DNA of 64,000 nucleotides from Tubulanus polymorphus (lineage: Eukaryota; Animalia; Nemertea): NCBI RefSeq assembly GCF_964204645.1, contig NC_134027.1, positions 13,858,485-13,922,484 of the forward strand. Reading direction: 5' to 3'. The notes under the pieces were generated by a model. That model had not been told where the DNA came from, did no database searches, and saw only the letters and a list, made by a program, of their open reading frames with translations. The position numbers and the translations under genes were made by a program. Positions 1-64,000 of this stretch are shown here, one piece after another; position 1 is the stretch's first letter, and every line of letters begins with the position of its first letter.

Positions 1-928
1 AAATGAAATGTAATTTTCAGATGTTTTAGCTAATAGTTTGAAATAATATTTTCTTACATTTGCGTCATTTATAGCATTATATTCTTCTATTTCTTGATTA
101 ATTACGCCTAATTTTCCTGATAATAGTTTAATAAATAGGTGAGAATATCCTGATAAATCCTGAAATAATATTGGTACGAAATTAACTTTTTTAGCCTGTA
201 AATTACAATCTTCATGAACAGATCTACGATATTTTGAATTTAAATGATCATGATCTTTAACTTTTTTATCAAATGAATAAAAACGCTTTTCACAATAACA
301 ATGAGTTGCATAATCGAAATCGATTTTATCTTCTTTTGTCATAACTATTCTTTTATTTTTGTTTAATAATTGTGCAAAATCATTTTCTAATTCTATAATT
401 TTATTACAAAATTCATTTACTACATCTTCACCTATAAAAGAAATATATTGACTCTCATATAATTCGATTTTATATAAATTCCGTATGCAGCAGCTCTTTG
501 ATGAACTTTTTTAATTGTATTTATAATTGGTGGATCTTGAATTGTATCTTCATTTAGTTCATTTCCTTTATCAATAGATTTTAAAAATTGCTTTTTAATG
601 TATATTTCTTTTCTATCTTGATGAGTTAATTCTTTATTTAATGATTGAAAATCCCCATAAATTACAAATGGAACTATATTTGTAATGGAACTATATTTTC
701 AAATTTATAATTAGTAAATTTCAATTTATAATCTTTTTCTGTTGGCATTATCAATTTACAAAATCTGTATTATCGCATAATTCTTTTAATAATCTCTGTC
801 ATAAATTTAGATAAAGATTTTCTACACAAATAAATTATTATGGTGGTCACTTTCTGTTCTAAAAAATAATTCTATTTGTTTTTACCACATAATATGTTCA
901 TTTTCATCTTTTTTTGTAATATAATAAA
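1..928 (-). pseudogene. Decayed Maverick/Polinton protein-primed DNA polymerase B fragment
   Basis: Minus-strand translation gives VPFVIYGDFQS (~640-675) and KVKDHDHLNSKYRRSVHEDCNLQAKKVNFVPILFQDLSGYSHLFIKLL (~125-265), resembling the Polinton pPolB motifs PFVIYADFE and DHCHxTGKYRGAAHxxCNL...HNLSGYD; stops and frameshifts present. Confidence 0.8.
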
Positions 929-1290
929 TGAAAGGCTGAATCCAAGAACATGTCTATCGCACTGTTGAGCCCAAACGTCTACTTTTACTTAGTAGCCACT
1001 TGAGAACAATAAGCAATTAACGATATCGGCTACTTTTCCAGTAGTATACATTTCAAAACAGTCACTCTGAAATAGTATTCCTTTCAATTCGGTTGGTTTT
1101 CTATAGTGGCTGTTTCGAAGAGTCTACTATTGAAAAGTGACCATTTGAAAACATCTGGTTTTGATAGTGCACTAGAGGTGACTGTAAAACCACCCGCCTG
1201 TAAACAGTGACTTTGTGATAGTAACTCATACCATAACGGCTACTCTCAAAACATATCGTTTCTAAAAGTCAACTATTGAAAAGTGACAAT
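929..1290. mobile_element. TIR element left arm (same family as 40436-40815), abutting the polB relic
   Basis: Starts tgaaaggctgaatccaagaacatgtctatcgcact; ~340 bp highly similar to 40436-40765; right TIR not found. Confidence 0.7.
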
Positions 1291-1962
1291 TTTGAGATCG
1301 CTTGCCAGATTCCCTGTTATAAATACACTGTAGCAACATATGCTTCAGATTTGCAGTGTTACGTGACAATATAAACATACTGAGAAACTCTACTCACCTA
1401 CAGTTTGGAGTATAATTCCATTTAGAGTGACTCATTTAAGATCTGAAGATATTGTAGATACTCTTTGAGGATGTGAAATGTAATGAGCGATTCCCAACTC
1501 TAACCAATAAAAGTCGAGATTGGAGTTAAATTTATTTACAAATTGTCAATAGTTATGTAATTTTAAGATAAATCGAAATTTCCTTCTTTTTCATGGCGAT
1601 ATAATTTAATGAAGAATTTAATTTGAACAAATGCAGCTATTTTCAAGCATAGGTCTGTATTTATTTTCGATTTAAATTCTTTAATTATAAGCGCAATCAT
1701 TAATTCAGGCTAACCTCTCAGTATTGAAATGGTGGTTTATTTTCAACGGGGGCCTGGATGTCTTAGCATCTTAAATTACGATCTGTTCGAATTTCCCTGA
1801 ATTCTAATTTCGCTGCATCATTGATTTTCTTAAACAAAATATGCTATATATATCCATGTGGATTTTAAACATTCTAAAAAAATCAACTAAAACAAGCCCA
1901 TATTTGATCAAATTTAATATCAATAAGAAACTTTGTATGGTATTCAAGATTTCATTTGGTGA

Positions 1963-2046
1963 AACCGCAACGTTTCGACGGGTGACTAAAACAGCCATCA
2001 TCAGGTGGAATGTAGACATTCGGACAACAGCCGAAACGTTGTGGTT
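1963..2046 (-). ncRNA. Minimal hammerhead ribozyme remnant in an inverted Penelope-type terminal repeat
   Basis: Minus strand ccacCTGATGAtggctg...GAAAcgtt; plus strand carries the inverted partial copy aacagccGAAAcgttgtgg. Confidence 0.55.
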
Positions 2047-2339
2047 AAACTTTAATAAATTTCATGATACAAAATTCTATTGTGGAATTTAATTTAATTC
2101 ATTTAACTACAGTTAATGGATTAGAGTATTTTATTTGACTTCTTTGGGTCCTGGAGTAGTTTAGGTCGAAAATTATTCACTTTTCGGCACGGAAGCGATA
2201 TACAACTGTGTTGGTCGCTATGATAGGGTTTCCCTGTATATCTGCACCTTAAATCGGTACCTTTGTTGGTTCTAGCCTGCATTCGCTTCCAAATTCAAGT
2301 ATTGGTAACGTTATTCTTACTCTGAATGCACTTCTGTTG

Positions 2340-3045
2340 TCGAATATGGTGCCACATATTAGTAGTTATTATTTTACGATAATTTGTAAAAAAAGTTCAG
2401 TTGGTAATTCTTTCTTCTGATTTTTTAAAACTTGCTTTTCCAGAAATACAAATTTTTGGGTATTCAACATCTGTTACAAAATCCATTATTTTTTCCATTA
2501 TTTCAATAAATTTACTAAAATCTTCTATTGTTGTTCCTTTGAAAAAAATAAATATTATAGCTGCAGGTCCTATTTCATACGTAATGTTTCTAAAGTTTCA
2601 ATTGTATCTTTAATTTCTAATGAATCGATATAATTTCTAACGTTTTCCATATAAGGTTTATTTTAAATATATAGTAGATATAGTTTTTTAATGGATTTTT
2701 TTACTTGTTGAGGTTTATCACCAAGTATTCTGTTCCTAAAATATTCTTATTGAAAAAAATTGTTGATGTTTTTTTGTGATTCGAGATGTCTTTTATACTT
2801 CCTTTTTACTATAAATTCATTACAAACTTCACATTTTATTTCGTCTTTTTTCTTATCATTTAATCGTTCTTTTCTTTCATTGGAATTTTCTGGAGTTTCA
2901 AAATCTTTTGCACTTTTTTATGATTTGCAGATTTTTCATGTTGAGATTTATCGATATATTTTTTACAATATCAACAATATTATTGTTTTTTATCAATTTT
3001 TTTTTCTGTCTGGAACTCATTATCTCCCATTTATAACGAAAAAAA
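2340..3045 (-). pseudogene. AT-rich decayed ORF with C2H2-like fingers, possibly the N-terminal part of the Maverick polB ORF
   Basis: KCEVCNEFIVKRKYKRHLESQK and YCxYCKKYIDKSQHEKSANH on the same strand, upstream of the polB relic. Confidence 0.45.
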
Positions 3046-4894
3046 TTACTTCTGGTGAGGAGTGGTGATGAGTGATTTGTCGCTCTCTCGCTCTCTGGTA
3101 TGAAACCCTGATTTTCCATTTACTCTTTTGTGCTGATTTTATTGTTATTTAACCAAAGGGGTTCTTCATGGTACACGATGCTCATGCTAAGACGGGATCG
3201 CTATGGATGAGCAGTGCAGTGGAAAAGAATGACGATTAATTATGTCCTAAACAATACCAGTTCACCAGTTTGGTGTTTCCTATATGCAAATAAGACTAGT
3301 ATTGCGTAAAAAGTTAATGAGGAATGCCGACTGTTGCTAGGCAATACGTCTGCAGTAAATGAATAAAAGCCCGCCACACTGCCATACATCTCGGCAATAA
3401 TTTCGGTCTAACCATAAAAATCAAGGGCTTTCAGGGACATTGTCTGCCAACTTTTCAAATTCAAAGACTCCCACTGACTCTCCCAGGACAAAACAAGGAA
3501 TTTAAGACTGATACGGTACCGACCCCATGTGCAAGGTGCCCGTTAACGCCAAATGATGTAGTCAGCCGCATATTAATTCACCTTGTAAAGTAAATTTATC
3601 TGAACGAATTATTGATAAAATATCATTTAAAAATCTTAATATTATTGTGATCAACTTCTATCACCATTCAACCCAATATAATGTGAAATAATCTTGAAAA
3701 CTAAGTTGCCAGATCTCTTTTTGCGGCGTTTTTAATCTCATTTTTCGTTAATTCAATGACTGTAAAAATGGTATGATTTGGCTCGTGGCAAACATACACG
3801 ACACGATGCCGACACGCTCGTTCCTCGAGAGCTAAAAAATGTTAAAATTGACAATCACATAAAATTTTGATATCACACAGACAGATCGTCATTTCAATGG
3901 CAATAGAATATAGAATGACATTCACCATCCTGTCCTAGTTATGCCATTTTGTTTGTTTCACGTGCAAAACCAGGCGATAATACTTTCACCCGAATTACCT
4001 TCAAAATGTTTTTGATTGATCCCACTGAGTTGTAAGATTCTGTGGTGGGTCCTGGTTCTAGGATGATATACAATGTGTTTATATTCCATTTCATGTAATC
4101 TCAAATGAATTTGGCTATCTTTAGGGTTTCTGCTGCTTCGCAGAATTCGTATTGTAATGCTCGTGATTATTCCTTTTCCACTTTCCAGACAAATGTTTTT
4201 CATAAAATGTATCTCCTCTCAGATTCGTATACCAACAGCATTATAAACTTAATTCTCGACATGGTAGATCTATATCGTCACAACGTTTTATTCACCAAAC
4301 AGCGCCCAGCCGCACAATATCATACAATATTTTGGCTCAATCGAACGTGTCTGTTAGTCTTTCAGCTTCGTTAGTGGTTTCGTAATCCATAAACACATTA
4401 TAACTGCGGCCAGTTATCGCCGGTCGGTCTACAAATCTTCACACATATTGACAATTTGTGACCGAAAGTGGATTTAAGCTTGATCGTACTTGAATAACGA
4501 AGTGACTGCTCAGTTTATTCGGCTGTCCTTAAAATCTAGTTTCAACAGCGGCCCAGGACCAGAATAAATTTTCAATAAAAATGATACTAGTGCTAATCGA
4601 CAATTTACAACTAACATATGTATGTTTGATGTGGTCAATCGAAATGCTTCACGAATGCATGTTGAATTCAATTAACATTTATTGAGCACACGTGGTTTAG
4701 TTCAGTTTCAGCTGGATCACATCTAAAACATGGTATAAGTACATATACACGTAAGTGCCATACCAACGGGTACAATTATAGAACGATAACTACACTCAAA
4801 CGTGGTGAACGGATTATAAGATAAAATCCCACTATATACAAATTAAAGAATTTTAAAATCAAGAAATTTATCTATCTTTTCTAAAATATATAAA

Positions 4895-4967
4895 ATACAC
4901 GACGTTTCGATCTCACCCCAGAGATCCGACGCATGACGATGATCTCTAGGATCGAAACGTCGGGTAT
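4895..4967 (+). ncRNA. Degenerate minimal hammerhead / Penelope inverted-terminus remnant
   Basis: aTGACGA-tgatctctaggatc-GAAA-cgtc, preceded by the inverted copy atacacgacgtttcgatc. Confidence 0.45.
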
Positions 4968-6900
4968 GATAAGTTCATGCAACTCCCATAAAAGCACCAA
5001 ACAACGTACATCCAGGTATCATGTATTTGAAAAATTTGCTGTTTTGTATGTGAAGTGACGCGTATATAAAGAAATGCATTACCAATTTTCAGGATTAAAT
5101 AGAACATTTTCTCTTTGAATGAATTTACATTTAGTGTGACAAAAAGTCTATTTTCATGTGTGTCGCGTGCAAATTTGCAAGCCAAGGCATGCGATACCCT
5201 TGTATACTACAGCCAACTCATCTGCATCGGAAGGTCTAAAGAGTATGACTGACAATGTTATTTCGTTCTCCGCTTTCAGCATACTGTATAAATCTGAATT
5301 GTATGTTCCGTCTGTGACCTACATGGGTCTGACCTAGGAGGTCTGCTATTGACTTCATTTTGGAGTCCTTGGTACCAGGTCAGAATACCAGTTGTTGTTA
5401 CAGGTTCCGTTCAACGTCTGACGTATAGAGGCTAACTCCTGTTTCTTGCAATGCAACAACTGATTTTAGTTTCAAATCAAACCTTTGCACTCAAATAAAT
5501 TAAATGGTTACCTTGACTTCGAAAATGTGTTTTATATTAAATCTTTGATGATTTAAATCGGGAACCGGAGAATTTAATGACTTGATCTGAATTGAATTTA
5601 TTGCCACAATCGGGATTGTCAATACGAACTGAATTGATAGAATCTTAAATTACTCTAAATGTTATTTATCGTCGATAAAACTCGTTAATTTTGGTAATTT
5701 GTTCCTTTAGAATTTGAAACTAGAATGAAATCTGCATTGGCATCAATGTCAGCCCTAGTTCTGATCTGTTGCTTCACTTCAACTTCCATCAGATTACAGA
5801 ACAGTCAGTTTTGTCTGTTTTATGTTTAACTGACACTATCAATTATAGAAGCTGTGCCACCTATGTGTTAAGCATGCATGCAATTAAGACGCCGGATCTT
5901 GAAATTTTGGATCTGAGTTGGGACACACGAAAATGTAATACTACTCTCAATTGGAATAGTCAGACTCATGAATTGCCACTTACTCCCAAATGGACTGGGA
6001 CTTCGATTTATCATCATCCGATTTATGTGTACTCTACTGTAGATAGCTTTTGCATTGTTTACTAGCTATTATTTTCATTACGTATTGAACTTCATACAAT
6101 CTGTTATATTTTGATTGTAACTAAACCTAAAGCTTGTTTTACATAAAGGGTTACTGTGTATGACTTATACCAATGGTTATTTCAAGGCAATCACTTAGGG
6201 TTTATTATGAGCCTCAGAATGATGGTAGAAATGCCCACTAGTCATAAAATACTTTATTCAAGTACTAAAACAGTTACTAAATCCATTGGAATCATCAAAA
6301 GGACAAATGGCTTCGAAAGCTTTTTGGTTAAATTACCCCCCAATATTCCGTTTATATTGGGTTTAGTCTAAAGTTTTAACTGGAATTGAATTACTCGAAT
6401 CCATGAAATTAAGAATTCGAATGATATGATATAGTCACACCGTTTTAATAACAGTAGTTCACCAATGATAGAATTTTTCCAAAAAATATGGAAGTTTAAA
6501 TGGTACTTACAACATAACGTTTTGCAGAGTTATTTTCTCATTGTTTCATCTTTTAATGGTAGAGTTTAAAATTGTACTCATTGCATTTCGAAGAAGTATG
6601 GTTAAAGAGAAGAGTATTGATAGACCTACACAGTATTTCATAAGATAGTTATATCTGGACGAAGTTGTAACAAAGACTTTGTCAAAATACAAAAAAAATC
6701 GAAAATAAGCAAATATCATTTCAAAAATGATTATCATGCGAAAGAGAAAGTCCCGATAATTTTTTGGAAATTTGGCAATTGTAAGGAAGTAGTAACAAAT
6801 ATTACACAATAATAGTTAATGTATTATAAGCGATAGTCTGTACACTAGAGGCTACAGTAGTATACCCGCTAATTAAATCGTACATTCATATTCATATAAT

Positions 6901-6946
6901 TTATTGGTGATGTTCATAATTCACAAGACGCTTTCCTACCAGGTAT
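6901..6946 (-). CDS. MARCHF6: MARCHF6 last coding exon (YLVGKRLVNYEHHQ*)
   Basis: tttttcag acceptor; YLVGxRLVNYE C-terminal element; TAA at 6901-6903. Confidence 0.93.
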
Positions 6947-8519
6947 CTGAAAAATAAAATTTAATAATTTACTCTAAAAATTAAAATACGGATATTAGGC
7001 ACAATTATCAATTGGAGATAGATATACAGGACAGCCAGCTTGTGCTTGTACACACTGAAAGAGTTTTGAGTGGGAACAATATCTGCAAGCCTGCCCTGGC
7101 GTCCTATGGCTGAGGGGAAAAATGACTGGTGTCCTTCATCAGAATTTATTTGCTTTGAATTATACATCACAGTTTGGTTACTAAGATACAATGATATTAT
7201 TGTCACATATGGTACAGATGATGCTAAGGGGGCAATAATAATCTTACTTGTATTACAACTACTACTAGTTTAGTTTGCTATATACCAAATTGTTTTTGTG
7301 ATCTTAATTTTTTAATCCACAATTGCTCTATTGTCTTTCTATAGGAATCATTTTTCATAAAGTTTTTTCAATGCCCATGATTGATCGATTGGGTACAGAA
7401 TGATTTAGTGTTGAAATGTGTTGAGACTGGATCATCAGTTTTACGACGAATTATTGACAAATTGAGTAATTGTCGTCGGTATAGTGAATCCCCCGTCTCC
7501 CCCACATGGATAAATTTGTCAGTCACTTATATTACAAAAAATTGCATATACTTCAGTTTGTGATTTATCTGAATTACACATATATGGACATATCGCACAC
7601 TTTTTTCCACATGTTTCACATCTATTTTGTTTTTTGAAAAACATATGGTTGTGTACTAGAATATCACTTTATGAAGTATGTTGTTTTCCGAACAAATACG
7701 TCTTAAAGGGTATTCCTAGACCATATGGTATGGCTTTTTTGGTAGTTTCTTGGTGACACAAGGAATAGTCCAAATAAAGATGTTTATCAGTTTTTTTGCA
7801 ATTTAAATCTGTATTTAGTGTATCATCTTTTATGTATACCAATACATCCATGTGATGGATGACTACTTCTGTTTCTGAATGTCTCAAATCTACTTGCTTG
7901 CTTTTGTTAATTGTATTTGCTAATTTTTGGAAATTTTGGAGTTTATCTAACAAGCCTACGCTGATACCCCAGATATCTTATCAACAACTTAAGTTCCAAT
8001 AAACCTAAAGATAATATTCTTGACTGCGGGGTTTATAAAACACCTTGTGGTTAATGTGATAAATTCTATATAGGTAAAACAGGACGATCATTGAATATAC
8101 GTAAAAAAGAACACCAAGAAGACGTCGTAAATGCCAAACCACAGAATGCTATTTTTTCACACACATTTGAAACTGGCCATATTTTTGACTTCTCCTCTAG
8201 CCAGTTGATATACCCTTGTTCTGATTTATAAAAACGTTGAATCCTTGAGTCAGCTATTATTCTAAATAAATTGCCCATGGGCAAAGTGTGGTTTACCTTG
8301 AAAGCTAGAGGTTGTTTGGAATAAGGGCACAAAGTTCCACAAGTTTATATTGTATTTTATCTTTCTTAAAGAATTATTTTGTAGTCAAATAAGACAAAAG
8401 ATATACATTTGGTTACGGTCCACGTCCAAAATTTTGTAGGGTACAGGTAGGCGTGGCAGGGAAACTATTATATTTTCAAAAAAAATATGTTTCGCAATAT
8501 GAAAAAAATATTCAAATAA

Positions 8520-9089
8520 GGCCATCCAAAAATACTTGTCTGTTTGCCGTAACACCGAATCAACTTTTCATAACACAGACTCAACTTTTCAGGATGAGTC
8601 GGTAGGTAGGTAGAAATTTTTTTTGCAAAATTTTTGGGCAAAAAAAAAATAATCACCTTTTTTACACGGAAACAATATCGCAAAAATCATCTACGTTGTG
8701 CACGGGAAATTTGTCTGATAGCGTAGATTTCGAGAATTATTCTAAAATTATAACTTCGTCCAGAGCGTCATCTCTGTGTTAAAAATGAAACAGTACATTG
8801 GATAGTGCGCGCTTTTACGTTAGTCACTATGAGAATGAATGGCAGCTTATTGAAACACTGCCAGTTTCCTGGAAAACTTAAATTAGGCCACATGTCAAGG
8901 CATGTTTTCACACGATGCACATTTGAATTCAAACATACGTAGCTCACACGTCGGCAGTGGGTCGGTCGGTCAGCCGTTTTTATCAAAAATAAAATTTATT
9001 TCAATGAATCCCAGAAAAAGTTTTCACTCGGTACCTTTGAAATCGGGTCGATCGGGTTACGGCGAACAGACCATTAATATGGGATGGCC
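8520..9089. mobile_element. PIF/Harbinger-type MITE inside family A copy 1
   Basis: TIR ggccatcc...ggatggcc, TAA TSD, absent from other family A copies; inverted partial copy at ~52965-53433. Confidence 0.75.
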
Positions 9090-9355
9090 TAAAATTCATA
9101 TGATGTCACATGTAAGAGGGTGGCTGAATATTGGGTCTTGGAAACCTCTTCCAATGTTGGCCGCGGAAGTTAAAATACCGGTACGGAAGAAATCGGCTAT
9201 TAGATCGTTTTAAATCCTGGACTTTACGACTACAATATTCCAACCTCGACCTGTACTTGTTATTTGCTGCTTAATATTTTCAGGTCACAAGAAATTACAA
9301 TTTATTACAAATTCTATCAAACAGAAAACACAGTGCTCATCTTCTGCTACGATTA

Positions 9356-9896
9356 TTCAGCCTAATTTCATGTCAAATGTGCACGCGTTTCAGCATCACC
9401 TTTAGTAGTGTACTGTACGAGCTTGTGTGTGTGTTGTGTAACACTCCGCACACACGTGGAGGCCTCGTCTAAGTGAATGTTCGCTTACACTTCAATGTCA
9501 ATCAAAACAATCACCGGGTATTAAAATGAAACAATACCTATGGCGGATGTGTGAAATAATTACATCCTCACCAGCAATGAGCATTTGAAATTTGCACGTA
9601 TACGGCACCTTGTCCAATGAAACGTTCAGCCTAATTTCATGTCAAATGTGCACGCGTTTCAGCATCACCTTTAGTAGTGTACTGTACGAGCTTGTGTGTG
9701 TGTTGTGTAACACTCCGCACACACGTGGAGGCCTCGTCTAAGTAAATGTTCGCTTACACTTCAATGTCAATCAAAACAATCACCGGGTATTAAAATGAAA
9801 CAATACCTATGGCGGATGTGTGAAATAATTTCATCCTCACCAGCAATGAGCATTTGAAATTTGCACGTATACGGCACCTAGTCCAATGAAACGTTC
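9356..9896. repeat. 269-bp tandem duplication within family A copy 1
   Basis: cctaatttca recurs at 9361 and 9630; near-identical units. Confidence 0.9.
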
Positions 9897-10373
9897 GCCA
9901 TTCTATGGCTTTCCCATAATTATTGTAGTAGCGCCGGAATTCCCCGTATATCCCAAAAACAGCCAATCCCATTTGCTCATAGAGACGACGCCCCCCAATC
10001 GAGGTCATTGCAATCTTATACGCGAGAGCTAAGAATTTTCCTGCCAAAAACAGTTTTTCGTAGAATTTTAACTCAGTTGACCATGTCATCGACGGAGGTT
10101 CGCCATGTCTTCAATCGCATCGATTCTACGTCGTTTAAGCCGAGAACAAATGAAACAAATGCTCACATAAAAAACGTACTGCGATTTTACATGAATTGGC
10201 TCAATGCCAACTTCATGTCGCTGACAAAGGTAAACCAAAAACTCTGACTTCACAGTCAATTCCAATTTAGGTTTCTCCCACAAAATAAACTCCTTAGTCA
10301 CTATATCCTTACAGCTATAACACTTAGTTACCTTGTTGCTATATTTTGTATAGTTATAACTGTACAATAAATC

Positions 10374-10417
10374 AGTTTTTGAAAATGGCTCATAGATTTG
10401 AGTTGAAACGTCAAACT
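10374..10417 (+). ncRNA. Degenerate hammerhead ribozyme at the 3' end of the inner Penelope element
   Basis: stem I agttt/aaact, mutated core ttgaaaa, stem II gctca/tgagt, GAAA-cgtc. Confidence 0.5.
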
Positions 10418-11004
10418 ATCAGATAGTTTTTCTTTTTTATTGTGGGTTTTTGTTGACTAATTGATATTGGACAGCCACTTGTCTATGGAAACCAACCCAG
10501 ATATCATCCACAGCGTTCGTATGCTAGTGGTTTCTTTGGTGACCTGTCTAGAAGTTCTTTCTCCTATTCCCCTAAATATATACATGTATAATTCATACCT
10601 AGTTTTCGACCCTATAGCTGTTCCTCCTTGCTGTATATAATGTTTGGCCATAAAAAGAAATTTATTGTTTTCCAAAACCATATCCATTAGATCTAATATT
10701 GTTTCAGTCGATACTAGATTTGTTCCAGTACGGCTGTCTAGAGCCTTTTATACAACTATTCTGGCTTCCTATGGGGGGCATTGGGATAAAGACCCATAAT
10801 TTCCAAAACAGCATTGAGTTTTTTGGTAAAGGCCCTTCAAATTTAGATATTTTGTTGAGGAGGTGTGTGGTGTCCTTGATGTAACTATCTAGGCTCTGGC
10901 CCGGGTAATGGATCCGGAGGCATTATGTATTTTTTCATTTTTTTGGAAATAGCACCCTGTTTATATAGATTGTTGACAAATTTCGTAACTTTATTAGATA
11001 TATT

Positions 11005-11272
11005 CAGGGGCGGATCCAGGGGCATGTTGTGACCATGTCGACCAATAAAAAGGGCATATCAGCAAAATTTTTGAAATTTTACTATTATTTTAGAGCTTTC
11101 TGAACATCTCTGAGGCATTTAGTCAAGAAACATAGGTTATATATTTAGGAAAAATATCTTGTGTATCTCAGGTGGTTACAACGGCAAATTTTGATACTGA
11201 GAAAAATAAAAAGGCACTTTAAAATTCTGACCGTGTCAGGCGACACGGTCGACACGGTCTAAATCTGCCCCG
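11005..11272. mobile_element. hAT-type MITE with 5-bp TSD, inserted in the Penelope ORF
   Basis: caggggcggatc ... aaatctgccccg; atatt on both flanks. Confidence 0.65.
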
Positions 11273-11959
11273 ATATTTCCTCTTTGATCTGAAGGAAATG
11301 ATTTGTATGATTTGTTTTGTGACATTTCATTTTCTACCTGTTCAATATATTTGGATGTATCCATTATTACTATGCCCGAGCCCTTGTCGCCTGGTCTAAT
11401 TACTATGTCTCCATCATTAAGGAGTTCTATCATAGCCTTTTCCTTAGATCTATTTAGGTTCTTGAGGAATTTATGTGTTTAACCTTTTATGATTTAGTCC
11501 TTTACTTCCTGTATATATAGGTTCAAATAATTGTCTCTTCCTGTCGGAGGCATCCATGTACTTTGTTTCTTTTGAAGGAATTGTTCTTTTTCATAGATGG
11601 GTTGGTTGTCTATTGAATCATCGTAAAAGAATTCCTTGAGTCTCATCCACAATCCAATTCCATGTAAATCAGTGATGACTTTGGCCATATCTAACTTTGA
11701 GCACGTAGGGACAAATTTGAGACCCTTGCGTAACAGGTTTTTTTGGGGTACCATTAATATCTTACTGGAAAGGTTAACGACTTCCACATTTTTTTCTTTG
11801 ATGTTTTCGGGTTCGGCATCTCTGTAATGTACTGATGGTTTATGGCCATTTTCTATTTCAAATATGGTTGTATGTTCTGCGACCTTTTCTTTATATATCT
11901 TTGCAGTATTATCGGCTCGTTTTTGAATTCGTGAATGAGTTTCCCGTATGCATCTACAC

Positions 11960-12350
11960 AGTCGACTTGTGAGTTCACTTATATTGAAATGGTTATTTCT
12001 ATGTATGATATCAATGAACATTTTTTCGTGATTACATTCACCAGGTGGAAATTTCATCCATGTATCTGCAACGTTGATGTTGGATGGCACAAATATGTCA
12101 ATTGAATATAAATACGATGTGACTATGATATCCGCCTCTGTAGCTCATGATTCAGTGTGACCATCTTCTCTTAGTACATTACGGATGTGAATATCATAGT
12201 CTCCATCTATGTATGGTTTGTATTTGACAATATTTGTTTGAAGCTCACATGCTATTTCTGTTCTAACCCTCTTGTATAATTCCTCATCACCATAAATATA
12301 GTGTGCAATACATCTATAGAAACAATTTCCATCACCTGTCATTTCTATTT
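11960..12350 (-). pseudogene. OTU-like cysteine protease domain inside the Penelope ORF
   Basis: IEMTGDGNCFYRCIA (Cys codon 12322-12324), S*ATEADI (Trp codon changed to TGA), IIHRNNHFN (His codon 11989-11991), all in one frame. Confidence 0.85.
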
Positions 12351-12774
12351 CTTCTGGATTAATGGTTCCACAGTGGCTGTTGGTAACTAAGGTCCTGAAT
12401 TTTTTCTCCTTGGTTTTTCGTAATTCATTTTCAAGTTTTCTCACTCGGTAGTCGATATTATCCAGTTATTCTTGTTTCATGTTTAGTTGAAAATTTCTCT
12501 CTAATGATGTCATTATTTGTTCGTCATCCATATCTAGTTTCATTATTTTACTCTTACAAATCACAATGGTTTTCTTTACTAATTTATGTGAAGCTGTGTT
12601 TAAGATTCCATTTATTGTCTCCAATTTCTCTGGTGTAAAATCAAAGGTTAAGATCCATTTAATCAAAAAACCTTTCAGTAGTAGCCCTTGGTCATTGCAT
12701 CTGGTCAAAAAATCTTTGTGACTATCATATCATGCATGTTTTTCTCGTAAACGACGGAGAAAATGGAACATATA

Positions 12775-13382
12775 CCGTATTTTCCGGTGTACAAGTTGAC
12801 TTGGTGTATAAGTCGAGGTCAAATTTTCAGTTTAAAGAGTTGTACTAAGTCGGTGTATAAGTGGAGTCCCGTCTTCATGTGTTTACATATGTCACTTTTT
12901 GAAAATATTGCTAGGGTCATTCTCATAGTAGTTGAGAGTCTTTACCACTGTTTGTAATTAATCAGTGGGATCTGTTGTTTCTGATAGTAAATTACCGGAT
13001 TGATTGTATCCACGTGTTGTATGTATTTTATATACATTGAATGCCGCGCACCTGTAGTCTAGTATTAGACTGCTGTGTATTGATTATTGGCACGCTGCCA
13101 CAGCAGCGCAGCTATATAAAGTGCTTTACAATTATACACGCGTGCGCTTTTCTTTCTCATTTGATTTTTAATATCAGTTAATTTTGAACCATTTCCAAAC
13201 TATAAGAAACTATTTTATTCTAAATTCTAATTGGTATGCGAGTGTAGCCTAACATAAATCCTTGAACTCTTAAACATCGGCAGTTTAAATGATATTGAAA
13301 GTGTATTCGGTGCATACGTGGACCTACGTTTTTTGGACATGATTTTGGTCTCAAAAACTCGACTTATACACCGGAAAATACG

Positions 13383-13383
<1 letters not shown>
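12775..13383. mobile_element. Tc1/mariner-type MITE
   Basis: TIR ccgtattttccggtgta / tacaccggaaaatacgg, TA TSD. Confidence 0.85.

Positions 13384-13453
<70 letters not shown>
13384..13453. repeat. (TA)n microsatellite
   Basis: ~70 bp of TA directly after the MITE TSD. Confidence 0.95.
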
Positions 13454-13456
<3 letters not shown>

Positions 13457-13787
13457 TATTACTCCCTGACGGTGACCTCAGCCATCATTCCAAGCAATGA
13501 ATGAGTCTGTTTTTAGAACAGACTTGCAGTTGCATTCCCGATAACACATGGCATATAGATAACAGGCCACGGCAATGCGCCACTCATATAACCACAGAAG
13601 GTGACAGCGTGCTGCAGGAACTCGGAAGTACGCCACTCAACGCAACGCACCAAGCCAACGCGCCAAGCTATTTTTGACAACGCACAATGAATCTCAATCG
13701 AACAAAAGACGAGTATTGATACACGTTATTTCCAGACAGGTTTCCAGAGCCATAAAGAAGTCAATAATACAAGAGTTCAATACTTAC

Positions 13788-13923
13788 TTATCATTACGTA
13801 TATGCTCGTATAATCGCTTGAATTGCCGTGCTTGTAATATACACAATGCGGATATACACAAAAATGATAGAAGACAAGGATATATTCGCCGTAGTATCAA
13901 TGAGTGCAACTCAATTTCCAAAC
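13788..13923 (-). CDS. MARCHF6: MARCHF6 coding exon (LEIELHSLILRRIYP...QFKRLYEHIRNDK)
   Basis: ttctag/gtaagt, 136 nt. Confidence 0.95.
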
Positions 13924-14654
13924 CTAGAAGAACAATTGTAGTAATATGTATATGTATGTTCTTAATGAAATGCATATACTAACATGGGTTATTTAGATAC
14001 CCTAGCATTCAACGCCATCATTTTTTTTCAATAACCATGAGTGAGCAAATATTGTCATATTCTTCACGTTTGGCAATTAATTAATCGGGCATTGGTTGAC
14101 TGTGATGCAATAGTTGGCAATGGTGTGCCCCAACAATGAGTTGCTAACAGATGCAAGGTGGACATATGACTGTCCTAAAACAGCTACCGTGATGAGCTTA
14201 ACTGTGTCAGCGGAATTATCTCTAGCTTGAAATACTTCTCAGCAACATCTACTGCATAGTGCTGTATACTATGCACACGATGAGCATTTCTAACAATTAT
14301 ATAAGATAAACAGGGATAACAAAAGGTTTGAATACTGTAAGTATCAATATGTAGCTCGGGAGTTCAAATGACATGAATTCAGTTACCGGTATCCTTCAGC
14401 GGATAGCACAACAAATGCACAACATAGTCGTTGGCCAACACGAATCCCACTGAATTAACCAGGGAATACTAAGCATTGTCACTGAACATGCCATCCATTC
14501 AAAAGATACAGCTGCTGATCTCGAATCTGGATTTCAAATTAAACAATGGAAATTTTGGGGAGTTTCAACTATTCTTAAATTGGATTTGGCACTTGACGTC
14601 AAACAAGGACCTATATTGCATCGATACTACATTCAAAATGGTACTTATACTTAC

Positions 14655-14877
14655 CACACAAAGGTATGACACTTTTATAGATGATGTATGGAACCGCAAG
14701 AGCTATGCCCAGAGAACTAACCACAGGGAAACATAGACGCAAACATATATATTTCAGGTTTATATTCCGAAGACCATCATTATACACCTGTTCAATCACT
14801 TCCTTTAACCACCAATGAGGACCCATCATGGTTACTGCACAGATAACTTTAGCATGCAATACTCCCAGTGCCCAGTT
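14655..14877 (-). CDS. MARCHF6: MARCHF6 coding exon (NWALGVLHAKVI...SVIPLC)
   Basis: tatag/gtaagt, 223 nt. Confidence 0.95.
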
Positions 14878-15459
14878 CTATAATATAAGAAAAATGTCGC
14901 TGAATGAATGTGGCTTGCTTGATTAGATAATCTCAAGCTTTCAGGAGAGACCTTTACCTATCTTGTTTCTGAATTAAGTCTCAATGATCTACCCCTCAGA
15001 TAAGGATAAATTTCTCATAATGCCAGTATTATCAAAAATATTTTTCTTACTTGTATGCGTAACTTGTATTGTAATGCTTAATCCCTTGTATAAGTTCACA
15101 ATGCATTGGATACAATCAAACTTCAATTCAAAGGCTAGACATCAGTATAAATATCTAAAAGTTGCCAAAAAAAAAAGAACAAATTTTTGCCACAACTGAC
15201 GAGGTAAAGACTTAAGATTTTTTTTCAACTGTCTAGCTGTCTAAGATTAATTCATCTTGAAGTCATGTGCTACAACCAGATGACATCCAGCAACGAGTCT
15301 TCGCTTCATCAGCTTCTTTTATCGTGGTGGCTAAATTGATGTTTTTTTGGTAATTTTAAGACATTTAGGTATCTAAGCATTGAGGTGACGTTCTATCATT
15401 TCCATTGCATTATGAGAGTATCACATTTCAAGGATTATGTGTGACGACGTATAGTAAGT

Positions 15460-18400
15460 AAAACAAAAAGCCTATCGGCTAGCTCTGCTGTGGGTGCCCC
15501 TTTGTGGCCAAATCCAAAAAGGGCTCTGTATGTTGGAGGTATTGGTCCATAATTTTAGAAGATTCATACCAAATTTGGACTTGATCTGATTAAAACTGTA
15601 GGACTAATTGCAACTTGAACAAGAAACGAAATTCTTAATATGGGCTTTCCTAAATTTACATGAGTGTAATGATTAATCAGCACCAAAATTAAACATAGGT
15701 ACAGAAATTTAAAAACAAATGAAAAGGACTGATAACTGATGGATTGAATTCAAATGATGGGAGAAAATTGACTTGTTACAGACCGGAAATAAGGACGGAA
15801 AATATCAAGACAAAAATTGTATTTTCTCAAATTATGAATGGAAACACATACCTATCTTCGTCATGTAGTTTTTGGCAGAATTTCAGAGAATCTGTTCTCC
15901 AAGTAATCAAAAAAGCCTAAGATGCCCCCCCTTGATTGAATCAAGAAGTTTTCATGAAAATCTGTCTATTGATACGATCTCCATCACACACAACTGCATG
16001 ATGATTCATCATGAATATACATGGTAGCGGGTTTTCCCCACTGACTCAAATAGACGCTCTCCACGTTGATTTCATTTATTTCATACACTGTGTACAGTTT
16101 GTTAACATTAGACAATTTATTTTCGTAAATTGAACAATTTCCAAGATTCAGTTCTCCCTTTCCCAATTTTACTGTCCTTCTATTCACTGCTTTTCACGGT
16201 TGGCCGCCACACAATATGGCAGTTGAATCATTCGCAGTTTCCAAGAAAACTTAAAACTAGGCCACGCGCAGGGAGCACTTTTTTTCATATACATGCACAG
16301 ATCAATACACCACACTGCAGCCAGTGTATGTGTCTAGCACGTGTGTGAAGCATGAATAAACGTAAAAGGGCATATGTTCTTTCGAAACGCAATGTATTTC
16401 CAACAACAAATAAATAACTAAATTAATATTCAATAGGGTAAGAGCTTTTATTACTCCATTGAATGCTTTGAAAGTTCCGAAGAGAAAATATAAGCCTCGT
16501 TTTTAAGTTATTTTGTGCCAAAGCAAGAAAGTTTTAAATTGCATAACAAAATGGACTTCGCTAAAGCGAAAGCCATTATAAATAGAAACTCCACCCCTAT
16601 GACAAATCAAAAAATGGCTCTGCAACTATATAGGCCTTGGTCCATAGAGCATTCATACCAAATTTGGAATTGATCTGATTAAAACTGTAGGACTAGTTAA
16701 GTTACAATTTGAATTAATAGAAACTCCACCCCTAGGGGACAAATCCAAAATTAATTGCCCATGGGCAAAGTGTGGTTTACCTTGAAAGCTAGAGATTGTT
16801 TGGAGTAAGGGCATTGCTTGAAAAATCTTTTTAATTCGTGACTTCAAAGTTCTAGAAGTTTATATTGTATTTTATCTTTCTTAATGAATTATTTTGTAGT
16901 CAAATAAGACCAAAGATAAACATTTGTTTATGGTCTACGTCCAAAATTTCATAGGGTACAGGTAGGCGCAGCATTGAAAACTATTTTATATTTTCAAAGA
17001 AATATTTTTCACAATATGAAAAAATATTCAAATGATGTCACATATCAGAGGGTGGCTGAATAGAGTCTTGGAAACGAAACCTCTTCCAATGTATGGCCAA
17101 GGAAGCTAAAACCAGGGCGTAGTATTAGATCGTTTTAAATCCTGGAATTTACCACTACAATATTCAGACCTTGGCCTATACCTATAGTTTGCTGCTTAGT
17201 ATTTTCAGGTCAAAAGAAATTACAATTCATTACAAATTCTATCAAACAGAAAACACAGCGCTCATCTGCTACGACGATTATTCAGCTTGTTATCATACCA
17301 AACGTACACGCGCCAAGCAGCGTTACAGCATCACCATGTAGAAGTCTGTATTAGCGTGTGTTTGTGTGCGCAATAGTCTAATGTTAGCACTCCCGCGCAC
17401 GTGGAGGCCTTGACGTATAGTGAACGTTCGCTTCACGTCAATCTCAATCAACACATTCACCGGGTATTAAAATGAAACAATACCTATGGCGATATGTGAA
17501 AAAATTATATTCTCACCAGCAATGAGCATTTGAAATTCGCACATATACGGCACCTAATCCAATGAAACTTTCGCCATTAATGGCTTTCCCATAATTATTT
17601 TAGTAGCGCCGGAATTCCCCGTATATCCCAAAAACAGTCAATCACATTCGCTCGTAGAGACGACGCCTCCCAATTGAGGTCATTGCAATTTTATACGCAA
17701 GAGCTAAGAATTTTCCCGCCAAAAACAGTTTTTCGTCGAATTTAAACAAAGTTGACCATGTCATCGTCGGAGGTTCGTCATGTCTTCAATTGCATCGATT
17801 ATACGTTGTTTAACCCGAGAACCAATGAAAAAAATGCTCACATAAAAAAACGTACCGCGATTTTACATGAATTGGCTCAATGCCAACCTCATACTGCTGA
17901 CGAAGGTAAACCAAAAAGGCTCTGATACTTTATAGGCCTAAGTCCCTAGAACATTCATACTAAATTTGAAATTGATCTGATTAAAACTGTAGTACTAGAA
18001 GCAATATCAAGATATAGAAACTCCACCCAAGGGGCACCCCTGGGGGACAAATCAAAACAAGAGGCCCACGGGCCTTATACCTTCGTGACGCAGTAGAAGA
18101 AGAATGATGTTCATTTTTTGTTAATATCCTAACATAAAAAGACAATCCCATTTTTGATGCCCCATCACACTACATGAAAAAATGCACTAAGAATTGTAGG
18201 CATCGTGCTGAAAAGAAATCTAAGATGGATGACAACCATGGCGGCCATACTTGACCAAAATTTTCAATAAGGGTTGACATTTCACCTACCAAAATTCTTA
18301 CACCTGACCTAGTATCATGAAAATGGATCAAGAATTGCAGGCCGTTTCGTGCTAGTAATTCAAGATGGCTACCCTGGCGGCCACATTTGGAAGCCGATGA

Positions 18401-18560
18401 CCTCGATATACACTAGGCATAGGGGAAAAATTCAATGAAATTTTGCATATTCCAGCATTTTTGCATATATCCCAGCACTTCCATGTGGCTTAGAGCTGAT
18501 GGGTGAAATAAGCCATATCAATTCCAAAACCTATTTCTCTCCTTATGACCAAATATCAGC
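15460..18560 (-). mobile_element. Cluster of nested Helentron-type non-autonomous elements
   Basis: Ends aacaagaaacgaaattc (15618), atggacttcgctaaagcgaaagccat (~16551-16578), aacaagaggcccacgggcc (~18056); repeated units containing ttgatctgattaaaactgtag. Confidence 0.6.
16748..17917 (-). mobile_element. Helentron-type element family A copy 2 (uninterrupted, ~1.17 kb)
   Basis: Same ends and internal sequence as copy 1. Confidence 0.85.
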
Positions 18561-18703
18561 TGTGCATATACAGTGGATACAACTTTGTACTACCAAGAGC
18601 CAATAGACAGTTACTCTGAGGACAGTTCTATAAGGATCAACAAAAACTAGTTAAAGCAAAAATTTCCACTCAAGATATAGATTGATCATAAAATAAAATT
18701 TAC

Positions 18704-18838
18704 CTGCCAGGGAAAGAATACTGGACTTTGATTAAGAGGAACACGCAGAGGTGCAACGATTACCAATTCAAAAAGCAATCCTAACATTAAGGGTATAATT
18801 CCAACTAGTACAGAACCAATAACCATCAGTTTAATGCC
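18704..18838 (-). CDS. MARCHF6: MARCHF6 coding exon (GIKLMV...GLLFELVIVAPLRVPLNQSPVFFPWQ)
   Basis: ttcaag/gtaaat, 135 nt. Confidence 0.95.
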
Positions 18839-19293
18839 CTTGAAAGAAAAAGAAATCATTTACTATTAGAAAGATCACAGATGACTTATACAAAATAATC
18901 ATCCAGTTGGTTCCTTACACCTCAAGCCTTAGCTGTGTATGTGCTTGTAGCGCCCTGTATAATTATTGGTAAGCACTGACTGGAGCTATTTACTGGGAAT
19001 ACTTCATGTACTGAATGGATGAAACATAGAGTATCAAGGCATGTGACCATAACACACATAGGCCTAATACAGACAGATATTATATGATGATGGGATACAT
19101 ATGAGTGCCAACTGCATATTCCTTTGGCTGCTATATGAAACCTTTTAGTCTTGAATCCACATGCAATAGATCTCTAAGACCTTTACACTTATGTTAAGAT
19201 CATCAAGTGATACAAAACCCAGACATGGGGAAAAGACTTAGCATTTTGTATGATTTATGAGATGTGAAGAATGTATCAAAGGATTCAACTCAC

Positions 19294-19475
19294 CCAAGTA
19301 ATCCAATCGTTCAGTCTCCTTGCAATGGCAAGCCATCCTTGTGGCACCCAGGTGTAGAATACAGTAAATATTCTCATAGTCATCCAGCAAATGTACAATC
19401 CACATGCTGCTGTATACAATTCATGCATTTTGGCTTCACCCATTCGTAGTGACATTACCTTTCTGCCTAAAAAAA
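19294..19475 (-). CDS. MARCHF6: MARCHF6 coding exon (FLGRKVMS...HELYTAACGLYICW...DWITW)
   Basis: ttgcag/gtgagt, 182 nt; HELYTAACGLY motif. Confidence 0.95.
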
Positions 19476-19584
19476 CTGCAATAAAACGGAAACACTTTTT
19501 TAAAATATTATTTGATTATAGTTAGATGGTGATAGAAAAGGCAATGGCAGAAAGATACAGCAATATTAGATAGACATTTTTTAC

Positions 19585-19654
19585 CTGGAACTGTTAGTAA
19601 AATCAAGCTAAAGACAAACAAGGACGAACACATGATCAAAAATAAGACCATCAC
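19585..19654 (-). CDS. MARCHF6: MARCHF6 coding exon (VMVLFLIMCSSLFVFSLILLTVP)
   Basis: ttacag/gtaaaa, 70 nt; transmembrane helix, phase fits neighbours. Confidence 0.88.
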
Positions 19655-19932
19655 CTGTAAATGTGGAAAAAAAAATGTTGTCACATTATAGCAGAGGATG
19701 GATGACTTATATTGGGGTTTACAAGATTGTGCCTCAAATGGGAAACTAAGGGTTCAGGGACACCTGCCTACTTGGGAGTGTTTTCAAATGCTCAACATTC
19801 TAACTAGTTTCAATATTCAACACCCGTGACCATATACAAAACCCAATGAAGGGATGTGATTATGAAAATCTGTATATTTCACATACGCTAGGATACTTCA
19901 TTCTCCCCTTCACCCTTTCGTTTTTGCTGGTA

Positions 19933-20766
19933 CAGGGATCCCAACGGTAGTTACCAAAAAATCGAAAATCAATTTGGCCTCATTCTGTCCTGGCAAGTGC
20001 TGCAGGCGCGAAGCCACGCTTCGCACCAACGGTGTGAAGTCATAAGGGAGGGTTTGGGGGTCCTCCCCAAGAAAATGTTTGAAATTTGAAGCAATTTCCG
20101 GACATCTGAGAAATTCTCTGGACCAGAATCTAGCAAAAATTAATATCAGTTTAATGTGGAAGCCATGTTTGCTTTATAACAAATGTATTGAAGATTCTGA
20201 TTGGTGGTTGAAATCTTCAAACAAAAAATTGAAAGCGGGTTCGAATCCTTGAGGCAGCAGATATTTTTCTCGGTAGAAAGATTTTTCAATAGTTTATTCG
20301 AATATAAAAAAATATATTTACGGGCAGTCGACATTTTGGATCCGTTGGTATTGATTTATTGAATAGTTTGTTTGACAATATGTATGCATCACGCGCGCGT
20401 CAGTCTGATGATTACTGCTGTGCACTGAACAGTAGACCACGTGCACGCAGTAATGTATAGACACTGCTCACTAGCGTACGGCGCATGTATGAATGCTGTC
20501 GTACATTGTTCCACTATTTTCTTATTCATATCGTGGCAGCACGTGGCCGCCTACAATACTGTACTTCAGTAGGCGGTACAGTATCGATTTTCCTAGATGA
20601 AGACTACACTCAGGCTAGCCACGGCAAGTCGATTATTACGGAACTCGTGACCACAAGTGGCATAACCAGTCATAACCCCCTATCCCCTTTATTTTAACAT
20701 CAAATATCCATAAAAAATTCTTGAAAAGTCGGAATTCCGGTTAATGTCAGAAGATAGGGATCCCTG
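19933..20766. mobile_element. hAT-type MITE with 6-bp TSD
   Basis: TIR cagggatccc/gggatccctg; ctggta on both flanks. Confidence 0.75.
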
Positions 20767-20793
20767 CTGGTAAAATCCGCACTCCAACTAATT

Positions 20794-23090
20794 AACTAGA
20801 ATTACGCCTTGTGGCTTTAAATACCCCCTCCCAAAAAAAAACTCTTCCCCATTCCACTCTGTAGGAAATAGAGTTGAACATAGATAAACCAGTCTTAACT
20901 TTCACATCAAGTTGACTTTCAGTCAGATATTCCAGGCTGTATCGTACTAAACAAGAAATTCAAGATGGCTACCCTGGTGGCCATATTTGATGGCTGATGC
21001 TAGCAAGAAAATCAACATGTCTGCCCTAGTAACCATAATGGACGCGCGATGACCTCCATTTTCAATAGTGGTGAACATCTTACCTGCCCCAATCATCACA
21101 CAAAGTTTCATGTAAATCCTTAAAGAATTTTAGGTGTATCATGCTAGCAAGAAAATCTTGATGTCTGCCCTAGCGACCATTTGATGGGTGATGACCTCCA
21201 TTTATCTTATATCTTACCTGCCCCAATCCTCAAAACAAGTTTCATGTTATTCCATTAAGAACTGTAGGCTTTATCGTGCTAACAATATAATGCCGTGGCC
21301 ATATTTGATGGCCAATGGCTTCCATTTTCAATAGAGGCACAAACCTATTTAAAGGGGTCATGAAGAGGTTTTTTCAAAAATTTTTTAATCTCATTTTTTT
21401 GTATGAAACATTTACCATATGCATCTATAGTAGCCACGCGAAAAATTTTTTAAATATCATTATCCAAACTCGAGAAAAGCATGTAGCAACAGCCCTAGCA
21501 ACGGGTACTCGCGTTTGCGCGGTGATGTTGATGACGTCATTCTGAGAACATATCGCCTGCAGCATACTCGGAAGTGTTATAGTACAATGCTCATTTTCCT
21601 TGAATATCCCGCTAATTTGACCGTCTTTTGAAATGCCTTGACTGTGTGTAGCTATAAACTGTTCCCACAAAGGCAATTTTAGTGACCAAAACCTCAGATT
21701 TGGCCCTAAGATGATGGACCGTAAGAGGAAAAACATCCTGCCTATGTGTAAACTATCTTCGCACTTTAGAGAAGGATTTCTTTCTAATATTATGGCACAT
21801 ATAAACTTGGATACACAAAACTTATGTTTTTATTATCTGAGAGCCTTTTATTCAGCCAAGTGACGCTATCTCTGCAAATTCAATATACCTAGTAAGATAT
21901 ACGCGCTTTCCACGGCCAATATAGCACTGGTTTTCCCCAGTGACCCACATCACTGTAGTGAGTACAACATACTGACTGTATGTATGCAGCACACATTACT
22001 ATTACACGGGATGGAGCAGGCTTGGCTGGATACTACACGGACAAGTTTACGGTTTCAGGACGCTTTATGGTCCAGTACTGGATAAAACCCTCTGCCCACA
22101 GAAATATCTGCGATGTCTATATCAGTCATTTTCTCCACATGGTTTTAACAAATAGAGGGAATTACTTTCAAATGATAATGCTCCACGACGTAGAAATATG
22201 CTGTACTCTATAGCCACTAATTCCTTCGTTCTGAGGCGTCAGGTCCAAATTAAATGGACTAATTTCCACTGTCTATTTAAAACAACTGTTGGCTTCCTAA
22301 ACTGCAGACGTTTGATTGGAATCTGATGTATTTGAGTCACTTTTTTGCACTTTAATCGCTGTTAGTATCACCCGTTTGTATACACTACACCATGTTGTTT
22401 TAGGCTGGGTTCTCAGAATGATGTCACACGGTTGGGAATAAATCAGCACGGCCGATCAAAAGTCTCCTGTTAACAGTAATTGAACAATGTAAAATTAATT
22501 TCTTGACCCATAAATCAATAAATAGGTTATAATTGATGCTAAAAAATGCTTTTAGCCATATCTCAAAAACCTTTTCATGACCCCTTTTAAGTAACTCACT
22601 AAATTTCATGAAAATCCATCAAAAATTATAGGCTAACGAGAAATTCAAGATGGCTGTCCTGGCGACCATATTTGATGACTTATTACCTCTATTTTGGATA
22701 AGTGTGGACATCTCATCTGCCCCAATCCTCACACTGAGTTTCATAGAAATCAATCAAGAATTGTAGGTTGCATTGTTCTAACAAGATAATTCAAGATGGC
22801 TGCCCTGCCAGCCATATTTGATTGCTGATGATCTCAATTTTTTGATAGGGGTGCACATCTTACCCACCAAAACTCATTCACTAAATATTTATGAAAATCT
22901 ATCAAGAATTATATGCTGCATTGTGCTAACTAGTAAGTCAATATGGCTGCCATAATTAGTGGCCCATGACCTCTATTTTCAATAGGGGCGAAAATCTGAC
23001 GTGCCGAAATGAAATGTACATGTAGATGCAATGTAAAAGTACATGCGATAGCAAAATGGACTTCGCTTATGTGAAAGTCCATTACAAATC
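20794..23090 (-). mobile_element. Helentron-type element with internal ~150-bp tandem array
   Basis: Repeated aagaaattcaagatggct..ctgg..gccatatttga units; end atggacttcgcttatgtgaaagtccatt. Confidence 0.65.
21353..22585. mobile_element. Kolobok-type non-autonomous DNA transposon
   Basis: TIR aggggtcatgaa/ttcatgacccct flanked by TTAA. Confidence 0.75.
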
Positions 23091-23773
23091 CACAGGAACA
23101 AAGAATATTCATTTTGTCATTGCAATGAGCAGTGAATGGCTATGAATGACCAGTTCATGGGATATTATTCATTCTTGGATACAGTAGTCGTCTGATCGCA
23201 TAGGGTTGAGTGCATACCAACTGGCATAGTCATTAGTTGTACCACCTTTCCCCTGCAATTCCATACATGGGATCATAGTTCAGATGCACAGTATCCACAG
23301 CAGATGTAAATGCAGACTATGCACGCCATGTACAGGTGTTCTTCAGTTTGTTTGTCAATCACACTCTAGCAAATAATGCTGGAGAAGACAATTGCTACAC
23401 TCAATTGGGATAAGTCCTCTCAACTCACTGTGTACGCAGTACCATTGTCTCTAAACCTACTACAAAAGGGGATTCCTCGCATTGAGCAATACATTAACTA
23501 TGGAAACAGTTTATCCATGTATGTCATACAGGCATAATTTAAATGTATTTTTCACGAACAGGCTTATGAGCTGATTGTAGAATATATGAGCAAATATACA
23601 AACAAGTTCCCAAAAATAGACACTTAATATAACTGGCTATGATGGCAGATTTTTTTATCAACGCAGGTGAGAATTTTGCAAGTCAATAAAGTGAAAAACT
23701 TGACTTTCAAATGGAAAATTCAAAACTTGACTTTCAAAACGAAAAAAAAGAAGAAAATCTGGATTCTCTCTGA

Positions 23774-24585
23774 CAGTGTTACCAGTTCCAGAGTACCAAA
23801 ATTCCAGGAAAAAAATGTAATGAAATTATGCCTCGAAAATGATCCTAAGACTGCCGGCCGAGCCACCAGCTTGCGAGCACCGAAGGTGCGAAGCAACTTA
23901 GGGGGGGGGGGGGTTTTGGGGTACCTCCCCAAAGAAGATTTTGAAATTCCAATTCATTCCATTCCAAGAGTCTTCCAGAGCTATTTTGGAATCGAAAAAC
24001 TAAATAAAACGGCCCTTCCCCCTGGCGAAAATATTATTCCTGATTTCTTATTCATGATCGGTGATAAAGCTAAGAAAATAACCAAAGCACCCAACACATT
24101 CAGTGTTATCATCTGATCACCTTATTAATTCATAGCCCCTTAATATAATTTACGATTCTTAAAGATATTATTATACTTGAAAATTAAACATTTCTAAGTT
24201 AAAATACGCGCGACGCATCTCCGCTGTGTTACAATACAGCACGCATGTAATAATAGCCGTATGTGTTCTCTGTTCCCTGCTGCAGTGTGTCTGTGGTTAT
24301 TTATAGCAATTACAAAAGCATTGAGAACACTGCTTGCTCCAGCAAACAGGTGTTGAAAGACGAAACAATACTGACAAAACATAACGCTGTACACAACAAG
24401 CCATGGCCGCATGAAAATACGGTGAAACCATATGGGTTTTTGTTTGAGAGGATTTATCTTTATAACAACAAAGATAAATTCTCTCTAACAAAAAAGACCG
24501 AAGCCATAAGTTATCAAACCAGTAGCTCAAATTTCCGGAAAATCCAGAGATCGTTCAAAGCCAATCCGGAGAATTGGTAACACTA
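23774..24585. mobile_element. Probable hAT-type MITE
   Basis: cagtgttacca ... tggtaacacta; no clear TSD. Confidence 0.45.
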
Positions 24586-24679
24586 ATCGGATCTACATCT
24601 ACATCTATATCGGATCAGTCAGTAATGCAATGCAGCTGGATGACAAAACCTGTATGGCACAAATGCCGCTATTTCTTAC

Positions 24680-24895
24680 CCTAAGATAGAAACATGAAGA
24701 TCTTTTGTACGGTTGAAATCCAGTCGGGCCACCACCTTGTAACATGGCTTGATGAGCAGCTCCTAAGCCAAAGCCAATGAATGGTGGGGCAACATCACCT
24801 TGATTATCAATAGGTCCATCATTTGGATCAGCAGCAGCTGGTTGTGCTTGGTTTGGTTGATGAGGAGGGAGGTTCCCGTATCGGATCACATTATC
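24680..24895 (-). CDS. MARCHF6: MARCHF6 coding exon (DNVIRYG...AAHQAMLQGGGPTGFQPYKR...LR)
   Basis: ttttag/gtaaga, 216 nt; AAHQA..QxGGPxGFQPY motif. Confidence 0.93.
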
Positions 24896-25220
24896 CTAAA
24901 ATATGAAGATAGGTGAATCTTGTTTATTTGTTCATTATCACTTTAACCATTAAAATATGCATTAAAGTAGAAATAGTCTATCACATATATTAGACCTATA
25001 ATTTCTATGGCTTGCATAATGTGACAACTAAGCAAAGCAGTGCGTATAGCAAATTAAATGACCACTTAATAATACATTTTCAGGTGTGTAAATTGGGGGT
25101 AAAAGTCCTGATACCCTATACAACAAATTCTGAACAATTTTTACTTGCCCTACTAAAGGGATTACTATACAACATTATAACGCATTGACGAATGGATGGG
25201 AAAATGTACAGCAGACTTAC

Positions 25221-25407
25221 ATCATCTTCATTGATGGGTACATCACCGAGAAGATATGATCTCATATCTAACAACCAAGACATTGCTATCACCCAGCCTT
25301 TTACAAGTCCTTTAATCCATATCCTAGTGTGTCCTTGTTCTAGCAATGCTGGTAATACTACTTGCAGTAAAAGAAGTTCCAGAGAAAGTTCACTTACTGG
25401 AGCATCA
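25221..25407 (-). CDS. MARCHF6: MARCHF6 coding exon (DAPVSELSLELLLLQVVLPALLEQGHTR...NEDD)
   Basis: ttgcag/gtaagt, 187 nt. Confidence 0.96.
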
Positions 25408-25997
25408 CTGCAAAATGTAAGTTGCGTAAGGTAAAAAATTCACGTAAGAGTTTTACAAGTCATATTTATCTTACCAAGTTATGTATTAGTTATTTATTAG
25501 TTATTAGTTAGTGCCCAAAAATGAAAAGTACAAAACAGCTTCTGGTTACCTTGACCTTTGACCTACAGGAAATATAATCAATTACCCATAGTCTCTAGGA
25601 TAACCCACCCATAAAAAGTCATCTCTAACCATTCAAGTGCCCATAACTTGGTCTGGATGTAGAGCAATCCATTTTGAATTTAGAATAGTTGTTATATATA
25701 CTTAAGTGAAGGTTTTCATGTAAAATAAACTAGTAAACCTGTCAGGTACTTTCCGTCTTGTATTTATTCTACACCAGAGTAAAACGGCAGCTATACAGTT
25801 TTTCAAGTAAACAATATCGAGATACCCCTAATTTCATTTTTCAGACTAACGGACTAAACACTGGGCTAATGACTGCAATTTTAATTAACAATGACGCTTT
25901 AAGGCATGAAATGTATTATCGAGCTTTTCTATGCACTGTCAGTTCTCGATATTCCACAATTGAAAAAATTGTAAATTGTTTCTGATATCTATTTTAC

Positions 25998-26149
25998 CTG
26001 GACAATACAACATTGTATGGCAGGAATGAAGGACAAACTTTCTTGAGAAACTTTACTGGCATCCATAACATCACTAAAACTGCGCTGCCAAATATAACAA
26101 TTGAAGCCACGAAACGCCGCACATGTCTCAATACTGGTTGATGAATCAT
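25998..26149 (-). CDS. MARCHF6: MARCHF6 coding exon (MIHQPVLRHVRRF...FLPYNVVLS)
   Basis: gacag/gtaaaa, 152 nt. Confidence 0.95.
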
Positions 26150-27730
26150 CTGTCATTAAAAACATAGAAATACATTCAGCAATAGAAATGGAATGCGTAC
26201 ATAAGGAAAAACAACTTTTCTCTGGGATGAAAGAGAACAGGGATGAAAACAGAGGCGTTTGATAAAGGCATAAATATCAATAGCAAGATATTTTGAAATT
26301 TTAAGGGGTTTTTGGCGCATCTGAGGCCCACTTTCCAGCTTTGACAAATAACAAAATAAGATCTTTGCTGCCACGCAGTTGTTTGTCATGAGTAAATGAA
26401 AAAGATGCCTCCAACAATATCCAAATCACGAGAGCATGTTAAAACTTAAAATGCACTTGTCAATAAATCACCGCAAATCCCAAGAGGTCTTCCTATCTAT
26501 CACTCTAGACAAGCACTTAGTGCCTGGATTAAAACAATGACTTATTTTATTGAGCACGTAAGCTATGCTTTGTCGAATGAAGCGAAACAGACCATTGCAG
26601 ATTCTAAATAAAGATTTCCCGCGCAGTGCTTTTACATGTATGATATTATTGATTAGTTGAAACCGTGCAGACAGTGGGTTAAGACAACAGCAACGTTTCG
26701 CAATGATGTTCTAACACCAGATCTAAACTCTCAACTTTTCCCAAAGATCCTTACCCCCTATCATTTTCTCGATTTTGATTCTACATCAAAAACAAGAGAC
26801 CCATGGGCATTGAAGCATTGGTAGATTATACCTTGGTAAGGTGGTAAGGTATTAAGTGTTTTATGTTTTCATCTGCCAGCAAATGGCAGACTTCATGGTT
26901 CACTGGTCCAATGTCTGTCAATAAATGTCTAAATCAGCTATATAGAAAATATCAATAAATGTCTAAATCGGCTATATAGAAAATATCAAGACTAGTCAAA
27001 TTCTGAAGCCTGTCACAAGTTAAAAAGTATGTTATGTGATACCAAAAAAGATATATAAGCATACTATAAAGAGATTTTATGATAAACTGTATCAATGACT
27101 GATCGAACATATTTTTTTGGACAGAAATATCTAACAGTGGATGATGTTATAGATACAATGTGATATTACATTAACTGAATGCTTCATTTCAACTATAATT
27201 GAAATATTATACGTTTTACGTGAACGGAGTTACAATTTGAAGTTACTATAAAAATTAGAAGAGTCGGCACTTCTTTTTACTAAAACTTGCAATCCATTTA
27301 AATAGCAATCGCATGATGTCATAGACGTTAACCAATGCTTAAAACGGCCCTTAACCATGGAAATCCGCGTTTCCGCGGAAGATTTGTATCCCTGTAAGAA
27401 GTAGAAAATTACCCATTTACAGATTTTACCCCAAATCCAAACGGTTACCATCAGGAATTGGAGTTTTTTTTTCTGAATCTGGGGGGTATATTGAGGATAA
27501 ACCCTGGAATGGTCAGTAGAATAACATAATAGTTAGTACAACTGATGGCTAATCCGGGAAATTTGGATTGAACTGAAAGTTTTCTCTTCCAAAGTTGTAT
27601 AGAATTCAAATCTTTAAAAGATTTTCACTATTCAATTATTTTCACCAAAAACAACGAAATTATCTAAAGGAAGCTTATACCTTAATCAAGTTTGCCCATG
27701 TTAATTTAGATTTTTTGAAAAAATACATAC

Positions 27731-27934
27731 CTCTTGTATTGGATGGAAATCAGGATCGTTCAAATTTCTGAGAAACCAGAGGACACCTGGCCGAATTACC
27801 TCTCTCAATAACAGGATGAATGACGCAAAGTAAAAAACATAGATCATTCCAACCAACCAATGAATGAACATAGATGTCCCCGGAGCAAGCTTAAAACTTT
27901 TTTCTCGATCTTTCAGACTTGCATCAAACATCGA
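27731..27934 (-). CDS. MARCHF6: MARCHF6 coding exon (SMFDASLKDRE...WFLRNLNDPDFHPIQE)
   Basis: tttttag/gtatgt, 204 nt; TD domain. Confidence 0.97.
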
Positions 27935-28652
27935 CTAAAAATAATGTATACGTTTTTAACAGAATCAGAAATAGCTTAAATTGGAATCAATGAATTTACA
28001 CATTATGCAATTCCTCAGCAATAACAGTTATATACTATATTGTAGAGAATTGAGCATCTCATCGCAGGACCCTCAAAGAATCCATTGCGCCCCTTTAAGG
28101 AGAAAGTAGAAAACTTCAAACATGTGGTCGGTTTTCCTACCCCGGTGGATTGAATGAAAAATATTGTTTTTCATCACTGACTGAGACAGTCAAACATTGA
28201 CAATAACCCTGATAGATCATCCTTCCCTTGTTAACAACTGTCAGAGATTATCAAGTAAAGAAAGGCTAGAAGTCATTGAGAGATCCGTCAATTGATAGTG
28301 ATGATGAGCCCAAAGGGGTACTACACTTTTCACATTCACTTTTACACATCAAATGGTGCACAATCTGTGGGTTATATTTGTCAACAAGAAAGAAATTCTT
28401 ACAAGAGCCCCGAGGGGCACTATGGCCAGCCTGTCGGCTTCTCATAAAATGGCAAATGATGCATTCTGTGGGTTTTATGTGCACTGCAACAAAGTCATGC
28501 ATCAGGGAATTAATGATACTGTAACGTACATCAGGCAGAGATACTGGATACCAGCGATACGTCAAAGAGTTCTGTCTGCGTTAAAACCCTGTATTACTTG
28601 TAAATTACTGTCGAGTTTACCGTTTAAGTTGCCAAGTTCAGCACCATTACAG

Positions 28653-29278
28653 TGTGAGAGAGTGATTTTTGGACTCTTTATTAGCACTGTATAGTGGCGC
28701 CTCCATTCAGTGCGCCCTCTTTATAGTGTGGTCTATAGTCCCCACTCTGGTATAGGAAATCAACCGCCATATTTTGAATAAGGTTAAATGGTACTAATAC
28801 ATGTAAATAATTTATCAAGTCTTAGACAAGTGATTTTATTAAGTGTGTTTGATTATTGAATTAACTAAATTATTAGATTGTGTCAGATATGTGAATATTA
28901 TATAAATAGTTGTATATTTGATCTATAGCCTCCACTCTGGTATAAGAAATCAAACGACATGGTTTGATTTCTGACTGCTGTCGTAAATAAACTCGATCTT
29001 ATTTAATTTCGATCTCATGTTATGTTTATTTAGAGTCGGCGTCGTCAGACGGTGGAAGCTGTGAGGATCAACTCAGATACTGAGGGTCGTAACTCTGGGA
29101 CTCGTCGGAGAGAATTCACTCTGGAGACAGCGGTCGCTTCGTGCGAACCTCCTTCGCCCTGTATGCAGATTTGCCTTCAAGAGCTCGAGCGATTTGTAAT
29201 AGATTCAACAGGGCAGGCTAAGAGCATTTGTAAGGAAAAGCTCTGTAACCTGTGTTCTTGAGAAAAAGCTCTGTCACA
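28653..29278 (+). repeat. Gypsy 5' LTR (626 bp)
   Basis: tgtgagagag...ctctgtcaca. Confidence 0.92.
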
Positions 29279-29280
29279 TT

Positions 29281-29298
29281 TGGAGGCACCTCCCGGAT
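29281..29298 (+). promoter_or_regulatory. Primer-binding site (tRNA not assigned)
   Basis: TGGAGGCACCTCCCGGAT begins 2 nt after the 5' LTR. Confidence 0.7.
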
Positions 29299-30432
29299 TT
29301 CATTGGAAATTGCTCAATACACGGAAGGGAAAGTTACCGTGAAGGAAATATATATCCATCCGTCACCGTTTATCGTTCGACCGGACGTCAGGTTGTTAAT
29401 AAGTAGTTGATTTGGACAACTGCTACAAAAAAAGGCCGGTGTAAATTCGAATTCGATGTTCGACTTCAGCAAATAGTAAGTACGAAAATACACGTCGCTA
29501 GGTGGCTGGAGAGTAGGGTAGATTCTTGTGTTAACTTGCTATAGCTGTGTTGTGTGCGCATGTGATGTCCTGTGTTTATGTTACTCTGCTCAGATTGAGA
29601 TACATTTATGTTTAGTTGGTGTTAAGACGTGCTGCAGTTTGTTCGGTCTTGGACATTTTCTTTTCATTTCTTTTCTTTTTTGTGCTTATTTTGTATTAGA
29701 TTTCCATTCAGTTTATAAAATCTTCAGTGCTGCCAAGGAGGCATTTTCACTACTATATTATTCTACAATTATTGCTATTATCTAAATATTAAATAAGATA
29801 TTGCGGGATGCTGTTAAGGCTGAAAGCGATTTAGACGCAATGGTGAAAATTTTTTCTAGTCTTCCCAGAACCTCACAAAGTAGGTTGGTGGACAAACTAG
29901 TATCCACCGCCGGATGTTGGGAGGAAAGGCCTAGTCTCTATCCCCCTAAAATCGAAGATTTGGGTGCTTCTTTTATTAATCAACCTGCTCGTCTGGTTCA
30001 GCAAAATGTAGACGCTAAGGACGCTCCTCAGGTGAATGTTTCCGTGCAGTCACCTCGACTATGCGTTTTTAGTGGATCTGAACATAAAGGGGAAGTATCG
30101 TGTATACAGTGGCGTCAGGAAGTCAAGGAAAACGGGAGAAAGAAAAATTCTCCCCGGAGGTCTTACAGGGCTCGAATTTAATTTTTTTGATCACAGGCCA
30201 TAAGTGGCCTAGGATGATAGTGCTGAAAACTCCTCTCCAAGGCCATTTTTTAAACTCCAAAGCCAAATAGTAAAATGCGCCAAAACTGCCTACCGGGTAA
30301 TAACCAATTGAAAGCTTTAGATCAAAAGGTAAATCAACAATGATTTGCAGATATAATTACTAATATAACACTCATTTTTATTCACAATTGCAGTCCTAAG
30401 ACGGATTTCATCATCATTTAAATCTATATTTC

Positions 30433-33400
30433 TCAAAAATCACTGTCCAAATCTGATTCAATGTCAAATCCCTCAAAATTGTCACTATCACAATCTATAT
30501 CCGAGTTTGATGCTAGCGCCTCAACAAGTTCACTATCTACAATCAGATCAAGAAGTGTAGGTCTGGTAGATGTCGTGGACGATTTCCTTGGTTTGTAAGG
30601 TTGCTGATTTGGATGACGAGCACGGCGAGCACTATTAATCCACAGATTAACTGCATCTTGTGGATCATATTCTGAAACCGGTGGACAATCTGACGCAAGT
30701 CTCATCAGACTATTTATTGTTTTGTCACCAAGAGAAAGTCTCCAGTCACCAACAATGCGTTTAAGAAGTGAAAATGCGCGTTCTACACTGGCACTTGCGA
30801 CGGGTAAAACTAGGAGAATTTGTACCACATGCAGCACATTAATATAATCACTAGTTGTATCAGATAACTGGCGTGGAATTACCATTTTCCAAAGTGATGC
30901 TACACCTGTTTTTTTATCACTGAAGTGGGATTGCCAGTTTCGGCGAATAAAACGCTTTAGTTTAACCCATTCTGTTAAACCTCTCTCGGTAACGCATCCA
31001 TTACTTTTCAGGATTTCAGCAAAATGTTGACATATAGCTGTAATCTCCTTGTTTGCATATGCACCCAGGTCAGTGTTGCTCTGACGCGGCCACAGATGAA
31101 CATTTAGCACTTTGCCGCATTTTGACGTAATAGGACATGTGTCTAAGCTTTTGAAACGTTGCTCTATGCAGGTAGTAACGGAAACAACAAGTTCGTTCTT
31201 TGAAATATCATATACCTCAATTGACTGGTTTCCTGAACTTAATCGCACAAGATCCTGATAAATGATATTGCCTTCACTCTCACTTAAATCACCCTTCAAT
31301 CTCTTAATATTATTTCCATCTTTGGAATCTAGTAAAAGCAAAGCCGCGCAGCAATTATCCAGTTGTTCGGCTATACGATAGATCATTGTTTCATCATTTT
31401 GAAAAACTAGTAATAGTTTGGCTAGTTCTTCGAATATATCACATGAGAGATGAGCATAGAAAAGGAACTTTAAATTTTTCATCTTCCTTAGCCATCCTCG
31501 TATCTTTGCTGCATCTTCTTTTTTAATGTCTCGTCTTCAGGGTGATGTCATATCTTCTAGATGATCAATTATCATTGAATAATCTCTTATAAGTGAACGT
31601 AACGCTGACAGCTTGTGGGTAGCCCAACGTGAGCCGCTCGAATGAACAGGTCGGATAATGGATCGTTCGAAAACTTCAGCAAGTCGTTTTAGTTCTCTCC
31701 ATTTTTTTGTGAATTTTTATACATCAGATACAGACCAAGTTATACATCATCAATGCAAAAATAAAGATAAAAAAGAATTCAAAATAGGCCATAGAACAAA
31801 TTCCATGTTGAAGGACATCCATTAACATTTACAGGCTTGATTAGATTCTTTGCAAAAAGTTGATATCTTAAATAGTTAAATGGCTTTTCATTCGAGTGTG
31901 CAAATGGATGACATACTAGAGGAACGGGTGTTAAAAATTTTGATATTGTTTTAAGTCACTGCAGATAGACAGAAGGAGGCCCTTACTGGTTTTTTTTAAT
32001 TATTTTTTAAATAAAGAAGCTTATGGAATGTCTCACCTCCTGGAAGTATGTTGCCTTGAAAGCATCTTTTATTGCCAACTCTAGCCTGTGTGCAGCACAG
32101 TGAATGGATATCAGCCACTCTAAATTATTTGTGTACAAAGCCAGAACGCCATTCACACTTCCAAAGTTCACTGCAGCACCATCAGCTGATGCACCAACAA
32201 GTTGCTTTGTGGGGTCAATGTTCAGTTTTTCCAACGCTATATCGATAACTTGTTTTACACCCACTGGCTCGGATGCTGCTAATTTAGCCCACCGGGCGGC
32301 TTCATGTCCTTCAGATCCTTCGTGATCATTGACCGTAGACAGTTTAACATTTTTTGTTCCATTAATATAAGCCTGACAGTCAACAAGTTGTCTCTGCCCT
32401 TCATGCTTACGGCTAACAGCTGCATCAGGGAATTCCTTACATATTTTGCACCATATGACGGTGACCATTCCATCAGCTTCATTATAACCTAGCCAGTCCT
32501 TATCCCACTTTTTAACTGTCACTAAACAAGCTGGTCGTCCCTTTTTCTCAGTACTGTTAGAAGTAGGCTGAAGGGTTTGAGGTTTTCGCTTTGATGTAAC
32601 TGGTGGTTGTGGTATAGAGATAATCTGCAAAAAATAAATCAACAAATTTCATAACTTTTTTTAGACTGTGTGACGTGTAAGGCCTCTCTACTTCTAATCC
32701 AGTCAAAATAATTAATTTTTGTACTTGAATTATCATTGAATCGGATCCCTCTCCTGTGTATTTACCATATGTTTATTCTTATTTGTTCTCAGTTTGCTTA
32801 GGATTAAAAAAGGTCTGATTTTAACGAAGATAAATGGGCCGGAGAGAGAGAACCCGGAAGTGTTTTTCTTTACACACAGGAAATCTGTTTATTGCCTGTT
32901 TATTATCAATTCGCTCCAATTCAATCAGTTATTACTTACATGGAATTTAATCATAATAATAAATGAATTGGGCTCTTTTGTGTTCGATTTTATCTTATCG
33001 AATATGATGTAAATAAATTCACAGAGGGCAGCACCTCACGATTTGAAAATATCCACGTGCTCTTGCTGACACGAATACATCGTTTTTTGCAAATCAACCG
33101 CTAATATTTACACACATTAATAACACTGTTTACACACTTTACACACATATTTATCTAAAGATCGCACCACCACCATCTAAATATTTCTAAAACTTTTTTC
33201 GTACAGAAGACCGTGTGAGCTCTTTAACGTTTGTTGTTTACTTAAAATAATAATAATTAATAATAATAATTTATTGAGCCTAAAATCCATATAAAATATG
33301 CTCATTGCCTTTACAATATAAAAACACAATTTAAACATAAAGATAGAAAAAACAATTTACATCATTAGTTAAAAGCTTTAGTGAACAAATGGGTTTTAAG

Positions 33401-34329
33401 TTGCGATTTAAAAACATCAGTAGAAGGACTGGATTTAATTGCATCTGGTAAGGAGTTCCGAAATAGTGGGCCGGAGTAAGAAAAGGCCCTGTGACCCGCA
33501 GAGACTAGATTGACACGAGGGATGACTAGAAGTGATTGACTGTTTGATCTTAACACTCTTGAGGATGCCTTGTATTGCACTAATGATTTCAAATATTGTG
33601 GGGCCTAACCATTCAAGGATTTATAAGTAAGAATCAAGATTTTAAATTGGATGCGGTATTTTATTGAAAGCGAATGCAGATCGTATAGAATAGGTGTTAT
33701 GTGACAAAATTTTTAGTTTCGAGTCAGGATCCGGCCAGCAGAATTTTGAACACGTTGTAATTTATCTAAAATGTTGTCAGGGAGGCCAAAGAGTAAAGAG
33801 TTGCAATAGTCAAGGCGAGTTGCCACAAAAGCGTGAATAAGGTGTTCAGCAATTCCTTGATTCAAAAACTGTCTGATCTTACTAATGTTTCTAAGGTGAT
33901 AGAAAGCTACAGAGCATAAGTGGTTTACATGTTTTACCATGGACATGTTCATAAAATATCTAACGAAGCTTATTATAGCCTACGAACTGATTCATCGATC
34001 CGATCGTTGTTTTTTTTAGATTTCGTGTTTATCACGATATAGGGTTTTTCAATTTAATATTCTTATACTCGATCGATCGAGTTGGCCTAGGCCTAAAGTA
34101 GAAAATACAGTAGGCCTACTGATAAGAACTTTTCGGCGGGGATTTCCCAGTATATATCGGTTTTTAAACGCCATATATACCGTGTTACCGTGGTACTGAA
34201 AAAGTTACTAACCTGTATATCAGCCGTTTCTTCATTGGTTGTCTTTGATCTTTTATTTTCCTGAACTTCGCCAGAGATTTCGGCAGGGGGCTTCCTTTTC
34301 ACGCCAAAATCAAATAACGATTTCTGCAT
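30433..34329 (-). pseudogene. Spliced hAT transposase (exons 34329-34213, 32624-32037, ~31755-30433)
   Basis: TTF-type finger WCKICKEF..H..S..H; ASADGAAVNFG; IHCAAHRLELAIKD; PVASASVERAFS dimerisation motif; internal deletion and frameshifts. Confidence 0.85.
33246..33952 (-). mobile_element. 5'-truncated L2/CR1-group LINE in hAT intron 1
   Basis: RLDYCNSLLFGLP..LQRVQNSA..RAFSYSGP..NSLP..FKSQLKTHLF*; (TTA)n tail. Confidence 0.88.
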
Positions 34330-35169
34330 GGCAAATCAAATCCGTCGTTCTTCCGCGAAGATCACACAGATTGTTTATTTGACACGTATTTTCATAAAAA
34401 CATTAGCGATGCGAAGTTGCTATCCTGCTGGTTAAATCCTTTTACAATCACTTGAAGATCGATTATCTACCATGTACGATGATCACAAAATACCTTTTCT
34501 TTATGCGACACGATTTTCATAATGACTAAGTTACACTTGTGATACGTTTGTTATAACAGCTGATGATCGCTTTACAATCGCTCACAATTATAATTATGTT
34601 GACGTAGTAATTGGGAGAATAAAGAAATACTGTAAGTGCATGTGAATCGGGCCATAATAGCTATTCAACGGCTGACGACAATTGAACAATTAGAGATCTG
34701 TCGCCGGCCAAAGGGACACAAATCGACGGCCCTTTTCAGAAAATCGGCGGACAAAAGTGACTGACGTTTTATTGTAATATCAATGCAATCAGCGGCCAAA
34801 ACAATTGAATCGTTGGCAATGGCCTCGATGGCCACGATAACATTCGAGCCCTGTCTTATAATCAGCAGGCTCGGGTTAGTCAAACCGAAGTCGGCACTGC
34901 ATCTCTGGCTCAACAAATGCAGCAAGTGCTGGAACATCTCAACAAAATGGAGAAGGAGATAGCTTCCTTGAAAGAAGAGAAACTCGAGTACAGGAATTGG
35001 CGGGGCAGTCATTGGCAGAGTGGGCCCAGAATTCGTCCAACATTTGTACCGTTGGAGGAGAGAAGATGCTATGGTTGTAAGGAGAAAGGGCACTTGAGAC
35101 GTAATTGTCCCAAGGAGGGAAACGACAACCGGTCAATACCAAAGGGAGGCGACGTTTGCAGTAAATGAA

Positions 35170-37667
35170 GTACCTTGTAGAGCTTTGGTTGACTCTGGAT
35201 CGATGGTATCAACTGTTTCTCGAACGTTTGTGAGGGAATCACTTCCGAATTTGAACATTTATCCAAGTGGAGATTACCTTTTGATTGTTACGTTTCCATT
35301 TCTATTAAATACAGGGAACATGAGCTGGATGTTTTAGCATTGGTTGTTGAGTCCACGCAATACCATCAACAAGTACCGTTTTTAATAGGAACCAATGTCA
35401 TACAACGGATGTCTGGGTTGCCGTTTTCAGAGAAAAGGGATTGTAAAATAGGTACGGTTTGATCGACACGAAACATACGAATTCAAGCAGGGACAGAAGT
35501 CATGGTACACGGAATGGTGAGAACCGATGGCGTTGGGGGTGTAGTGATGACTGATAATCACCTCAGGGGAGCTTCTGGGAAGTTAATCGTGATTCCCACG
35601 GTAAGTACACTCCCCGATGTGAAATGCTGTCGCGTTTCAGTCCGGTCCGTAATAGTAGTGAACATGATGTAAGTATACCTACCCAGAAACCAGTTTGTAG
35701 TCTTGTTCGAGTGGATGAAGTTGCAGTTAACAATAAGTCAAAAAATTTCGGATGGGCGAGCTGAGTCGAAGACCGAAGTATCGGATGAAGAGTTCTTTAA
35801 AGGTGTGGATCTCACGGGGGTTACAACAGAAGTTGAGAAAACCATGTTTAAGGAGTTGTTGGTGAAATGGAAGCATGTTTTTGCGCTCAATGACTTAGAG
35901 CTAGGCTCCACTGATTTATTTGAGCATACGATTCGTTTATCTGATGAGGAACCCGTAAATCTTCGATATCGAAGGATACCTCCCGGAGTGGTCGAGGAAG
36001 TGAGGCAACATTTGTGGATGATGTTGGATGCTGGAGTCATTTGACATTCCTGTAGTCCTTACTCCAGTCCGGTGGTATTGGTTCGAAAGAAGAATGGTGA
36101 GCTCAGGTTCTGCATAGATTATAGGGAGTTGAACAAGAAAACAATACCGGATCTATATAGTTTTCCATGAATTGATGAGGTCCTTAATAATCTAGCAGAG
36201 TGCGATCGGTTTACAGTGCTAGATCGGTTTACAGTGCTAAATCCGGGTACTGGCAGCTCAAGATGTCACGTCGAGATCGGGAAAAGACGGCCTTTAACGT
36301 GGGACCAGGCTTCCGTTTTTAAGAATTTAATAAGATGCCATTTGGTCTGACCGGTGCACCCGCATCTCTTCGGAGGCTGATGGAGCGAGCGCTAGGGGAC
36401 TTGAATTTACGTACATGTATTGTTTATATAGACGATACAATTGTTTTTTCAAAAGGGGCGAAGCAACATATCGAAAGACTGAATGAAGTATTTCGTCGGC
36501 TGGAGAAGGTGGGGTTAAAGGTCAAACCATCGAAATGTGTTTTCCTGAAACCAGAAGTTCATTACTTAGGGCATGTTATTTCCGAAAAGGGTATTCGGAC
36601 GGACCCAGCAAAAACCGAGACAATTCGGAAATGGGAAAGACCGACAACTATCGGCGAGTTACGTTTGTTTCTTGGATTTGCCAGTTTCTACCGACGCTTT
36701 ATTGAAAACTTTGCACCTATCGCAAAGCCGTTAACGGACAAGTTGAAGGGTGTTCCAAATGATTCGAAAGGAAGAGTTAAAAAGAGTCAGATGGATTGGA
36801 ATGAATGTATAATCCTTAAGAAGAAGTTTCGAACAAACAGTCGGGAGGAACAACATTTCGTGAAATATTTTCCTTCTCTAGCGATTGTGGAGGACATGGT
36901 TGTTCGAAAGAAGATGGTGGATGGAAAGGAATACGTGCAGGCTCTGGTTCCCGAGGACAAGAAAGATGTGATTTTGTATTACGCGCATGAAGCATTAGGT
37001 CACATAGGTAAGGATAAAATGTGGTCCGTGATCCAGTCCCGATTTCTGCGGCCTAAGATGTTTTCGGATATAGACCGGTATGCGAAGTCCTGTCGCAGGT
37101 GCGTTCTCAACAAGTCTCCAACTCAACAGGCACCATTAGAGTCCATTCTAACTTCGGAACCCTTGGAATTGTTGTGTTTGGATTTCCTCAAGCTGGAACC
37201 GTCGCACGGATTTGAGAACTTGTTAGTATTAACAGATCATTTTTCGAAGTTTGCCGTCGTTATTCCGACTAAGAACCAGCTAGCGAGATCCACTGCTAAT
37301 GCCATATTTGAAAACTTCATCGTGAAATATGGAATTCCTCGGAGATTGCACAGTGATCAGGGAAGGAATTTCGAAAGTGAGGTCATAAAGGAACTTTGTC
37401 AGTTACTAGGAATGGATAAAAGCCGCACTACTCCATACCATCCTCAAGGGAATGGGTGTGTTGAGAGGATGAATGGGACACCGATTCAACGCTTGTCTCT
37501 TTTAGAACCCACTCAGAAAGGCAAATGGAAAGAGTTCCTGCAAAAGGTGGTATGGCAATACAACTGTAACCCCCATAGTACTGTAGGAGTTAGTCCATAC
37601 TACTTGTTTTTCGGACGGGAACCTGTCTTGGCTTTGGATCGAGTTTTCGGATTGGATAAATTGAATG
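35170..37667 (+). pseudogene. Gypsy pol (protease, RT, integrase; RNase H deleted)
   Basis: ALVDSGS; MPFGL..IVYIDD; HHCC plus CLDF/HSDQG/VERMN integrase motifs; stops, frameshifts, 18-bp duplication near 36204. Confidence 0.9.
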
Positions 37668-37791
37668 AGGTTCCCGCAAAACTAATACCACTTGCGGCGC
37701 CACAGTACAGTATGACATCCGGTCTTCCCGTTGTCAAAGAAAACGTGCTGATTTACTAATTTTTTAATCGTCACTTATCATCAAAATAAAC

Positions 37792-38745
37792 ATGGATTCA
37801 GAGCAATATGAGAAATTTAGTTCAATGACACTCTTTGAACTAAAAGCTAAGCTACGTGAAAGGGGAATAAAAGTATCGGGAAAGAAAAAATTAATTGTAG
37901 ATCAGTAAGTCTGAATGAAACTGAAACACACAATTTTTTTTTACTTCCGGGTTCGCATTCACAGCCTACTTAAGACTTTTACGACTTAACAAACAAAAAT
38001 TGAATTACATGTAATAATTACACTATTTGAGCTGTTCATATGCGAAATTTTTTAATGTTACTGTAATTTGTGCGTCAGAAATTTCTTAAGATTTATTGAT
38101 GGTTATGTGATAGCAGGCCTATTCGTAAAATGACAATGCCAACAATGAACAATGAAGTTTATTCAAACCTGACACTACTACAAACGGGACCTTAAAAGGC
38201 CACTTCTGCAAATAATGATGATTGCCTTTAAACCATTTTTATTTTTTTTCTGTAGGTTAGTATTTTTCGATACAATCGGGAAAAAATTACCGGAACCTGA
38301 GTCGGAATATTGCATGCAGTTGCCGGATCCTTCCCTCTTCAAGGATATTCATGGTGGAATTAGAGAAGCTTTTCCGCCGTGTACCGCCGACAGAATAACG
38401 GAATATTTGAGCTGTTCCGATAAGAAGATTGAAGATTTGTATAAAGAAAGGTGATTAGGCCTAAGGCTGTCTCTATTTTCATAATGTTCATTATATTGCA
38501 CTTTCCTATGAGAAAATTGTGTATTTCTAGATACGACCGATATATAAGATCAACCGCCAAGAATGATCTGACATTTATAAAGGGGAATGTTTGGGCACAA
38601 ATGCGAAAAGCAACATTTTATGGTGTTGAAATATGTCTAAATCGTGATGGGGTTGTTGTCGAGTGTCAGTGTGAATGCGCAGTGGGCCAGGGACCAACAG
38701 CACACTGCAAACACGTAATTTGTATCCTTTACGGACTAGCTCATT
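37792..38745 (+). pseudogene. SAP and SWIM zinc-finger protein (exons 37792-37904, 38256-38450, 38531-~38745), truncated
   Basis: MTLFELKAKLRERGIKVSGKK; CQCECAVGQGPTAHCKHV; phase-consistent GT-AG introns. Confidence 0.75.
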
Positions 38746-39419
38746 TCAATATAACTAACTAGACCTCCTGGCGTGATTCCGATCAATACTATAACAGTAT
38801 TCCAATTTTTATACGTGGAGTAGGTAGCCTGTTGCGCAACAGGCTGCTTGGGTTTCTTTATAGGAATTTCTGTCCCATCAATTATCACTCTTGTTGTTGG
38901 AAATTTGATCTTGAAATCACTTGGTGAACAGAATTGGACTAAGTCCCTACTTGGACAAAAATTTATCTCTCTGAATTCGCACATTAGAAAATTAATCCAG
39001 GTGACAAAGATATTTGTAACCTCCTTTTCATTTATATCGAAAAATCCAGCTATTTCATAATTTGAATACGCTCGACGCAGTTTAATGAGGGTCATATAAA
39101 ACTCATCTTCAGCAGTTAAGGAAGGGGCTATGCCATAATAATAATTCAGTCCATTCACTGTTTCTCCAAGCAATGAAAAAATAAGGATAAAAGTATCATA
39201 ATCTTCTAAACCGGTGTTCAAGTGGAAACATTTTTTATCATAAACATAGTCCTTTGAAGAAAATCCAAGTCTTGCCGTTGTCTGTGAGCATCCGTTTCGA
39301 GTTACACAATTATCAGTTACATGCTGGCATTCATCTGCTTGTAAAAAAGTTTTTTCGGTTGCATCTGAGGCGACATCCACATTTGCACCGACATTGTCCC
39401 ATATTAGGGGAGGAAACAA
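38736..39419 (-). pseudogene. ISL2EU/Harbinger-like DDE transposase fragment
   Basis: EDEFYMTLIKLR HTH; RVIIDGTEIPIKKP..QQATYSTYK..NTV..LIGITPGG. Confidence 0.85.
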
Positions 39420-39532
39420 TTCAATTCGCTGGCGCTTTTTGCCTCGTTCAATTCGATCATTTTGTAAAATGCGTGCTGGTGTTCATCATAGTTGTTAAAT
39501 ATAGGGACTATATCTTTTTAGCAGCGGGAGAG

Positions 39533-40238
39533 TGTGAGAGAGTGATTTTTGGACTCTTTATTAGCACTGTATAGTGGCGCCTCCATTCAGTGCACCCTCT
39601 TTATAGTGTGGTCTATAGTCTCCACTCTGGTATAGGAAATCAAACGACATGGTCTGATTTCTACCTGCTGTCATAAATAAATTCTATCTTATCTAATTTC
39701 GATCTCATGTTATGTTTATTTAGGTAAGTTGATATAACTAATATTATACAGTATTCATTATTTGTCATAATATAGTTGTGTTAGACCGTGTTTTATTGGA
39801 GTAAGAGGTTTTTGATGGGTTTTATCCTGGAAGGAAATTTTCCGGGTTTTTGTATGACCTTGACCGCCATATTTGTGGGAAGTTTTAGTCTCCACTCTGG
39901 TATAGGAAATCAAACGACATGGTTTGATTTCTGCCTGCTGTCGTAAATGAACTCGATCTTATTTAATTTCGATCTCATGTTATGTTTATTTAGAGTCGGC
40001 GTCGTCGGACAGTGGAAGCTGTGAGGATCAACTCAGATACTGAGGATCGTAACTCCGGGACTCGTCAGAGAGGATTCACTGTGGAGACAGCAGTCGCTTC
40101 GTGCGAACCTCCTTCGCCCAGTATGCAGATTCGCCTTCAAGAGCTCGAGTGATATGTAATAGATTCGACAGGGCAGGCTAAGAGAATTTGTAAGGAAAAG
40201 CTCTGTAACCTGTGTTCGTGAGAAAAAGCTCTGTCACA
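39533..40238 (+). repeat. Gypsy 3' LTR (706 bp)
   Basis: Preceded by PPT agcagcgggagag; same termini as the 5' LTR. Confidence 0.92.
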
Positions 40239-40435
40239 ACAGTAAGTTAGTGTGAAAGAAGCACCCACTTTTCTGTTTGTGGTATCGACTATACCAATGC
40301 ATTATATATCATACATTATATATCACACATTTAGAACTCGTTAATGATATGAATACTGATACTGACGAATTTTGATGACGTTCTCGAATTTTTCGATGAC
40401 ATTCTATACCTTTGGAAGTCATGAAATCTCTCACT

Positions 40436-40815
40436 TGAAAGGCTGAATCCAAGAACTTTTGAGCCCGAACGTCTACTTTTACTTAGTAGCCACTTAAAAA
40501 CAATAAGCAATTAACGATATCGGCTACTTTTCCAGTAGTATACATTTCAAAACAGTCACTCTGAAATAGTATTCCTTTCAATTCGGTTGGTTTTCTATAG
40601 TGGCTGTTTCGAAGTCTACTATTGAAAAGTGACCATTTTGAAACATCTGGTTTCGATAGTGCACACTGGCAGTAGAGGTGACTGTATAACCACCCGCCTG
40701 TTAACAGTGACTTAGTGATAGTAACTCCTACCATAGCAGCTACTCTCAAAACACATCGTTTCTAAAAAAGTGGGCTCAAAAGTGCGATAGACATGTTCTT
40801 GGATTCAGCCTTTCA
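40436..40815. mobile_element. MITE inserted in the BEL remnant
   Basis: TIR tgaaaggctgaatccaagaac / gttcttggattcagcctttca. Confidence 0.8.
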
Positions 40816-41234
40816 CTTGTGTCGATGCAAACAAATCTCTCAGCATTGTCTTCAACGTTTGTCGTGTGTTTTGTTGTGGTTTTGGCTAAGATGGCGGACA
40901 GAATATCTTGTCGCACTTCGAGAACGTCATCAAAATTCGCCTACCGGAAGTCAACAAGAGAAAATCCGCGTCAGAGACGTCGTACTGATTCGTGACGATA
41001 CGCCGACGATCAACTGGTAATTGGCAGTCGTAGAAAAGTTAACCGCGGGAACGACAACATGATTAAGTAGACCTATAAATAAACTGTATTATCTAGAAGT
41101 CAATTCTCCCGAGGAGTTACAAAATTTGCGTAAATCTGTATCAATTCCTAGTGTTTGTGCGTTACCTAGACGTGCCGCAGCCCTTAAAGCCTTAGATTTA
41201 ATTAAGTCATTAAGTCATTAATTTGCAGCCAGAG

Positions 41235-41588
41235 TGTCATGAATAAGATTATCAGTTATATTGTCATATTGAATTGTTGAACTTCACACATTTGTAGAAC
41301 TGCGTGAACTATACTAGAATGTACGGAGCCTTTAACTGTAACTAAAACTATTCAACTGTATCTGTGCATTCCTCTATAAATACAGAATAGAATTCTATAG
41401 TAGCTGTCACATTAACAGTAAACCACGTAGTCGTCGTTCGTTCAATCTCTTTAACTTTCTGCTTACCGGTCGAACCTACCCCTCAGTATGAAGACAGTAT
41501 GAAAGGAGCATAAACTAGGTTGAATCACTTCTAAAACATGCCTCAAACAATGATTCACAAGGTAGTAAAGCTCGTTCACTGTATGACA
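41235..41588 (+). repeat. BEL/Pao 3' LTR
   Basis: TGTCAT...ATGACA termini after a purine-rich gcagccagag. Confidence 0.7.
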
Positions 41589-43008
41589 TAACTTCCGGTT
41601 AGTTCCGTCTATCACCACAGTATAGCGCCACATCACGAGAAGGGTGTATACTTACTTTACATGTAGTAGTCATGCGCAACTGCGTGATCATACACAGTAG
41701 AGGGTTTTCCCCAATGACTCAAACAGACACCCCTCAGAATGTTACTACTATTGACAGATGTAAAATCAAATCTTTTTAATTCACTGCTATTCACTAATTT
41801 CACAGTTTATCACAAAGGCCTGGATTGCCGCCACATACTTTTTATAGATTTCAACATATATGGTTAATAAGCGCACATCAAAAAATATTTAGCCCGGGCG
41901 TACACTTCCATTAACACACTTCACAGAGGTTCACGCGTGGAGAAAATAGGTCATTTCAGCTGAACTAATCAAAGATAAAAATACACAGGTAGGAGAACAC
42001 CTCCCTGATAAAAACAATGACATGGCCCCAGTAAACCCCAAAAAAATTTTTCAGGCATCGGTGGCAACAATGACATCAGTCACAGTAGCTAAGGGAACAT
42101 GTAGTTTCTCATTTATCAGCATTTTTAATGGTATTGGTACTTACCTGTGGCCACCTGACCAAATCCAATTTTTCAATATCCCACATGGCATCTACTTGCA
42201 CTGGAGATCACATACCTCACAGTGTTTTTATTTTAAGCGCTTTAGCCATTAAGTCATTAAGTAAAACAGCAGGGTCTCGACCAACTTTGACCGAAGGGCA
42301 AAACAGGGTTCATAGTTGTAAGGCTATGGGAAAAATAAGCACTTAAACGCACTTTTTTCAAACCTAAGTAAGCACCTTTTACATGAAAATCAGGCTAGAA
42401 ATTTTCAATGTCACTGCCCATCTTATGCAAAATTCACTGCCAACTGCAGCAACCTTTTAAGAAATGTGCAATTTTCCGAGCCAGTGACCAAATGCCTACA
42501 CTAAGGCCCATTAGATTGGTTGGAGTAGGCTACTGATTTTACCAACATAAATGAAAGGTAGAAGGGGAAAATAAAATTTACAATCTTGTATAAAATATAT
42601 TAATTTTTAAGATAACGGATCTATTAGAATGGAAGGGATCAGAGCTTCCTTCGTTGAGTATTATCCATGTAAAATCTTGGAAGGACTGCAGAAAAATTAA
42701 GACTGAAAACTGGATTGGATTGAATTAAATGATGGGAGAAATCTTACTTTTTTCAAATGATTAGATCATAAATGAAGAAAGAAATATCAGGAAAAAGTTT
42801 TTTTCAAAGTTAGATATGATAAATTCAAAGGGGATCTGTGCTCCAAGTAATTAAAAAAGCCTTCCATGTGTCCTCTTGAACCAAGATATTTGTAAAATCC
42901 GTCAATTGACAGGATCTCCGCGTAATCACACACAACTGCATGATGATAATTGGACAAATGTCTTGAACAATTTTGCATTGCTGGATATTATATCTGACGG
43001 TTGAAATG

Positions 43009-43153
43009 CCGTATTTTCCAGCTAATAAGCCGATTTTCTAGCCTCAGAATAAGCCTCGGCTTATTGTGCATGCATTAAGAAATCCATGTATTTCAGGCTA
43101 AAAAACTGCCCTCGGCTTATTGGCCGAGTTGGCATAATCTTCGGAAAATATGG
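43009..43153. mobile_element. Short mariner-type MITE remnant
   Basis: ccgtattttcc...ggaaaatatgg. Confidence 0.5.
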
Positions 43154-43298
43154 GATCAGCATTTGGTACAATGAATAAGGTGTCATACTCAACAAAATTG
43201 TCTATGAATGAATGCCTTGCAAAATAGATGCATATTCAATTGTTCCTGTTATATAACATACACAACTTCTAAACTTAAATAATAGTTATTTATCTTAC

Positions 43299-43413
43299 CA
43301 GTGAACAGATGTCAAGCCACCATCCACAAATGAGCGGGAAAATTCCAATCTCCACAACCACAAGTAATGATACTTTAACAACAACATAACACAAACCAAG
43401 TAATCTTTTGGAT
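43299..43413 (-). CDS. MARCHF6: MARCHF6 coding exon (SKRLLGLCYVVVKVSLLVVVEIGIFPLICGWWLDICSL)
   Basis: ctctag/gtaaga, 115 nt; nearly identical to the TEB4-Doa10 (TD) domain. Confidence 0.95.
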
Positions 43414-43783
43414 CTAGAGGAAAAATTATTGACATAACGTTACTATATTCTCTCAGCAAGGCATACAAATTAAACTCCGTTTAGGTCATATTTTTTTCAT
43501 AACGGAGACAAATCTACGATTTAACTATGGCTAACATTAGTCAGATATTTGTATTTCATTACAAAATTTGCCATATACATGAATATCTTTGATGTTTGGT
43601 GAGACAATGCAATTGTCTTTATGTGTGCTCACTTCATCACATGAAGGCGTAAAAAGCATAGGTGAATGAATAAACTTCTCCCTTTAGCCCAGATGATTAA
43701 TGAAACCCCCCGAGATGACATTCTTGAGTTCTGGTCCTGTCCAGCATGCTTGTTCACCTTAAGCTCAATGTATTAAAATGTCC

Positions 43784-45654
43784 AAATAAATTGCCCATGG
43801 GCAAAGTGTGGTTTACCTTGAAAGCTAGAGGTTGTTTGGAGTAAGGGCATTGCTTGAAAAATCTTTTTAATTCATGACTTCAAAGTTCTAGAAGTTAATA
43901 TTGTATTTTATCTCTCTTAAAGAATTATTTTGTTGTCAAATAAGACCAAAGATAAACATTTGTTTATGGTCTACGCCCAAAATTACGTAGGGTACAGGTA
44001 GGCGCGGCAGGGAAACTATTTTATAATTTACATAAAAATATTTTTGACAATGTGAAAAAATATTCAAATCAAATTCATATGATGTCACATATCAGAGGGT
44101 GGCTGAATATTGAGTCTTGGAAACGAAACCTCTTCCAATGTATGGCCGCTGAAGCTAAAACACCGGGTGTAGTATGAAACAATACCTATGGCGACAGTGC
44201 TTCATCTAGCATTAAAAAAGGGCAGGGTGCTGATTTCAAATAAGGGCATTTTTGTGCATAATTCCATCGGAGCAAGGGCACATAATAACGCGGTCACGTC
44301 TGTTTTAGGGGCAAACTGCAATGTTCCTTATTGCATAGAATCGAGGTACCCCCTATTACAATTGAGGAATAGAAACTATGTTTAACTTTGATTTTGTCAT
44401 GAGTGACACACTTAACCACAGTACATCCTTATACCTATGCCTGTCAATGAAGAAAAGTTAATCTATATAGGGCTTTCAAAATGATTTGGAAAATCAGGTG
44501 CAGACAAAAAAATTGCAGAGAAAAGCAATCTCAAGTAGCAAATACAGCGAAAAAGAGCCAGTAATAGTGTATAGGCCTACATGAAATTGCATATTTTTAA
44601 TCTTAGAAATATTAAATTAATTGATTTAAATTGATAGTGTTAGTGATTGGCAAGTAACTGTTGATAATTGGTAAGCAGCCAGCTTAAGAACACATTATTG
44701 CTATTTTAGGCTACTCAAACTAATTGTCTGTGTGAGTCTCTCTGTCAGTTCACCGAACAAAGTTTTTCACCTTGTATATATATTTGTCTAATAGTCTAGA
44801 TAAAAAGATCCAGAGCATCACGATGTGTTAAAAACGAAAAAAAATCCATCGAATGTACACTACAAGCTTTACAGTGGCAGTCGCTAGAATGATTGGCAGT
44901 AGTTTGGAAGTCAGCCAATTTCCTGGAAACTTAAACTAGGCCACGCGTCTGAGGCACGTTTTCACACGATGCACACTGACTGCAGTACATTTGAATATAA
45001 CCACTGATCACATGAGCTAATATCGTTGATATCATACGAGATATTTCATAGCCGTCGCAGGAAACTTACTAACAGTCGCATGCGTCGGCTTATTTTGAAA
45101 GCCCTGACTCATTACTCGTGACTGACAATGGCAGGATGGCGGACCTACGGCAAGTGATGAGGGCACAAGGGCGAGCATGGGACACATCTGAAGGGCACAA
45201 GGGCAGCTATTTTCGGGGGCGGGACGGACCGCCCTTCTATTTTTGGCTAGATGAAGCACTGGGCGATATGTATAATAACCAGCAACGAGCATTTAAGATT
45301 CGCACATATACGGCACCTAGTCCAGTGAAACGTTCGCCATTAATGGCTTTCCCAAAATTATTTTAGTAGCACAAGAATTCCCCGTATATCCCAAAAACAG
45401 CCAATCATATTCGCTCAATCGAGGTCATTGCAATTTTATACGCGAGAGCTAAGAATTTTCCTGCCAAAAACAGTTTTTCGTCGAATTTAAACGAAGTTGA
45501 CCATGTCATTGACGGAGGTTCGTCATGTCTTCAATCGCATCAATTATATGTCGTTTAACCCGAGAACCAATGAAAAAAAGCACACATAAAAAAACGATTT
45601 TACAGGAATTGGCTCAATGCCAACCTCATACTGCTGACAAAGGTATACCAAAAA
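43784..45654 (-). mobile_element. Helentron-type element family A copy 3
   Basis: Same ends as copies 1 and 2; interrupted by a hAT MITE. Confidence 0.82.
44195..45261. mobile_element. hAT-type MITE with 5-bp TSD
   Basis: 16-bp TIR cagtgcttcatctagc; ggcga duplicated; single ggcga at the empty site in copy 2 (~17488). Confidence 0.88.
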
Positions 45655-46575
45655 TACATTCATGACGGTAAAAGTTTTCACATATATTCAGTGACTAGAA
45701 ACAAACAAAGCATTTAGAGTTCCAGATAAGATAAACAGAATAATGCTCTTTTGTATAAATCACCAGTGAGACTTTTTTTTTCAAACAGTACTGTGTTACT
45801 CATATTGTTGAGATTGTCAAACTTGAAAGCACCCAGAGGAGGGTGACGAAGATGCCTAGAAACATCATAATTTTTACGGAGTAAAATTTGTATTTCTGAG
45901 GGATACTTATGTGGGGGGCACATATTAGAAGTTGCCTTAGCTTGGGAACTATACCGCTCAACATTTTTTGGAATACCCGGTACCGTACGGTGGCGCCGCT
46001 ACGAGCCACGTGACTCAATTTCTTCCGAAACTCAGTGCAAAGAGCCGAGCGGGGAAGGCGGGCGGGAAACTCCTGTGCCCCATGTAAGTATCCCTCAGAA
46101 ATACAAATTTTACTCAGGAAAATTATGATATTTCCTTCAGGGTACATTACGTGGGGCAGATATTAGAAGGATTAGCCAAGGACCAGGCGGCGGGTAAGGC
46201 TTCCAAGATATTTGTGTAGGCGAAACCCAAAAATAACGCTTGTTCAACAATGAAAAACTAACCCCGGAAACCGTGCAAAGACTGAATCACCAACAAGACC
46301 TGCGTTCCGCGGTGAAAACAAAGGCCCTGCAAAGATAATTACCTGCATCCAGCATGCGGACTCTAAACTAGACTCACGACCAGAGCAAACAGATAAAATA
46401 TGTACATGTATACACAGATCTAAATCTAATCTAACCTGTAACCATGCAAAATATATATATATATATCTTGCAGCCCATGGGAGCGAATGAAACCAACACA
46501 CTCCCAAAGAGCTTGGCAGAGACCCCCCGGCCTAAGCTGCCAAACAGAACTGCAAAAATCAAAACAAAACATAAA

Positions 46576-47427
46576 TCAATCATTTTGATTTGGATCAAAA
46601 GGATCTGATGAATGACCGGGATAAGAACTAGCGTGAGCAGACCCTGAAGGAAAAACCCGAACACCCTGTACAATGACAGCTTGGCCCACTGCGGAAAGAG
46701 AACCCAGCTGCCCCGAAATATCCTTCAAATAAAAGGAAGCAAAGGTATTCTGACTACTCCAGAAAGCCCCTCGACAAACCTTTTTGATGGAGGCGCCTGA
46801 AAATGCTGCCCATGAAGTCGGCATCAAACGTACCTGATGACTGACAACTCGAGCAGGCTCGGCACTACCGACGATAAAGCCTCACAAATTAGCTCTGCGA
46901 CCCAGCGACTGTTCATTCAGTGATATAAACAACCAATCTCTCTCTCCCTGAAGTGAGGCTGTCAGACGCAAATAAAATCTTAAAGCACCCGCACCGGACG
47001 AAGCGCCCGGTCAGGAAGGTCTGATTGAACCCTATGAGTCAGAGCCTCTACCCTCCACTGTCTACCAACCGCACCCGGTCTTTGATTCTAAGCGATAACG
47101 TTGAGGAAAGGGTGGAGAACAAAAAAACTATAACCTGGGCCGAAAACGATATGACCAGATCATTAACCGAGTCGTTATTGCATGAATCTCGGACCTCCTG
47201 GCCGACATGGCCAGAAAAAGAAGAAACACTGTCTTCTTAGTCAGTTTAGAAAGACTCACTTCAGAGAGGGGTTCATATGGAGGAGCCATTAGAAACCTTA
47301 GGACCACCCCTATGTCTGAGAAACCCGCAATGAGCTGAGAAATACAGGGATCAGTAGTTAAGTCCTGGATACCAGCCGCACTGAAAGTATGGCCAAAAGC
47401 GGACCGGTTACCCTTAATAGTTACCAC
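46576..47427 (-). pseudogene. DIRS tyrosine recombinase remnant
   Basis: PYEPL..LTKKTVFLL.LAMSARRSEIHA; HQVR..TSWA..AFWSSQNTFASFYLKD. Confidence 0.85.
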
Positions 47428-47519
47428 CTGCTGCCTCTTAACCTCAAAAAGAAAGAGGAAAAAATCAGCGAGAGCGGCTACAGTGGGAGAACCTGGTGGC
47501 GAACAGATCTATCAATGGA

Positions 47520-48330
47520 TCGCCTACCAGGGACCCCACTCAAACTGCCATCCCTGGATGAAGGGACCATTCCGTAGAATTTGCCACATCCTGATGGGAG
47601 AGGGCATCGGCAACAACTTTCCTCTTGCCCGCCAGGTGAACCACAGACAGGTGAATCCCTCGGGCCTGACACCAGAGGAGAATCTCCTTGGTAAGGTCGG
47701 TAAGCGTAACCGATCTGGTGCCTCCCTGGTTCTGAAGATAGGCCCTGACCGTCTGATTGACGGTGGCTAACCACACGTGTCTGCCTATCAACCTCCTGCG
47801 AAAGAACCCCAGAGCCTTGCGGACCGAGCTTAGACCGAAAGGGAGAGCTGAGAACTGGTACTGGTGACCCTTCCACTTGACCTGCTGGTAACGACGCGAC
47901 TTGGGGTGAATCGGCACCTGAAAGTATGCATCCTTCAAATCGATTGACGACGCCCATTGACCGGGGGGGGGGGGGGGGGCGCCTGAACTACCTGCTGCGG
48001 TGTGGTCATGCGAAACTTCGGCACCCTGAGATGCTTGTTGAGGACAAGTCTATCACAGTGCGTAGGCCTCCTGAAGCCTTGGGCACTGTAAAGACTCTTG
48101 AGTTCCAGCCCGGAGAGGACTCGTTTTGAACCAGCTGGAGAGCACCATTCTGGAGTAACTCCTCCATAGCAGGGGTAATATGTGACTCTTGACCCCTCTT
48201 GGGTTGCATGTCTAGATGCTGTTTCATCAGGTAAGGCTTTGATTCGAACTGTAGACGGAAACCTTTCGAGACTACTCTTGTGGCCCATCCGTCTCCAAAC
48301 TCTTCGGACCAGCGCCCATGACCCTCAATG
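47520..48330 (-). pseudogene. DIRS RT/RNase H remnant (YxDD region deleted)
   Basis: SRVFTVPKASGGLRTVIDLS; LKDAYFQVPIHP..YQFSALPFGLSS fused directly to RNase H ..HLAGKRKVVADALS. Confidence 0.85.
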
Positions 48331-51300
48331 CTGGGATTTCCCAAAGGGTTTTGCAGAGGACTTTCCCCTACCCTTACGCTTGAAGGACCTGACCCTTCCT
48401 TGGCTACCCGCCCAAGACGAAGCCCAGAAAAAGACGAATCCTGACTCTGTGGAAGAACCAGGGTCGCTACCGCACTAGCAGTCTGCACCGGCTTCCTTGG
48501 AATCTTGAAAGGTCGATAAGACTTCGCCTGCGAATCCTTGATTTTTTGGTACTCCGCTACCACTGGGGCACACCAGCCCGAACAAAGGCCATTGGAGTGA
48601 CCCAGCGGGGCCCGGAACAGAGAATCTTGGGTCACCTCTGGGAGCTTAGAGCCAAAATCTTTTATCTAACAGGTCCTTGCCGCCAGAATCATGTTAGCAT
48701 GAGCCCTGACTGCAAGAAGATTGCATGTGACGCTGACCGTCCCAGCGACTGGATTATCCTATCCATACCGGCCAGAGCAGACGCAACCTCAGAGGGATCC
48801 GCAGACTCCTTTACAGTAGGGACTGAACTCCCTGAGCTCACCAATCAGTGACAGGAAGGCCATATCCTGGAAACTCCCGATTCTTGTGATATTCTCCAGG
48901 AATGAAAATGAAGAGACCACCCCGCCTTAGGCATTTGAATGTTAAGGACGGGGCGACCGAGAGTGCAGACAAAATTGACCTAACATCCGCGTCAACCGAG
49001 CCATACAATCGTTCAGTTGACCCGGGCGTACTTTAGTAGGATGCTAACGGGGAATCTGCGGCTCAGTGAGAAAAACTTTCCCTGCATGAGCCAGGCGGAG
49101 GATAGGCTAACCCAGTCGGCCGATCCTAAGCCCACTAGTGTGTATCGATCTGAGTCCACTCGGCCTTCACTGCAAAGGACTCGCGAAGAGCATGAGGGTC
49201 CCGTGTGGAGGCAGCATACGAGGCCATACACTCTGCCGGATCCACGGACTTAAGAGGTTTAGGCACAGTGGCACCATGCTTGCGGAAAACCTCTGAATGT
49301 GAGTGTGCGAAAAGGCCTATCCACTGGCGCCGAACAGTCTAAATAGTGGCGACCAAGCCCGAAGGGCTGGGTGGTCGGTTGATCATTACTGACGAACGGG
49401 GATCGGTCACACCGGATGGGATTGAAGGTGATGACTCCCTAGATCCCGAACGCGTGCCAGGACCTACCTCCAAGGAATACTCATCAAAATCCTTGGGATC
49501 AGGGACATTGAGGGGAACATCCTCAGGACAGAGTTCTCCGACTCGGACGACGATGGCCGCGAAGCTCGAGATCCTGACGGGCCGAGATGGCCCTTTACCG
49601 AATCCAATAGGATTCGTATTTCCGCCTGAAAAGCCTTAAAATCCTCAGCGAAAATGAAGTCGGACGTGGAGGCCGCCGGCTCAGGAGATAAAGACCTCCT
49701 GCGACGGTTCCTGAAAAATCGTCGAGGGCGAGGTGCTGGACCAGGCGCGTGCCCTTCTTCGTCGATAACGGTCATACGTTTCCTACTTGAAGAGGTCATA
49801 CCCGACGGCGAAGGGTAATACCTACTCCGCCCCTCTCCAGGGGACCGATACACTGACGAGCGGGCTTGCGGGGAAATTCGTGACTCTGATTTCCCTGTGG
49901 AGGCTAAAATACCGGGCCCAGCCGAGCGACTCGAAACGAGTCCTGATTCAGGTCTATCTGAAATCCCGATTGCGGACAAGGCTTTTAATAGGCACAGCCA
50001 CGGAACCCGGGCCCCGATAAGAATGGGTAGCCGGAGCCGAAGCACGGACGGTTTTATCCGGTGCCGCCTCGTTAAGGCCAGACTGGGACCCAGTGGAAGG
50101 TTCAAACTGGGACGGAACCGGAGCAGAATCGGGAACCAGTATGAGCCGAGGTTTAATGGCCTGTTGTACCACTGTCGCAACTGAAGTGACGGTGTGGTTG
50201 GCAGAAACCCGACGACTCCACGACTTTCTTAGCCGTCTTGCTGCGGGATTGTTGCCCCGAACTTTCGGCCAAGGGCTCCTGCAAGGGAACGTTGGCCTGC
50301 ACCCCTACTGGAGGTCGAACCGCGCCAGTAGGAGAGGAGGTACTGGACGATTCATGAACCCGAGAACGGGCTTTGTTATCTCTAGAATCCGACATATTTA
50401 TTGATTGCCGAAACAAAAGCAACAATAAACGACTCCCAAAAAAAATTTACCTCAACTTAAATTAATTATCAGAAATAATTATTAATGATTGGCGAAAAAT
50501 TAATCTTAAATTAAAACGATTATTAGAAATATTTTAATTAATGTATTTCCCTTAATTAATATTTCCTAAATCAAACCTATTATATGCGGTTTGAACTCGG
50601 ACTACTTGCTAATCGAGAAGCCCTGTGAAACCTCCCTGAAAAACGAGAGGAAGTGAACACGTGGTCAGAGACTGATGCCCCGGCTGTGAGAAAATCCGAT
50701 CGATTTATAGACGCATGTGAATCGTAAGACTTATTGGAATGAACTCACTGAAGAACCGGAGGTGCTAGCTTGGTCCTGGACCAACAAAACTACCAGTCAG
50801 CTTGAACACAAACTCAGAATAACGTCTAAGCAGCAGCTCCTTTGGAAAAGCGCACCAAAAATAGTGGTGCTAAGGAAGAAATTGAGTCATGTGGCTCGTG
50901 GCGGCGCCACCCGACGGTACCAGGTATTCCAAAAAATGTTTAGGGGTATAGTTCCCAAGCTAAGGTAAGTTCTAATATGTGCCCCACGTAATGTATCCTG
51001 AAGGCATCTTCGCTAGGAAGATTGATTACAAGTACTCTACCTCCCGAGTCTATTCAACAGAAGACTGTGTGGAGACATGATAGAAACGTACACATATCTC
51101 CATAAACTCAGCTCTCCAAGCAACTATGGTCTATCTATAAGTCTATCTGATCAAGAGAAAGAAGGGACACTTTCCACAGATAATTAATAAAGTTGGCTCA
51201 TATGAACTACTTGCAAATAAATTGTCAAGGTGGACATTCTGGACTACATTATTTCTCTAACTGAAGATACTGTACAATGCCACTCATCCAGAAACTAGGG

Positions 51301-51671
51301 TTTCGATGCCACTGGGAACATATACTGAAACCGATGGCCTTGAAACTGACCACAATCATCGAAGCTGTCGTAAGCTACAAATTTTGCATTTTTGAAATTA
51401 TATGAGTTTTCCAAGCACTTAGAGCAATCTTGAACCCATGGATGACTATTATATTGTGGAAGGTAATGGCTATTTGCAATGTGGCAAAACCTCATGACAT
51501 CTCATGCATGACAGGTCGAGCCCCGAATTATTGCAGTTAAAATGTGCCAATGAATGCTCACTAAAAATCATTAAAAGTGTTTAATATCTGAAGGCATTCG
51601 CCACATACGCATGGCAACAGTAGTAAGCCTATGCATTGTGTCCCAGAAAATGGTTCCTCCGAAATGATTAA

Positions 51672-52133
51672 CCCATAAGCACTCAGGAATTGCAATGCAG
51701 TGTCAATTACTCCTCAGAAAATTCAAGGTTCTAAGTTCATCACGATACCAAATAGCTCATTTGCTGTTTATTTCCATGCATTACAAGTTTTGTAGTAAAT
51801 ACTCTAGGCTTTTATACGATGTATGATTCGATGAGGTGGGCCATCAAAATCATGTCCTTTTGGGCCCCCGAAATTCATCCAAACTAACTTGGATTTGTAG
51901 TGAGCGCTCAGATGTATCATGTTCAAACTCGAAATACTCGAGAAATTGAAATAGGAGGATGTTGATTTCTGGTTGGTATTTCGAGGACTTAGGTATGTAG
52001 TTTATCATAAGCTATTGGGTTCGAATCCCACAATAACTGTTTTGTGCAGCATACGAAAAAAGTGCCGGGGCGGATTCGGGCGGCTTGAGGAGTAGTAAGC
52101 AGGGCGTATACGGGCGACTTGAGTGCTAATGGG
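51672..52133. mobile_element. piggyBac-type MITE
   Basis: TTAA-cccataagcactca ... tgagtgctaatggg-TTAA. Confidence 0.8.
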
Positions 52134-52636
52134 TTAAATATTGATTAGGTAATCTATACTAATAGATAAATTTTTCTGATGGATTTGTAATCAGTAGGAT
52201 GGCTTCTTTTCATATTAGGGATAATGGGTCATGTAGATCTCGTCCGGCTGGTCATCAAAGACTAACTATGAAGCGGCCTATCTTACTTCAAACCAAATTG
52301 GCGAAGCTTATAAAGATAATATCATAGTGCACTGTGTAGTAAGCATGTTCAACTTTGATGACATGAGGCCAATATCAAAGCCAATATTGGCCAATCAGCG
52401 ACACCGTTGTAAAATTCAAGTACCAGTTGTACTAGAACCCAGACTGGTTTGGGACCTTGGACCTGGCTCTTAATTGAAAACAATAGCCCGCTGGAACTTA
52501 AGTCTCAAGTGGGCTTAAGATTGAGATAACAGCCATTTCAATGACGACTCATACAGGGTTTATCATAGAATATTTCAAGAATAGAAAAAGTGTATAGTTT
52601 GTAAACCCTTTTTCCATTGCTTCTTGTGATGATTAC

Positions 52637-52746
52637 CTTTTAAATCCAGTTATAGAAGTTAATGCATGTAAAACTATAAGAGCTGCAGCGAATATAACAT
52701 AGCCAATCAGAGTTGTCACTGTACCCTCAAATTCAGATGATGAAAT
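52637..52746 (-). CDS. MARCHF6: MARCHF6 coding exon (ISSSEFEGTVTTLIGYVIF...GFKR)
   Basis: tttttag/gtaatc, 110 nt; matches FEGLITTIVGY. Confidence 0.9.
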
Positions 52747-52964
52747 CTAAAAAGATGAAAATATGATTTCATGGACATTGTCCAATACATAATCTAACTG
52801 CAAATTGTATGAATAGAAACAACTATTTTATTTTCTATTCAATGTGATTGATTTTTGGAAAAAGCAGACCTATCAATTGAAACAAATGACTAAGTTCAAA
52901 GCATAAATAAGTTTAAGTCTCTGGTCAACTGCTTCGAATTAAAATTCGACCTAATTTCTTATGA

Positions 52965-53433
52965 GGCCATCCCATCAAAATAATGTTCTGTTTGCCGTAA
53001 CCCGACCGACCTGACTTCAAAGGTACCGAGTGAAAACATTTTCCTGGAATTCCTTGAAGTAAATCTAATTTTTGATAAAAACGGACGGCCTACCTGCCGA
53101 TATATGTGCTGCGTATGTTTGAAGTCAAGTGTGCATCACGTGAAAACACGCCTTGATGTGTGGCCTAGTTTAAGTTTTCCAGGAAGCTGGCAGTGTTCCA
53201 ATAAGCTGCCATTTATTGGTAGTGACTATATTAAAGCTGGTATCGTAAAAGTGCGCATGTGCTGTTTCATTTTGAACATAGCGATGACGCTGTGGACGAA
53301 GTTATGATTTTAGAATTATTCTCAAAATGTAGGTTATTAGACAAATTTCCCGTGCACAACACAGATTTTTGATATTGTCATCATGTAAAAAAGGTGATAA
53401 ATTTGTTTTTTTTTGCCCAAAAATTTTGCAAAT
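52965..53433. mobile_element. Partial inverted copy of the Harbinger MITE at 8520-9089
   Basis: ggccatccc..tgtttgccgtaacccgaccgacc start; reverse-complement similarity to 8620-9089. Confidence 0.7.
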
Positions 53434-53439
53434 ACTTCA

Positions 53440-54400
53440 GATCAATTTATTCCCTTTGTCTTATTGAATTGAATGAGGGATAAAATAATATTGGATTTGA
53501 TTTAAGATTATTCTCCACAAAATAAAATTGAATTTGATATTTTTTGGCAGAATAAAATCTGATTGAATTTGCCATTAGCATATCAAACTCATCCATGTGA
53601 TTTGATAAAAAGCCATTTCCTCAACATTGCATAATTGTCAATATTTTCTGCAGTGCAAATAAAAATAATCCTCCCAAAAACTAAATCAACTAAAGATTCC
53701 ACAAAATTTATCTTGAAACACAATGCTAAATCTTTAAATAAAACCCAGAAGTAAAACAGTAGATGATACCATGGGTTCACATAAACACCTGCTGATTTCT
53801 GCGGTCAGCCAATCAGGAGACTTCCCTATCGCTGATCGGCTGTTAAAACTGATATTCTTGCATCCAGATTTTTGCGAAAGAGCTCATGTAAACCTTAATG
53901 AGACCCTTTTTCAAAATTCTGCTCCCTAGGATTTGGAGAACGGATAATGCTTTAATGAATGATATGTATCAATATATGCTCAGTTGCACAGTCAAACCGC
54001 TATTCCTCGTATCATTTAAATTCGCTCCATTTGTATAGTAATAGGTTCAGACTATGGCTGGCCTAGAAACAAAATCAATTAAATATTTCACAGAAATTGA
54101 GTAAAAGTAAAACAGCAGACATAATACTGTTGGCTCACATGAACACTTACTGATTTCTGTGACCTTAGTTGCAGAAATCAGCTTTATATTCTAGCGCTCA
54201 GATTTTCACGAAAAACCTCCTGTAAATCGTTACCAGGCCCTTTTCGAAATTTGGCTTCCATGGAATTGGAGAATGAGTAATACTTGAATGCATGATTTGT
54301 ATAAATATATGCTCAGTTGCACAGTGAAAGGCCTTTCATCCAGAAACCATATCATTTACAATTACTCCTTTTGTATAGTCAAAGGATAGGACCAGCCTAT
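53440..54400. repeat. Dispersed repeat with internal duplication (similar to 57060-57680)
   Basis: Shared motifs cacctgctgatttctgcg, ggagaatggataatgc, atatgctcagttgcacag. Confidence 0.6.
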
Positions 54401-54637
54401 GGCTGGGCCAAAACAATCAACTTTTCATTAATGAGATCCTAATTCACATGACATGCATCTGTTCATGCAATGAAAGGACTATATTCAAGGCCTGATCTCA
54501 GAGATGGCAGAATTGATTTGTCAAAACATGAGTTTGAGACAAGGTTAGAAAATACGAAAACAAATGATCTTTCTTCTTCAAGTTAAGACCTGCAAAGATA
54601 GGCATCTCTCACATACAAAAGAGCATAGTAAACTTAC

Positions 54638-54696
54638 AGTTATATCAATCTTGAGACCAATGATAAGCAGGTGACCAATGTGATAGGGACAAAATG
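54638..54696 (-). CDS. MARCHF6: MARCHF6 coding exon (AFCPYHIGHLLIIGLKIDIT)
   Basis: ttttcag acceptor, gtaagt donor, 59 nt; matches MARCH6 AFCPYHIGH. Confidence 0.9.
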
Positions 54697-55292
54697 CTGA
54701 AAATAGAAGTTTTGAAGTAACAGCAAATGATTCAATCATGTAGTATCATTTAATTATCTAGACAATATATGCACAAAAAATATGATAGCAAGTGGCAAAG
54801 CAATAGTAAATCAAATTCACAGTTATTTTTAATGTTTCGTGGGCTTCCAAAACTGAATAATGGACGTGGACCCTTTAAATTAGTAACAAGTAGCCTAAGG
54901 GCTTTGATGCTACGGCTATGAATGTTATCACTGCAGGGGTACCAAACATCATTTTATTTACCCTCAGCATTGTAAGTACCATATAAATGAAATGTTATTA
55001 CATAACTGTTTTCAGATAGGTACCTAAGTGGCTAAGTGTATGATGTTTTGCTTTTGACCAACACATGGCTGTGATCATTGATGATAGTTTTTTTTAGAGT
55101 TTTTAGGAATAGCTAATTGAATTGGACTAAAATTCAGTACAGTGAGGCAGTGCTATCCGCTATGTAAAATTGCTTGTTACATATCCATTATGAATAAAAT
55201 CCCTAATTAGGCAGCACATATATAATCTAGAACCAAACAACTATTGAAATTTTCTAACAGCTATTTGAAAAATTCTAACCACAATTGTTTTC

Positions 55293-56340
55293 AGTAGTTG
55301 TATATATGTCGTTCTAGACCAAAGGTCGAGAGGTTGAGCTCATAAAAAAATTAAAAATAAATTCTCACACGCTCGAATTTAATTTTCATTTTTTACTCAC
55401 TCGCCCTCTCAACCTTTGATCTAGAACAACATATATACAATTACTCTAATAATTCCGCATATCAAAAGTGTGAGTAAAATGTTAGCATAATAATCCAGAT
55501 AAATAAGATCAATTATAGATTTCGATGATAAAAAATCAATTTTTAACATAAAAAGTGTGTGTGAAATAATTTAGATTAATAAGCCCAAATATAGAGAAAT
55601 AATTATATATACATTAATTAAAAAACTAACGAGTAATTAACGAGTACATTAATCAAATTTTTAAATATAAAAAGTAACGAGTAATTAACGAGTTGATGAA
55701 AATATCAATTTTAATAAAAAAATGTCTAATAAATGAACAGATACAACAATTCAAAGATATCGATTTAAATGAATTAGAAAAATATTTTACATTTAAAAAT
55801 TTTATTCCTATTAAAGATTTGATTAAAACTGCACATTTTCGTTTTCAAGTGAAAAATATTACTGAATTAATGTTTAAAAATCATTATCTAATGATAGAGT
55901 TATCGAATGAAAAAGATAAAATCTTATTCAATACAATTATTACAAAATTCACAACATTTGATGAAGTAGATAAACATTTGATAATTACAGATGAAATACG
56001 ATCACTTTTTAATAATTAAAATTCACATAAAACATTATTTTTACACTTACGTTATTGCCCTTACAGAGAATGCTATGTAATGTTTTTCAGAGTACAAGGA
56101 AACACATTTATCCCTGACATTCCAAATGAAAAATCATTCAAAGATGTGGGAATTCAATGTGAATTAGATAATAATAATAAACCTTATAAAGATGTTGGAA
56201 TTCAATGTAATTAAGACAATTAAATCGAAACATCTAAATATGAACTGAAATGCTTTTTTAATTAGGTTCCTAATGAAAAAGCGATTTTTATGAGCTCGAC
56301 CTCTCGACCTTTGATCTAGAACGACATATATACAATTACT
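55293..56340. mobile_element. Non-autonomous mini-Maverick/Polinton
   Basis: AGT...ACT termini, ~55-bp TIR, 6-bp TSD gttttc (55287-92, 56341-46), extra internal TIR copy ending 55445. Confidence 0.8.
55696..56019 (+). CDS. AT-rich hypothetical ORF inside the mini-Maverick
   Basis: ~107-codon open frame in very AT-rich DNA; no recognised homolog. Confidence 0.35.
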   Translation: MKISILIKKCLINEQIQQFKDIDLNELEKYFTFKNFIPIKDLIKTAHFRFQVKNITELMFKNHYLMIELSNEKDKILFNTIITKFTTFDEVDKHLIITDEIRSLFNN

Positions 56341-56796
56341 GTTTTCTTCCTATGAGCAAGTGAGTATCTGTGATTCATGTCTGAACTTGGTGGCTAGAAA
56401 TTGGTTGAATGCGTTTATTAAATGTTGCTTTAAACTGGGGAGCCTCACGTAATTTTCAGGTCTACCGAGCATTGACAGCTGTTCTACAGGAGTTGTATAT
56501 TCATCAAACATAATACGGAACACAAAAACTAAATTTCCTCAGTCAGTGTTTTTGTTGATCAGACCTGCCAAACCCGTGTCTGACTAATTCAGTAATATCT
56601 GAAGTTTTTCAGTAACAAGCATGTAATGTATAATATGACGGTGGATTGAAAAAAAGGTTAACTTGATTTTGCGTTGTGTTTTTTCATTTCAATTGTCAAT
56701 ATGATATTGTACGTTTGTAATACCGGCATGAGACATGTAGATTATAATTGTCAACCCCTAACACTACTTATACTTAACTCATCACTAGTCAGTACA

Positions 56797-57878
56797 AAAT
56801 AAATTGCCCATGGGCAAAGTGTGGTTTACCTTTATAGCTAGAGGTTGTTTGGAGTAAGGGCATTGCTTGAACAAGAGCCCCAAGGGGCACTATGGCCAGC
56901 CAGTCAGCTTTTCATAAAATGGCAAATGATGATGCATTCTGTGGGTTAAATTTGTCAAAATACACTCCCAGCTGAGAGTCAATACCTAATAATTTACACA
57001 ATACAATCGTAAAATACAAAAGTAGCACGGACAGCGACTGGATCTGGCAGGAATAAATACCTCAGATAAATCTTTTCCCTTGGTCTTATTGATTTTAATG
57101 TGGAATAAAATTGAATTTTCTGAAATTTGCTCAATAAAACAAAATTGAATTGGATTTGATATTTTTTGCAGAATAAAATTTGATTGAATTTTTAGTTTGA
57201 GCACATGGCTAATAAGCATATCAAGGTCATCTATCCGATTTAAGAAAAAGCTATTTTTTCCGGACTTTGCACAATGGTCAAAGATATTTTCTGTAGTGCT
57301 ATTATAAATATTCCTCCCCAAAACCAAATCAACTAAAGCTTTCACAGAAATCAATCTTGAAATACAATTATAGATCTAAAAATAAAACCAGGAAGTAAAA
57401 CGGTAGACGATACCGCGGGTTCACGTGAACACCTGCTGATTTCTGCGTCTTTGTTTTCTGATTGGCTTTTCAAAACCAATATTTTTGCGATCAGATACTC
57501 GTGAAAAAGCTCATATATATTTTCACAAAACCCTCTTTCAAAATTCAGCTACGTAGAGTTTGGAGAATGGATAATGCTTTAATGAAAGATTTGTATGAAT
57601 ATATGCTCAATTGCACAGACAAAGAGCCTTTACTCTGGAAACCATGTCATTTAAATTCGCTCAATTTGTATAGTAATAGACTAAAAATCTTTTTAATTCT
57701 AGAAGTTTATATTGTATTTCATCTTTCTTAAAGAATTATTTTGTAGTAAAATAAGACCAAAGATAAAAATTTGTTTATGGTCTACATCCAAAATTACGTA
57801 GGGTACAGATAGGCACGGCAGGGAAACTATCTGATATTTTCAAAAAAATGTAGTTCACAATATGAATAAATATTCAAA
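56797..57878 (-). mobile_element. Helentron-type family A copy 4 (truncated), with another repeat inserted at ~56871-57682
   Basis: Hairpin end ttgcccatgggcaa; family A sequence resumes at 57683. Confidence 0.7.
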
Positions 57879-58103
57879 CAAGAAAGAAATTCTAAAAATG
57901 GGCTTGCTGACATGGTTGTACTGAAAGCTTGCTTGGTGGTTTTGTATTTCTGTAGTAGAATTAATCGAACTTTGAACTGATTACTTGTTAAAGAGCTAAG
58001 AGATCGGAGTTGTTACATAAAATGTTACACAGGGGGACTGGGAATCGATATGGTTTTATTGTAGACGCGGACCAAGTTAGTGCAAGCTTTTGGATAGTTG
58101 TTA

Positions 58104-59371
58104 CAGGGTTCATAGCCTCCAGGCCCAACTTAATTCAAGTACTTTCAAGGACCTATTTCAACAAAATTCAAGTACTATTTTCTGAAAAATACCATATACA
58201 CACTAGTATTTAAGGCGAATTTATTGCAATGAAAATTCCTTTATTACAGAAATTTAAAAGAAGTACAAACGCAAATCATCATAAAGAAACATCCACGCGT
58301 AGCAGAGCACTTGAAGCAGAGCACTTGATAACTTTGGAATCTTTCAGCTTTATTTTAAGAAAGATTTACTACATGTATCAGAAATTAATAACTTTAAAAC
58401 AATAAATCTGTGGGCCTTTCAACGGAACTATAGGTAGACCTCGCCATCAAAAAGCCATACTATCGAAAGCAATAATAACAAAATTATACAAAATTAAATT
58501 ACAGCTCATCGACCTATTTACAATCGATTAATTTGCTCCTTTTGAGTTTCGATGGCTGAAATTACATCGGCCAACTCATGTGACTTGTCTTTAGCCGATT
58601 TTTCTCATGGTCACAGATTTTAAAATGAGCTCATGAGTTTCACTTTGTTTGCGAGATTTCACCTAGCTTCTGTTGAAATTGGTCTGCGTTCAATCCAACT
58701 TTTGTATGATTCATGCACCAAGCGTCAGAGAAATGGCACTTTCCCATACTGGCCTATCTAATTTTGAATCCAACAAATTTCGATGACCGGCTTAAACGTC
58801 TAAATGATAACAGCTTAACGCTTAATCATGATCAGCTCGGGATACCCTGACATAAAAAATCACTTTTCGATAGTTAATGCTCCAAAGATCGTCAAAATCA
58901 AGAACGGTCTTTATTTTAATTTGAGGTCATTATTTACTACCAATAATCTATTTAGAATTATTTTGAAGTATTTTGTTTGTTTATTTCATCACAACGGTAT
59001 TTGTATATACGCGGCGCGCGATAGCGGTAGTGCCGCCACGTGTCTACTAATAGATTTGTATACGCATTGTCAGCAGTGAGCCACGTGCCTAATACATTTG
59101 TACTGTATATATACACAAGTCAGCAGTGTATACGAGTCTATAGCACGCTGATAGTACAGAGTCACAGCACTCTCACACGTGGTTGGTAGTGCGCGGGCGT
59201 ATTGAAGTCAATACAACAAACTAATTGACAAAATTTGGCCAACATTAAAAATTCAAGGACTTCCAATGATTTTTACTGAAATTTTGAAAATTCAAGCATT
59301 TTCAAGGCCTTGAAAACGCATTTTGTGATTCAAGCACTATTAAGCACTTTCCAGGATCGCTACGAACCCTG
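58104..59371. mobile_element. hAT-type non-autonomous element with 5-bp TSD
   Basis: cagggttcatagc / gctacgaaccctg; tgtta on both flanks. Confidence 0.82.
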
Positions 59372-59479
59372 TGTTATTTGAATATTGCAGTGTCTTAACT
59401 ATCATCATGTTGATAATTGCTAGATTTGTTATCAGATTGTGTGGAAATGATTTTGCAAAGAAAAATTTACAGCTGAAAG

Positions 59480-60403
59480 AAACTAGGGGTCCAGGGACAC
59501 CATGCCCACTTGGGAAGTGGTTTCAAATGCTCAACAATCTATCATTTACAATACATAACGCCCCCTAGTGACCATATACAAAAACCAATGACCTTGAAAT
59601 CCACCACAATCATAGAACATGTCAGCAGCTACGACTTTGTAATTGATTGTGATAACAAAATATGCCTCGTTACCAATTTGATATGGAAATACTAAGTTAT
59701 TCTACTATTCAACACCCCCTGGTGACCATATGCAATACCCAATGACCTTAAAACTCACCACAATAGTAGTACATGTCATGAAATACAACTTTGCAATTGA
59801 TCATGGCAACAAAATATGCCTAGGTACCAATCTAATAAGGAAATACTAAGTTATTCTACTATTCAACGCCCCCTGGTGACCATATAGAATAACTAAGGTC
59901 TTTAAAACTCACCAAAAACATGGAAGATGTCATGAGCTACAGCTTTGCAAATGATTGTGGTAAAAAAATATGCATAGGTACAAATATAATATAGAAATAC
60001 TAAGTTATTGTATTATTCAACGCCCCCTGGTGGCCACATACAAAAACCAATGACCTTGAAACTCACCAAAATCATACAACACCAATATGCTTAGGTATGA
60101 ATTTAATGTGGAAATACTTTTTTCCACCTACGAATGAGTACTGATGACACCAAGATTAAAATTTCCATCAAAAACTTTGAAAATGTGTAAAAATTGCTGA
60201 TTTTGGCGAACAACAATGGCTGCCAGTCGGCCATCTTGAATCTGACAGGGCCAGTTTTTGGGCCTAGGGTAGATACATGTATAAACTAAATATCAAGACA
60301 TAACCTTGAAGCGTCTTCAAAACTTCCCAAAATAAATGGATTCTGTCTGAACGCAAAGTGAACGCAATAGCCCGCTGGGACTTAAGTCCCAACTGGGCTA
60401 AAA
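59480..60403 (-). mobile_element. Helentron-type element with ~153-bp internal tandem repeats
   Basis: Ends aactaggggtccagggacacc and agcccgctgggacttaagtcccaactgggctaaaaa; units start ~59557, 59710, 59863, 60018. Confidence 0.8.
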
Positions 60404-60907
60404 ACGTGACTAACTCGAGTGACTTCAGGTGAAGAGAAGCGAACACCAAAATAGATAAGAGCCACGATTTTTCATTTTAAAATAATAAAGACATTAAGCA
60501 AGATTAAGTTACATTTCCTTCAAATGACAATCCACTACGATCATCCGATAAAGTTTATTGCCATCATAGGCTACCGCCCCCTGGCTCTTTGAAGAGACAG
60601 GGAACCAGTCTTCGATTCAATCAAGAATTTATTTTACAGAAGAGTGGTTACTAAGTTTTAGATATTTAAACTGAAAAATATAAATGTTCATACAGAGATT
60701 TTACAAATGGCTGCTAACGCAAGCACCCAATGAAAGTAAAAAAATTAAAATTATTTTTTAAAAGCGTGAAAGTAAATGTTTCATTATGAAATTTTGTGTC
60801 AATAAAGAATAAATTGAATTGCCGGCAGCACTATGCCGCGCATGAATACCAATTTCAAGCCTGATCATACACGCTCAACCAAGGTTGGTATGTGCTGCTG
60901 AAATAAC

Positions 60908-63900
60908 AACTAGGGGTCCAGGGACACCTGCCCACTTGGGAAGTGGTTTTAAATGCTCAACAATCTAACAATTTCAATACATAACGCCACCTAGTGACCA
61001 TATACAAAAACCAATGACCTTGAAACCCACCACAATCATAGAACATGTCAGCAGCTATGATTTTGTAATTGATTGTGATAACAAAATATGCCTCCTTACC
61101 AATTTAATATGGAAATACTAAGTTATTCTACTATTCAACGCCGCCTGGTGACCATATGCAAAATCCAATGACCTTAAAACTCACCACAATCGTAGTACAT
61201 GTCATGAAATACAACTTTGCAATTGATCATGGTAACAAAATATGCCTAGGTACCAATCTAATAAGGAAAAACTAAGCTATTCTACTATTCAACGCCCCCT
61301 GGTGACTATATGGAATAACTAATGTCCTTAAAAACTCGCCACAATTATAGACGATGTCATGAACTACAACTTTGCAATTGATCATGGTAACAAAATATGC
61401 CTAGGTACCAATCTAATAAGGAAATACTAAGTTATTCTACTATTCAACGCCCCATGGTGACCATATACACGCTTCCATTTAAAATGGCCGCGTTAACGCG
61501 TGACGTCATGGGAGGAGAGACTCTGTTGTATAGCAATGAGCCGCTATCTCCGCCATTGAAAATAACAATAGTCCACTGAACAATTGCTCTATTTAAAACC
61601 GGTTTTGTGCTCTGAGATGGATGAAATGGATCTAGCAGCCGCTGACAATCGAAAGGTTAGTTTATTGTTCAAACATCATTTATGAAGTAAAAGTCGTTAA
61701 TCAAGTGGATTGAATGTAATGGGATACTTTAAGTGGCGTTTCAATCTCGAATAGAAAACACTTCCGGGTTTAGAAATTGGAACAAACGAAGATAATATCT
61801 GTAGTTAGGCCTAGTTGTAAGTGTCGAGACGCATCAAAAACTTTATTAACATGATAAAAACATCGTGAAAGTTATGGAATTGAAGTAGATTGATGCCAAG
61901 TAAAAAAATTTGACTTAGATTAGACCAAAAAATCGCTTATTTATTAGAAAAAAAAACAAACAAAAAACAAGGCAAGGATCAACAAGACGATGTGCCATGG
62001 TGACTCTCATCTGACCAGTCATTTAAAAAATGAAAGTTAATTAGCTCCTGTTGTGTTAGGTTCCAGGAATGAACAATTGAACCTTTGGCTTTAATTCACA
62101 TTCTAAGCAGCTTTATGGTTCTGTTTCTGTATGATTGTAAATTAGGCCTATGATTATGGAATAATTGAGCTTTTTAGTAGGTCTAATCTTTCTCTTGGAT
62201 TTTGTATTTCCAGGTGAACGTAATTGTTCTTGGTTCCGACGATGATAACAAGTTTCGGGAGGTGACCAATGATCATGATATTGATGACCAGGATGACTTA
62301 TTATCAGAGTTAGGCCTATCAGACTTATCAGATTTATCAGACTTGGAGTCAGGATGTTGAAGAAGCTGATGAAAATTCTGAGTGTTCATGTTTAAAGGTA
62401 GGTTTTTAGGCTTTTAATATTTTGATAATTTAAATTCTTTAGCAAGGCCCTGTTGTATATTAACCAGAAAGGTCACTCACAGTAAAAATATAGGCTTAGA
62501 TCTCAAATTGTACTGTGGGTTCATGTCAATTTGTGCTTATGGCTGGCCCTTGGGCCCTTACTGTGTACTGCACAATACATAAAGCATGTACGACATGATA
62601 CAAGGCAGATGACATATCAATGGGTAGGTATTAGTATCCAGATAGACCTATAACTATAAGGCTATTTCTGTACCTGTCAATATTCTGACACTCTCCTAAA
62701 TTTTTTTTTTAGCTGATAGAACAGGATATCCCAGGAGCCATTCTTACCAAACCACCGGAGCACCACAAAAATGAAGAACTTATGTTTTGGTTGGACTGCA
62801 GAAACTTAAAGTACAAAAGAAGTGCCAAAAAGTCAGATCTTGTGGATTGTTTTAAAAAATATGAATAGTGGTATCCACCATCAAATTGTCGATCCTGATC
62901 CACTTAATTGCTACACAAATAAAAAAAGGGCAGAGTGTACCAAGTGCAATCATCAGACTGGTCATTCTGACACTGCAGCGGGAAGCTCTTCTGATACACT
63001 GGCATCGATATATGATGATTTCGATAACTCAAACTTAGTTTGGGAAACATCCCTAAAACATGTTCCAAGGATGTTTTGTCATAGCCAATTGAAAAGTCAT
63101 GTAGAGAAATCTGGCAGAAAAGTTAAAGGACATACATATATAGAAAAAACACTTGAAAAAGGCTATAAATTTTTTTTTGAAAACTATATTCATGATTGCA
63201 AATGTAGCCAAGTGAATGACATGTGCCTAATAAAAGGTTTATGCTATAGATCACAAAAGAAAAATGCTGATCCTCATCGTCCCAAAATTGGCTTATCAAA
63301 TATTAACGGTGATGTGAAGATTGCCAAGTGTTCATGCGTAGCAGGGCTGAATGGTCATTGCAACCACATTGTTGGTCTCCTGTTCCTGCTAAATCATTGC
63401 AAAGCTATGAATTTTAAAGTTTTCCCTAGGGCAACCACATGTACTGAAAACCCTTAACGTTGGCATATTCCCAGCAGAAAGGATGGTCTTAGACCTGAAC
63501 CCATCATGGGAACTTGGGTTATGAAGCCCGAGTATGGGAAAGAGAAAAAGGGCATTAAGTGCACTCTCTTTGAGGCCAGGTTTGAGAGCCTACGCAATAC
63601 TGATGGAGTGGGATTGCCGCCAATTGTGTCATAATTGGCTGATCAAAAATACCTGTCTCAGGTATAAAACATCCCTTTCCAAAGAATACTCATCACAAAT
63701 TGCAATGAGAAATGGCAAACCAGTAGGAAGCTACAGGACCTAGAATTCTGGCCAAAACTGACATTTTTGTGCACTAAAAAGGTCATAGGACGGCCATCTT
63801 GAGTCAGATCGACCCAATTTTTCTTATGCTGATGAACCCTTGGTAGATTCAAATATGAACTAAGGATCAAGGTAATTGATCAAAGCGTCTTCAAAATTTC

Positions 63901-64000
63901 CATCGAAAACTTCGAAAATGTGTAAAAAGTTCTGATTTTGGCAAACAACAATGGCTGCCAGTCGGCCATCTTGAATCTGAGAGGGCCAGTTTTTGGGCTG
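60908..64000 (-). mobile_element. Second copy of the 153-bp-repeat Helentron-type element, interrupted by a DNA transposon
   Basis: Same start; units to ~61468; family sequence resumes ~63850-63890. Confidence 0.75.
61465..63840 (+). mobile_element. ISL2EU-like DNA transposon remnant carrying a SAP-like/SWIM gene
   Basis: DIPGAIL..EELMFWLDCR (SAP-like, ~62725-62850); CSCVAGLNGHCNHIVGLL SWIM; TCTENP*RWHIP; superfamily assignment is inferred. Confidence 0.6.

Follow-up and report, generated by a model that had tools for sequence, protein, structure and literature searches.

Canonical Penelope-like elements (PLEs) are described as comprising a reverse transcriptase (RT) and an endonuclease only. 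The locus studied here therefore raises the question of whether an OTU domain lying in frame within such an element is a genuine part of it and, if so, what the domain does there. The window, a 64,000-nucleotide stretch of the Tubulanus polymorphus genome (contig NC_134027.1), was confirmed to hold at 7124-12771 on the minus strand a dead copy of a Neptune-type PLE, whose single ORF includes the OTU domain. As proposed from the sequence alone, the segment 12729-11236 was found to be one minus-strand frame with four internal stops and no frameshifts; a fifth stop (12730-12732) lies directly upstream of 12729, and the same frame extends back to an ATG at 12771.

The order of motifs along the minus strand also proved to be as previously read. 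The ORF start and an N-terminal helical domain with an RxxSHxxFLxxC..KGF motif occupy 12529-12771, and long helices were seen for this domain in the predicted model of the relative P0002. The OTU domain follows at 11965-12360, with GDGNC at 12322-12336 (catalytic Cys codon 12322-12324), the TGA that replaces the W of the WATE motif at 12145-12147, and NHFN at 11983-11994 (His codon 11989-11991, then Asn). Next come a variable linker (11785-11964), predicted to be disordered in P0002, and the pre-RT region of the PLE (11273-11784), which contains two stops, the NLS..KGLKF segment (KGLKF at 11713-11727) and DKG (11380-11388). The RT core (10496-11004) is frameshifted, has lost about 123 nt near 10899 and ends at the catalytic DD motif; the C-terminal part of the RT and the thumb lie at 7679-7977 and are followed by a deletion. 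The RT-endonuclease linker (7572-7678) contains a CxxCx3CxxC zinc-finger-like motif (7588-7620), beyond which about 54 nt are missing, so that the copy has internal deletions in the RT, thumb and linker. The frameshifted GIY-YIG endonuclease (7272-7571, with YAIFC/VGETG at 7491-7548) and a 3' UTR (7124-7271), which ends with a minimal hammerhead of which the 5' half remains (7124-7142), complete the element.

Both insertions that the sequence-only reading had placed in this copy are present, but their ends had to be corrected, from 10505 to 10495 for the longer one and from 11277 to about 11272 for the shorter one. The former (7978-10495) comes with a target duplication of 9-10 bp and derives from another PLE, of the Penelope/Poseidon type, of which it is a plus-strand 3' fragment; it is broken in turn by repeats and has a GIY-YIG at 7978-8260 and a hammerhead-like motif near 10380-10415. 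The latter (11005-11272) has short inverted ends, is MITE-like and is missing from sibling copies. A further late MITE with inverted ends of about 36 nt was inserted in TA outside the PLE (12774-13388). When this MITE is disregarded, a (TA)n microsatellite (13389-13461) adjoins the 5' side of the element and, judging from the sequence, was probably its insertion target. Targets of this kind are preferred in the Neptune clade. (TA)n was also found at the 3' end of the sibling copy L022; the C7 copy adjoins a GT-rich repeat, and no (TA)n was present at the viewed ends of the other four of seven loci.

The identity of the OTU was checked against Pfam. Profile PF02338 matched the piece 12145-12465 with an E value of 6.4e-5 and 23.9 bits (cut-off 23.3), and the read-through protein scored 22.2 bits, slightly below that cut-off. 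The window domain has D133, C136, H247 and N249, in line with the Cys-His-Asp/Asn triad and oxyanion loop of OTU deubiquitinases, and the TGA position of its WATE motif is W in sibling copies. The broken RT and endonuclease pieces of the window copy gave no relevant Pfam match; both were recognised by profiles built from intact relatives.

The OTU was present, at 86-91% DNA identity, in all three other copies in the genome that extend this far. Three further copies without an OTU were considered as OTU-less siblings; these are 5'-truncated at window positions 11863, 11714 and 11499 and are therefore uninformative. Intact ORFs of the OTU-RT-GIY-YIG type, for which the earlier reading had suggested a search, were found elsewhere: 22 protein clusters, including ones from Pinctada and Dreissena, had OTU, RT and endonuclease in one ORF, and partial versions were found in Mytilus and sturgeons. 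In comparison with Neptune-clade PLEs, these ORFs bear an additional OTU and are 1017-1218 aa long. Precomputed PF02338 annotation was available for 38 of 66 matches at E<=1e-100. Across relatives, the catalytic Cys was kept in 60/60, the His in 64/65 and both in 58/58 cases; the Glu of WATE was kept in 67/67. Among the proteins counted for Cys and His are that of the window copy and a chimeric model, P0199, whose Cys alignment is doubtful, and the mode of discovery biased these counts to intact domains. The third catalytic position varied (N 28, D 17, S 10, E 5, T 3 and other 2; n=65).

Selection on the OTU was measured within families, since dN/dS across families was saturated or nearly so. 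Values of 0.14-0.30 were obtained for five of the six pairs, namely 0.30, 0.24 and 0.14 in the intact family, 0.23 for the window copy and L022 and 0.17 for L022 and L023 (p<=3e-4); the sixth pair, the window copy and L023, gave 0.56 (p 0.25). The linker adjoining the OTU had a dN/dS of 0.79 in relatives. The OTU and RT trees were concordant: all seven supported OTU splits recurred in the RT tree, and the Mantel rho between OTU and RT distances was 0.68, a value reached in none of 2000 permutations. Many OTU-bearing Helentrons exist in this genome, from one of which a chance in-frame insertion into the window copy might have come. However, the Helentron OTUs are merely 30-34% identical to this domain, and such an origin has next to no probability and was ruled out because siblings and intact relatives have the OTU and the OTU follows the RT tree. 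Given the same slot in siblings and relatives, purifying selection and inheritance together with the RT, the OTU is almost certainly a selected, integral domain of the element. In a tree of 84 OTU domains, the PLE OTUs did not form one supported clade and no donor was singled out.

Assignment to the Neptune clade was made by motifs and linker, the RT trees having used unnamed outgroups and no named Neptune references. Of the PLE N-terminal motifs GxKF and DKG, the window copy has KGLKF and DKG; a full RT is present in relatives. The GIY-YIG is C-terminal in the same ORF, with a profile match at 7272-7571 and motifs that align in relatives; Pfam GIY-YIG matches in intact relatives were weak (two of seven, below cut-off). 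The endonuclease was compared for the CCHH motif and the conserved R, H, E and N: relatives retain the two Cys and the later His, and the position four residues after R holds Asn in the subclade of the window copy and His in others. The linker zinc finger is of the Neptune type, CX2-5CxxC, with a long spacer to the GIY motif: 24 residues in P0002, as judged visually against the rows of Fig. S2 (the spacer is short in Nematis), the corresponding stretch being partly deleted in the window copy. A full minimal hammerhead core was found in the sibling L023 and in L041; the Rfam search returned 14 matches, all under gathering scores, and no hammerhead. Endonuclease, 3' UTR and the next ORF follow one another head to tail in L041, L044 and L073; no pseudo-LTR or partial tandem was among the repeats listed for the window copy.

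The structure of the OTU was modelled with a pLDDT of 91.7. Its best fold matches were OTUD1 (E 1e-9; Z 16.5; rmsd 2.6 A; 130 residues aligned) and OTUD3, with OTUD-type Z scores of 16.5 and 15.5, and the profile match to OTUD5 had an E value of 7e-19; these three are the closest solved OTUs. The PLE OTU shares with the cellular enzymes the fold and the Cys-His-polar triad, but is only 15-21% identical to them and has its own DG...SWATEAE signature. A predicted complex of residues 22-165 of the relative P0017 (used in place of the window copy, and folded without its own alignment) with host ubiquitin scored 0.65 against 0.02 for the best control, a score that may reflect likeness to solved OTU-ubiquitin structures; the benchmark for this mark was passed by 51 of 78 solved pairs and 2 of 108 mismatched pairs. 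The runs shared at least 91% of contacts with a partner pLDDT of at least 89. In the model, the ubiquitin tail lies in the OTU cleft, and the invariant E100 of P0017 touches ubiquitin residues 42 and 70-73. Conservation above background was confined to the cleft; the predicted distal ubiquitin-binding surface was no better conserved (0.34) than the remainder (0.41; p 0.87). On these models, the OTU would probably cleave ubiquitin or a close relative of it.

Other domains of this general kind were found in further PLEs. In a related PLE lineage of eight clusters, an AMSH-type JAMM domain stands in place of the OTU (Pfam JAB, E 1.8e-11; PDB match AMSH-LP, E 4e-38 over 171 aa); HxH..S..D was kept in 8/8 clusters examined and an OTU was present in 0/8. 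Three trees disagreed on whether this lineage is the sister of the OTU clade or lies within it. The OTU was lost twice, in two nested lineages whose ORF is otherwise normal, one of them in several copies. Outside the OTU/JAMM clade, a single PLE sequence, P0141, carries a Ulp1-like domain where the OTU would lie; its PDB match was weak (E 0.009), no Pfam match was obtained for the domain, and its Atlas features gave 0.96 to clusters with PF02902 in 17-39% of members. Predicted deubiquitinase-type domains have been gained, swapped and lost within a PLE clade that includes intact elements.

PLE retrotransposition proceeds by a GIY-YIG nick followed by target-primed reverse transcription. We favour, with a probability of roughly 0.6, the reading that the OTU acts as an accessory deubiquitinase protecting the element's own RT-endonuclease particle: it would strip ubiquitin from this particle, which may then survive long enough to integrate. 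If the domain is active, the chances that its substrate is the element's own particle are about even. Any benefit of the OTU must be conditional, because there are nested lineages without it, one of which has several copies. AMSH is K63-specific, and therefore a role in signalling or trafficking would be suggested over proteasomal rescue. An active enzyme might be directed at host substrates instead: at K63 chains or histones bearing ubiquitin at the nick, or at signals of immunity or trafficking. The AMSH-like domain of the related lineage, OTUD1, 3 and 5 as nearest solved OTUs, tethering of the OTU through disordered linkers in the P0002 model and the DNA-repair role proposed for the Ginger OTU/Ulp1 in the available part of PMC2836005 are consistent with this alternative, which is nevertheless rather unlikely.

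The earlier reading had offered countering of ubiquitin and self-processing side by side, and only the former is favoured by the present results. Some viral OTU-fold proteases process polyproteins, the OTU lies near the N-terminus between flexible linkers, and the TYMV and PLP2 folds appear low among the structural matches. However, GG, the only type of site considered, occurred in 2/38 upstream and 4/38 downstream linkers and was not conserved, two nested lineages without the OTU have an otherwise normal ORF, and a related lineage has an AMSH-type domain instead; cutting of the ORF into mature parts by the OTU is therefore improbable. Variation of the distal binding surface and of the third catalytic position would fit a domain of low deubiquitinase activity that was retained to bind ubiquitin, for a structural role or to act on a different ubiquitin-like modifier; near-invariance of the catalytic Cys and His across proteins only about 25-45% identical speaks against it and makes it a little less probable again than self-processing.

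Deubiquitinase-type domains are already known in other transposons, and an OTU on a PLE is a variant of this theme. According to the available parts of Craig et al. 2021 (PMC8557442), Neptune PLEs have in common with this family a single ORF, GxKF/DKG, RT, a long-spacer CxxC zinc finger, a C-terminal GIY-YIG, a 3' hammerhead and the tandem arrangement seen in its relatives; this family differs in having an additional OTU, about 130 aa long, in its N-terminal portion. Neither "ovarian tumor" nor "ubiquitin" was found in the available text of that paper, nor an OTU or GDGNC string in the available supplement. It does describe Josephin-like domains in Chlamys-1_cBra (Chara) and in Dualen non-LTR elements, which likewise fuse a retroelement to a cysteine-protease domain of a deubiquitinase family, but which belong to a permuted PLE clade and to the non-LTR class, respectively, and carry Josephin, not OTU; the Chlamys domain is C-terminal and of weak homology. 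The OTU/VTD of Helentron/Helitron2 and the OTU/Ulp1 of Ginger1 are also accessory, exchangeable deubiquitinase domains on a transposition enzyme, as far as the accessible parts of PMC9741609, PMC2836005, PMC11417382 and PMC6431247 show; these elements, however, are DNA transposons, and their OTUs formed a separate group in our tree (0.97). In the accessible part of PMC9741609, Helitron VTD domains are reported to be active deubiquitinases, and the activity of transposon OTUs is described as untested. NeSL and Utopia-1_TSP have an N-terminal deconjugase-type (Ulp1-like) domain on a retrotransposon ORF, only in some families, but are non-LTR elements with a restriction-like endonuclease and Ulp1 instead of OTU or JAMM (PMC4640811, in part). 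No OTU- or JAMM-bearing PLE was found in the literature searched; subscription journals, Repbase Reports, Dfam and bioRxiv supplements lay outside it and may hold one.

Bivalve and sturgeon gene models labelled "OTU domain-containing protein" or "uncharacterized" are, according to these results, transposon ORFs. The occurrence of OTU, JAMM or neither on one RT backbone provides natural comparisons, and the clade makes testable the old suggestion that ubiquitin limits transposition and that transposons fight back. PLEs with OTU or JAMM likely resist the host protein-tagging system. Tentatively, the presence of two unrelated deubiquitinase folds (papain-like OTU and metallo-JAMM) in one PLE clade and of a Ulp1-like domain in another PLE might be due to an unrecognised ubiquitin/SUMO-dependent animal defence that restricts PLE ribonucleoproteins. 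In that case, PLE counter-defence enzymes would here be described for the first time, and among the retrotransposons that could be found, the JAMM lineage would be the first with a captured AMSH.

In the window copy, a single minus-strand frame spans 12729 to 11236; it is broken by four internal stops but, in agreement with the sequence-only reading, by no frameshift, and its start, an ATG at 12771, is reached upstream of 12729 past one further stop. The element, all on the minus strand, comprises an N-terminal helical motif, the OTU domain (11965-12360), a linker, the NLS..KGLKF and DKG motifs, a broken RT, a CxxC linker, the GIY-YIG endonuclease (EN) and, at the 3' end, a half hammerhead (7124-7142). 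Motifs compared by eye suggest Neptune membership. A match to the Pfam OTU profile was obtained with one ORF piece (23.9 bits versus a cut-off of 23.3) but narrowly missed with the read-through protein (22.2 bits, slightly below 23.3). Because of its stops, frameshifts, deletions and two insertions, the window copy is a dead element. One insertion, an antisense 3' fragment of a Penelope/Poseidon-type PLE (7978-10495) with a 9-10 bp duplication, interrupts the RT catalytic motif; this fragment had 20 genome matches, the best of them at 91-96% identity. At 7440-7470, as in the intact relative ORFs P0002-P0005, the conserved EN His, four residues past the catalytic Arg, is Asn, a trait of the subclade to which they belong. 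Other transposon-like ORFs were noticed by eye at 30433-32648, 36323-37759, 38736-39482, 47478-50228 and 62810-63457, the types among them being hAT-like, Gypsy RT-integrase, Harbinger-like, DIRS-like and SWIM-finger.

The family occupies at least seven loci in the host genome, every one decayed. The OTU was present in all three other loci that extend to its region (86-91% DNA identity), so that, as had been supposed, it is integral to the family and not peculiar to one copy; the remaining three loci are 5'-truncated short of this region. The position of the window TGA is W in the siblings, and sibling L023 retains the complete hammerhead core. In sibling L022 the RT middle is absent, and therefore its family link rests on nearby EN and pre-RT pieces; L022:1400-3530 is rearranged: its EN end abuts (TA)n, an OTU piece is inverted, and a long hairpin lies at the edge.

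The other genomic OTUs examined were 30-34% identical to the window OTU and were assigned to Helentrons because Rep/helicase-like ORFs lie alongside. Loci L024-L030 (contigs C1, C7, C8, C39 and C2 of G000) are nearly identical OTU-bearing Helentron copies, whose upstream domain resembles, by eye, the herpes-tegument-like VTD. A distant PLE-like RT forms tandem arrays with 830-aa open frames near contig ends (starts of G000 C4, C8 and C10; also C30, C34, C54, C63, C65 and C66); these are possibly telomere-associated PLEs.

A search with the read-through N-terminal half returned seven proteins of 1017-1218 aa, all with the OTU. Their profile recovered 66 proteins at E<=1e-100, 38 of them with precomputed PF02338 and many of the others being fragments. 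The intact OTU-RT-GIY-YIG ORFs that had been proposed as a search target were found in 22 clusters, using our own profiles, which are circular for members of alignment A1 because they were built from it. Full-length OTU-bearing members occur in Pinctada imbricata and Dreissena polymorpha, and partial or fused models in Mytilus edulis, Acipenser sinensis and A. ruthenus. Metagenome loci showed the head-to-tail arrangement typical for PLEs. Since P0013, P0191 and P0195 are sturgeon OTU-PLEs and the remaining named hosts are bivalves, horizontal transfer is possible. The P0191 model has a PYRIN domain fused upstream.

Conservation was studied in the 67 of 212 proteins carrying the OTU and a PLE motif. 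The OTU Cys was found in 60/60 proteins covering the site, the His in 64/65, both in 58/58 and the Glu of the WATE motif in 67/67, counts biased upward by a discovery method that favours intact domains. Among loci L031, L033 and L035, the OTU dN/dS (Nei-Gojobori) was 0.30, 0.24 and 0.14; the linker next to it gave 0.79 and the RT 0.11-0.25. The dN/dS test suggested earlier thus gave 0.14-0.30 in five pairs, including the window versus L022 (0.23, p 3e-5) and L022 versus L023 (0.17), but the window versus L023 gave 0.56, which was not significant. In 26 proteins with both domains, the RT tree shared all seven OTU splits that had support of at least 0.9, and the Mantel rho was 0.68. A single ancient acquisition followed by vertical descent would be the simplest reading. 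It may be concluded that the OTU in this PLE family is real, integral and selected.

The window OTU was modelled with a pLDDT of 91.7, its nearest folds being OTUD1 and OTUD3, followed by viral OTUs. Cleft residues are conserved and the distal surface is not. In the full-length model of the OTU-bearing relative P0002, two low-confidence linkers flank the domain. The modelled complex of the OTU from the relative P0017 with ubiquitin of the window's genome scored 0.65 against 0.02 for the best control, with ubiquitin residues 68-76 contacting the Cys and His loops. Among solved pairs 51 of 78, and among mismatched pairs 2 of 108, attained the mark. Because OTU-ubiquitin complexes have already been solved, this predicted complex shows likeness to them rather than binding.

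An RT tree, built by a quick search with support from SH-aLRT only, kept 49 rows after 18 of the 67 in an earlier tree had been dropped. In it, the OTU elements grouped with the JAMM elements into one clade (100), separate from eight outgroup PLEs. Two OTU-less lineages (P0022/P0177; P0208 with loci L032, L038 and L041) were nested within OTU elements. In a third branch (99) the OTU is absent and an N-terminal AMSH/STAMBP-type JAMM opens most members (P0214, P0281-P0287 and P0023); P0200 has neither domain, and a barnacle (Amphibalanus) gene model begins within the JAMM. The best 8 of 52 matches in one search were JAMM-PLE ORFs, and the zinc motif was kept in 8/8 (cluster member P0214 in place of P0019). 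P0214 matched AMSH-LP across the whole catalytic domain (E 4e-38). In P0141, an outgroup PLE known from one sequence on a single contig, a Ulp1/C48-like protease domain (residues about 225-405) occupies the OTU slot. JAB domains also occur on P0309 and P0304, a protein of 1407 aa with a non-LTR-like RT and one carrying PF18701, which are further mobile elements with JAMM domains.

Because it was lost in two lineages, the OTU is an accessory domain. The strongest argument for ubiquitin removal as its proposed role is that the OTU and the AMSH-type JAMM differ in fold and this is their known shared activity. In PLEs, the EN is established to nick DNA, after which the RT copies from the 3' OH (PMC8557442). 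A tethered OTU would take ubiquitin off the particle or its surroundings. We put self-protection of the element first, in keeping with the earlier suggestion that ubiquitin is countered. AMSH is K63-specific, and host K63 or chromatin substrates, instead of the element's own particle, are put second; the present data are compatible with both. Some viral OTUs process polyproteins, and a self-processing protease had likewise been suggested, but this is disfavoured, as a conserved diGly site is absent from the flanking linkers.

Like Helentrons, Ginger1, NeSL/Utopia and Dualen, for which deconjugase domains are described, the OTU-PLE carries such a domain on a transposon. A weak likeness is described in one Chara Chlamys PLE. 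Enzymatic activity is established for the VTDs of Helitrons; for transposon OTUs it is predicted. An OTU- or JAMM-bearing PLE was not found in the literature searched, which lay outside Repbase and Dfam. As a theme, it has precedents among other transposons.
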